Shown piece after piece: positions 1-64,000 of a stretch of DNA of 64,000 nucleotides. The stretch covers positions 124,001 through 188,000 of the forward strand of contig MU006109.1 in the NCBI GenBank assembly GCA_010093705.1. Reading direction: 5' to 3'. The stretch is from Patellaria atrata CBS 101060. Taxonomy: Eukaryota. The position numbers were made by a program, and so were the translations under genes. Position 1 is the stretch's first letter, and every line of letters starts with the position of its first letter. Below the pieces are notes generated by a model. That model did no database searches, was not told the DNA's origin, and saw only the letters and a list, made by a program, of their open reading frames with translations.

Positions 1-955
1 CGCCAGCTCTGCGGATGTCTTACTGGGGAAACTGCCTCTCGACTCATCATCCGTGCCGCCGGAGTCGACGAGACTGATCAACCCAACCCCGGCCAGTGAT
101 AGCAAGACCCCAATAACTTTTCCTCTAGTGAAGCGCTCTACCCCGATGACGGAGCCGAGGATCAACGTCCAGATCGAGGAGGTCGAGGAGAGGATCGTCG
201 AGGATGCGACGGTGGTGTAGGAAAGGCAAGCGGTCATGAAGTAGTTCGCGATGAACCAAAGGATGCTAAATCGGAGAGAGAGGTGTGCGGTTTCGGCTAG
301 CGTGAGACCCTTGGGGATGCTTCTGCTATGAGAGAGGATGGGGAGGGCCGAGAGGGAGTCATCCATGTTTATGGTGGTGGAGGGGGTGCTTCCGCGGAGA
401 CTGGTGGGTGGTTCGTCAGGTTTGAGGAAGGCCTCTGATTCTTCATTTTCGTCGGCAATCAGGTCGGATGAGGGAGAGGGGGCGTGAGGGGATGAGACTC
501 TGGTTTGTAGGAGGTCTTGAAATGATGATATCGAATGTCGATGTTTTTGTATGTGGCGGAGTAGCATAGGGATTAGAGGACCGATGAAGAAGAGGGAGTT
601 GAAGTAGGTCACGAAAAAGGGTTTAGAATATGTGTTATTGGCGAACACGCTCTGTGAATTTGACCATTAGCTCCGTAGTTTTCGCCGTTACGATTTATTA
701 TCTTCCTTCTCTCCATGTATCTGATGGACTCACACTCGCCAAAAAGTTACCTCCAGTCCATAAGAGGACCACTAGTAGCATCAAAGTAACGCCCAAAGAA
801 TGTCTAAAGCCCTTCTTCTTTGTAACGCTCTGCCATATTCTCCGCATCCGCCTTACTCTTTGAGACCCTATGTTTGAAGACCGCCATGAGTTCACATCCG
901 TTGTCGAATAAGTCCTCGATGGATACCCATCCTGTAGAGTAGGTCTTATCGGCAT
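1..955 (-). CDS. EamA/DMT-family (Thi74/YML018C-like) membrane transporter, 3' end runs off the window
   Basis: ATG at 955; exon 1 ...LLVVLLWTGGNFLAS, intron ~652-733 (GTGAG..ACAG), exon 2 SVFANNTYSKPFFVTYFNS...LWFIANYF...STSSIWTL, characteristic of this fungal DMT family. Confidence 0.85.
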
Positions 956-1579
956 TATGTATTTATGTTCTAGGTATTCACCGCGCAATATTTCTATTTG
1001 TTTTCGTACTAAGAGAGTCTCGTCGGGTTACCAGCGCGGTACTGGTCCTCCTTAGACATAGAGGATGCTGTGAGATAAACGAATGAGTGACATAGTAGTG
1101 TAGAATTCGGTTGCGCGAGATACAACGCTTCGGTGGGGGTGATCGGGTGAAATTGTGGTTAGAATAATGGTCGCAGAGATAAAACTAAGGTAGTTGAGAG
1201 GGGATTCGAGATGACGCGCATTTGCTCCAAGGTTCCGTCTGGTTTCCGAGCCCATCGCGCCAGACAAGGTATTCCTTACAACATCTACATGTCCACATTC
1301 ACTATTGATTGGAATACGAGTCGAAAGTACCGGCGTATAGTACAAGACTGTACACCGGTATGGGTAATTTGCGCGATACTTTCACAACTACTATCTACAG
1401 CGCCTACCAACTCCTGAAAACGAGGGATATACAAAACACCATCCGTTCGGCAGGACAGAAATCCCATCATTAGCGTACCCCTGTGTATGTAGTTTGCCCG
1501 GACGCCATTGCAATGATTGAAGCGAAGCCAAAAGAATCGAACCAAGCCAGCATGGTAGGAATCCTATGTTTGAAATGCA

Positions 1580-2484
1580 TCAGCAGGCGCAGCCATCCCT
1601 ATCATTATCTAAGTTGATGGGTATCGTCTCTGGAAAGTCGGAATTGAAGTCGTTGTTTGCCTCTTCTTGGGCGAGGGCTTGTCGTGCAATCACTGGGAAC
1701 CGGTCAGAAAATATGAACATTCCGTTGGAACAGGGTATTGTTACCTTCAAATGCTTGCTCAACATTAACAGCTTCCTTTGCGCTAGTCTCGAAGTATGGA
1801 ATTCCTCCTTTAGATTGACAGAAGGTCATAGCTCGTTTTGACGAGATCTTAACTTTGATCAGCTTTGGTCGAAAGGTACGATGAATGTGGCCTACCATGC
1901 GCTTGCTCTCTTCGACGTCGATCTTGTTGCCAAGGACAACCTAGCAATTTATCAGCTCGGTGTTCGGCGACGATAGAAATGCAATATTACAAATGGGAAG
2001 CTCTCAGGATCCATGGGACTGGCTTGTATCAAGAATTCATCCCGCCAGCTATCCAACGTATCAAAGCTCTTCGAGTTATTCACGTCATATACCAGAACGC
2101 AGCAATCTGCACCCCGATAGAAAGCTACCCCAAGGGATTGAAATCTTTCTTGCCCCGCAGTGTCCCATAGTTGCATTGTTACCAATCGATCGTCGACCAG
2201 GACTTCTTTGGTGAGGAAATCTGCGCCTATGGTTGCCTTGTAGCTTGCGCTGAACTTTTTGTTTACCTATATAGAGTCCCATGTTAGTGATCTGGGGCTA
2301 ATTATAGATACCGTAAACAAGATGTAAGAAGAGCGGTTGCTATACATATTGGTTCATCAAACTTGTCTTGCCTACACCGCTATCACCCAAAATAATAACC
2401 TGTGTCTCCGGGTTAGCTTCGCGACAAACTCTGAGTCCGGGCAACAACCAATACCTTCAGTAGAGTCTTCTTTCTTGATGCCAT
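1580..2484 (-). CDS. ypt7: Rab7/Ypt7 small GTPase (multi-exon)
   Basis: MASRRKTLLK start, [52 protein letters not shown]-terminal CAC prenylation motif. Confidence 0.96.
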
Positions 2485-3745
2485 CACAGTTGATATTGTT
2501 TCGGATCTCTGAGCCTTAAAGAACGGAAGGGAGAGCTCTAACAGGGAGTATATCCTCTGCTTGTCTTTCAGTTAGGTTGAGACGGCGACAAAAGCTATGA
2601 CCGTTTATGGGATTCGGGGGGTCGTGATAGATGGCCGAAAGACCGACGAAGAAGCTGTGCAGGGGCGGAGAGAATCAGGAGAGAGTAGAGACGTCCTGTA
2701 GCAAGAGATCGAGAGGTGAAGGTCTAAAGGTATTCGGAAGAGAATTAAGAAGTTCGAGGGGATGAGAAGCTGTTGCTGGTGTTGGTTTTGGACTTTGGAG
2801 CAGATGATGTACCCGCAACCCTTAGCGTTTCTTGGCACTGCCAATGTATATAATTCACCTTCACTTTCGTCTTTGTTTCTTCAAAGAAATCATGGAGATT
2901 TGATTTTCTGAGCGGTACAGTCACTCACACACCGGAGACTATAAACTATACGCTATACACCAAACTGAAGGCTTGAGCCCAAGGTCACACTAAGTTTGAA
3001 CGAGTATCACCTCAACATCCTCGTCTTCCTGATGTTGTATAGCACAGACGATATACACGATAAGCTGTAGTTTACGCGACTTTTCGCCGATTTACAACAT
3101 TCAAACAATTCGTTATCGATGTCGAGCATGCTATTATGAGGTCGAAAAGCATGTGTGCTGTTTCTGATTCCTGTCTAGCAAACTCTTTCCGTTTGACAAT
3201 TCAAACGCGTGATCATTCAAGTACACTTGATAATTTTTGAGGAAATCAGCATTCAAGGTGTAATATAGAGCAAGTCTAGGGTCGTTTAGATATCAATCAG
3301 GTATTCTCTGGCTTCGTAGAGCAGACTTTGCTTTAGGAAAATGTTAAAAGGAATATGATAATGCAACCACCCTCAAATACCTTCAAATTTCCATTGGAGT
3401 ATTTAGAAAGCTAAATCTGAAGTCAGGCAAACTAATCATTCAGTTGTATCTTTAACCAACCTCATATGTTATCATATCCGACTCCACAATAAGGCTTCCA
3501 GCTCCAGTTATCCGGCTTTACTTTGGATAATCCTCTTAGCAATAACATCAAGAGTATCAATCTTGTCTCGCGCGAAGCTTATTCCTGACGGCGGGCCACT
3601 GCATATCACCGTGCTATCCGCGTAGGAGAATCGCCCGTAGCTTTCTAATAGCCTAGTATAAGTAGTAGTGGAGGGAATCCAATGTTCCGGTAGGACTAGT
3701 TCTCCTTCTATAGTAAAAGACACATCGCAATATGTCGTTTTCCTT

Positions 3746-4434
3746 TCAAAAGGGTTTCGCGACCTTCCTCAACTCCGTCAAGCCAGTCTTAGGGTCTTTG
3801 AACTCTTTCCAACTAATCGGATACATGGTGTTCCCCGCTTCGCTGACCGCCATCACGACGCCCAATTCGTTACTGGCAGTGCTAATATAGTAGCTCGCCT
3901 GATCACCTAATGAAATCTATTCATACGAATGGTTAGCATAAGTAAAGGAATTGGTGATCAGAGATAACTTGCCACAATACCTCTAACCACATCCCCCACC
4001 CTAAATGAGTCTCCAATCTTTACCCTATCCTTCTCCGTCGCCCTTACGTCTTGCACCCTCACCTGTCCCTGAAAGCTGCCACTACATACGGTATCCCCAA
4101 CAACCAAGATCTCCACCGTAGCAGCTAACCTCGTTAATCTCGATACGCGCGCTAAAACTACACTATCCACCTCGGGCAAGATCGAGGTTCCCTTGTCCGC
4201 TGCACCTGTCGTTGGAGCTGACGGACGGGAAATTGAAATGGTTGGTAGGGGATTTTTCGGGGCAAGTCTGGGCAGTTTGGAAGAGCTTGCAAGGGTAGAA
4301 GGGGTGGAAAGAGATGGTGGGCCGAATAGAGAGGCGTGAATCTGGGAGTTTTCAACGTAAGTGCCTGGACCAGGAGTGTACTTGGTTGTTGGACCAAGAA
4401 GTTGACCAGGGAAAGCGAGCGTAGGAAGTGCCAT
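3746..4434 (-). CDS. csl4: RNA exosome cap subunit Csl4
   Basis: PGQLLG...GPGTY N-terminus, S1 domain with DVRATEKDRV...FRVGDVVRG, second exon ISLGDQASYY...ELGVV...ELRKVAKPF-stop. Confidence 0.92.
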
Positions 4435-5398
4435 AACTTTGTAAGGAGCGTATCAAGCTTGAATATGGAACTGGAATTGCAAGAAATACAGGTAGTTGTT
4501 CTGAGGATGATGTTCCTATCGGGGATGAGGACGTTGTCGCGTAAAATTACCCTTGGCGAGATTTTGCAGAGAAAAGGCCAAGCGGACACGAGCCGGGAGA
4601 GGTAATTTCAATATCTTTGTTTTAACGTTTCCCCCTTCTTTCAACCTCCTATCTGTGCAGTACATTTCACAATTGCAAAGATCCACCATTCAGTTATAGT
4701 TCTTTCTACTGCCACCTCATAGCGTACCATACACAGGAGCAGACAAAAAAAATCAATTTGTGATTGACCAATTGCTCAGATCGGAAGACCATCGATAGCC
4801 GATTAGATATTCCGTCTGCATTCTGCCTCATCTTTCGTCACAATCATTCTTGATACGATGCTTATCCGTACTCTTAGCACCTTGTTACCCAGGCTAAATT
4901 TTACTGGCATCCGATGAAATGTCTTGTGTCAGACACAGATGCTTGCACCGCACAAAAGGAAGAATCTTATTGGAGTAAAAGTTATAGTCCAGGTGCCCCC
5001 TACTAGTACAATATAAACCAAAGTCTTCCCCACACTCAAGAGGAGAAGTCCTCAGTCACATCAGTCAATTCCAGGAAGAGCTATGAGAACAATCTAGTTG
5101 GTTTTACAAAAGTGTACCTTCTAAGCCAGGGATTGATCATTGTTTGGATACCAAAACAGCAATGCTATTAATATATCTAAGACCTAGATTCCGGGTTTGG
5201 CGGCTCCGCAACAAGCGATCGTGTAGATATTGAACGTATATCTTTGTTGTGCGGAGTAATCTGTTGTTTTAAAGAGGGTAAAACCCGTCTCCAAGGTGTC
5301 ATATCGTAAAGGTGATCGTCCAAGAGTGTTCAAATTTCGGAAGGGGTTCTCCTCAAACAATCCATACTAGCTATTGTCCTCGTCTCAGTTCCTCAACA

Positions 5399-6272
5399 AT
5401 GGTCAAATCATACATTCCTCTGCTGGCATCATTCTCCAGCTCTGCTATCGCGGCCACGCTATATTTGGCGGGAGACTCTACGATGGCGAGATCGAGCAAT
5501 CCAAATATGCAAGGTTTGCTTCATGTCTTTCTCCTCAAGTTCAAGCACTCACGGCTTTTAAAGGTTGGGGTGAATATCTCCAATACTCTATGTCAATCCC
5601 CGTCGTTAATAACGCCATTGGGGGCCGGTCCGCCAGGAGTTTCACTCGCGAAGGTCGCTTTGATAGCATTGCTAAAAATGTCAAGTCGGGCGATTACGTA
5701 GTGATCGAGTTCGGGCACAACGATGGAGGTTCTCTATCCAATGATAATGGCCGAACAGACTGTCCAGGAACTGGAAATGAGACGTGCAAGACCACTTACA
5801 AGTAAACCATCCCCCTTTTTCCGTAAGCTTTTTCTCATGTTTGTGTAGTGGTGTCCAGGAAACGGTTCTCACCTTCCCTGCTTATCTTCAAAATGCCGCT
5901 AAAACGTACAAATCGAAAGGGGCTACGGTAATCATCAGCTCTCAAACTCCAAATAATCCCTGGGAAGGTGGAAAATTCACTTATGGACCAAACCGTTTTG
6001 TCACCATGGCACAGCTCGCTGCTGCCAATGCCCAGACAGACTACGTTGACCACGGCCAGTATACAGCTAATATTTTCCAGACAAAGGGGCTTGCAACTGT
6101 GAGTGGGTATTTTCCAACTGACCATACTCATACGAATGGTGCGGGAGCAGATGCAGTAGCCAAAGCGTTTGTGAAAGGCATTCTCTGTGGAAATAGCTCC
6201 TTAAAAAGCTTTGTGAAGAATTCAACAGAGTCTGTCGAAGGTGCTTGTATCGGTGGTGGTCGCAAGGTATAA
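5399..6272 (+). CDS. Secreted rhamnogalacturonan acetylesterase (CE12, SGNH/GDSL hydrolase), 2 introns
   Basis: Signal peptide, [38 protein letters not shown] catalytic motifs. Confidence 0.93.
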
Positions 6273-6883
6273 CTCCTTATCTAGCGGAAACTGTAAGTTG
6301 TCAATTAGTTAGATGTTACAAAGAGATATATTACTAATAATTGGGGTAGGCACCATGGGCAGTCAGTAGTATTCGCAAGGTCTATAAACTGTACTTTGCA
6401 GTATGAAGTGATTCTACGTTGTTCTGATCTTATTCCTCTTTGTGGTTTGATATCTCCCTAGGAAGGACAAACAGTACTTTGTGTCATCAAATGCGCAATT
6501 AGAGATTTCCTGATCGGTATGTTAATTGTGAGACGTTATTGCCGTTATTGCTAGAAGATGAAAATGAGATGATAATTAAACTTACAATTAGGTACTGTAA
6601 CTTCTAAAGATCCCTTGAAGCAAAAACAGGAGAACGGCTTGAAGCTCAAACTAGAAGCTAGGCTGTCAACACATATCATAATAATTCAACACTTACTTGG
6701 ATTATCAAATCAATGCCGAAACTGTTATTTTATCAATATTATTGATCGAGAAATTTTGTGCCTCCTAAAGGAAAACCTCCATATGTTTGAGAACACTTGA
6801 TGTAAAAGCAAAACCTACTTTATTCGGAAATAGATACCTCATCCATAGAACAAGGAAGACTTACCTTACCATGGCCTGCAGCT

Positions 6884-7801
6884 TCACGGTGCTAGCATCT
6901 GGACCGGTCGATATTTCTCTAAACGGAGGCTTATGTTCATAGGTAAGAACCTTGTGATTAGGAACTCCCACTGTCGACGGGTAAATTCGCTGTCAGAGGG
7001 CCGCTCCTCAACATGGTGGTTATACACGTCCCAGAAAGATCTTCCGTTCATCCTCGTCCTCTCCATCACTCGTCTTGACACCCTCCATGCATGACCAGGC
7101 AACCTCTCTGGATCTATGCGGCGCAAATTCTCGTTGTCTAATGGAACTACTTCCTCGTTGTTCTGCTTCCAGTCGTACAACACCACGATGCTCCTATTGT
7201 GCCTCAATGCATTGAACCAAGCGACGGTCAACATGGTCTTTAAGAAGTCCAACAATACATTATCATACGGATCTAGCATGTCAAAAGTTATCGCTGTATC
7301 AGTGACTGCGTTAGCAAGCTCTGCATGCAGTGTGAGGTAGTCCACATCGACGTGACCGCGCATATATGTATAGGTCGTTCCACGTCTAATCGAAGGAATG
7401 GTGCGTGTCGATCTGTCCATTGCGAACACACTCCTACGACGCCCCGCGGACTGTAAATCCGTTGGTATGGGAACCGGTGTCCATTCCACCGAGACGGTGG
7501 ATCCAGAAGATACGGTAGAGTAACGCCTGCTACCGGTCATCCTACCTGGTAACAGAGGCTCCCGACACTGTGGGCAAGTCTGGCTCTCTCCGTTCCTGGC
7601 CCAATGCATAATGCAAGTGTAACCGAAAATGTGTCCGCATGGAACGCATGTGGGGTGGTGATTCTCCGGGTTTTGAGGATCTTTGGGGTCGTAGTTGCTT
7701 GCGCAAATTGGACATTGCTGTGTAGTGAAATCTACATCATCGGGGTGGATATATCGAGGAAGAGATAGTTGGAATTGAGCGAGTTCCATGTTGTTCATCA
7801 T
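6884..7801 (-). CDS. RING-finger protein with uncharacterised C-terminal domain (intronless, 305 aa)
   Basis: CPIC...CVPCGHIFGYTCIMHW...TCPQCR RING pattern; TATA-like element upstream at ~7948-7958. Confidence 0.85.
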   Translation of the reverse strand: MMNNMELAQFQLSLPRYIHPDDVDFTTQQCPICASNYDPKDPQNPENHHPTCVPCGHIFGYTCIMHWARNGESQTCPQCREPLLPGRMTGSRRYSTVSSGSTVSVEWTPVPIPTDLQSAGRRRSVFAMDRSTRTIPSIRRGTTYTYMRGHVDVDYLTLHAELANAVTDTAITFDMLDPYDNVLLDFLKTMLTVAWFNALRHNRSIVVLYDWKQNNEEVVPLDNENLRRIDPERLPGHAWRVSRRVMERTRMNGRSFWDVYNHHVEERPSDSEFTRRQWEFLITRFLPMNISLRLEKYRPVQMLAP

Positions 7802-8190
7802 GTTGAAATGTGCTTTTGAGTAGTTGGTTTAGAAGATCTTCGGAAGCTCTTCGAAAGGTCTCTAGAAGGTCATTAGAATGTTTCTGTTTGGGTAAGTCTT
7901 TGAAGTGTTTCTGTTGCTAGCTTCAAAATTCTCGAATACTGACACCATTTATATAAAAGTTCGTAGGAGTAAATCGCAGCATTGAACACTGATATTGTGG
8001 GATTTGAGAAGAGCACTGCCGGCACAATGACTTCGCTTGAATTTATTCGCACAAAGCTTTGTTATGCATATTGCATACAATGCTAATCTCTTTGCTTCCC
8101 TTGTGTAAGTGGTCGGTCTCTCTTACTTCCCTCACAGAAGAGACCGCCTCATACTCATACCTGATAGCAAATCATAGTGATTGCTGTAGC

Positions 8191-8660
8191 CTATTCTAGT
8201 ACTACGCTCCAAAGGGAAAACTCATGCATTAGTGTCATATCCTGCGTCTTACTTACCATCTCTGATTGTCCAATGATGATTCCTAATCTGACTGAGAGCG
8301 TAACCTTGTCAGTGTTGGGAATGCATACGCTCTTTCCATCCATTAGCATTATTTGCATACATGGTTCCCCAAATGAGTGTCTTTTATTTCTTTGTTGGTT
8401 TTCCATTTCGTGTTGCCCAAGTATACTCAGTAACCCTTTGTCACAGGTATAATGACGAAAGCTCAGTTACTCCACCAATGCCTATTCCGGATTTTCCAAA
8501 TAAACTTACCATTTGAAGTCAGTGTGAGGTATACCGAGAACGAAACTGATCTTGGCTAGCAAAGGCTCTATGCATCCAAAACAGTCACGGCATGGATTCG
8601 TCTAATGTGAAGAGAGTTGAGCGCCGCAGGCAGTAAATGAGTGTTCAAGCTTGCATTCAA
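8191..8660 (-). pseudogene. Possible degraded ubiquitin-like (beta-grasp) gene remnant
   Basis: Manual translation gives IEPLLAKISFVLGIP (8527-8571) and MQIMLMDGKSVCIP; two exon-like segments each end in ATG|GTAAG; stops and frameshifts present. Confidence 0.25.
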
Positions 8661-9240
8661 ACCTTAATTGTACATACAAAGTGTAACATCTCTTCTAATG
8701 TGTCCTCTCCCTGATTCTTTCTGCAGTGATTATAAAGAGAACTCATCATAGCAGTATGTCGTATAAGAATACCGTTATTATGGTTTTTGAGTCAGAAACA
8801 TGTTTAACATTGTGAATTGCTGGTTCAGAGAATCGAATCAACACAACGTTTGGTCACTTTACTCATTCAGGGCACGTGTAAGCGGCTTCTCCCACAGGAA
8901 AAGTCGTGCTATAATCATTTGTGGTAGTTTTGGAGTCGTAATGCTATTCAGCACAGTCAGTCCCACCCCTATTTGCAGCATCGCAGTCATTTTCAAGTCA
9001 ATTTAGCACTACAGACTTGGTTCATTCGGTGGCAAACGTGGCATTCTCTGATACACTGGTGTCTATTCTCTAATTTAAATATACCCTTCTCCCCCTCTAA
9101 ATTTCATTCCAAATAAAAAGCAGCAAGATTATCTCTCTACCAAAACAGTTATCACCAGATCACTTATTATCATTTCAAAAATCCGTCTCATTTTTGCGCG
9201 ACCTTCATCAAAAACCTCGGGCACATCATCACACCAAAAG

Positions 9241-9843
9241 ATGGTATCGACCAGTAATGCCGCAAGCGGACAATGGGTCCCAGCCACAATGCCTCTATAT
9301 CTCGGCCTTTACTTACCGATTCTTGATGATCAACAAATCTAAACCGATCTGTCAATTGCCTTTTCTTCTGAGATTTGTCAGTGCAAGCAGTTCACCTGGG
9401 GTCAAAAAGAGATAGAAGCCTTGGACGTAGTCTCTCAAGAGGCTAGGCGTATTATCCTTGGCCCTAAGGAGCGTGATACATTGACCGCGATCCAGAATGA
9501 ATTCAAGAAGCATATGGATGAAGATGAATTAAACCCAGATGGAAGACCCGTATATTTCTAAATCCCCACTTTCTAGAATCACGACCGATTCCTAAGCTAT
9601 TTTAAACCTCCTATATTGGACAAAGATGGGAAAATAGCCCATACCGGACTGAACAACGGATACGGGGAAAGGGCTATCAACTATACTGAGTTTAAACGAG
9701 GGATGGTCCCATACCATTTGGAAAAACTTATACCTAGTAGAGAAGACAGTCTGACTGACGGTCAGTGGGATTTTATTATCAATACCCTGCACGTAAGGGT
9801 CTGCGAGCAGCTTGCCATGAGTGTGCACCAATCGGATCCCTAG
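9241..9843 (+). pseudogene. Disabled paralogue of the C-terminal domain of the flanking RING genes
   Basis: Single frame of ~200 codons from ATG 9241 to TAG 9843 with 3 in-frame stops (TAA 9340, TAA 9559, TAG 9574); ends LTDGQWDFIINTLHVRVCEQL; TATA-like site ~9075-9083. Confidence 0.7.
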
Positions 9844-10230
9844 ATTAGGCCTTTCAAGAAACCTGATCCTTAATATGAAATCTTCATATATGCCTAGGAA
9901 GTTTCATATTCTACTCTGGAACTCAAACGAGTCAGTGGTAAAATCTTTGGGTACTTACTTTCCTTTGCTGCTGCCGGCTTTCACGACACTCCCCAGTTAG
10001 AACCAGAGACATTTATTTCCTTCTTGTTTCTCTAGGATATCTTATGATAGAGAATGCTCTCTTAGCTGATTGGAGATCACAAAATCTGTATATCATACTA
10101 ATCTTCATTTGCGCTTTTGAGAATTACACTTCACATTCCCGTCTCTCCTAAACACACCATTATCTACTACTTCTTTTCCAACATGTATTACAGATCACAT
10201 TATCTTGTAAATTCACATCTTAAACATATC

Positions 10231-10288
10231 CCATTTCTCATATTCCATCTCTCATATTCCATCTCTCATATTCCACCTCTCATATTCC
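10231..10288. repeat. 14-bp minisatellite (CCATCTCTCATATT) x ~4
   Basis: Direct reading of tandem units with single substitutions. Confidence 0.9.
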
Positions 10289-11272
10289 CCTGTAACTTAG
10301 GTACTCAATACAAAAGACTGAAATAACATAACTATTCACCCAAACCATATCTATGATCATGTGTAAAATTGATAGTCATTCCCCACAGTGATTATATGTG
10401 CCATCCTAAACCTTTCACCCTCCGAAGATAAGTTCTTAGTATTCTACTCAAAGTGAGTTGCGGAAAATAAATGAGAAACCCCGATCCAGCACGGTTTTCA
10501 CCCCCATTAGATATTCTCTGTAACCTCTTTCTTCCAAGGAAGCTTCATATACCCCAACGCTCAGCACTTTACACCATCGTCAGGCGCTGTACACTTGGTG
10601 CACAGCCATTGTGATTCGTGAGATAACAAAATCTAGTCCTTTGTATGATATACGACCTCTTTATTTCCAAGTAAAGACTTCATTTATTGCAACTGTACGA
10701 TTTACTAGTAATCCACAGATGAGGGAGAATTATACATTTCTCCGTCTCGTACATTAGACAGTCGTTCAGTTCTCCTTCGCCATCAAATTTGGTACGTAAA
10801 TAACCCTGCATAGTTGTTATACCTGCTATGCAGAACATTTTGTGAGGTTATTCAGCCAACCCAACAATCCATCATTCCCTCATTTTTATGCACCTTAAGT
10901 GAAGTATAAGGCGTCTTCGTATCTGGGGGTATTATTCTGGGTAGTAGAAGAATATACGCGGCACATGGGTAATTTGTACATAGAAAACGGTATGAGGAAA
11001 AATCACACCATAGCTATGGGAAGAGAGCTAATATAATCTCGATAATGTTTGTAGTCTATGGGGAAGATGCTTGTATTGCAACTATAGACCTTTTGTGCAG
11101 ACCGAAGATGATAAATGTTGCCGATATGAAAAGGGGTATAGTACAATAAGAGAAAGCCCAATGAAATGAGGAAGTAAACACCCGAAGCCTTTTGGGGAAA
11201 ATAGCAGACTCCACGCCGTAGATAATAAACCAGAACTCTTAACCATCGTATTCCTCAGACTCCAAAGTTCCC

Positions 11273-12364
11273 TCAGTCCCTACCCATGATATAGAATCTC
11301 TCGCACAATCTGATCTTCAAGAACCTCATTATATACCTCCACTGGGAACCCAAAAGACCACCCTCCCCTCCCTCAGTCACTCTCTCGCTCAAGATGCCTG
11401 GGAGCGAATTATCCTCCCACACCAACCGACAGACACGAGCAACAGTCCTACCGCCCTCCACGAAGCACGGCTCGGCCCTCAGATCCGGAACGAGAAGCTT
11501 CCGGCCGGCATAGTCGATCAGCCTACGCTCCCAGCGCTTCTTGATGTCAGTGTACTCGGCCAAAACGGCTGCAGACGAGCAACCCTCTTCCCGGTTGTCG
11601 ACGGCGTATGCGAGACGACATTCCACCCATACGGCGTCGAATACACCTAGGAACGCGGACTGGATGCTATTGTCGATGCGGATTAGACGGCCACCTTCGA
11701 GGGGAACCTGGTCGACGACGAGAGTGGTGAAGTGTTTGGGTACGGGATGAATGGTGACAAGCGGAATCGGTCCTTGGAGGCGTGGGGGATGAGCTTGAGG
11801 AGGTTGCTGGGAGATAGAGTTGTGCGCTGCTCCTTGTTGAGAGCTTCCTCCTTGCTGAATAGGGGTCGCGGGAGGATACATTGGGCCTCCTTGGACGTTC
11901 CCGCCTTGTTGGATAGGGGCCGGAGGAAGATTTGGTGGCCCTTGTTGTGGGCCAGCTCCCTGTTGAATAGGGGCTGCGGAGAGGAGTAATAGTCCTTGGG
12001 GTACCTGTTGTGCTGGTTGGCGAATTTGGAGCCTACGACCAAGGAGGATACCGTAGCAATTCGGACATTGGTCAGTGCCGAATATGCTGATGTACTTCAC
12101 GCAGCAATACCTATGCATGAGACACATGTTTGCACATGAGCTCTCCATCGCGAAAAATTTGGTATAACCAAGCTGCTCTTCGAGGTCTATGGACAGAAAC
12201 GATTGACAAGCGTCAATTGCGTTCGGTCCCCTTAGATGATCAGGGGCCGAGGGATCTGGCTGCAGCGGGAGTGAACATATCGTGCAGAGGTGTGCTCCAA
12301 CTGGAATCATATTCGCAGCTCCAAGTCTGGTTATCCACATGCCGTCAATCCGGGGAGTAGTCAT
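11273..12364 (-). CDS. RING-like zinc-finger protein with Q/P-rich linker and uncharacterised C-terminal domain (intronless, 363 aa)
   Basis: CTIC...SCANMCLMHRYCC...QCPNC; three PIQQG repeats; ends GSQWRYIMRFLKIRLCERF. Confidence 0.75.
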   Translation of the reverse strand: MTTPRIDGMWITRLGAANMIPVGAHLCTICSLPLQPDPSAPDHLRGPNAIDACQSFLSIDLEEQLGYTKFFAMESSCANMCLMHRYCCVKYISIFGTDQCPNCYGILLGRRLQIRQPAQQVPQGLLLLSAAPIQQGAGPQQGPPNLPPAPIQQGGNVQGGPMYPPATPIQQGGSSQQGAAHNSISQQPPQAHPPRLQGPIPLVTIHPVPKHFTTLVVDQVPLEGGRLIRIDNSIQSAFLGVFDAVWVECRLAYAVDNREEGCSSAAVLAEYTDIKKRWERRLIDYAGRKLLVPDLRAEPCFVEGGRTVARVCRLVWEDNSLPGILSERVTEGGEGGLLGSQWRYIMRFLKIRLCERFYIMGRD

Positions 12365-12966
12365 TGTGAAGCTCCTGATATATGAGATACGTATGGAAGA
12401 TTCCGATGAGGTAGAAATATAATGATTGTATTAAGAGTTGGGATGCTTGATGGTGTTGATGGAGATTCTGAGTGCTGGTTGACAATTTGTGGAGCACGGT
12501 GTACGGAGAAAAAGATAAATAAACCTAAAAAAAGTCTGGAAGACGCTAAGAAGTGCCTAACTCAAAGCCTTAAATTGTTCAGGTGACGTTTGTTTTGCAC
12601 CGGCTGACTGTTTTGTAATGTAACAAACACCTACTCGGGTGAAGGACACGGTAGAAGGGGGGATGGGGAATAGAACTTGTGAAGGTGAAAGTGAATACAT
12701 GATTTGTCCCTCTCATTGGATACACGGTATAGGAAGCATCAAGTAAACCAGATAGAATGAACTATATTCGAGTAGAAAGCCGTTCGTCTCTCAATTAGAA
12801 CCCCATTCTCTTCTAGATATATCAAAATCAGTGGTCGATCCTTCTTCACACTTCTCCAATAACCCCTTCAGGAACACATTATCAGCTACAACTTGATAGA
12901 ACTGAGGGCAATGATTGCTATGACGGATACACAACAACATCTACACCTTCAGTTATCTAAGAGCAT

Positions 12967-13350
12967 ATGTTCTTCCCATTTTACCTGGGGCAACTCTCCT
13001 ATCTCCACGCAGAAACCCCAAGACCTTATCTGCTATTCGGGGTTGCGAGTAGATTCGTCCCAGTATTCCCTTGTTGTGACACTTGTATTTGTCTGTACGG
13101 CTGCTCTTATAATAGACTTGAGACTCGTATGTACGTGATGAAGGGGGTTGTACGACTAGCGTGGATGTATACGTACCCCTAGGTTTTATAGCCATTGGAG
13201 GGCAACAATGCTCAGCTTTGGGTTTTCGCCGATGAGGGTATAATAGGTATATAGCGACCGACGAGTGCTGAGCGTGACAACAGAAGAGATTGAGAATTTA
13301 TACAGACTGCTATCTGAACTCATCTTTGAGAAAAGCTTTGGGTACACAAT
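12967..13350 (+). pseudogene. Putative decayed member of the same C-terminal-domain family
   Basis: One frame read through stops: VMKGVVRLAWMY ... NRRD*EFIQTAI*THL*EKL, matching LKTMLTVAWFN ... TRRQWEFLITRFL of 6884-7801. Confidence 0.35.
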
Positions 13351-14559
13351 AGGTGGTCGAGCTCTCTTCTGAAGTTCTCCGTATTGGGGGCCAACACCTC
13401 TAAGATCTCGGAAGAGGTTAACCTTTGCAACTTAGAAGTCTGACAACAACGAACATGAACCTAACGCAACTATGATCTGGCACCGGTCTTTACAAAGAAG
13501 GACTATCCTACCCTGAAAGCTAGAAAAATCCCTCTATTTCCTCACGCTGCTCCGCGTTGCCATAGCACCCCCTCGTCAACACCTTGGCACAGAAGGTTTG
13601 CTGCGACTCTATACTACTCAGAGGAACAACGGTGCAAATACATACACAACTGAACTGAAGATATTTCCACCAGGTTATGTCTAGATCATACACACTGCTA
13701 AACTTGGGTCCTTCTTGAAATATAATGAAACTCCTCTAAAATGGATTGTGTCTTCCGCAATAAGCGAAATAAGCGCTTCTAATTCCTCAAGAGAATACTT
13801 ATCCACCATATCTGGATAGACGGGAGATTACTGACCACAAACATCAATACGGAACGACTTTGGACGAGCCTTTGCAGAAGGGCGACTAATCTTTGAACAA
13901 TGCTGACCGAGATCCCTTCCAGACACCTCGGCATAAGGTCCTTGCGCATCCTTCAAATGACTTCATAATATACACATCAACTACAACTCGTTAGACCGAG
14001 AGTGGCAATTATAAACCGGATAGGAAATGGACTCTAGAATACCTATATTTGAGAGATAACTGGTGTGTGAACGATCTTGAATTCTTCACCTTTGTAGACC
14101 TTTCTGTTAGAAAGACACTTTCACACCTCAATGATTCCCCAAAGAGTACGGAGCCGATAGATCAAGGATGATGATAGCGAGACTCCAATCTGGAATTGAA
14201 CTCAGTTCCGAGAAGCACCTTAGGTATGTTCGTTGATGAAGCAGCCCGTACGCTAACCCACCGTCGCACACTGCAAAGATACTTCTATGATTCGGAAACA
14301 CCATTGATGGGCCGCGAAAAGCCAGGTTTGACGATAGCTGATGTGGAAAGCGATGCAGAAGAGATTGAGTCGCCCTCTCCGAGAAGAAACTATCCAGATT
14401 ATGGTTCAAAATCAAATGATCCTCTTAAAACAGTTTCCCATATGGGCACAAGCTGCTAATGGGGACAATAAAATGGATACTAACGGAATACCAGTCGATA
14501 GAAACACAAAAAGCCGTTGCAAAACCAATACAAGCCGAACGTATACCTGACTGGCGGGA

Positions 14560-15400
14560 TGCTATCCTTTCATAAATGACAATTAGCCGAATCTCCCCTG
14601 TAGAACGCAGAAATAATGACCAGCTCCATTGTTTACCAAGGTTTTAAAGACTACGCGAACAGGAGCGACCTCCTTTGGACCCGAAGAAGTACACTAATGG
14701 TTACAGAGTAGATAAAACTAAGGACTTCAGACCACGACATCGGAAGCTTATATAAAACCGCGCTACACGTCCGTCATCGACAAGTGATCCTTTCTTACGG
14801 AAAAAGTTGACCAAGGTTCCGTTCCTGGACGGCAACAATGAGAAAAACTCCCATTCCTTGTTGGAGATAGTAGAGAGTGTGCGAGCGGAGAGGCTGATGT
14901 TGAAAACCGAGAAGTTATAATGGCGGCTACGACTCAATGAAACATGAAGTGACGAGAAATCATATACAAACGGTTCCTATATCCCCACCATCGAGAAGTG
15001 ATCCTTCTTTGCTAATACTGCTGGATGAAGTCCTCTCAAGCAGCCAAAATAATAAGAAACAACTATATTGTATATTGGGAGGAATAGCAGATATGTGAAC
15101 AGGCAAGATGGATCCAATCTAGGCCGTTTCAGGCGAAATGCTAACACCTAGAGTTCGATAGAACTGAAAGTAACGATCGCGAAAGCCCTATACACATTCG
15201 ACTATACAACTTATATTAGCGAACGACGCTTCCTCTACAACGAAAAATACTGAACGGACCTCTTTCTGGAGACTCGTATCAATAAGGGAATCTCTTTAAA
15301 TATTAGAGAGTAGAGGACTTGAAGACTGTGGAGAAGGATTGTAGAACCTGAAGCGTAATAATGACGGTTAGAACTCCAAAGACTACAAGCAACTGCCGTG
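14560..15400 (+). repeat. Degenerate ~215-230 bp tandem repeat, probably a decayed repeat-protein gene
   Basis: 14771-14796 vs 14985-15010 match at 21/26 nt; weaker units begin near 14563 and 15228. Confidence 0.45.
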
Positions 15401-16036
15401 AAGAGGCATACGGAGCGAATTCTATCTCCTCACATCGAAATCAGAGATTTGCGAACTACCAATGGCGAGCGAACCCGTCTCGGACATTGCGGAAAAGAGT
15501 GATTACCGCTCTGCTTCATAAGCGACCGGTTACGAAAGAGCAGAGCGAAAGCGACGATGAGAAACTGCAATCCATAGAAGGCTATCGACAACCATGAAGG
15601 AGAAAGTCTTGTCTATCTCTTGCCCTAATCGACTTCAGGGGCGAAAGAAATTGAACCAGGGAGACTTCTTCAACAATTTGTAGTACCGAGAATAGGGGAC
15701 TAGCATAAGAATGACATCAAGATACAAAACGGAACTCAGGCCGTAGCTTAGAGAAAGATAATAGATAAGTCCATTGTCGATCGAACCCTTTTGCAACTCT
15801 ATAATCGTATGATGAGAAGATTCTTCTTTCAAAGCTCAAAGACGAAACAACTGGTTGAAAAAATGAGGACTGAGTCGATGACTGCAAAGAGATACAAAAT
15901 AAAGGTATGTTCCATGTCTTCAGAATTCTCTAATTAAATATTTTCAAAAACCCCCCAGGAGAATGCAGGTATACTTTTTCCGAACCATCCGAAATACTCC
16001 ACACTATGAAACTCTGTACCACATTCTCTGGATCTC

Positions 16037-17739
16037 CTATAACCTCAAGATCAGCTCACTCGCCCTCTCGGCGGCAACCATGATCCCAAACTGCGGATTC
16101 ACACTCAGCGGCGGAACGATACTCCCATCGACAACAAAGATATTCCTCGTGCCAATAACCTTCGTATTCTCATCTACGCACTTCCCAAACCTACAACTTG
16201 ACGACCAATGGTTGACCTGGCCGACTGCGTAGGCCGAAGGAGTGGTGATATATTCTACAATCTCAGCATGGGTAGCGTTCTGGGCAATGTTGAGCGGCGT
16301 GAGGGAAGACGCGGGCAGAGCATCGAAGATGGAGCGGATGAAAGTCGCGATATCTTGGGCATCGCGTGGGTGGCTGTAGTAGGTCTCTTGTGAGGGGCCG
16401 GGGACGAAATTCTCGTCAAGTTGGACGCGGCCGGTGGATTTGAGGCCAGACGTTCCATAGATATTGAGGGTAATGGTATGGTTAGATGTGTATTCGTTGT
16501 ATCCGGCTGTATCAATTGTCCCTTGGAGTCCGACGACGTCGCCATTTGAGTGCTTAATAGTATTGAAGAACGCGCTAGTTTGGGATGCGAAAGTATAGGG
16601 ACCGGCTCTGCGCTCAACATATGGTTCTGCCTCCTCCGGGACGGGATCGTCATAACTATGAACAAAGGAAGTGATTTCGGGGCTTTCCAGTTCGATAAAA
16701 GTATTCGGGTTATCGAACAATTTGTCTCCAACAGCAGTGTTGTTGATCCAGGAGGAAGGAGAGAGATCATCGAGCAATCCAGCTGCAGCAATTTTATTAA
16801 GAACTCCTGGATCACCTATCCCGGAAAGCATCAATAGCTGTGGACTGAACAATGCGCCACCGCTGAGAATGACACGGCCATTGCGACGAAGCTTGTAAGT
16901 TTTCTCTACGTTATTTGAGACGGTAAGAACTCCAGTTGCTCTATCTCCGCTCCTCAAAACCCTTTTGACCCGTGTGCCACTCTTCAGTTGGAAGCAACTG
17001 CGCTTTAAGGCACTCTGTAGGTACGTCTTAACTGGACCACCCCTTTGTCCATTGTGATAATTCCAAATAGGACGGCCAAATACTTTCGTCTTGCGATCCG
17101 CATTACGATTCAAGTCGACTTGGGAAAAGCCGGCACCTTCGACGATCCACTCTCTCGCAGCATCATATCCCGATTGGTAATATCTTATATGGTCACTGGA
17201 GGGGTTGTCGGTAGAAGATTGTCTGGAATAGACCTTGGCCGTTGCTCGTTCCATGTCTGCGGACTTCCATTTTCTGGGGTAGTATAAGTCGTAGTCTGAA
17301 GCTGGAGGTTCGAAGAAAAGGCCTGCGTTAATGGCAGTGTTTCCTCCAATCGTACAGCCACCAAAGGCGTTCAATAGAGTTCCACACGTTAGATTACCTT
17401 GGTCCGCGAAAATCGATTTATAGAGGCCCGGTACGTCCACACGGCTCAAATTAGTTCCTTCCAGCCATTCGGGCCTTTGTGTTCCACCGGTAATGCCATA
17501 TGATGGACCACCACCTTCTAAGAGCAGAGTTCTCTTTCCAGCCTGACTCAGCCTATCTGCAACTATAATCCCGGCGGCACCGGCACCAACGACTTCAACA
17601 ATTAGCACTCATATAATAAGGTGAGAGGGTTTTAATCACCTATAGCGTCCCAGGCATCTTCGCTGCGATCACTGATAGCGGGACTCGCAGCTACCAATGC
17701 AGCTGTTACTAGTGCCAGGAAGAGCTTGGAATTTACCAT
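16037..17739 (-). CDS. Secreted GMC oxidoreductase, cellobiose dehydrogenase-like flavodomain (AA3_1) without cytochrome domain
   Basis: Signal peptide MVNSKLFLALVTAALVAA, one intron, VVGAGAAG FAD motif, LSRVDVPGLY, GGNTAINAGL, NHWSSSC and VNP catalytic His/Asn. Confidence 0.9.
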
Positions 17740-19133
17740 CATACCTAAGGAAGAGGGGACAAAAAAGCGAGTAGGACGGGGTCAAGCTTTGCGTTTCTCA
17801 GAGGGAGGGGGCCGTATTATTAAGTCTCATCTTGCTTGTTCCCTATATCGGGATCAATGGGCAATACTCTCGTCGCGTGCTTCTAAATTAAAGTTAGATG
17901 AGATCGCCGCAGGAACGGGCGCAGAATAGAGCATAGAGCTTCAGCTAGGCCTTTGCGAGTGCCACTGAATGGCCGTGGTTGAGCTCAAGAGGGTTTATTT
18001 TGGGCCCCAAAGTTGTCGTACAACATGGTGATCGATGCTGACGAAGACTGTAAGGGGCGAATTCACGGTACAAATTGAATTTGAACCCCTCGATAGATGC
18101 ACGGTCGTGTTCAAATGCTTGCCTGGATGAAGGTGCTGGTAACCATGGCGTCCATCAGCCCAGCGGAAGAGCTAGACGATAGGCTGAAAGGCTCGAGAGC
18201 CTTATGCTGACGAACGCATCCGGAAAGTTGTGGCTTGTTGCGATGAGAGCTTTGAGCTCCACATGTGCGGTCAGCCCAGCTAGATCTTCAAAAAAACACG
18301 AGAATCATTCCCTTCCATCCAAGATGCTCAGCTCAGCCAGAGGAAGCATACTCTTTTGCTTATGTGGTGTAATCACACCATTACCAAACCGCAACGAGGA
18401 GATCAGGTCATCAGGAGCAGTTGGGACAACGGTACAGTAATGCTTCAGCTGCTCGTGATAATCCCGTGACACTCATTTTCTTCGTTCACAAACTTCGAAT
18501 CCATCAAATCTCCCGTTTTCAGATCAAATTTGAACTGTCTCATCCTTTCCCGCAACCCGCATGCAGATCATTCGCATGCCGGGACCAGACGGTCAGGGCC
18601 CCGGTTGCCTTACGGCTGAACTGAGTTCAGTGTGTCCATTACCGGTATCTGTGGGCGCTAAATATCAATGAAACGTACATCTGATGACCAGGGAATATTT
18701 ATCCTCCGATCAGCTCCAGTTCTTCAAGGTTACAAATAGAAGCATCCATGGGTCTAATTGCTGCACTTTGAGAATGGGTAAGCAAGGCTTTCAGGAAATC
18801 GACTACCCCGTACTCCGTACAGTGAGAAGGTCTGATTATGCTTTTCTTGGCACCGTTGGGCTTCCCGTCCCGCCTTCATCCGCTGTACCATACCTGAGTG
18901 TGCCCCTGAACCATGAACCTCAATCGCATTATTGCATGAGTATCCGTTCGGAGGGTGTTTATGACTTTGTGTCTTAAGAGTAGAAAGCAGTTAATAAGGG
19001 ATCGTTATCTACGGACTGTTCAATTCATTCTTTTAGGCTACCTATTCGTCAAAACGAACATGCGTTATGCTATCTATGCAACGAAACCATCGTTAATCAT
19101 ACCATCATTCCTTCTGTGCCGATACAGCACAAC

Positions 19134-22100
19134 CTATCTCTCCTTTTCCTTTAACTCATCCTCCACGGTCTTAAGTGTAGGCGCCATTTCCTTCCTGACC
19201 CAGTCCCAGAACTCAATCCATCGTCTTACGGTCGGATCACTGTGCGACCCTAAATCCTGGGCCAGAACTTTGTTCAACTGGAGAGAAACTTTGATCACAC
19301 CTTTGCTCGCTTCTCTAATCTTCTCAACCTCTTGTTTAACTGCATTTTCCTTGGGTTTGATGATCAGAACGCTTCGGAAGCGTTCCGCAATCGCTTCTAG
19401 ACGTGCACGAGTCTCGTCGGGAGCAAGCACGATCAGTTTGGTCAACATGAGGTTGCACAAGATACGGATGTCATGTTCGTCGGTAATGCCTGCGATGATC
19501 CGATCGTAGAACATCGGAATGTCGATACGCGTAAATGCGGTTTCGAGGAGAGCATATAATGTCTCATAAGCGCTCTTCATTCATGATTAGCAAATTGATC
19601 AATTTTTAGCATAACATGATCACGCATACCTTACGTAGCTCAAGACCATCATCGACCTTGTGCTTGAAAGGACCCATGTGGACCTCGCGAATCAGTTCCG
19701 GTTTGACCACAGTTTCATTCATTGCTAACGGAAGAAGCTCATCGAGATGTGGTAAGATGAGATCAGGTTTGTTGTGGGCTGCCGAGTTAAGTGTTGTTAG
19801 TGCCAAACGGCGGTTCTCGAGATCCATCTCGTTGAGCATTGTTCGAAGCATTCCAATAACAATCGGCTTTAGTGAATCATCATAACCCTCGGTTGTATCG
19901 GCGAAGGTGAAGCGCAACGAGGAAATGACCATGCCACGAATATGAGGTTTACGATCATTAAGAAACGTCTTGACAAGTCAGTTCCGTTGTAATTGGGCAA
20001 TGTGGAATATGATGTGGAATCGAATATTACTTACTTGTAGCTGAGGTAGATATGTCCTAGGATCTATAATGGCCAGTCGACCGATACATTCGGCGGAAAT
20101 AGCACGGTTATCCTCTATCTGAGATGCAGCAACCAGATTTTCCCATAAGTTACCTGCATACGGAAGGATTTCCGCTTCCGCCTCCTTGTGCAAAAGAATT
20201 TCTTTGAGCGAATGAAGGAGTAAATATTGCGGACTAGATGGTTGACCCATCGCTGATAAAATAGTAGGAAGGTATGTAGGTATATTTCCTACTCCAGCAC
20301 GACCGAGGGAAATAGCTGCTGCCAACGGAACCAGATCTGACTTTGTCTGGAAATGATCCATAAATAACCGAGGCTGCAATGGTGAGGACGATCCAAGTCG
20401 AAGTCCAGCCTCTCCAAGTACAGATAAAGCTAGACACTTTCTAGGATCGTCTTTTGCACTTCTGAGTTCTGTTACGAAAGCATCAAGAGTGTAGCCTACG
20501 CTTTGCCCACCGTAAACGAGAAGAGTTCCGATAACCTTACCAAGCAGGTCTGGGTTGCCACTAACACCGACTTCCTTGAGTAATCTTTCCATTAGTTGGC
20601 GAGCAACGTTGCGTTCTGCAGCAGCTTTGACGAGCGCAAGCAAAGCATCTAGTGTACCTCCACCAATTGAGTGCTTGACTACAGCACAGATGCCCGCATT
20701 CAAACCATCATCCACGACGAGCTCAGCATCTTCTTGCACAAATGTGGTAAGAATTACAAGTGCCGGACCGAGAAGATGAGGGTCCTCAGCCGTTAGTAGA
20801 GGTAAGAGAAGGTCAACGAGTTCCCTGACAGTCTTTGCATCAAGATTTTGACGACTAGCTGGTGTGATGCAAATGGCCTTAAGAGATGCAAGGCTTGAAC
20901 CTCGTAGAATACGGCTTGCTTTGCGCATCTGTCCAGCAAGCTCTAGAGATACACTACAAACCCAAGGTGATGAAAATTCCGATTTGTTCTGCGCTAACAG
21001 AACGATGGTTTCAATGGATCTCGTGGACGCTATCCGTGTTAGTTCGTTTCGAAGGCGTTCCGCAAGTAATGAAAGACCAGCACTCCTCTTAGATCCAGAT
21101 ATAAGGCCAGAGGAGCCAGAAGTAAGACCAAGGAGAAGTCCAAGGGTGTGAATTGCTTTCCGTCGGACATCTAGGTCAGCATCATTTGCTTGAATTCGAT
21201 TTATAAGAATGTCATGGAATTGTTCCAGTTCGGATTGATTCGATTGCGAAGTTCGTGGCGGACTTAAAAGTTTGATAAACTGTTCGGCTGCAGCAAGTCC
21301 TTGAGTGGAAACTTTGCTATGCTTTTCTTTTATGGTAGTGATAATTGATGGTACTACTTTCGAAAGATAAGGCTGCAGATCCTTCGAACTATGAGTTTCT
21401 GCAATAGCCCCTAGTAGTTGCAATCCCTCTGTCCGGAGAGACTGTGCGGTTGCCGTAGAAGACGCTCCGGATGCACCGCTGGCCTGAGCACCAGGATGGA
21501 AGATTGATTCAATGACCGGTGGGAGAATCTGGTCTAGGAACTCTGAGAGACCACCGAGTTGAGTGCGCACAATATCCTTAAGGAGTACAATAGACGCTTG
21601 TTTAGTCGATAAGGAGCTTGACTTCAGCAACTGCGCTACACCCCGAATTATCTCTGGACTCAACTTCGCAAGACTTGCACGAGGACCTGTTGTGGGAGGT
21701 GCCTCCGCACTAGGTGATATAAGTCCTGTACCCAAAGACACGTTGGCCTGTGAGTCGAACATGCTCGCATCGCTCCCACCACGTCTCCGCTTTCGACTCG
21801 GTGGAGGTCCCATGGATCCATGCACTGAGTCATCAACTAGGGCTAATTCGTGCTTATTATACCCGTCTCTAGTATTTCTTACAAGGAGTGAAAGGGTCGA
21901 GAGTACTTCCAGGCGGACGTTCTCTTCGCGTTCTTTGAACCTTGAGATAAGTGCTGGTGCAACCTTGGCGTACAAAGTACCGTTTTCTAAGAGATCGCCG
22001 TTGCTACGAGTTGCAATAAGAGTATAGAGGAGTTTCGCTGCACAGCGGCGGACTTTCCAGCTTGAGTCATCTTCGTCATCGAATCCACCTTCTTCTTCAA

Positions 22101-23265
22101 AATCTTCATCATCAAAATCATCTGCTTCAGCCTCGTCATCTGTATCCATACCTTCACCATCGTCTTCGGCTAGATTAGGATCATACTTTAGTAATCGAGT
22201 GCCAGCTTCGATGGATTCATCTGTGTAATGGCGCATATCTTGTGGGCATGAGGCTAGGAATCCCTCTATTGCTACTAAGGCGGCCTCACGAACTTCGTCC
22301 GCTTCCTGGGTTTTATCATCCTCGACATCTGAGGCTTCCATCTCTTCATCAATCTCGCTGGCGCTAAGAGCACTGAGGACAAATATAGCTAGAGTCTTGA
22401 GATAGGGTCCAAATTTACGAGGAATAGAGCGAGCCATGGATCCTAGAATGGTAATGTACAATTTGCGTCTCCCGTTGGTAAGATGGGGATCCGTTAAGCT
22501 TTCAATAAGCCGTGAAATAAATGCGCTCAAAAGAGCGTCGGAAAAGTAGACAGATAAAGCAGATAGGGCAACGACTGCCTTCTTCTTAAGCACGGAACTG
22601 GTGCGATCGCTCTCTAAGAGTTCGAAGGTTATCTTTTGGAGAGCTTGGATCTCTGAGTCTTGTAACATTGGTCCGAAACAACGCGCAACTTCGGTCAAGA
22701 CATCTATAGCATTACTATCTGTTCCATTCGTTATGTCGACCTGTAACATGCCCCTCGGGGGGGCTGGTAAATCTTTTCGCCCAGTAGGAATAACATTATA
22801 CCCAACTAGACGTGGAATGAGGGTCTTGCTGATAGCAGAGTACGCTTCCAATACCTGTTTTGATCGGGGTACTCCAGGTAGCGGCCTAGGTAAGGCAACG
22901 ACAATGGCACGTAGAGCCAAGGCAGGAATAGAGATGTCTACCACATTGCCGGTCTCGAGGTTTGAGATCTTTTCGATCATAGGACATAGTATCTGTTCAC
23001 TTGCCCTCGTAACAAATGGCCCAAGGACCTTGATCGCCATGTTTTGGACCTCTCCATTGCTATCCGACAATGTATTGAGTAATCCGTCGACGACCTTTGC
23101 ACAGGTATTGTAATCGTGATGTAGAAAGTTCTGGACAGCTATATTGAAGATGTGTTGGAGATCATTGAGAGCCATGTATCGGAAGTCCGAGTCGGCATCG
23201 AAGAGCTTAGGAACCAGAAGGGCAACATTGTGCGCCGTCGGGGTAGTGTTTGCTGTCGTTGCCAT
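19134..23265 (-). CDS. cand1: Cullin-associated NEDD8-dissociated protein 1 (CAND1/TIP120), full length, 2 introns
   Basis: DSDFRYMALNDL, DSSWKVRRCAAK, FKEREENVR, GPFKHKVDDGLELRKSAYE, HEAT-repeat character. Confidence 0.96.
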
Positions 23266-23892
23266 TTTAGGAGGAGGTTAAGATTGCCTTAAAAGGAATG
23301 TAATGAGATTCATAGGCAGTAGGAGGGAGCTGTATTTGGTTGTTAACATGTCATTTGCGTGTTTATGGGAGGGGTTGTTTACGTGAGGATTCTCCGAATT
23401 GTTACGCTCAAGAAGTAATGTGCGGCGTAGGTAGGTCCTCCAACAACCTTACGGTAGTTCTAAATCGCCATGTACGGAAATATAAGACACTAGCCCACGA
23501 TAGGAGAAAAAAGAGGGTTAGGAGGTACGGAGACGAAGGTACATGGCGAGGTAGGAGGTGGTTATGAACTGGTTATGTGGTAAAGGAGAGCTTCCCACAG
23601 TGCCCACGAGCATAAACTGTCGTAGAGGGGCTTCTTGGCACCGACGTAAGTCAACACAAAGCTACGGTAACCGTAACGGCGCACTTGTCTAGTTCTAGTT
23701 CTAAATAGTTCGCCGTAGAAGCTGGCGAGCCGTGAGCGGAAGCAACTCCTTGGCATTTGATCATATCATGTCATACTGTAGGGTATCTCGCTCCCAAGGT
23801 GCTTCATCCCTCTCTCCTACACCTTCTACGCATTCCAATTCAATTTCTTAATATTCCTCATTTCCACCCAATTGCGCACAATCAGCTTTACA

Positions 23893-24939
23893 ATGCTCCT
23901 CCCAAGAGCTTCTTCATTACGCTCTTCTTTGCGTCCATCCTTTAACCGCTCCGGACGGCTTTTCCAAATGACCGAACGCCAAACTTGGCAACGTCTTGCT
24001 CAGCGAACACCTCGACGGAGCTATGCATCAGCAACCGAATCTGCTAAAAAGACTGCTTCAAGTGATTTACCCTGGTGTGCAATTACCGTTTGCCAAAGCC
24101 GTCTCCCACGCCTCATAGCTAACAAATATCTTTCAATATAGGCTCCTAGGCTCTGTAGCCGTTACTATTCCCGGTACTTGGTGGGTTCTGTCATCCCACG
24201 ACAAGGGTAATCATCCTCATGGTGGATATGGCACGAAGCAGCAAGAGGAGCAGGAACCAGCAAAGGAGCAAGCTGAGGAAATTGGCGGAGAAGCTGTACA
24301 AGAGGTAGCGGAGAAAAAAGGAAACCCATCAGCCAAAGCGTCAGCTAAAAGGGAAAAAGAAGCTTTCGGTGAGGGTGAAGAGAAGGAGGAACCAAGAGAA
24401 ACTCCTGAAAATAAGGGTGATACCGAAGGTGTGGACTTCAAGGGTAAGACTAAAAGTGACGCGCCGGATGACCACAGGAAGCTCGAGTCCACTGGACAAG
24501 GCGCGAATAAGCTACGTATCGATAGCGGACAGGGTGAGAATCTAGGCGCGAATGATTCAGTTCGTGAGGGCGAAACTGGAAGCAAAGCGGATGCCGTAAG
24601 CAAAGTCTTCGCTCATACTTTTCCGACCAGCACTAAATAAAAGGTGGGCAGGCCGCCGCATCAAAGGGACCCGTTAAGAACCAGATGTCAGACAAGCAGT
24701 CTGGCGTTTCTACATCAGACACTAGGCATTCCGTCGATATTCAGAGCGATCCGAAGAAAAGCTCCAAGGGAGAGGGCGCTCCAGAGACTGCTAAGGTCAA
24801 GGGCTCTGTAGATCCAGCTCGACCTCAGGTATGGCTTTTCCACTTTCCCTGATCTCATTGGACGGAACATGATATACTAATCTTTATTCTTACGCTATAG
24901 GCCGACAACAAGGAGGCGAGGGACTCAAGCAAGACCTAA
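23893..24939 (+). CDS. Hypothetical protein with mitochondrial-type presequence, one TM segment and charged C-terminus (3 introns)
   Basis: R/S-rich N-terminus ...RRSYAS, SDLPW|LLGSVAVTIPG, plausible GT-AG introns, ...EGAPETAKVKGSVDPARPQ. Confidence 0.75.
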
Positions 24940-26004
24940 AATTTGTTCCTCTGATGTCGGTACTTCAATTCCGTACATTGTCTTTAGTATTTAGATGGGT
25001 CCGTAGCGAAAGCTCCAGGGCAAGCCACATGTATATAGTAAATCGAATGGGGTGTATGTGCTACGTTTCGCAGTCTGAGAATTTTCTGAGGTTAATTTCG
25101 AATTTATGCTCGATATGCACGCTTATGGGCTTTCCAAAACACCCTTGCTTGGGGTATAATGCGGATATGAGTGCACACCTTTTGAGATAGCATTGGAACG
25201 TGTTTTCCGATGCCTATGAGAGAAGTTCTTTGATATTCTCAACTGGGAAAACTACTACGGATTGAATTATGCACTAGGGCATTGTTCATACAGTCTGATA
25301 TTTGTTATGATTGCAAGAATTCTCCGAGTACCTGCGTCCGGAAAGCTGGACCCTTAGAATCTGAAGAACTACTAGCTCATACTGTATCTGGTTCGCTAGC
25401 GACAAGTTTGTATAGAGAGGGCACTTGTTAAATACTCCTACGACCTGATATCCAATACAGTAGTCTGGTCATATTTCTCATGATTGGTGCGCTTTTCAAA
25501 AGCTCAAAGGTGTTGACATGCAGACATAGCAGGTTGCAACAGTTTCAAAGCAATTCGTCAATAACGACTCGGTCGCGCTTAATGGTCTCCTGTTGGTTCG
25601 TGGATGTGATAGAAGGTGATAGGCGGCATTGCACCAGGTGTGACTCGAAGCTGCAACCAACCACCGTCTACATCTGCATGTTGGGAACGAAATGGTGCGT
25701 TACGGGAGTCGCTGCTTGGCCTCAACCTCATTGAAATAAGTTTTTCAGGTGAGTACTTCATTTTGAAGTGCTCTCCTGCTCGCATATCTTCTATGCTGTA
25801 TTCCTATATCTGGAGTGAGAAGTTTGCAGCTCTCCAAACCCGGCCCCCACGGGCGTCGGCCGACAGACCCTCGACCAGCTCCGCTGAATATTGCTTACAG
25901 AGACGTCATCTGTAACTCAAGCTTTAGAACGAGTTTGAGACCTACTTCTTCAGATTAATCCCCAGAAGATCGGCTACGCGCTCTGAGAGTGCTTACCTGT
26001 GACT

Positions 26005-27187
26005 ATGGACAGTTACGGACCACGACACGCAGACGGACAACGATATCGACCAAGAGACACTGCTAGGAACAATCCTCGATTCTCATGGCAGTCTCCGCGC
26101 GAAGAAGATAGCAAGTCTCACCCCAGAAATTCATCACACAAGCATCTTGTGTCCCACCAGGCGAACGGCCAATGGAGAGATCCGGCTATAGAGCTACAGC
26201 AGAGTCCTCCATCGCATCGTCAATCCTCCTTGTCCACAAACCATCCTTCGACAGATGTCCAACGTTCGGACGAGACTCGATCATATAACACTCATCAGAC
26301 CCATTCACAACATCAGCCCCATAACACGAGATATAGTTCCATCTCGCAATATAATGGGGAACCTCCCGTGCCTCCGTCGCAATCACATCCCGCCATATCT
26401 GCTCCATATGACCCACATACTGCGTTTCAACAACCTGATATCAAGCTGAAACAGGACCATGATGACCGCCCACCTATTCCACCCCTCTCCCCTGGCCCAG
26501 TCCCCATGAAAAGTGAGACTGATCGAACTGCCACTCGTTTCTCCGTAAGCAAATCGCCTCCGGCACCCTTCTCTCCAACCCACATCTCAAGTCCGAACCC
26601 CATATTTTCCCCAAATGCCTCTACAGGTCCGAATGGGTTACCCCTCGAGAACCACAAACCAGGACAGATTGCGCATCCCAACATGGACATGTCGAGTCCC
26701 GGCTCTCGGAGTGGTTGGAAACATTCGTTATGCTCGTGTGATGATGTGGGAACATGTGTGACTGGTATATTCTGTCCATGTATCATATATGGAAAAACGG
26801 CATACAGACTTGGCCAGAGAAGAGAAAAGAAGGATCCCACGGATCTATTAGGGTGGAAAGCAACGAATGGGCAGTGCGGGCTCATGGCGGCAGCTTGTGG
26901 GTTCTGGTGTAAGTTGCCCCCCTGGTCATCATATAGAATAATCTGACCGAAGTTGCTAAGGTCTCTTTCCCCTTATTCACCGCACGCGCATACGCCATCT
27001 ATACAAGATCGAAGGATCCGTGGGATCGGATATACTCAACGCATGTTGCTGCTGCTGTTGTGCAACGATACAGAACGAGCTGGAAGTAAGGGATAGAGAG
27101 GATAGCGTAAGGCGGTGGGCTGGACCAGCTACTGGGGCATATACCAGTCCCGAACAGATGGTATATGCGCCGCCACCACGATCTTGA
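26005..27187 (+). CDS. PLAC8/DUF614 cysteine-rich protein with long disordered N-terminus
   Basis: WKHSLCSCDD..CVTGIFCPCIIYG; second exon RTRIRHLYKIEGS...CCCCCATIQNELEV. Confidence 0.9.
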
Positions 27188-28917
27188 CGAATTCATATCG
27201 GTTTTCATCATTTGTAGTTATTGCAATGTTCTTGGTACGAGAGTTTGGTTTCGTCCACGGTTGGTACGTATATTACGAGGCGGCTTTACAAGTATTGCTG
27301 TTATTAGCTATGTATGATTCATTTTGTCACTACTTTAGCCATTCGAAGAAGCCATACGGATCTATTGTATGCAGTAGAAAATTGAAAAGATGAAAGTTCG
27401 GGTGGATCTCCACATCGAACATGACAAGCCTGTACCCGCAACGTGAAACGCCCGTACAGACGTCGAACCCAGACTTCGACCATTTGTTGTAGATGATCTT
27501 ACCCAACTATAAGTTGTTATAGCGATACCAAGTTTGCTGTACAGACCGCTATAAACCTCCAGTATTCTCTGCAGGTCCTCGGTATGAAGGCCTAGGTTCT
27601 CCGTACAGACCAGTACAATTTTTCCACAAAATGACCACTTCCTCAGTCAAATTGAATGACCAAATGCTCTATCTTTCTTTGTTCCCACATCGCCGGTACG
27701 GCAAGCTAACCCGCCTCTTCCCCGAAACGGTTCGGCGTGCTTGGAGCATCCCTGGCACGGAACCGTCGGTACCGAGCGGGAGCTAAGGGGAGTGGGGACG
27801 CTTTATCTAGACGTTGCTTTTCGCAGTTGCTCGACACTACAATATGCGCGTAGAGGCGATGTGCGCGTAGATTACACTTTCTCGAAGGTTTCGCTTCTGT
27901 TCTTTTTCGATGGTAAGTCTGTGTGGATGTGGATGTAGCATACGTGATAATTGGTTTTCGCTTTTACTGTACTATACAGTACGCGTTGGGAAGTGCTGGG
28001 TTAAACACGGTAGTATGTAATGAATGTGGATTGGTCGTGGATAGGGGATGAGAGATTTCAAAGGGTTGCGTTAACTGGTTTTAGGGGGTATTGCACTATG
28101 TGGCTACGAGTCTGATCGAGAGCCTTACACAACTCAATTCTGACAATATAGCCATCCAATGGGGGTTGTTACTTGGTCGATTGGTTTACCATCATTGGTA
28201 AGAGATTGTCCGCTTTTCAAGATCTACTGGCCAGTACCGAGTAGTACTACGAAGTACATAACCATGTCACTAAACGATGGCCTGATCGCCTTTTCGCTAC
28301 ACTACCTCGGCGGGTAGATGCGCTGCTCAAGTAGGGTCCCTTTTCCAATCATTTAGTTCGCAAACTGGCCTATCAGGTATAAACGTAAACAGTGAGTATA
28401 GCTTCTCGATTATCTTGTCTCACCCAGTGCATGAGATTCCTTTTGGCTTTCAATCTTTACCAAACAGGCCCCTCCTACTGCTTTCTCATTACCCACTCTC
28501 TTGAAATAAGTTGATCTCTCGTCAAGTTCAAATAGCTGCAAACCACACTGATCACGCTGTAATACATATGAGCTTGTACAACCTTATATCATAGATGTAG
28601 ACTACAGTCCGTAGGGTTATACACCTACAAACGTCGCCCAACTACAGAAGTGTGTATCTTGCGAACGCTCACTCGCCGTCTTTTGTCTATTATCTTTTTT
28701 CCAGTCATTGTACTGAATTACCTGTATCATATCCTGATACCATATAACGTCAGTGCTATGCATAGTAAATCAAAATGTCTGTCATAAAATCGAGAGCTGC
28801 CCCCGAGGCCGGTTGCCGTTAGAGAGAGAGATGCAGATGACCAAGATACCGTCGATGTTGGCTTATGTCGTTCTTGGTCTTACGTCCCTATGGCTAAATA
28901 ACTTCGGTTGACAGCCC

Positions 28918-29719
28918 TTAGACCGTTGTGTTATTGCATTGTCCAGCTTCAGCCCGTAGTTGCTGTAGTTCGTGGGACTCTTGAGCCTCGTTCCGGTCTC
29001 GCGTTAGTCGGTAACTACTCAGAGTTTTCCAACAATAACATAGGGGGCTCCAAAGAATAGGACCGTATTTAACAACACATCTCTTCAAAATATGAGTGGC
29101 AATAATTCCAGTGTCAACGGCCAGCATCATGTAATCTTGCTTATTCTCCTGCAGGTATAGGATAGGTATCAACGCCAAGAAGATGCCGATGACGTATATG
29201 GTCGTCTTCCTAGAATATTGGATTAGATTTAATAAACAATACGTTCATGCGTTCGACTTACCCTGGTTGCGCGGAGAAGGTAGCAAATGCATACAATACA
29301 AGTACAACGGCACACGCTATCCAAAGTCCAACAGCACTATCTCTTGTTAGTAAACTGCCTCGTTTAACCTTGAAAAGATCGTGACATGAACTTACAGTTC
29401 GTGGGAGGAGTTATTGAAATGTTTACAGAGTGTCGGGAAGAGGAATCCAACAACGGCCATCACACATAGTGCCATTTTCTCTATGTTTTCTCGGTGGGTG
29501 GAAAACCATCCACCCAAAGCAGAGAGAATGTTGTTTCCTCCAAGCATCTTCAGTATTGCTCGACCTCTCTCGGTAGATGAGTGATGGGTAGGTTTGAGGA
29601 GCTGGTGCTCGAAGGTGAATAGATGAAAAGAGAAATTGATATTTGGGATTTAGGAATTCAAAACCCACTTCATTTGGGCTATAAATCCTCTGGGGAGCAT
29701 CGTCACCCCTGGAGGCCAT
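28918..29719 (-). CDS. Hypothetical multi-exon membrane protein (orphan)
   Basis: Spliced reading MASRGDDAP..|..KMALCVMAVVGFLFP..|..GLWIACAVVLVLYAFATF..|..IYVIGIFLALIPIL with GT-AG boundaries. Confidence 0.5.
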
Positions 29720-30258
29720 AACGGTTCCCAAGAGAAAAGAACAAAGAAAAAAAAATAGTGCGAAGGGCGAAGCTGAGAACCCATCAGTATAGTTCCTCAA
29801 GGCGGTACGTGACTGTGTATTAAGTCGTCCCTGTCTACCGTGTGTCCTCAATGACCGGAATTCAATATATTCGGTACCAGACTTCGAAGAATGATATATC
29901 AAAGACTTAGCGAGTCGGAATCTCAATTTTTAGCCTCCTTTATTTTAGTCAATTCCAAAGAGCTTCTCATTCTAGGCATTTAGCGAAAGTGTCTATATTC
30001 TCCTAGCGTCTGTAGTACCTTATGCGTATTTCAGCCCTGTAAACCCCTTTCGGTTGGCTGATGTGCGTGACAACAAATCATCCACTGTTTAGAGCTTCGC
30101 AGCCGCGTGAATTCAATGTGATGGATACCCCTGCTTTGTAAACACGCTATAAAGGGGGCACAGTAGAGTTGTCAAAATTCTCGTCTCAAGTTCCTTCTCT
30201 TTCCTCAACTTTCCGTCGAAAAGTTAAATCCACTCTTTTAGACAATACGCAATGTCCA

Positions 30259-30895
30259 ATGAATCCTTCAAATATATCTCTACTTCAGATTCTATTGCAG
30301 AAGACTACGAGCAAAGTTTTCAAAAAACCTTCCAGGCGGGACGTCATTCAACGGGTTCCTAGACGGCCCATACTTTCGATCGCAGCTTGCAGTATCGGTC
30401 TCTGGATTTCTGGCCTCACTCTCTCTATCAGCGTGCTCCTACTCGAGCTAAATGACATTCCTACACAAACTTCCCACGCTGGAAGTTTCTATGTAAGGTA
30501 TACCTCAGTGTTGTCCTGCTACTTTTTACTTTGAGGGTTCATGAACACATCCATGAAAGCTGCAGCTAATGGAACATGTTTATATTGTAGTAACTATCAG
30601 CTCTAGTGCCGAAAGTGGACTCTTCAACCGCACTGGCTATCTTTTGTCCGTCTTCCTGCTCCTACAAATCGTTTGCATTTCATATCTTCGGGCGGTGCGA
30701 AGATACTGCCCGGATAGCAGCACTGTCCTCGCTAGTTTTGGGATTCTTGTGGGCTGTATTAAGCGGGTCGAACTTTTCACAGTTCAAGAATGTATTCGTT
30801 GTCTTCCCCTTCATACTCAACTTGATGATGAGCTGGGCTATGTTTACGAGTCAGGCGGTATGAAAGACTCAAACAGATTCTGGCAGCGCCGGTAA
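30259..30895 (+). CDS. Hypothetical membrane protein, possibly degraded
   Basis: TATA (TATAAA ~30148), hydrophobic segments, donor GTAAG ~30493; second-exon frame ambiguous. Confidence 0.35.
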
Positions 30896-33100
30896 GGATT
30901 ACCACTCTGGTAGGCAGAATGATAGAGAGAAGTCTGGTTTACACTTTAGAAGCACCACGTTGTTGTTTTAGCGTAGATTCTTAGTTATGTTACCTCAATA
31001 GAAAAACATTCGGTAAACGTTTGAGGTGCGGCGTGGTTGCGCTTGACTTTTCTCTGCGAATAATACGCAATGGTGCTCCTCATCCTACATCTTCAAATGC
31101 TGCGAGGCTGTAACCAGCCCCCAGAGCAACTCAGAGCGGCTCAGACAGCACGCCATTTTTCTACCATTGTACTACAGTAAAACAGGTTTACGAAGCGAAC
31201 AAGTGTGCATACTGCAAGGCATACGTATAGATCACTCACATCTCTTCTCTACCGCTATATATTCACACTCTTTAGCTACGGTACTAGCCGTTAGCTTAAG
31301 GCTGAGATTTACTTCACAGAATCACCTGCGCGGGACATGAGTCAGGATGATCGAAGAGACAGTACCCCTTGTGCAGATTGATCATCGATCATCGCCAAAT
31401 ACCCCGTTGATCGCCACGGCAACTACCCGTGAGCTCCCCGAAACACGTTCGCGCGTCCCTGAAGCCAAAAAACTCCCCTGACGAGTCTCGGTTTCGAATA
31501 TCCCCACCAGATTGTCAGTTCAGATGCCACGCACGTCAGTTCACCGCCCATGTCTTGGACTGCTTCTTCTGCGAGTCGAGGATGACTTGACACGCGTGTA
31601 CTTACTGTTACGGTTAGGGGTTATCTGTCATTCTTAAGGGAGGTTTCCGTTATGGACTTGACTAACAGTACGCTATCATTTCAAAGAGTGAGGTGTTCTG
31701 ACTCACTTGTAGGTTTCAGGGGTAATCTCTATGTTTCTACTAGCGTTCTATATCAATCAAGGGTTGCCCGAACATTCTCATGGATAAGGAGATTCAGAAT
31801 GTGCATCAGTCGATTGTGTTTCATTGCTTGAGCGAGAAGATGGGTATAGAACGCTAGAGTCCCGCTAGATAATGGGAAGTGTAGAAAATACTGAGATAGT
31901 CAGGTGGAAGGATCTCTGGAAGGATCTAATAAGCGATTCCGAGAGCAGAGACGGCGAGACGCTATTCCAGGATAGATTTTTCGTAAGTGCAAGATGATAT
32001 CTGGGTGGATAGGGGATCGTTGAATGCTGAGTGACAGCACTTTCTCCTCAGTAGCCGGTTCCAGGGGTTAAACACCTTTACTGAATTTCTAGTTCAGCGA
32101 TATGCTCTTAAGGCACTGAAACTATACTGTAGTAAGCTCAGTGCGATCTTTTCAGCTGGTTCTCTTTTAGAGGGGTTGAGAACCCATTTTGTTCTTTTCG
32201 AGTAATTCTCGAACTCCGTATAGCCCGGGGGTGGCCGAACTATAAAATGAGAGACGACCTTTAGATATTGAAACTAATTCTCTTAACGAATAAGTGTCTG
32301 TCACTTTGAATGAAACTTGCACAAATAGATGGTGGGCAACCGTTTAACCCTGAAAATTGTGGCTGCACGAAGCTTGCCAGCCTTGTTTAGATTACCATTT
32401 TCTTTTTGACAGCCTTTCTGCAAGTAACGCGCAGAATAGACGAATAGAATCCTGCTTCGCTTCTGGCGGGGTTGATAAATCAGAGAAATATTTTCATATT
32501 GAATAATTGACACACTAACTTGCACGGCGATGAGGTGATGTTAGATTTTACAAATGCTCACTTCGACCATACCATACTGAATGACACGAACCTCTTTTAC
32601 GATGATTTCTATTTATTTATTTCCTCTAAGCCGACTCAAACTAACTGGGGATTGATAAACCCCTGTCCTTAACTAACAGCGTGGTCATTCGACTTAGAAA
32701 GATGAGGAGAGTCCTATTACTTTCTCAAGTCGGGGTCTATCATCCGCGAACATTGTTTTATTCGTTTATGGCTACAAAAATCTGGTACTGGCTTCCGTGA
32801 ATGTAGACATGCGGAATCTCAATTCTCCAGCCAGATCCTACTCACTCTCCCGACTCAAAGCGACCCTGACCTCAAGGAAGAGACTTTTCAGTTCCACATC
32901 CCTTAGAAATCTCTAACGGAAACGGATAATGGGTCGGACCCTATCTATATGGCACAGCTTCGCTCGCGGTGTTATGGTTGAGAACGGGAAGAATGTACAA
33001 TTTCAGAGGGAAGGAAAAAGGCACGAAGTGCAACTGGACGAGAAGTCTTCTGCTGCACATCTTATGTCTTTAGTGGTTCGCAACTGGAGCTCCTTCGATG

Positions 33101-34876
33101 CTACAGATGTAATAAACATCGCGAGAAATGTCGGATTATCCCAGAAGCAATCAATACACTGAGTATTGTACCCTGTACAGGGGCTGCAATGACACCGTGA
33201 AGCACAAGGAGGAAGCTGACGGCTATCAAAATAACAGGAAAACCAATAAATGGTTGGGACGATCGAGGTAATTGAGGTTCTCGGTGACGGAGGATAACAA
33301 GGCCGACGGTTGTCATGCAAAAGAATGTGTACTCAGCCAGTCCTACAACAATTAGCATTATTTATGTTGTAGGAGAAATATTGACCGTTTTCTACCGCTG
33401 AATGTTACAAGAGATCCAAAAGTTACAACAAGTATGTATGCAGCAGTTATCAAAGCATTAAGGACCATGGATTTTCTGCTCGAAAGCGAGTTAGTCAACA
33501 CTTTCACCTTTCTGATCCACGCTCCTGAGACTTCAAAAAGAAAACCTACATTGGAGTGTGTCAAAGCGGCCCCTCGCCTCGTAACCATTGGAGATTGCTG
33601 GAGTAAGGCCGAGTGCATTCGTTTTCCATTGTATAGTTCTCAGTTTCCAATTGGGCCAAACTAATATGGGTACGACCTTGAAAGCCCGTAGTATTGAACA
33701 TAGCTGGTAGGTATCCCAATTGAGCTACACCGGTGATCAACCTGGCCCCTGTAAAGACGTTGATATGGAGGGAACCAAGGCACGCAGTGGAAACTAGAAA
33801 GCGAAGATCAAGCCGCCGAAGGCGCCTAATACAATTTGTCCGGCATACTTGCAAGGAATTAGTAGTCTCTAATGAGTTATCATGAATCAGCCAATAAACA
33901 AACCACAGCAACTGTGTTAATTTCACCAATCCTATCCCATGGTAACAGAATATAGTAAGAAATATTGGTACATAGAAAGCACACCATGACAGTGGGCAAA
34001 TCAAATTGGATAGCACGCCGGAGGTTTTCAGATGAATCAGCCATCTCCCCAGCCACCATGTCAGCCTGTAGATGATTTAGTGCTAGATACGTCCGACAGA
34101 AGCTACTCATAGAGATTCTTACATAGTCCAGCATAAATTGCGGTCGTAAGTTGCCCAAAACTTCCCCATAGGCCGATATCCTCCCAGGAGATAGTACTTT
34201 TCCCTTTAGTGACTGAAAACCAATTATATTGTTTCCAATCCGAGCTAAGCTCATCATTACCTAGATTGAGACCAAAGGTGACGGCAGCTAAACAGCACAG
34301 TAGAAGGAGACATACAGTGCTGAGTTTAAGGTAAAGAAATGCTTTAGCCATTGTATTGGTAGCGTGCATACTCATACAATTGAATAAGGTGACGGTGAAA
34401 AGAACCAACAGCGCGAGGAACTTATCCACCCAGGAGCTTTCTGAAGACTGAGTAATAGCATTTGACTAATACTGTGCGAATACCAGTGATAATATAGCTA
34501 TTGAGGCCGGTTTAACGGCTAACATCCATATCCATGCGGTGAGGAAAGAAAGAAATGGTCCATATATGTGATGGAGATATTCTTGCATGCCTCCATTGAC
34601 TGGCATGGCGGCTCCTAGCTCAGCAAATGAAGATGCTCCGGTCCATGCGACGAGACCTGCAAACAACCATAGCAGTAGAGAAATACCGGGAGACGGTATA
34701 TGATTATTTACTTGTGCTGGGGATGAAAAGACTCCAGAACCGACCTGGAGACTGACAAGCAAAGTAAAACCGGCGCGGAGATTCATCTTGCCATGATGCG
34801 TAATGGAGGTTGATCTTCCCCTTTCGTTATTTAGCAGACTGGAATGTTCCTCCGTGGTATCGACGTCTGCAGCCAT
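33101..34876 (-). pseudogene. LAT/APC-family amino acid transporter (Mup1-like) pseudogene
   Basis: GSGVFSSP, FAELG..P.NGG..YL, VAGEM motifs; in-frame TAG at 34466, frameshift at ~33797, in-frame TGA at 33561, TM6 W-A-Y-x-G-W segment absent at ~34066-34122. Confidence 0.85.
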
Positions 34877-36323
34877 GTTAATTAATTCTCAGTCTGAAGT
34901 TGAAGAAATGCGAAGTCGCCATTTAATATTTCATACTAATGACGTGACACACGCTAGGATTTGTCCGGTTACACACTAGAACCCTTAGTACTTAACCTTA
35001 ATTTTATTGTAACCTCATCGTCTTAATTCATCACGATGTTGAAATTATTTTTGGAATTCATTCAGAGGTGTTTGTTGGTTAGTTGCACAGGAGTTGGGTG
35101 ACGAGTGGTTCCGGTCCTACGGTAGTAGCTAGATCTAATCAAGGGATCATTCACGAGTTATGAAATAGGAATTCACGTTTTCTACTTATATTTCCTGGCA
35201 AATGGTCTGAAATACAATGGTACGGAATGATATAATAAGATGGAAAATACAGGCGAGTTACTTTATATGTGCTGCTACACAATTCCGCTAATAGGGTTAC
35301 CATCTGTGGTGAAATACTTATTCTACCCGATCGATAGTTCTATCCCTTCCTAGGCCTTACCGATAAGAGTTGCACAAGGCGGCCCTTTGAGTGAAATCCC
35401 AGGATCGTCATGTCCCTAAATATCGCTGTGATCAGGGAAGACAGGCAGCCCTCGGCGTTGTTGGTCCCTAGGGATGACGATCGGCCTTGTTGACAAGGTA
35501 ATCTCGGTGTCCTTTAAGGGCTTGAAGATGCTACAGAGAATACCGATACGCCTAGAGAAAATAAGGACTGACCTAGAGAACAAATGGAACAATCTAATCG
35601 ATAGGTGTCAAACACGTTGAAACACCAAAGAGTTCATTGAAACACGACCTTTGATCGACCGTCAACCCCCGTGGGAGCATCTTCAGGCCTTTAAAGGATA
35701 GAAGTAGAATCTGACTAAATGAATTCAAACAGTTGCAGTCACGCCGTCCGCGTTTTCCACTATAGCAGATGGGGATTTTGCAAATAAGGCGGTAACTCCA
35801 GTCATATATCTCTGCTTCTTTCGCGGGATTCTTGTAGTTAGACAACTGCTGATGTTCGTTATCAACAGTGCTAGTCTAGGAACCTATATATGGTTAGGAT
35901 GGATGATTAAATACATACTTAGTTAAGGCAATGAGGTGAGAGGAGAATGATCAAGGAGGAAACTTAAGTGTAGGGTTGTGCTGTATTTTAAAGCCTCGAC
36001 CAATTGCACGATTAAGCAGTATGCTAAACAGGCGGTGCCAGTTGGCCATATTGCAGTAGAACGGCCAGTCGGGAGGTATGATTAGTTCGGGTGGCCTCAG
36101 AAACAGGGCCATACGTTGTAGTACAATATAGTGAATCCTCACAATAACATTACTGTATATCTTTTGCTGTTTCCACTTTCTCCTTCGCCTGGGTAAGATA
36201 TTCCAACTTTTACACGCATATGTAAGATTCTCTCAAAATGCGCCTTGCAATATTATACCAAGAACTCAATTATTGATTTTCCTCTTTACAAATACCAAGG
36301 CACCACACACCTACGAGGTTTTA

Positions 36324-36865
36324 TCAGAGGTATTCATTTCCCTTCATCCAACCCAATTGCTTCCACATATGCAGCTTATCCCACTCCTTAATCCATCCCT
36401 TAATCTTGCCATCCTCAACCTCAAAGATCCCCGACGCATGCCAACTCGCCTTCTTCCCTGTCGAAGGGATTCCATTATGTGGATCTCCACAATGACTTCC
36501 CTCAGCACTATATCTCAACGCAACATGCCCACCCTTCGCAAAGACAACATCATATGACACGATACGTAGGTCTTTTAAGGAAGCCATAACCTTGGCATGG
36601 GAGTCCGCGTAGTCCTGGGGTGATTTGGAGTCGGGGAATGTGGTTGGGGCGATGAAGTATGCGTCCTCGTGACACAAGTGTGTAACAGTTTCCCGCCCTT
36701 TGTTATGGATGGGAGAGTAGGCGAGGCGCATGTATTCCTTTACCACTTGGATGTTCCTCTGGGAATCTTAGACGAAACGCGGTGTGATTGTCAGCGGGCT
36801 CGACTCACAAGTTCTTCCTCCGTCTGCTCAGTCATCATCTTCGTAGGAGGGTATTCAGGGAGCAT
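36324..36865 (-). CDS. SnoaL-like/NTF2-fold polyketide cyclase-family protein (1 intron)
   Basis: DLRIVSYD...VALRYSAEGSHCG...GIPSTGKKASW...FEVEDGKI..W; intron ~36760-36808. Confidence 0.85.
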
Positions 36866-37544
36866 GATGATGGTTCACAGTTTCTACGCTGTACAAGCAG
36901 TTCAGATCAGTCACCTCTAATACATGAAGAAAGAGCCAAGGCTATATAGTCATTCGGAAATTCTGCGAATATTTACGTGTTGCTAAAGTTGATGTCATTC
37001 ATGTGTCATTCGCGGAGGTTAAAACTAATCGAGTTGATCTGCTCTAGGGTGTAGCCAAAATTGAAGCTGTCGATAACAGATCCATGTGGAGTATGAAGCT
37101 TATAGAGGCCGCATACCCGGGATCAACGAGATATGTAGGAATTGATCAGTTTACCATGCGATGGAGAAGGTCTCCAAGCTTTCTAGTCACTTGTCGGGAA
37201 GTCGAAATAAAATGCGCGTGTGGTCTCTCCTGGTGCCCGAAGTGATCGTATTTTCGGGTTGTCGTAGGACGTACTTGGTATTTCTCCGCACTACACATCA
37301 CAAAAGAACGACTCTCCCATCAATTAACATGCTGTACATTAGTAATATGCCCTTGAAACCAGAATCAATGACACGGTAAGGATTGCGAACTATTCTATAA
37401 AAGCATGTGTATCCACCACTTTCTTTCTTTTCAGAGCAACTACCTGCTTCCATCTGTTACTTCAGAACATGCTTTCTAGCCGTCGTTCTTCCGTCTAGCT
37501 TTTGCAAATTTTACTCAACTAAGCCAAAGGACCCTACTCACGGA

Positions 37545-38190
37545 ATGAGTAAAGAGCCGTCCTCGGATATGGTGAGAAAAGGAAGTTGTGTCTGTGGAGA
37601 TATCAGCCTCGAAGTCCGTGGTGAACCTGTCAGGGTCGCTGCTTGCTATTGCGATCACTGTAGGGTTAATTCAGGAGGATTTGCCCAACTTGTAAGTTTG
37701 ATCTCTTAGTCTTTAGGGATGGTTGTTTCGTAAGAATTAAAACTTCTTCCCTCTGAAAGGGCTTATGGCCGAGTGATACCAACCCACCATCCCATATTCC
37801 ACAAATTTAACATTATTTTCCATCGCTCTCTCACCACATTTCAGGGTGCCCGTTTCCCCTCCTCCGCACTCATAGTCCACGACCCTAATTCTCTGCTAAA
37901 CTCTTACACATTCACCGACACCTCTAGCGGGAACCCGAAGCAGAAGTACTTTTGCCGAACATGTGGTAGCAATCTCTATGCCGCCGTCAATGTCCCTGAT
38001 GGTGAAGGTATTGTTAGCGTTCGGGTGCCCATTTTGGATCCGAAGTATTCACTCCTTCTCTCTTGGTATTTATCAAGAGCTGATTTTGTACGCTAGGTTT
38101 GAGGATAAGGGACTGCACCCTAAGATCGAGGGGTTCCCACAAAATAAGCCTAGATTCTTAGAGGACCTAGAGAAGCAGAGTCAACTATAG
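37545..38190 (+). CDS. GFA/Mss4-like zinc-binding protein (2 introns)
   Basis: GSCVCG...CYCDHCR...SSGNPKQKYFCRTCGS. Confidence 0.88.
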
Positions 38191-39075
38191 ACTGTACCTC
38201 GTACGTTGAGGTTGGGAAATTCCTTTTCTTTGTGTGTTGATGAAACTTTGTGTACTGGTCGTGGTGCGGGTAGCTGCCAGAAGTTTAACGGATAGTACCG
38301 GTGCGCGACTGGAGCTGTACTGATTTCCCAACAAAGTAGAGCAAGAGACAGAACTTCATGTATGGTCTCGAGAGGAGTATCCTAACATGAAGTTTCTTCT
38401 GGGTGTTACCTGAAAAGTCATCTTACTCCGGTATCATTTAGCTGTCACCCTGGTACTGAACTGTACTTGGTCTCGCGCGCCGGAGTGCTGTTTAGCTTTC
38501 CATCAGTCAAATTATACAAACAAATCCATGGATCCGATTTTGCTGCTCTGTCCCCCCATACAGTCAAGTGCAACCATACCTATAGTCGTTCAGTCAAAAT
38601 TAGAAGGGAACTGGCTTTCGAAGTATGGTACCCATACTAACCTTCCTTGTCCTTTCCATCGTGTTTTCGACTGCAGGCACGGTCAAAACATCAATGCCCT
38701 TCCACCACTATAAATTCCTCTCTGGACTCATTCTTTTTCTCTCTAACAACAAAGACCTGCAACTCTCTCCGTTCACTCAATTCAAACAGCACATCAACAA
38801 TACAAAAGAACTTGTACGAAGCTTAAAGTCACCCTTCGTACATACTATCACCTCCATCTCTACGCACCAAGAACTTTGACCGACCCCGTCTCTCCAGCTC
38901 AAACTCATCGTCCGGTCCGTACACCAACCGGTCAACACATTTCCACGGGTAAAAGCCCAAGGTCAGAGGAATACAATTTCCCCACCTCGCTGGTCTCAAG
39001 GTCAAAGGGCATACCGCCCAATCACTCCTCGCACCTCACTGCTGTACTGTACTACACACCACCACCACCACCACC

Positions 39076-39558
39076 ATGTACAGCTCCAACAGCACCTCAT
39101 TCCCCACCGCCTCCAACACCAACGACAGCTCGCACACGTTGTCCCTCACCCCCTTTCCACCTCCTGCACGAGCGTCATCCCCCATACCGAAGTCATCTGA
39201 ACAGCCCCAGGGATCAAGGAAGTGCAAGGCGGACTCCACGGCCCCTAAGACCGCGAGAACCGAGTCGTCTCTGACGCTGGCGAGTCCGCTGTCCCCGTCG
39301 GCCACACCCGCTCCGTCGCCGCACCAGACCTTCCCCTTGCTTGAACTGTACGCGAGGGTTTGCAAGTGGCTGGAAGACGTGGAATGGGACGGTAACTCGG
39401 CCTGTTCGGGTGAGGAGACGGAGGAAGAGCACACTGAGGGGGTTGAGGAGGAATGGGGGTCGAGTGCTGAGGGAGGTACAGAAGATAAGGAGACGAAAGG
39501 AGAGGAGGAGAAGGTTATCTGGACGGGGAGGCGAGGGGGGAGGAATTTGAGGTTTTGA
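39076..39558 (+). CDS. Hypothetical low-complexity protein
   Basis: S/P-rich then acidic ORF with RVCKWLEDV; C-rich to G-rich skew typical of small fungal genes; start uncertain. Confidence 0.4.
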   Translation: MYSSNSTSFPTASNTNDSSHTLSLTPFPPPARASSPIPKSSEQPQGSRKCKADSTAPKTARTESSLTLASPLSPSATPAPSPHQTFPLLELYARVCKWLEDVEWDGNSACSGEETEEEHTEGVEEEWGSSAEGGTEDKETKGEEEKVIWTGRRGGRNLRF

Positions 39559-39845
39559 AAGCGGCTTGGTTTGGCGCGGGTTCGGTAGGGAGATTTAATG
39601 TGCGGTTATGATACCCCTTTAATTTGTCGGTTTCGGGATTCGTTCGTATTGTAGGACATGTGTTTTTTTTGTACGGCGTTTGTTCGAGGTTTTTTGTACA
39701 CTGCACGGTCGTTGTCAGTCACTAGTGGCGGAACGGCAAGCGGATTGTATCGTTGCGGAAAGTTAGGGCGAGGTTACGCTCCTGTATTATTATTTTTTAC
39801 GGATAGATTTTAGCTCGCAAGAAAGAGGTGTAAAATATTCTGTTT

Positions 39846-42664
39846 CTATTTATCATCTTGTCCATAAAATCTGTACTTCACGTCTCCGGTCAACCCTTGA
39901 GCGGTGACCCTCTGTTCATCGTCCGGGGCGACATCCAAACAGTTATCGCTCCATTGTACTCCGTCATTCAAGAACACAAGTCCTTTTACCGGTTTCTCCG
40001 TACGGATCATCAATTCTTCCCCAGTTTGAATGACCTGGAGTCCGCGGTGAGGAAAGGTTATATGTTTAAGGGGTTGTGGCCAATCCATTTCACGAGCAAT
40101 CAGTCGACCGTCTTCATCGACCAAGCGTGCTGCTAATACAGTTGGGGAGTCTTCAGGACATTCAAATACGCAGACTTCGGTCGTACCAGTAGGCTTCGCT
40201 TCGACTTGTTCCATCTTGAAATACCTTACCCTTTTCCCCGTAGCGATATCAATATATCTCACTTCAATTGTGCATACTCTCTTTTTTGTTGTCGCATTAG
40301 CAATCCAAACGGCAAAACTAGACCTCCTAAGTGGATAGACGTGAGGGGAAGAATGATTGTTCACCCCTTTCAATCCAGCATCCGACTTGGAATTGCAGAG
40401 TGCCTCATGAATGTCGTTCCACTTGGGCTTGTCGATGCGTGTTCGGACAATACCAATAGCTAGGGGAGTCAGTGCGCGTGCGATGGTGTAATATGCTGGT
40501 TTCGGGCGCTGGAAGTGGTCAATTATCGCCCAGCTTGTCACGGGCCAGGAGTCGTTTGTCTACTCATATAGTCAGTCAGTCTCAGTACAGCCCGACAAGT
40601 TGCTAGGCCTGGGGCTGAGGCAACCTGAAAGGTGCTAATGAAGGTAGATGGAAAACGTACCTGCCAGACTAGTGCACCTCCGCACTCCCTTCCCTCGAAT
40701 GCTCTCCGCCATCCTCGGAACGCCCAGCCCATGGCCTCACTCTGAAGCAACTGTGTCAGATAAATGAAAGACTCCAAATCGAAGGATGAGAACCGAAATT
40801 GCTCGCTGATAGTAGTGAAGACTCTCTTCTCTTGTGAGGTCGCTCGACAATGGAATTCCATTTCTTGGCTCTGCGGGTGAAAATCTTTGGAATCACCGAA
40901 GAAGGTTTTGACGGTCTCTATATGTGGACAAGAGAGCATACCAAACTCCGAGACGAATCTGCCTACGAGGTCTGGATATCTTTGATAGGGTACTAGAAGC
41001 CCACTAGATACATTCCAGACGTGAATATCGCCAACAGTTCGGTCAGTATTGTTGTCCTCACCGCCCCAAGGAGACCCAGGCCAGTAAATGAGGCCAGGAG
41101 CATATCTTTTCACCAGATTGGGTAAGAGTTTCTCATATATGTAACGCGCTGGAAATGTCGATGACAACCAGGTATCCTCTGGACTAGTCATATCATGGTG
41201 TACTTGCTCTTATTAGCGTATGATATGACGGAAGAGAGACGGTTTCTCCTACAGGCTTCGCTGGCAACTTGATAATCCTCGTTGTTCCCCGCCATGATAG
41301 CAAGAGAAGGGTGCCATTTCAGTCTGTTTATATTTGCTATAGCTTCATTGGACACGCTGTCCAGGAGCGAGCTAGCCCCAGAATACTGCCCACACGCAAA
41401 GAGAAAGTCTTGCCACACTAGTACGCCCCTTTTATCACATTGCTCATAGAACGCATCATCTTCATAAATGCCGCCACCCCAGACCCGAAGCATACTTTGG
41501 TTCCCGCGTACGACCAGGTCAATCCAGGATTCATAACGAGTCGGTGTCATGCGTGGAAGAAAATTATCACCCGGAATCCAGTTGCTCCCGCCCATGAAGA
41601 TGGGTATCTCATTACAGGTGAAATAGAACGTGTTGCCCTCATCGAACTTAAATTTTGAGCCTTTAGGGATCGGAGTTTGGATCAGCTCAATCCTGCGAAA
41701 ACCTATACGCTTCGTAACCGTATCCTGAATAGTATCATCGACCGTCGAGGTTACCGTGACTGTCATAGGCCATAGTGGCTGATTCCCATGGGTGTGTGGG
41801 TACCAAAGCTCAGGGTTGGAGATTTTCGTGATTTGCAATAAAAGAACATTTGAGTGTACAGTTATCAAGCCGATCTCCTCACCCTTGGGAGTTATAATAC
41901 TTACTACAACTTTTCTGTCTTTGGTATCCCCCGCTAGCTCAACTTCAAACTTAATAGTCGCTGTTCTGAAATCCTTGCTAAGCTCATAGTGGATGTCGAA
42001 ACGTGCTATCCTAGTGTTGTACTGTTCTAACGAAATTGGTTTCCATGGCCCACATGTTACCAAGGAGGGACCCCAGTCCCACCCATAATGGTATTGCGCT
42101 TTCCTTGTATAAATTCGAGAGGAATGGCCGTTCCAACAGATCATTTTGCCAGACTTTTTCTCCATTTCCTTGCCGACGCGAATTGCTGACATAAATTGGA
42201 TCTCTAAATGATTCATTGGCTTCAGAATATGTGCGATCGGTACACGGTATGGTATGAACATGTTTTCAGACCTATTAAGCATGGATGAGATCACTCCCGC
42301 GTCGCTGCATTATTGCGAACTAACTTAAGAATCTCAATGCCGTTCAACTTCACCACGGCATAGGTATCCAGGCCCTCGAATACCAGATCGGCATACTGGC
42401 CATCTTGTGGCGTGCCTGGAAACTCGCAAGAGTATATCCAGTCCTTATCGTGGACCCATTGGACATCCTTCTCATTCATTCCAACGAAGGGGTCCGGAAT
42501 TCGACCTGCAGCCAGCAGATCCAGATGAATACTTCGAACATCAGCAAGTGTTCCACGATTCAACTACTTTGCTTTTACTTTGTAGGGATTGTGGTGTCCA
42601 CCCATTGGTGAGAGTTCATTTCACCCCATTTAAATTGTTTGAGCTCGGTTCTTCGAAGCGCCAT
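39846..42664 (-). CDS. Beta-mannosidase, glycoside hydrolase family 2, no obvious signal peptide
   Basis: IPDPF, FEGLDTYA, RKAQYHYGWDWGP, GSNWIPGD, LRVWGGGIYE, GNNED, RFVSEFG, GGALVWQ. Confidence 0.93.
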
Positions 42665-43150
42665 TACGATAATCTTCTAGCCAGAGTACATATAAAGATA
42701 AGGTAGGGATCCAGACATGCTCAATGACCCCCTTGGGCGTTCGTATATATATGCGTCTGACGAGTTAGGGGTGCATTTGGTCTTCCGTAGTACCAAAATT
42801 TCCCAGTTATCCATTTGAGGGCACAACACGCGATAATGTTCGTTAATACTATTCGAGATGAAGTCGAGATAGTGCTTCAACAGTACATTTGAAATGCAGC
42901 TCAGGGGAAGGGGTTAGGTTGTACTTCACTCGTATTGTACAGGTACGGTGAAGAACGTGATCGCGTGAAGGTAACCCTTGTAAGTTACGTTAGGTGGGCG
43001 CTATGACCCCTTAGTTCACTTACCTTATCCTCGAGTATAAATAAACAACCTAACATCGATTCCGTCAATAACTTTCATTTGTGCTGTACAGAGTATCCAA
43101 TCTAACATCCTCAATCAACAGCCTACTTGCCTTCGCTTGGATATCATCAA

Positions 43151-43614
43151 CATGGCAGAGCTTGCAGAGCTCCAAGAGAAAATACGACGACTCGAAGCAC
43201 GGTTACAGAGAAAACGGGAAAAGACCCGGAAGACAACCTTATATCAGTTTGTCGATATTTGCCATACGTTTCTACATTTAGGACTCCGTGTTCTAGAAAT
43301 CGGTAACTCAATACCAGGCATGCCATCCAACGTCAAAGGTAAATTTCGCCCACATAATATCAAGTATAGGCATTCCTTCCCACGATAAACAGAAGGTTGT
43401 TTGGAACGCCGCACTGGAATCAGATTCTGTACAGAAGCGTCGTTTTACAGATCGCCATATAATCGAAGAGACTGGGAGGCGAATCTCGGAACTCACCATG
43501 AGTTCAGGGTTGGATCTACACAATTTCCTCCAGAATGCGGTCATGTACAACGTGCAGCAAATTATCGAGGAATTCCACAGTGAGGATGATTTACGAAACA
43601 AATTGCTACCATAA
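43151..43614 (+). pseudogene. Truncated, frameshifted N-terminus of a fungal coiled-coil/kinase-like gene family
   Basis: Coiled coil then TTLYQFVDICH..L...P..I...F...Q..VW...F pattern; frameshift/stop at ~43385; no downstream kinase domain seen. Confidence 0.6.
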
Positions 43615-44266
43615 GTGTTTACTCTAACATAGACTCTTCTGCATCCAGCTGATAGTCATATCGCGAGGCCTCCATAGGGTTGCACTGTACACCATTGGCT
43701 GTGGACTCCAGCTGTACGGGATGCGATAAGGCGTGGAATCAGAACAGTATTGTGTATTGCCGTACTGTCGACGTGAGGTTTGCAAAGATATGTATCGGAG
43801 CATGGTCAGTTTTAATATTCTTAAGATGCCGCACTGCAGTCAGTCGTGGGCATCGGCCAGAACTAGACAAGCTGTACAAACCTCGGAAATGATTTCAACA
43901 ACAATACTGCCTGAAACGATGCCCCTAAATTAGATGTCTAGGTAAACTAGGGTAGAACCTTATCAAGTTCATTTCACGTCTTCTTGACAGAAGAATGTAT
44001 GCACCATGGATCTACTTTGCCTAACCGTCACTTGCTTTTCAATCTTACATAACATAAATTTCTCATTCCACACCTTTGGACACAAAATGCCCCCAGAGAC
44101 GCCAAAAATGCCCACCTCAATCCCGCGCCGGGTAAATCTACATTCAAACGACAGAGCTCGAAAGAAGAGGGGAGTGATCGAGAAATGTACAGTGTAAGAA
44201 GAGAGATGTGCAAGTTACAAGTTAAGCAGTCTTCTGTAGGTTTTGAATTTAGCTGTATCATCCAGT

Positions 44267-45824
44267 TTATTCGAGAATTCTGGTGATGAGGCCAGTTGCC
44301 ACGGTACGACCCCCCTCACGGACGTTGAATCGTTGACCCTGTTCAATGGCGAGCGGGTGCATGATCTCGACAGTCATTTCGATGTTGTCGCCCGGCATAG
44401 CCATCTTGGAGGAGTCGACGCCCTCGGGCCAGTTAAGGGTTGCGGATTCGTCTAGTCTGGTCAGCTCGAGTTCACCAATTTCTAACCACAATTCTGTAGC
44501 CAGGGTGACATACCCGCAGTTCTAATAAACAGTTGTGGCCTATAGTTTCCATGGAATCCAGTATGACGACCACCTTCTTCCTTGGAGAGGACATACATGG
44601 ACGCGAGGAACTTCCTGTGAGCAGTAACGGAGCCGGGTTTGGCGATAACCATTCCACGCTTGATATCATCGCGCTTGACTCCACGGAGGAGCAGGCCAGA
44701 GTTATCTCCAGCGCGGGACTCATCGCAGGATTTCTTGAAGGTCTCGATATCTGTGACTTTGGTCTTGATGGGTGCGGCAACCTTGCCGACAATCTCCACT
44801 TCGGAATCCTTCTTTAGGACACCGCGCTCTACACGACCGGAGGCGACGGTACCACGACCCGAGATAGAGAACACGTCTTCGACAGAGAGAAGGAAAGGTT
44901 TATCGAGGCTGCGCTCGGGGGTGGGGATCCATTCGTCTACCGCGGCGAGTAGCTCATCGACTTTCTGTTCGCCAATCTCTGGTTGTTTCCCTTCCAGTGC
45001 GCAGAGAGCTGAGCCCATAACAATGGGAGTCTCATCACCTTCAAAGCCGTACGATGAGAGAAGCTCGCGCATTTCCATCTCTACGAGTTCCAACATCTCT
45101 TTGTCGTCGATGGTGTCCACTTTGTTAACAAAAACGACAATCTTTTGTACGCCGACTTGTCGAGCAAGTAGAAGATGCTCTCTTGTCTGAGGCCTACGAA
45201 CAGTTAGCCCAATGATCTTATGCCGTTATGAAGGAAGATCGTACATTTGCCCATCTGAAGCCGCCACTACGATAACCGCACCGTCCATGCTAGCCGCGCC
45301 CGTAATCATGTTCTTGATATAATCGGCGTGACCGGGGCAGTCAACGTGGGAGTAATGGCGGTTGTCTGTGGAGTATTCGACGTGGGCGGTGGCAATGGTA
45401 ATACCACGCTTTCGCTCTTCAGGTGCTTTGTCAATGTTGTTATAATCGAGAAACGTCGCCAATCCCTTCTCTGCTTGTCTCTTGGTGATGGCTGCGGTCA
45501 ATGTGGTCTATTATCCTCAATTAGAACCCTCTCTTTCATATCAATAACAATGAATGTACCTTTCCGTGATCGACGTGCCCAATGGTTCCTATTACGAACA
45601 TTAGCTGTGTCTTTAATAGAATAGTCATTTGATTGAGAGATGCAGTACATACCAATATTTACATGGGGCTTAGTACGCTCGAATACTTGAGCATAATGTC
45701 TAACAGCTCCAACATATTGAGCTCCCCCCTTCGACCCCAAGCCATATTGAATTGGGTTGAAGGCACTCTGGCGCCGTATCGCATAGTGACTGGTGCGTAA
45801 TAAAGTCTGAACGAAAGCAGACAT
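44267..45824 (-). CDS. tuf1: Mitochondrial elongation factor Tu
   Basis: [59 protein letters not shown]; presequence. Confidence 0.97.
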
Positions 45825-46269
45825 CTTCAAATATGACACACAAACACCTAGAATTAAAGAAAATATAAAGAAGGACAATTGGGGATGCAATGATTGATGA
45901 TGGGATGTGATCAAGGTCGATGATTTCTCTCTCGCCAGTCCGAAAGATTACTTAGCGCGAAATTCTGCATGGTCAGTGCGTAGGGAGAACAAAGCTTCTA
46001 TGAGCCGGCGGAGTTCAATTTCCACTACGTATTTTGCTATTTCGTAGATATATCTTCAATTCTATTCCTCTTCTCAATTGATCAATTAGACCCAAAATTA
46101 TCTTCTCGTCTGATCAGTTGCTAAACCAACTCGTAACAATATCAAATGAGCTGTTGAAGACCTTAGCAACATCCCCAGCCCGCATACCCGAGGCTCGGCT
46201 TAGGCTGTCGAGCTTCCCATCATCATATAGAGCTCCCCTTGGTCCCCTCATATCGAACAGCAAGCCTTG

Positions 46270-47824
46270 ATGTCGCTCAAGACTTGTTTCATCCGGGCAG
46301 CAGCACCAGCCAGATGGTGTAAGCGAACAGCAGCCGTAACGATGCCTCTCAAAGCTCGGATATCACCCTCAGCATTCAGCTCACAGCGAAATGTAAGTAG
46401 CGTCAAACTTGGACCTGCAGACGGAGATCTGACTAGTTATGCAGTATTCAATGGAGAAAGAAATCAGCGATCTTGTTAAGGAGCAACCCGGGGACGAACC
46501 AGATGATGTCCTATTCGATAAAACATATGGCGTGCGGACGATTGAATTGAATAGACCGAAGAAGTTGAACTCGCTAAATGGATCGATGGCGCGGAAAATC
46601 ATACCACGACTAAAAGAATGGGAAAAGTCACAACTCGCAAATGTTATAATAATGAAAGGTGTCGGGCGTGCCTTTTGCGCCGGTGGTGATGTAGCTGCGC
46701 TCGCGAACTGGAATCGGCAAGGGAAAGAAGGACAACAGAACTCGATAGATTACTTCGCCCTGGAATATAAGCTGGACCATCTCATTGCTACGTATACTAA
46801 ACCCTATGTGGCATTTATGGACGGGATTACGATGGGTGGAGGCGTCGGGTTGAGCGTACATGCTCCCTTCCGGATAGCTACCGAGAACACCGTATTCGCG
46901 ATGCCCGAGACAACTATCGGTTTCTTCCCTGACGTCGGGGCGAGTTTCTTCTTACCGAAGATGGACGGAGCGTTAGGGACATACCTAGCTCTTACCAGCG
47001 AGCAGCTCAAAGGTGTAGATGTCTTCTACCAGGGCATCGCAACCCACTACATCCACTCCTCCACTCTCCCGGACCTCGAATCCCGCCTCGCTGAACTCAC
47101 ATTTAAAGACTACATGACTGACACCGAGCGCTACAAACTCATCAACGCCACAATCGAAGAATTCGTCTCCGGTCTCCCCTCGCCTCGTCCCCACATCTCC
47201 GGCTCCCTTCGCCGCGCAGTCGACCACTGCTTCGCTCCCTCCGACATCTCTGAGATCCTCTCATCCCTCGCCCACGTTAAGGAGCACGAACCCGAACTCG
47301 CCGGGTGGGCGTCCAAAACCACCGAAACAATAAACACCAGGTCTCCGACTTCCGTGCTGGTAAGCTTGAGGCAGATGCAGTTGGGCCAGAGGTGGGATAT
47401 CGCCCAAACTTTCCAAAAGGAGTTGAACATCGCTGCACATTTCATGGCTCACCACGACTTCGTCGAAGGCGTAACCGCTCGCTTGATCGAACGAAAGAAA
47501 GAACGGCCGAACTGGCAGCCTAACTCCTTCGAGGATGCGACACCCGAGTCCATCGACGCGTTTTTCCAGCCCGCCGGCCAAACCCTAAGTCTACTGGAAA
47601 AGGGTGAAGGCGCAAGTTATAAGGATTATCCCCACGCATGGATTGGGCTACCGAGGGAGCGGGAGATCATGGGATTTGTTAACGAAGGCGGTAAGAATAG
47701 GGAGGAAGTTGTGGCGTACTTCTTGCAAAGTAAGGATGGGAAAATGGGGGTTAGGGAGAAGGTGGACGAGGTATTAGAACGGCTGGCGCAGGTGGATACT
47801 GATGGGACATTATCTGTGCCTTGA
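46270..47824 (+). CDS. ehd3: Mitochondrial 3-hydroxyisobutyryl-CoA hydrolase / mS47 (crotonase fold)
   Basis: LNRPKKLNSL, AFCAGGDV, MDGITMGGGVGLS, FAMPETTIGFFPDVG, DFVEGV. Confidence 0.93.
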
Positions 47825-48036
47825 TTTTGTCAAGTAGACTCGGATTTTTGTATCACTGTGCTGTACATATCATCACTCAAATGTACTGAGGTATTAAAGA
47901 GTCATATGAGGCGCTTATGAGCGATACCACCAGCGCCATACTAGAGTACTGAGAGTTATCTAAAAGCTGAGAACCCCGTTCCATCGCCCATTCTATGTAA
48001 AACCGTGAAATTCATATATCGTACAAAACCCTCCAT

Positions 48037-49703
48037 CTATCTTATCTCCACACAATCGGCAAGACCCGGCAAAAGCTCCCGAAACTTCGGCCCGAGACTC
48101 CAGTTCCGCAAGTCCCGAAGGTGCTCCTCAAACGCCGGGTTGATGAGCCACTGCTCCTCCTCGCTCTGTACGGGGCGTCCCATACCATTCTCGGTCACCG
48201 GAGTCTCCGGTGTGCCGACCTGTACTGCTGTACTGAAGGGACTTGTGGCCGTACCTGAGGTGGGCGTGTACACGGAGGAGGCGGAGGGAAGCGGGGACGC
48301 CGTAGTACCGGCAGCGGGGTACAGTGGGGCGGGAGGCTCCAGGTGGTGGCTCCGCAGGCCCTGCGCGGGGGAAGAGGCGCAGACGAGGACATCCCGCGGG
48401 TCGTGGGGCCAGTTCAGGTTTATAGTGGTGGTGAACGGGATGAAGAAGTCTGCGAAGTGAATGAAGGGGTCGAGGAGAACCATGCGGTCCCTGAGGCGGG
48501 GAAAGGGGAGATAGTCTATCCACGCGGGGTGGGGCGTGAATAGGGAGGCCGCGCGCGGGGTCACCCAGTCCGGGAGGCGGTTGTAGTTCTCAGGGGTCGG
48601 ATCCACGAGCCACCGCATCACGAGGAACATGATAAAGATTATTGCTACTTGTTCCGGGAGCCCCTTGATGGCTTCGAAGGTACCGAGGATGTCGGTCAAT
48701 ACGCGGGACAACTGGTGACTGTATGTGGTGTTGGTTGGCTCGATGAGCGCAGAGAAGTTTGGATACGCCGGCCCAGCAAGCGTAGAGCGTGATACGCCGC
48801 GTACAGCTTGGGCGTCACAATCCCGTAGGCAACCCAGGAGGATCTCGTCGAGAGGGCAAGTTGATTGTATGGTTTTAGGAAAGACGAGATGGGGAGCGTT
48901 GATAGGCACAATACTATTGAGGGGAGTGCCGTCGTGGCGTTTGATCAGACGTTCGCTACCAGACAACAGGAAATTGAGACCGAGACGCTCATCGGAGTAG
49001 AGCGGTTCGGGGGGAATCATGCGGCCAGTGTTCAACGGTTCTACGAGTGCGGGATCTGTAGTTGGTGGCCAGGACCGCACATCGCTCGTTGGTGGTGCAC
49101 CAGGGAATGCCCAATTCCTCTCACCATGTGATTGGGATGGAGGACTCGAGGTGGATTGTGCTGCGAGTGCGGGATGTATATCTGGAGAAGCAAGGTGATC
49201 GTAAGATCGTTGAACTCTATCATGGGCGTCTATATTCTGGGAAACGGCTGAATGAGTATTGCGTTCAGCGGCATCAGCCAGATCTGTTAATTATCTTAGC
49301 AGCGTGTTACAATGATTACATGCAGTGACTGTATATTACCATTCAGACTCTGCGTTCCTGGATGATTGATCCCCAATACAGGTTGAATCAGCGCCAGAAC
49401 GGCCGTCAACCTCGAGCGGATGTCATTGTTTTCAGCTTGAATAGCTTCCTTCTCTCTCAAGGCATGCTGAAGTTCAATCTGCGGCCTTTGAGACTCGAGC
49501 TTATTAATGCGTGCTTTAAGCTGCTCGATCGTGCTTTTGGTTCTCTCTCGGATTGCGCGTTGAGCTTCTCGGTCATTTGCGCGTTTCCTTTCGAGTTGCT
49601 GAGGTGTAAGATTCGCAACACCGCGAGGTGAAGGGTTTACTGAAGTGCGGCGTCTCTTCTTAGTATTCTGGTCAGATTGATCTTCGTTATTATCCGACTG
49701 CAT
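48037..49703 (-). CDS. bZIP transcription factor with C-terminal DUF3425-type domain
   Basis: QLERKRANDREAQRAIRERTK basic region plus zipper; PHPAWIDYLPFPRLRD...LNWP...NPAFEEHLRDLRNWSL. Confidence 0.88.
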
Positions 49704-50080
49704 GGTCACGATTGCGCTGGCGCAGGGGGAATGTTTTGAGGTAAGGCCTCTTGGCTTGGACTCGTGTTAATGACTCCAAATTCTCTCGCTTAACTTAAAT
49801 GCACGACTCAGAGCAGGCTGACTAAGACTAGCTTGTATCAACCTCAAGTATAACTCCTCCCGTCCCGCCTTAGTCTTTCCCCTCCAAGTACTTGTACAAG
49901 TAAAAGTATGTCTCGGATATCGATCACCGAGAACCGTGCTATGTTTAGTCATAGCCAGCTATGCGTTGTGTCCGTTGACACTAGGGACTCTGATCAGAAT
50001 CTGGGAAAGACATACTGTATAATACGTCCTTCAGGAACAAACCGTAAAGCTGTATATACTTGATTGCATTCTCATTAGCC

Positions 50081-51292
50081 ATGGGAACAAAACTACAAGC
50101 CGCTTCTGTTTTTACAAAGACCTGTACGTGCCGAAGATTCCCAATGATCCCCCTTCTGACACTTCTCAGTGGGAGCAGCCCTCGCCAGGGTCATAACATC
50201 GAGATTTAAGGGAGACAGGGCGCATCCGGTCTACTTCAAAGATGTCATCTTCGCATCCATGCGCACCGCGTTAGGTAATTCCACTATTGAAGCAGACAAA
50301 GCAGGCATCCAGCAGTCAACCGAACAAGCATACCATGCGGTAGTGAAGCAGTTCGGCTTTGAACCAAACAGCGTAGAGCTTAATGACGGCGCCAAAGCAC
50401 ACTGGATGGGCAACAAAAGAGCTTCGAAGACTCTAGTCTATCTTCACGGTTTGTAGAATGGTAAGATGCTAAAGATATATGCCAGTGCTAACAATCAAAA
50501 GGAGGAGCTTACATCATGCCAGCAAACACAAGTCAGCTCACTTGGGTTCATGAACTGATGACCACAATGAACGAAGGTCATAAGCCCGGCTCGGACGTCT
50601 CGGTCGTCATCTTGGAGTACTACACAACCCCCGCACACCGGTACCCAGTACAGCTTCAACAAGCCATTGCACTCCTACGATATCTTCTTGAAACTGAATC
50701 AAGAGATCCCTCTAGTGTATGTCTCCTGCTTCCACTTCTGAGCAATTCCCTCTAACAGGCACAGTTATTCCTCCTAGGGGATTCGGCGGGTGGCAATCTC
50801 TGCCTCGCTCTACTTTCCCACATCTCTCACCCGCACCATTCCCTACCGAAACTCTCCGTGCCGTCACCACTCGGAGGTGCTTGCCTCATCTCGCCTTGGG
50901 TCTCCTTCAACACTGAGGAAGATGCATACTACAGAAATGCATCCTCTGACGCGTTTGACGGCCGCGCTCTAGGCCGTTGGTCGCACGCATTTCTCGGATC
51001 GCCAGCGAACAGTGATTACTACTCCGAGCCCGCTACTGCTCCACCGTCCTGGTGGGAAGGTTTTGAAAACATTGTTTCAGAGGTGTTGATCTGGGCAGGT
51101 GGTGCAGAGGTTTTGATTGATGGCATTAGAGCGTTCGCCAAACGGTTTAAGGCGGGGTATAAGGGAGGCTTGTCTATTGTGGAAACACCCAGGGCCGCGC
51201 ATGAGGAAATGATAATAGATACTATGCTGGGATATAAGAAGAAAGGGGTCTACCAGTTGGAGGTGGAGAACTGGGTCAAAGCTAAGTTGTAG
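50081..51292 (+). CDS. Alpha/beta hydrolase (HSL-like, Say1/Mug180-type), 3 introns
   Basis: YLHG|GAY, YPVQLQQA, LLGDSAGGNL nucleophile motif, LISPW, HEE. Confidence 0.88.
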
Positions 51293-52199
51293 TATATTCG
51301 AGGAAAGGGTAATATGCGTTAGGATTGAGGTTATGCATTTGGGCCGACACTTGCAAGTCTACGTTTATATTTCTGCTTACTGGCGAATACAGATCTGTCG
51401 TACCGTTTAGCTGGTACAATGCATACGTTTCTTGACTCGACATCTCTATTCGTGAACCAGCTCCGGCCGTAGCCACGTCCTTCCCTTGAATGATTGCTTA
51501 CTGGGCACTTCAGTTAAATCCGGAATATTGAGAGATTACAGTTTTGTGAGGCTAGGCCGATTGTGCGGCTACCACTCCCTTTACGTTTGCATGTTCGTTG
51601 TACAGTACAGTCAGCGATAGCTTGAAGTGGGTGCGTATAGTACATGGAGAACATACGGAAAGAGACACTGAACACGAACAGTATGTATTTTAGATTGGAT
51701 AATGGTGATATTACAGAGACCGCTTGCTTGTAGTAGATCATGGCATGATAATACAGTTATCTCTTCGTTCTAATCCTAGGTAATCATTTATTTTAATGGG
51801 GTGTTAGAAGAAAACTTATGTCATGCATCGCAGTACAAGGTCCAGGAGGAAATGAGATGAATCATAAGATAGTAAGCGCACCAAATGTAAGTATAGTGTA
51901 TCCATTTGTTTATACTTTCAGCTGAATATCCCCCAGTAATATCAAGTTTCTGCCTCTGGTATGAACAATAGCCGCGCACTTAAAGATAATGGAGATCAAT
52001 AGGAGAGACCGTAGGCTTGTAATAGGACGAGTGTCCAAAGAATCTGATAGACAATTCTCAGGAATTTTGCTAGCAGATCCTGATTGGATCTGTAGTACCA
52101 GTCCTATGGTATTGCTACTAACGTCATGGTCAGTTGAGACTGGAGTATTCAAGTGAAGAATGGCTTTACCATGCTTATCTTGTAGGGTCTACCCACCCA

Positions 52200-53050
52200 T
52201 CATAGGCCCATCAATTTCGAATGTAGCTTACGCTCCATAGATTCGAGCAGAGAATGATACGCTTCTCTCAGCTCCGGGACGTTATTGCCAGAATGACGCA
52301 ACATCCATCGGTTCGGGACTGTGCTAAACGACGAGCTCGTAAGAGGAATCTGCACCAGACACGCATAGTAACCAGATCAGAATCCAATGTCAGCACGTGC
52401 GATGATTACCTCAATGCGAGAGGGAGATAACAGGTATAAGATTCCAGCGCACACTATATGGATCAACAATCTATTGTGTGGACACCGAGCTTATTACATA
52501 CTATAGAACTGCCGATGCTCTTCTTCATTAAAGTTTCCTGTGGGGATAACCTTGGTAGAAGAGATTTCCTAGTCGAAATCAAAGCATGAGTACACTTTGA
52601 TACTTTCAATCAACTTTGACGCCATGGTGTTTAATGAGAAGGTATAGGAATAGCGATTGGAGATGAGGGAAAGAAGCGAAGCAGGAAATAAGAAAATTAC
52701 CGGAGAGGAATTTGTACAAAAGAGTGAACCCCAGTTGGAAGTGCACCTTGCATTCCATCTTTTTCAATAACTGCTTATAAGCCTCATCTCGCTCATGGGA
52801 CCCGTTAGCTCGGTAGAGAAGCTTAAATTTGTCGGCCGACCAAGATGTGGGCACCCATATGCTTGCGTGATAGATTCCATTGCCGAACGAGATGAGGATT
52901 ATAAGATCCTCGGGATCTGCAATAAACAGGATATGGGCACAAACTATATTACATCAGTAGATTCCATTGCAGGAGCGATATAGGAGACTCGCCAAAAAAA
53001 AATTGGCGGCGCTCCTCCTCGTTGAAGATCGAGCTTGGAAAGAGAGGGTT
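52200..53050 (-). pseudogene. Disabled gene with two tandem copies of an uncharacterised domain
   Basis: IVCAHILF..GNGIYHASIWVP..RDEAYKQLLKKMECKVHFQL (~52950-52730) and IVCAGILY..*SGYYACLVQIP..REAYHSLLESMERKLHSKL (~52460-52200); in-frame TGA stops; 5' end uncertain. Confidence 0.6.
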
Positions 53051-53590
53051 AATGTTTAGATATTCCTGATGAGATAGTCATGCAGGACTATCTCAGAACG
53101 GGCCATCGTAATAGTTGAAACTGGTAGTTATGATGGAAGAAGGAAGCGATCAGCCGGATGAGGAGACTCCCGGTTGTTGTTTCGGTGGTATGAGTTGACT
53201 TTGAAGCTTCGATTGGTTTATTCTCTTGTCTATAGACTCAGATAAAAGATGAGGGATTGGGAACGTATATGAACGCGTCTGGAGCATAGTACAGAACAGT
53301 TTATGATTCGCTCTCCCTTCCCGTCAACTTCAATGATGAAATAGTCACCTGCAAGCAAGCTCAAGGTAAAAGATGGAAACATAGCTAATGTGAATCGTGA
53401 GAAACAGTTTGACTTGCCAAATATTTTATTTTCTTTGAAACGTATCTCTGCTAAACATTCCTCTTCACTGAAAGATGCATTTTATAAAAAGGGCGTTACC
53501 CTAACAAACATATTTCTGAACTTATTCAGGACGCTACCATAAACTCATATGCAGAATATTATCAGACACTTACTCAATTTGAACCTAAAA

Positions 53591-54031
53591 ATGCCTGACA
53601 TCTACGCCTTCGAAGACCCTCAAACTATGAATGTCCCTTTCAACCCTCGTAAGCTCCATATCCCGCCACAGTTCCCGTTGGATGATGCTAAGGTTGCTAC
53701 TTTAAATTATAAGTTTCAGGGTTCGGGAGTCCTAATTTAACTGATGTATTCAGATAATCTCGAAATCCTCTACGGTAAAATAGACAATGTAAGAATGGGG
53801 AATAACAAATTTGAGCGGCCGGAGTTTCATCTTCTCTTCTCTAAGGGTGCAGGCGCTGTGTACAAGGCATACACTCTGATTCCAGAAACGCAGATTGGGA
53901 ATTCAGGACCCTTCAGGATCCTGACCGAAGGTACACACCTCTAGAGTTCCAAGGAAGCAGCGCTTGAGGACTTGGCCACGCGAGTAGAGGAGCGATTGGA
54001 AAGTGTAGTACCAACGTGTAAGCGTTTCTAA
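53591..54031 (+). pseudogene. Disabled single-domain paralogue (copy C)
   Basis: TATA ~53483; MPDIYAFE..FNPRK..|NLEILYGK..FERPEFHLLFSK..FRILTEG..*..KEAALEDLATRVEERL; donor reads ATAAG at 53709; TAG at 53942. Confidence 0.7.
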
Positions 54032-54811
54032 AAAGGAAAATGTCAGAAGGAATCCAGCCCCAACACAGAATTTTAATTCGTGAGTTGGAATAAACGAGAT
54101 GTGAACGCAAGGACATTGACCGTGCGTCCCCGGGAGTCCTTCCTGTTGAAAACGCTCTCAAGGGGGACTAGACGGTATGATGGTGAAATAGAGGTTCAAT
54201 GAGAATCAGCAAGTGCACAGATGATAATAGTTTTCACATGGATGTACGTTTGAACAAGTGAGTCCAATGGTTGATATCCTACCATAACATTCCTAAACCA
54301 CTGCAGAGAACTCGGTACGGAAGCCCAGTTTTCGTGAAAGTACTCTCGATTTGTAAGGCTTTCATACTAGAAAAGAGTTCCAGCTTGCCCTTTATGATTA
54401 AAAGACCTTAGCGAGGAATGACATTTGATAGTTCAGGATAAGGGTACCGTGGTCAAGATGCTAGACGTGCCAAAGAACGACATCCACGAAACACTTGAAG
54501 AACGCGTCTAGAGTCTTGCCTTGCTCACCGTGGATTTGTACAAACGACCAGTTTCACATTCATTTAGACTTAACTGAAGTTCACAGACTTCGGAAGCCGC
54601 TTGCAGAGAACTTTCTCTTCTCGACTTAGAGAGAACTTCCACCATACAACTAGTGTCGTGTTTCGTGATTCAACAAACAACACGACAATCCAAGAGAAAT
54701 ATAATTGTCGCTATTTACAACAGTAAATTCCTCTAGCCATAGCCGTTTTCCAAATTAATCACTTACTTGAGTTTGCTATAGGTCATATCGACGACACGAA
54801 ACGCCAACCCA

Positions 54812-55275
54812 ATGCCGCGAAACTTGGACAACGCGTTTGAGCGACGTTTCGATCCCCGTACCGTGATCGTTCCTCAGAACAATGGTCTCAGTCTAGACGC
54901 CTTATCAGAGCTTCGAAGTAAGTTCAAATTCAATCTGAAGGAATCAAGAATCTGACAACATCTAGTCAACCTCGAGTTTCTATACGGTGAATACAACTAC
55001 CATATGGGCCACGACTACTCTAATCCCATCGAGCGCCCGCCTTTCTATATCCTGCTTTCCAAAGTGAGCATTCCCCCTGGCGTAACTAATTACTTTGCGG
55101 TGTTGTAAAAGGGGTGGTTAAACGTGATGGTACTGAGAACGATGACCCCTCCTTTGAGTTCATGATTCAAGGATTACTGCATGCCACCAAGACGGGTGCG
55201 TACGAGTTCCTCGCTTCGAAAGTGGAAGACGTGGTGTCCTATCGGATCGAGCAATTGAAGTGGGACAAGCGATAA
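54812..55275 (+). pseudogene. Disabled single-domain paralogue (copy D)
   Basis: MPRNLDNAFERRFDPR..|NLEFLYGE..IERPPFYILLSK..(frameshift ~55100)..FEFMIQG..KTGAYEFLASKVEDVV; intron 54918-54965. Confidence 0.7.
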
Positions 55276-55824
55276 TCCCAAACCGTCGCGAAAGGCTGAG
55301 AGTGCGCCAGCTCAAGAACTGTCGCAGAGGATAATATTCCCTAGACAGATCATGTAGAAAACGGAACAGTTTCGAGGAAGTATTATGACGGAGCAATGAG
55401 AGCATGTGGTGAATGAGTATAATCTTCATAAGATGAGCATTAGACTAATAATAAATAAGCGCTTTACTCCAGAAAGTAATTTCACTATGGATAGAGACAT
55501 TTATAGACATAGGAGAAAAGAGAAAAAAAAAACGAAAAAAGAAGAAACTAGAAGAGAAATTATAAGAAAAAGTCCCTGAAGGGGTCCCTGAACTAAAAGC
55601 GGGACTGAGTGGCGAATCACTTGATATTGCGATGGTTAGCAGGCTTCCCACGAACTTTGGATGATAAGCCTTTGCAACCGAAGAGGGTTGGACCCAAGTC
55701 CTTAACGTAGGAGGTTGATGCCATTTGTAAGTGAACTACTGATGTCCATAGGCGAGAGCATGAATCTCGGACTCTTAGGGGTATACGAGACGACTGACTT
55801 CAATGAGAATTGTACGGCATTATT

Positions 55825-58044
55825 CTATCCAAAGACTTCCATCATGAAATGATACTCAATCCTACTATCATCTTCTCTACCTCTAGCAGTAAGAGCACGA
55901 CATCGGTCCGCTAACTGATATCCAATAACCGGAGCACCGCAAAAGAAAACACCAACCTTCATTCCATCTTCAAGATCTTCCATTTTCCCTTCATCTTTGC
56001 AAAACTGCTTCTTCTTCGCTTTAAGTAACTCTAACATATCTTCGTAATGATCGTCCATGATCTTTTGTATGTCAGGCCTACCAAAGTGAGTCGGATTGAT
56101 AAGGCCAGTCAACGGTGACTCTGGTTGCTCCTCTGTCCGATGCGTTTCCAGGAGCCAGCGAAATATATGCGTCGAAAGCTGCTTCCTCGTCTGTGTAACG
56201 TGAGTCTGTATCCGAACGTCGAGATTTGAATGGCTTGACGAAGTGAAGCAGGAGAATTTCGACATGTAGTTAAGAAGATCAGAAAACCAGAGCAGATTAT
56301 TCTTGTCGCGCACCATCCAGTGGAAGTCAACCCGGCGATACTTAGAGAGGTCGTGAGATGCTAAATCCACCTCTTTATCCTCGTCTGTTGCCAGCTTCTC
56401 ATTTTCTCGGGAGTTCAGACTTTCACTTGATTTCACCGCCGATGTAGCATCTTCACAGTTTTCAACATCTCGTTCTTGCAAGTCTGTCAAGATACCAGAG
56501 AAGGGGGTGACGCCTATGCCGGCACCGACGATAATGGCCTGCTGAAAATCATAGAAACGCTGCGCTGGTGCTCCAAATGGACCGTCGATTCCGACTGCGA
56601 TATCAACAACTTGGCCCTCAGTCCCTAAGCTGCGAAGTTTATTCGTCCAATTGCCTTCAGTTTTGATATGAACCTGCATTCGTTTACTATTGCAGGTGGA
56701 TATCGTGAATGGATGCCACTGGAAGAATGAGACGTTGGGAACCTGTAGAAAAATGTACTGGCCAGCCTTATAGGGCCAAACCCAGGTATGGGGTATATTA
56801 ACGGAGATGCAAAGAGTTTCCTCATCTAGAATTTCCAATTTCGCACAGATACGACGGAAACCTGAAACGACACGGAGACTACGTTCGATGACAACCAAGA
56901 GTACTGGTAAAGCGAGCCAAAATCCGAGCATAGGATATTGTAAAAGTCCCGCTGTGCCATGCGCCATAAGCAGACCAAAAATAGGGAACATGAGAAGATG
57001 TCCAAGTTGGAAAACTTCGTAATTCCACTTCCTGACCTGCGGTAGACTTAGAGCTCCGAGGATCCAGAATAAACCAAATACAGTAAGTCCTGTGTATCCT
57101 GGTAACGACCTCACGTATCGAATGTAAGGTCGTGGAACGGCATCAGGGCCAAGCAAGTCAGCAACATTATCTTGCTGCGCAGGTCTACTACCGTATAGGA
57201 AGCTCCCCGTTAAATGACCTATTGCATGAAGCGAGGCTAAGGCTAAGGTCGCAATCGAGAGCTTGATATGAAACGATTGTGAAAGGTCCCAATTGACAAA
57301 CCTCGATATGAAGTAAAATTTTCTAAGGCCGGTCGCAAGCCATCTCGACATTGAGATGACCAAGAGGAATAGGGTCGGGCAGAGTGCACCTGCACAAGTT
57401 TTGGCCAATACTACGCCCCAACCCAGGGCTTCCCGATAACCTGGGGTAGTAAGATATTTCACCAACTGCCATATCCCGAAAGCAAACTCTAGGGATATGA
57501 CCAAAGCCAGAAAACCGATCTCCGGACCATGGACTTCCCAATAAGCACGAAACCGTTGTACAATGGTCATTCGTTTTAAGTAAGCGTCTTGTTCTTTGGC
57601 ATCTTTTTTCTCTTGCTCCATTGATGGGATCTTCCAGTTACGTACACTTTTCACGAATTCTTCTCTTGGTATTCGATCCTCATTGGTTCCCAAGACGCCT
57701 CGGAGAAAGCGATGCCTCTGTTCTGTACGGCTTTCATGGTGTAGATTATGCTTCTTAGCTTTAGGGGCTATGAAATAACATTTGTTAGAATGTACAGGTC
57801 GTCGTGAGCTGAGAACTCTCCTTGGAGACACAATGAGAGGAACTCAATAAATTTCATCAAATATCTCTTCTTTCAAGCTACAAGAGAGAATGCTAATGAA
57901 TTGAAAGGAAATGAAACCTAACCGAACGTACCTATCTCCTGATGAACCTCATCTAACTTCTTTTCAACTTCCCAGTAGTCAACATAACCGTTCTTGTCTC
58001 TATCAAGCTCATCTAAAAACTCATTGATCTCGCGATCAGTAAGA
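55825..58044 (-). CDS. noxC: EF-hand-containing NADPH oxidase (NoxC/Nox3-like)
   Basis: Exon 1 (58044-57932) EF-hand DRDKNGYVDYWE; heme His pairs FH..LH and GH..AH; HPFT (FAD), GPFG, GAGIGVTPF (NADPH), FFCG...EVF. Confidence 0.8.
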
Positions 58045-59071
58045 ACCTTCGTATTCTCGTCCATCGAAATACTTTAACGCTGCGCTCTTCAAGGAGGAAC
58101 GCGACAGCGTGGACTTCACCATACCTTTATCTTTCTCAACGCGCCCTGAGGTCCCTGATTCTGCACGTAGGCCAAGTAGCTGAAAAGCAGGCTATACTTA
58201 CTGCCAATCTTTCGCGCAACGTGCAAGAGTCTTGGAGTCAACTTGCTGATGGCGGGCAAGATGGGACTGCGATGAGCCGAAACGTCTTGGACGGCATCTC
58301 AGTCAGGATATTTAGCTTGGCCGTGATTGGCACCGCATGGGCCGACAAACCACCATGTGCTTGCGTGTTCAGCTGTCGGTGATATCGAAACCAGAAAAAT
58401 TCCATAAGAGCGTTTGTTGGGAGGAGAGGCGCAAAACTATATAGGTTCTCGTCCGAATAAAATGCGATGAGAAATAGCAGATGGGATGAGGAGATGGGAG
58501 ATTCCTAATCTGGAAGCATTTCCGCACCTCCACTTTTACTCCACTATTATTCAGCAGATCGCAATGGAATGGCAAGATAATTCATACTTTAAATATCAAC
58601 GTAGAATACAGACTGGAACTGAACTTTTTTTTTTTTTTGGTTAAATTATTTATTATAGGGTGTTGAACGCTTGAGTGTTGAGGAACTGTTCTATTCTAGC
58701 TGTACTCACTTCGAAGTAAGTACTATTTTTCTCTAGTCAGGGGCGCAGACTTCAATGATACAATCAAAATATAATAGACTCGTATTCTCCTAGTCTATTC
58801 ATTAATATTTGGCGAAGTCTATCAGTTATCATTTGCTCTACTGCCATGATTGTAGTTCCTCATTTCTCTATGTCTGCTGTAGAGACAAAGATATACCGTC
58901 TAATTAGGATCTACTATATTTTACTTGTTCCGTACAGTTAATTCAGTCGTTTCAAGAGCCGTTGTACATCAAGCGATGTATTTCACGTTAGATGGAGGGG
59001 TACGGCTTGTACAACCTCCCTTCTCCCTTTCATTCTAACATCTCCCCCAGGCACCCTACAACTAACCCACA

Positions 59072-60203
59072 ATGGCCGAACCGTACAAAGCCACCGTAAT
59101 TGGCTACGGCCTCTCCGCCAAAATCTTCCACATTCCCTTCATCCTCGCCCTCCCGTCTCAATTCAAACTATACGGCATCCTCCAACGAAATCCTACAGAC
59201 ACAAACTCTGCTGCTTCCGACCACCCAGATATCAAGATATGGCGGGACGTCCCAACCATGCTTGCCGATTCCGCAATTGACATTGTCATCATCTCATCGA
59301 TCCCCGACTCACATTTTGAGTACGCCAAAGCCTCACTGGAAGCTGGTAAGCATGTGATCGTGGAGAAACCGTTCGTGCCTACGTCCCAGGAAGCGGATAA
59401 GCTAGTTGAGATCGCGAAGAAGAGCGGGAAGAAATTAGCAGTGTATCAAAACCGAAGATGGGACTCTGACTTTGTGACTTTGAAGCAGATCATTAAGGAG
59501 GGGAAGCTAGGCCGTATCGCGGAGTTCGAGACTCACTTTGACCGCCACCGACCCAAGGCTCCGGCCGTGGAGACTTGGAAACAGAAAGAGCTGCCCGCAA
59601 ACGGCGCGATATACGATCTTGGGACGCATTTAATCGATCAGGTAGTGCATTTGTTTGGGCTGCCGAAGAGGGTTACTGCCTTTCTGGGATATCAGGCTTC
59701 GGGAAACGAGGATAGGACGGGGAATGGTGATTCGTTTACTGTGCTCCTCCATTATCAAAATGGGATGCTAGTGATGGCTAAAGCAGGTGTGGTAAGTCCT
59801 GAGCAGGAGCAGCTGCGATATTGGGTTCGGGGAGATAAGGGCAGCTTTAAAAAGGTAAGTTCATCGCATCAAGAGTAGTTTATTGACTAATAAGACCTAG
59901 TATCACCTCGATGCTCAAGAAGATCAACTGAGAAGTGGAAAGAAAGTTGAGGATGAAGGATATGCCGTTGAACCAGAAAGCCATCATGGAGTCCTAACTC
60001 AAACATCAACGGATGGCAAAGTGACGAAGGAGGTATATCCTACTGTCACACCACCCACATATGCCGAGTTCTACCGTCTCTTTGGGAATGCTATCGTAGG
60101 AAATGGTGAAGAGCCCGTAAAAGCGGAAGAAGCTAGTGCGGTATTGAAACTCATAGAGCTAGCGATCAGAAGCTCGAAAACCGGAAAGACTCTGGACATA
60201 TGA
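59072..60203 (+). CDS. Gfo/Idh/MocA-family NAD(P)-dependent oxidoreductase (1 intron)
   Basis: IGYGLSA..FH, GKHVIVEKP, YQNRRWDSDF, YDLGTHLIDQ. Confidence 0.92.
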
Positions 60204-60306
60204 AGGCCTAATATTTTGGTAGCATAATCATACCACATCTTAGATAGACGCTCTACTGCATGTTGAATTGCTATTTGAATACTCAAAACGTACAGCAGAT
60301 TCCAAA

Positions 60307-60971
60307 TCAATGTTCTCCAGCAAACTCCTTATATTTCTCTTTCGTCATGAGACCCTCCAGCTCGGCTTTACCGTCACTGGCGAGCTCTATCTTGGCAATC
60401 CACGCGTTGCCTTCTGGGTCAACGTTTATCGAGCCTGGCTTGTCCTCCAGAGTACTATTCGCTTCTATAATCTTGCCGCTAACAGGAGAGTAGAGATCGT
60501 TGGCCGATTTAACAGACTCGATAGTCCCAATTGCTCCGCCTTTCTCGACTTCTAGCCCAACTTCTGGAAGTTCGACGTAGACTACATCTCCAAGTTGGTT
60601 GGAGGCGTATTCAGATATTCCTACAGTACCTGAATCATCGAATTAGCGACTTATTTGAATTATGTTTTCCACGATAGGCAATTGTACCAGTTTTGCCGTC
60701 TTCAGATAGCTCGAACCATTCGTGATCCTCGGTATACTTCTTTTTAAAAGCTATATATGACGTTAGTATAAACAGAATCCTTATATAGTCGTGATTCCAT
60801 TCCAATGTGCCACTCACCTCGAGACGATATCGAGAACGATCGAGTAGCTTGATACCTCACCGACAGCTGCCACGACGAGATTGACTGAACTCGAGCCGGT
60901 CTAGCGATGCAAGGCTTTACCGCTCCATTCAACTGACACACACACCGTGCAATTGAGGTCCTGGCAGCCAT
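60307..60971 (-). CDS. gcv3: Glycine cleavage system H protein, mitochondrial
   Basis: Presequence, KYTEDHEW, LGDVVYVELP, VESVKSA lipoyl-lysine motif. Confidence 0.95.
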
Positions 60972-61144
60972 TGTGAATATTTAATCTTGAATAAGGTATA
61001 CTGTAGATAATCGAGAAGCTCGGGAGCTCAACTTAATGACGGAAGCCGATAATACAATTTCTAAGGTGATCCACAACATCCATCACCGCAACGCCAAGCA
61101 AGCTCCTAGAACTTTTTGAACTTCGCAATCACGACCACGATACA

Positions 61145-61641
61145 GCGTTATCAACACCATAGCCATGTTGTACGAATTAATAGGCATTGTAAGGTTCAAT
61201 TAATAATTCTCCCCGCCTTCCACTAACGCAGTCCCAGGTTCGCCCAGGCAAACTCCACGAGATAAAAGAGTATTCCCTCCTTCTGTCCCATTCCTACTCC
61301 TCAATTCCCCATCCTAACCGAACTCCTCCCCCAGAATCGCCAAAACAGCTGGCAGCACCGTCCTCAACTCCGGCGGCGTCATTCGGGGCATCACTAACTG
61401 GGGCACATTCCTTCTCCCTAAGCCCACACGCAAGCACCAAGTGCTACACCACACAGGCCACTACTTCATCATGCGATTTGACAGCTCGGCGCGGACGCAG
61501 CACGCGGTGCGGAGGACGCTTTCTCTCGATCCAAGAATGATTAGATATAGTATTGTGAATATGGGGAGTAAGCTGCAGGATATCAAGGATATTGGAGGGA
61601 AGGCAGAGTTTTCGGGTAGGGAGGAGGAAATGGATCAGTGA
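61145..61641 (+). CDS. mrp17: Mitochondrial ribosomal protein S6 (bS6m), 2 introns
   Basis: MLYELIGI|VRPG..|..GGVIRGITNWG..LPK..GHYFIMRFDSS..LDPRMIR. Confidence 0.9.
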
Positions 61642-62130
61642 GATGAGGTGGAGACGCAGAAGGAGATAATAGTGACCTCAGTTGGAGCGTAAGATATGTA
61701 TTTGTAGAGGTGGAGCACTGGGCGGGTTGATTGCATGGTACGGCGTTTGGGAATTTCATCCCCCTTGTTGGAGCATTCTTGGCCAGCTGTACGCTTATAA
61801 TCCAGATGATCTCTGGTTTCGAAATAGACATCAAGTATAATCACTACAGGGAGAGAGATCTCATATATGGGTAATTTCAACGGCATATGTAAAATACGAC
61901 ATAAACTGGTCGAAAAAGGTATATCACGACGATTGAGGACACAGATTCTAGAATCCATTCTTGCAAATACCTTCTTACTACCACGGGATCCTATTTGAGG
62001 GAAACACTCTCTCTATCTCCAAGCTCTTTTCAAACCCAAAAAATCATAGTACAGTACGCTTCACTATGCTAATGCCAGAGTTTTTTTTTTTTTTTTCTTT
62101 TTTTTTTGGAATCCAATACTCCAACATCCA

Positions 62131-64000
62131 CTAGGAAAACTGAGCATGCGCCGCCTTACTTGTATGCAGGGTATTAGTCTCTTCGAACTAAAAATTCACG
62201 GTCAGTACTACGGTTGAAATACCCCGGACTGTGTGAACCTACTTCAAGGAAATCCGTCGCCGCAATCAAAAGCGTAAAATTATCCACCAGATCTGAAAGA
62301 TCTCCACTGTTTTCATTATTCACACCACCTACTCTAGCATGTCGCTTGAAGATCGCTACGACCGTATGCCGGTTCTCGTTCAAGAACTGTGTAGCTTGTT
62401 GGATTGTCTGGTCATTTTGAGGACCTCTACTAAGGACAACTGAGTTAATGACTTGGAGGACGGAAAGCATTAGACTGAAGAACTTCTTCAAAGCGCCAGG
62501 GTTTTCAAATTCTGTACGAGGTTAGATTTACACAACAATCATTGTTACTGCTGTACATACGTAAACCAAGATCTGGGTCCACCGAAAATATCTGTGAATC
62601 TCGAACGGACTGAAAGAGGCCAGCATTTGTTACATGGGCAGCCCCTGAACGGGTTCGCGATATTCGTAGTAGTAATGATAGTGCGGCATCATAATAAGAA
62701 AGAACAAGCGGAAGATCTAATAAATGCATATCAGCAGGGCGGAATATAAATACTGGAGCATACTTACCAGATGCGTGCAGACTTTGAAGCTCTGCGGGTA
62801 TATTTTTGATACTGTCAACCAACACATAGATGAAGTTAAGTCGAACGAAAGATTCTATTAGATAGTTTGATTCTTCCTGGATCGCAAGAGAGACCAATGT
62901 GTCCAGCGTCAAAAGAGCGGATATCTTGCACGTCCCCTCTCCAGCATACGCATCATCGCAGATAGTTTCAATCAGTCTTTCACCTGCAAGCTTGATGGTT
63001 CGTATGCTATGGCGACCCATGTTCGATCCCTTGCTAGTTGCATCCCCGGTAAGTTTTGGACCTTTAGTAGAACCTCTAAGGTAGCGGTAACAGACCTGGT
63101 ATAAGATCTCTCGAAGTTTTGAAGAGCCAACGAGACAAGTAACTCCTGCTAGAGAAGCACGGAATACCTGGAAGAGCCTATCATTGGCGTAATCACCCGT
63201 CTTTGTCCGCTCTAGGATTTTCGATGCGAAATCGATATCCCGTACTAATGCCCGAGAAAGATCTGCAAGTATCAAGGCGGTTTTCGGATCTTCAGAAAAT
63301 GATTTCTCCAATTTCGGAAGTATGAGTTGGAAAGCTCGTAATATTAGGGATGTTTTGAGGCTGGCTTCAAAGTCACTGCTTTGCATGAAAACGGTCATGA
63401 GCTGAGCCCAGGACTCTAAAACATCAGCTTGTTTCTGTGCGATCAGATGGCCTTGATTATGACCATGAAGATATGTTAGAACAAGTTGAGCTTCTGTCTG
63501 AAATTCTTGTTCGTGCGCTGGGGAACTGAGAGCACCTTCTTTCTTAAGCTGATTCTTCTTGAGAGTTATGAGCTCTATAACTTGATCTAGATCGTACAGT
63601 GTTGCACTTCCAGTACCGGAGGATCTGGATATCTCGAAATTCAAGTCCTTCAGATGTTTCAATGTTGGCTTTCTGAAATTGCCAGGGACATTCAAGTCGG
63701 TGACGTCAAACAGGTCGAAAATGCTAGGATTCGGTATTTGCTCACCAGTCAAGAGGACTGTAGTACCGAGTAACGCGGATTGAACGCGTGCTTTGAGAGT
63801 TGGAGAACCTGACTGAGAAAGGGTTCGTATTTCTCGAGAGAGGTAATCATAAAAAGCGCCGCGCTCCGTGAGGAAGTCAATGAATGCTATGGCAGATTCA
63901 GAAAATACAAAATCTGGATCAGTAATGGGAAGGCCATCCCAGGGAGTTTGAGTGCCAACCGTAATCTGATTCACAAACTGTACGAATAAGTACTCATTAC
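62131..64000 (-). CDS. nup192: Nucleoporin Nup192/Nup205, C-terminal part (5' end outside window)
   Basis: Large helical protein; ICDDAYAGE, LLRISRTRSGA..V..AGLF..IFSVDPDLG, SRGPQN..Q..FL, last exon ..HAQFS-stop. Confidence 0.88.

Follow-up and report, generated by a model that had tools for sequence, protein, structure and literature searches.

RING-type genes with a shared, undescribed C-terminal domain in Patellaria atrata CBS 101060

The described systems closest to the genes reported here are San1, the RING-G and RING-v types, and the TRIM/finTRIM families. San1 remains active with a glycine at the fifth metal-ligand position of its RING (accessible part of PMC4192666), and its lysine-free regions shield it from self-degradation (excerpt of PMC13696103). 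Two members of the present ensemble, ORF A and P0003, likewise display glycine as ligand 5 while the other seven metal ligands are kept (San1 type, or RING-G). Literature searches retrieved nothing on the present family.

The locus and its surroundings

The window analysed was a 64,000-nucleotide stretch of contig MU006109.1 (C21 below), whose relevant features are collected in Table 1. The GDSL-type esterase and GMC oxidoreductase genes bordering the locus are separated by positions 6273-16036, i.e. about 9.8 kb. The sequence-only reading had proposed a ~9.5 kb family island between two CAZyme genes labelled CE12 and AA3_1, which we take to be the two flanking genes just named. The island idea was not supported, since copies occur on three contigs (C21, C6 and C4).

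Table 1. Features of the locus, in window coordinates
Feature	Position	Strand	Basis
GDSL-type esterase (left flank)	5400..6272	+	Pfam Lipase_GDSL, one exon over cut-off, the other under
ORF A (P0001), 305 aa, intronless: RING and orphan C-terminal region	6884..7801	-	open single-frame ORF
Last 63 residues of A, with QW motif	6887..7075	-	only part of A scoring against the family profile
RING of A: C30 C33 C55 H57 G60 C63 C76 C79; W67, R80	7565..7714	-	zf-RING_2; ligands read from sequence
Frame C, broken family member without detectable RING	9241..9843	+	leave-one-out 25.1 bits, 0/2000 shuffles
ORF B (P0002), 363 aa, no introns; Cys/His domain followed by Gln/Pro/Gly linker and family domain	11273..12364	-	
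Family domain of B (~155 residues)	11276..11740	-	leave-one-out 46.9 bits, 0/2000 shuffles
RING-like C4HC3 arrangement in B: C27 C30 (46-residue loop) C77 C81 H84 C87 C100 C103; Y91, Y104	12056..12286	-	read from sequence
GMC oxidoreductase (right flank)	16037..17608	-	Pfam GMC_oxred_N and GMC_oxred_C, both over cut-off

ORFs A and B were intact, single-frame and ended in the motifs previously quoted; their exact sequences are present as proteins in public collections, so that intronless gene models exist. The interval between the flanking genes matched nothing but itself in the genome, and its composite RIP index was at or below 0 throughout. Neither A, B nor any of 12 read-through frames of the interval gave a Pfam match to NLR, HET or other effector families, or to NOD, HeLo, gasdermin or repeat sensor domains. 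CSL4, the GMC gene, CAND1, A, B and C were all absent from the metagenome esterase loci inspected (0 of 34).

The cluster had been extended to position 14080, with a further decayed paralogue near 13-14 kb. No remnant of a RING or of the tail domain was detected in 12365-16036, which leaves this end coordinate unsupported. Frameshift-aware alignment of 13.0-14.2 kb with A, B and P0003 gave z values of -0.8 to 0.3, against 4.7-11.1 for the controls C, C6a and C6b aligned with B and P0003, and profile scores in this segment equalled the window median.

Family members and their common domain

Counting A, the family comprises six copies, distributed over three contigs: A, B and C on C21, P0003 on C4, and C6a and C6b on C6. 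P0003 is an intact gene of 273 aa with a RING over the Pfam cut-off, and C6a and C6b are frameshifted relics. Three intact copies thus stand beside three broken ones, in line with the birth and death that had been proposed.

As judged from sequence comparison, B, C, P0003, C6a and C6b are firmly homologous over a common domain of about 150 residues, with leave-one-out scores of 24.5-46.9 bits that none of 2000 shuffles equalled in any of the five cases. The domain of B matched that of P0003 by BLASTP (E 2e-14), and local alignment of B and C gave z scores of 6.7-7.2 (0/500 shuffles), in agreement with the proposal that the RING-less frame C, which carries the quoted motif, belongs with B. A more upstream match of B and C proposed earlier lay roughly in register in MAFFT alignments, pairwise matches spanning the last ~75 residues only. 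In the phylogenetic tree, C grouped with C6b (support 97/95), with the caveat that long branches meet in this tree. Identity within the domain ranged from 16 to 29%, and neither DNA-level similarity nor close duplicates among the copies were found in the genome; the fast and recent diversification previously suggested was not supported.

Relatives were looked for on a large scale. The tail profile returned four matches among 1.84 billion proteins, namely copies from this genome and P0004, a plant protein (E 2.8e-4) that was rejected as a chance hit owing to internal duplication and acidic low complexity. Searches with the tail of A, the whole of B and the tail of P0003 against 5.8 billion proteins, covering lengths near that of the query, found the query alone, and no relative appeared for the tail of B in metagenome contigs or for that of A in viral contigs. 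The lineage-restricted character attributed to the family was thus upheld in the protein collections searched. None of seven alignment members passed a Pfam cut-off on the tail (best E 0.09). PDB sequences, the ESM Atlas and three fold libraries offered nothing clear for it, an absence which does not amount to a new fold. The P0003 domain was modelled as five helices with modest confidence (pLDDT 54.7, pTM 0.47), from an input alignment that included A. Compared with 48161 chains, this tail model reached at best a Z of 6.0 (rmsd 5.7, 118 residues aligned), and Foldseek against PDB and BFVD gave no E under 0.001. The claim of a shared, undescribed C-terminal domain was sustained for these five copies, no clear match having come from Pfam, PDB or fold comparison.

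The position of A is more delicate. Judging from its last ~60 residues, A is probably a distant member of the family. These last 63 residues scored 9.1 bits against the family profile, a value attained by none of 2000 shuffles and by none of 4291 control windows (best control 7.9), and when 16 RING tails that were not part of the model were scored, that of A ranked first (6.4 bits, the next 2.2). The leave-one-out score of A was 6.8 bits (2/2000 shuffles as high). The 140 residues preceding its QW motif scored -1.8, hhalign gave a probability of 2-9% over 18 columns, and the domain score of 4.4 bits was below the 5.8-bit maximum recorded in 355 kb of unrelated DNA. In the frameshift-aware profile scan A remained at background level, and its single-sequence tail model had a pLDDT of 38. 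The ends of A and B had been presented as related; this stood at profile level, through the last ~60 residues, but not pairwise (z 0.7).

It is less likely, though a serious alternative, that A has a San1-type RING but is unrelated to the family, its QW motif having arisen by convergence or chance; the window would then contain B as its sole intact member and C as a pseudogene. A showed no pairwise resemblance to B, P0003, C or C6a (z 0.5-1.7), and a genome search with its tail retrieved the query alone. In the profile scan, a QW motif present by chance at 15726-15782 scored as high as A (46.4 vs 45.1), and three further Gly-5 RING genes carry unrelated tails. Against this, the last 63 residues of A surpassed all control windows and shuffles, A and C6b aligned with a z of 3.8, and the QW motif of A, 1.4 kb from C, has the position and the preceding RING type seen in P0003.

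RING types also diverged within the family, as had been noted, and a tree of the RINGs of this genome's copies gave no resolution. The differing RING-type N-termini reported for A and B were verified for A, which exceeded the Pfam cut-offs (zf-RING_2, 35.6 bits vs 27.3; zf-C3HC4, 25.6 vs 21); B is RING-like by pattern only. No Pfam RING model matched its N-terminus at E up to 1, and a model of 21 RINGs from this genome gave 0.1 bits (477/2000 shuffles as high), which the 46-residue loop may explain. Its C4HC3 ligands displayed RING-H2-like spacing, fitting no row of the flax RING table exactly. Lysine was scarce in A (4/305, binomial P 0.004) and B (7/363, P 0.013) relative to the 4.2% of the window's 11 long ORFs, but not in P0003 (13/273, P 0.73).

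Function, history and alternative explanations

On balance, we favour the view that these genes encode single-chain RING E3 ubiquitin ligases whose helical tail would bind a substrate or partner, and that they form a small family, old and lineage-restricted. Both the E3 activity and the substrate binding are inferred. The RING would bind a ubiquitin-charged E2 and the tail a substrate or a partner copy; the bound substrate would then be ubiquitylated, and the scarcity of lysine in the bodies of A and B could limit self-ubiquitylation. With its aberrant RING, B may act as an adaptor or as a ligase of lower activity. An early split would have given a B-like and a C-like branch, and the presence of one copy of each both here and on C6 suggests that such a pair was later duplicated, three of the four resulting copies having presumably decayed. 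Slow birth and death is the best reading of this pattern.

A defence, allorecognition or conflict system, in which the tail would recognise a foreign or non-self protein and the RING destroy it or signal, as in antiviral TRIM proteins, is improbable. Broken copies make up half of those found, RING types vary within the family, its genes are orphans that lack introns, and animal immune RING families evolve in a similar manner (available portions of PMC3228819 and PMC2657112). Yet, only six copies were found, close duplicates and a RIP signal are lacking, domains of the NLR, HET or other effector type were not detected in the interval, and birth and death is by itself no proof of conflict. The defence reading made from the sequence found no support, repeats being absent as well. 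Slightly less probable again is that old RING-gene duplications left these genes as near-neutral relics in the course of being lost, the intact copies having no important function. Three of the six copies are broken, no relatives were found beyond this genome and the codon score of A is weak (-0.05), but A, B and P0003 have stayed open over 273-363 codons despite 16-29% domain identity, and A and P0003 retain both the metal ligands and the hydrophobic positions of the RING. More doubtful still is a fungal TRIM-like immune analogue in which the tail would be a new helical recognition fold, with divergent sensors and RING variants, B and C as adaptors or decoys, and turnover under conflict with viruses or non-self.

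Frame C contains in-frame stops at 9340 (TAA), 9559 (TAA) and 9574 (TAG) and no frameshift; two DNA sequencing runs from a single sample, which may be the source of the assembly, showed no alternative letters there. That C is a live gene, its stops removed by splicing, read-through or editing to give a RING-less partner of A and B, is very unlikely: its 200 codons without frameshift are coding-like in composition (codon score +0.03 vs a background of -0.11 +/- 0.06), a TATA-like box lies 165 bases upstream and two of the stops fall within a 27-base GT..AG stretch (9550-9576) where C carries an insertion relative to B and P0003, but usual fungal introns are longer than 27 bases, the first stop falls in sequence aligning with the domain, and no C-derived protein was among the profile-search matches.

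If the preferred ligase reading holds, the fungal ubiquitin system would gain an undescribed domain and RING architecture, with San1-type RINGs joined to a predicted folded tail instead of disordered arms. Were the tail a non-self sensor, it would represent an immune ligase class for filamentous fungi. At present this is a small orphan family of one genome, and since families of this kind are probably present in many other fungal genomes, the advance is a modest one.

Comparison with known RING systems

With TRIM/finTRIM proteins, as portrayed in the accessible sources, the family shares a RING joined to a variable C-terminal domain, clustered copies and pseudogenes; it differs by the lack of any B-box, coiled-coil or SPRY match and by its six old copies instead of dozens of young ones. 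B resembles RING-v (C4HC3) in having Cys as ligand 4 and His as ligand 5, with an aromatic residue at the fourth position past ligand 6. Yet, Pfam RINGv did not match B, only 2 residues separate ligands 4 and 5 instead of 4 or 7, and loop 1 has 46 residues instead of the 8-33 tabulated (available part of PMC8601054). A and P0003 follow the plant RING-G order, C-x2-C..C-x-H-x2-G-x2-C..C-x2-C, with a loop 1 of 21 and 23 residues, respectively, versus 11-16 in the flax table (same part of PMC8601054), and no domain common to both groups was found outside the RING. The likeness to San1 comprises the glycine at the fifth ligand in A and P0003 (PMC4192666, in part) and, for A and B, a low lysine content beyond the RING (PMC13696103, in part). 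The architecture is different: the San1 RING is central, between disordered substrate-binding arms, an arrangement absent in A and P0003, where an N-terminal RING (from residues 30 and 24, respectively) precedes a predicted helical domain with a conserved motif, modelled with modest confidence as five helices in P0003.

The shared tail domain and its copies

Judged by profile comparison, the tail domain, a C-terminal region of about 150 residues, is real, homology being shown for five copies. The last 175 residues of ORF B matched P0003, an intact RING gene on contig C4 (E 6.8e-7), and a relic on contig C6 (E 0.0011); a second C6 relic, 3 kb from the first, was reached with the last piece of frame C, the broken copy in the window. 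Both relics (C6a and C6b) were frameshifted with decayed Cys/His patterns upstream, making three decayed copies with frame C, and their RING-profile scores (47.0 and 41.6) were near background (window 95th percentile 43.2). In leave-one-out tests run without ORF A, B scored 46.9 bits, P0003 41.1, C 25.1, C6a 33.2 and C6b 24.5, and none of the 2000 shuffles made for each copy reached that copy's score. Because the genome search took single-protein queries instead of an alignment and scored best candidates only, the family comprises at least six copies; further such searches gained no extra copy.

A word-indexed search of 5.8 billion proteins returned only each family query itself. A 7-row profile run against 1.84 billion representatives gave four matches at E up to 0.001, three of which (ORF A, P0001; ORF B, P0002; and P0003) were already in the model. 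The fourth, plant protein P0004, was rejected as duplicated and low-complexity. Nothing resembling the tail was found in Pfam, PDB sequences or the ESM Atlas, and the domain is without a known relative. An AlphaFold model of the P0003 domain, built from the 7-row family alignment (pLDDT 54.7), displayed the conserved QW motif at the start of its last helix. The structure most similar to it (Z 6.0, rmsd 5.7, 118 residues) was in the chance range for helical bundles, and Foldseek gave no match under E 0.001. No description of the family came up in the mostly open literature covered; supplements of genome papers could list the genes by identifier. The RING genes form a small orphan family, and the domain that they share is genuine and has not been described before.

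ORF A is a probable, though not proven, member. Its tail reached 6.8 bits against the family profile (2 of 2000 shuffles as high); its last 63 residues gave 9.1 bits (0 of 2000) and the 140 residues preceding the motif -1.8, a split picked after the QW motif had been seen. The 63 residues outscored all 4291 windows of 295 control ORFs (best 7.9), and of the 16 RING tails not used in the model A had the top score (6.4 bits, runner-up 2.2), 17 tails from 21 RING ORFs having been long enough; the loci that supplied them include 30 of 60 RING matches. Other results speak against membership. Alignment of A with the family by hhalign gave a probability of 2-9% over 18 columns. In the six-frame scan its domain score was 4.4, lower than the 5.8 that unrelated DNA (355 kb) reached by chance, and the frameshift-aware scan placed A level with a QW motif that occurs by chance at 15726-15782.

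Locus and history

Features of the locus and of the family proteins (window or residue positions)
Feature	Position	Strand	Description
GDSL-type esterase	ends at 6272		one side of the RING-gene interval
ORF A	6884-7801	minus	305 aa, open in a single frame
Frame C	9241-9843	plus	three internal stops, no frameshift
ORF B	11273-12364	minus	363 aa, open in a single frame
GMC oxidoreductase	ends at 16037		other side of the interval
RING of A	C30 C33 C55 H57 G60 C63 C76 C79		Gly at ligand 5
Cys/His pattern of B	C27 C30 x46 C77 C81 H84 C87 C100 C103		C4HC3, RING-H2-like spacing
P0003 domain helices	29-45, 52-71, 94-102, 107-114, 125-147		AlphaFold model

The window is G000:C21:124001-188000, and the assembly (28.7 Mb, 127 contigs) is that of a fungal genome with spliced genes. 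P0003, encoded by the same assembly, carries the source label Patellaria atrata. ORFs A and B have letter-identical protein entries in public collections. The sequence-only reading gave the flanking genes the putative CAZy labels CE12 (esterase) and AA3_1 (oxidoreductase). Positions 4000-18000 showed no differing letters, gaps or joints against contigs of two DNA runs from one sample; as these may be the assembly's own source, the agreement guards against assembly slips only. Neighbours at 1-4500 and 18000-60000 were ordinary, with Pfam matches to exosome CSL4, PLAC8, DUF3425 and ferric reductase/NADPH oxidase-type proteins, and ORFs that we take, from their translations, to be Rab GTPase, CAND1, EF-Tu and glycosidase-like.

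Two of the three stops in frame C lie within a 27-base in-frame GT..AG stretch (9550-9576), where C has an insertion relative to B and P0003; a stretch of this length is unlikely to be an intron. Each of the stops is a TAA or a TAG, which C-to-T changes in Gln codons would produce, though RIP indices were not raised. About 430 bases upstream of C (plus strand, about 8795-8830), a short KHV*HCE stretch resembled the middle of a RING-H2 and fell outside the top RING profile scores. A 14-base tandem repeat (4.6 copies, 10225-10288) separates C and B.

The core observation of the sequence-only reading held for B and C, and probably for A, but not for a further decayed copy up to 14080. When both strands of 13000-14200 were aligned in a frameshift-aware way, z lay between -0.8 and 0.3 for A, B and P0003, against 4.7-11.1 for known relics versus B and P0003; RING and tail profiles scored near the window median over 13-14 kb, and six read-through frames had no Pfam match. 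On the plus strand, about 13150-15900 displayed patchy coding-like composition with shifting frames and an A-rich skew (AT skew +0.19 to +0.21 across 14-16 kb), probably the remains of a gene that has decayed and is unrelated to the RING family; one piece searched in the genome had no paralogue, and the region no Pfam match.

The tree, which came with a warning about long branches, grouped C with C6b (97/95) and kept them separate from B, P0003 and C6a; pairwise scores were consistent (B-C6a z 15.9, C-C6b z 11.0). Since the window and C6 loci each hold one copy per branch, an old pair of family genes may have been duplicated, in an order of events that we infer. Between the C6 relics, L059:6435-7061 holds open, low-complexity, internally repetitive frames. 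No RIP signal or transposon domain was found in the interval. Turnover is slow and old, and not that of a young island, with copies spread over three contigs, 16-29% identical in the domain and devoid of DNA-level similarity.

RING types and putative function

The intact genes combine a RING or RING-like region with the tail, and A and P0003 displayed a San1-type RING with glycine at ligand 5, a type found in 5 of 21 RING-pattern ORFs examined. The residue after the last RING cysteine, presumably the linchpin for E2-ubiquitin activation, was Arg in A, Lys in P0003 and Tyr in B. ORF A also has Trp four positions past ligand 6, described as common in RING-H2 and RING-v (PMC8601054). The C4HC3 region of B received no score from Pfam RING models or a model of 21 RINGs, so its likeness to a RING is limited to the pattern and to its position within a homologous architecture. 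Its linker (11765-12030), missing from A and P0003, is Gln/Pro/Gly-rich with imperfect PIQQG repeats and likely disordered.

Long single-frame ORFs with Gly-5 RINGs also occurred at L002 and L004 (contig C1) and L008 (C3), with tails related neither to one another nor to the family, and they widen the set of San1-type RING genes that carry orphan tails. Other close RING pairs were recorded at G000:C14:517930-518807 (one RING with Asp at ligand 5) and G000:C1:3440256-3441833 (internal stop in the second match).

A RING E3 ligase family whose tail binds a substrate or partner is a fairly plausible reading of the whole. By established RING biology, the RING would recruit an E2, and ubiquitin would then be transferred; the helical tail, from its position and conservation, may bind the substrate or partner. 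A defence role, of which the sequence-only reading took such a pattern to be typical, is improbable. RING genes are described as expanded in mushroom-forming fungi (PMC10282164), so turnover of RING genes within single lineages is nothing out of the ordinary.

The ligase reading can be compared with San1, which shares the ligand-5 glycine with A and P0003 and retains activity (PMC4192666). Lysines were few in A (4/305) and B (7/363), with longest lysine-free runs of 147 and 119, and not in P0003 (13/273). Several other RING tails of the genome were also lysine-poor, so low lysine fits ligases in general. Lysine-free regions guard San1 against self-degradation (PMC13696103), a likeness displayed by A and B but not by P0003.
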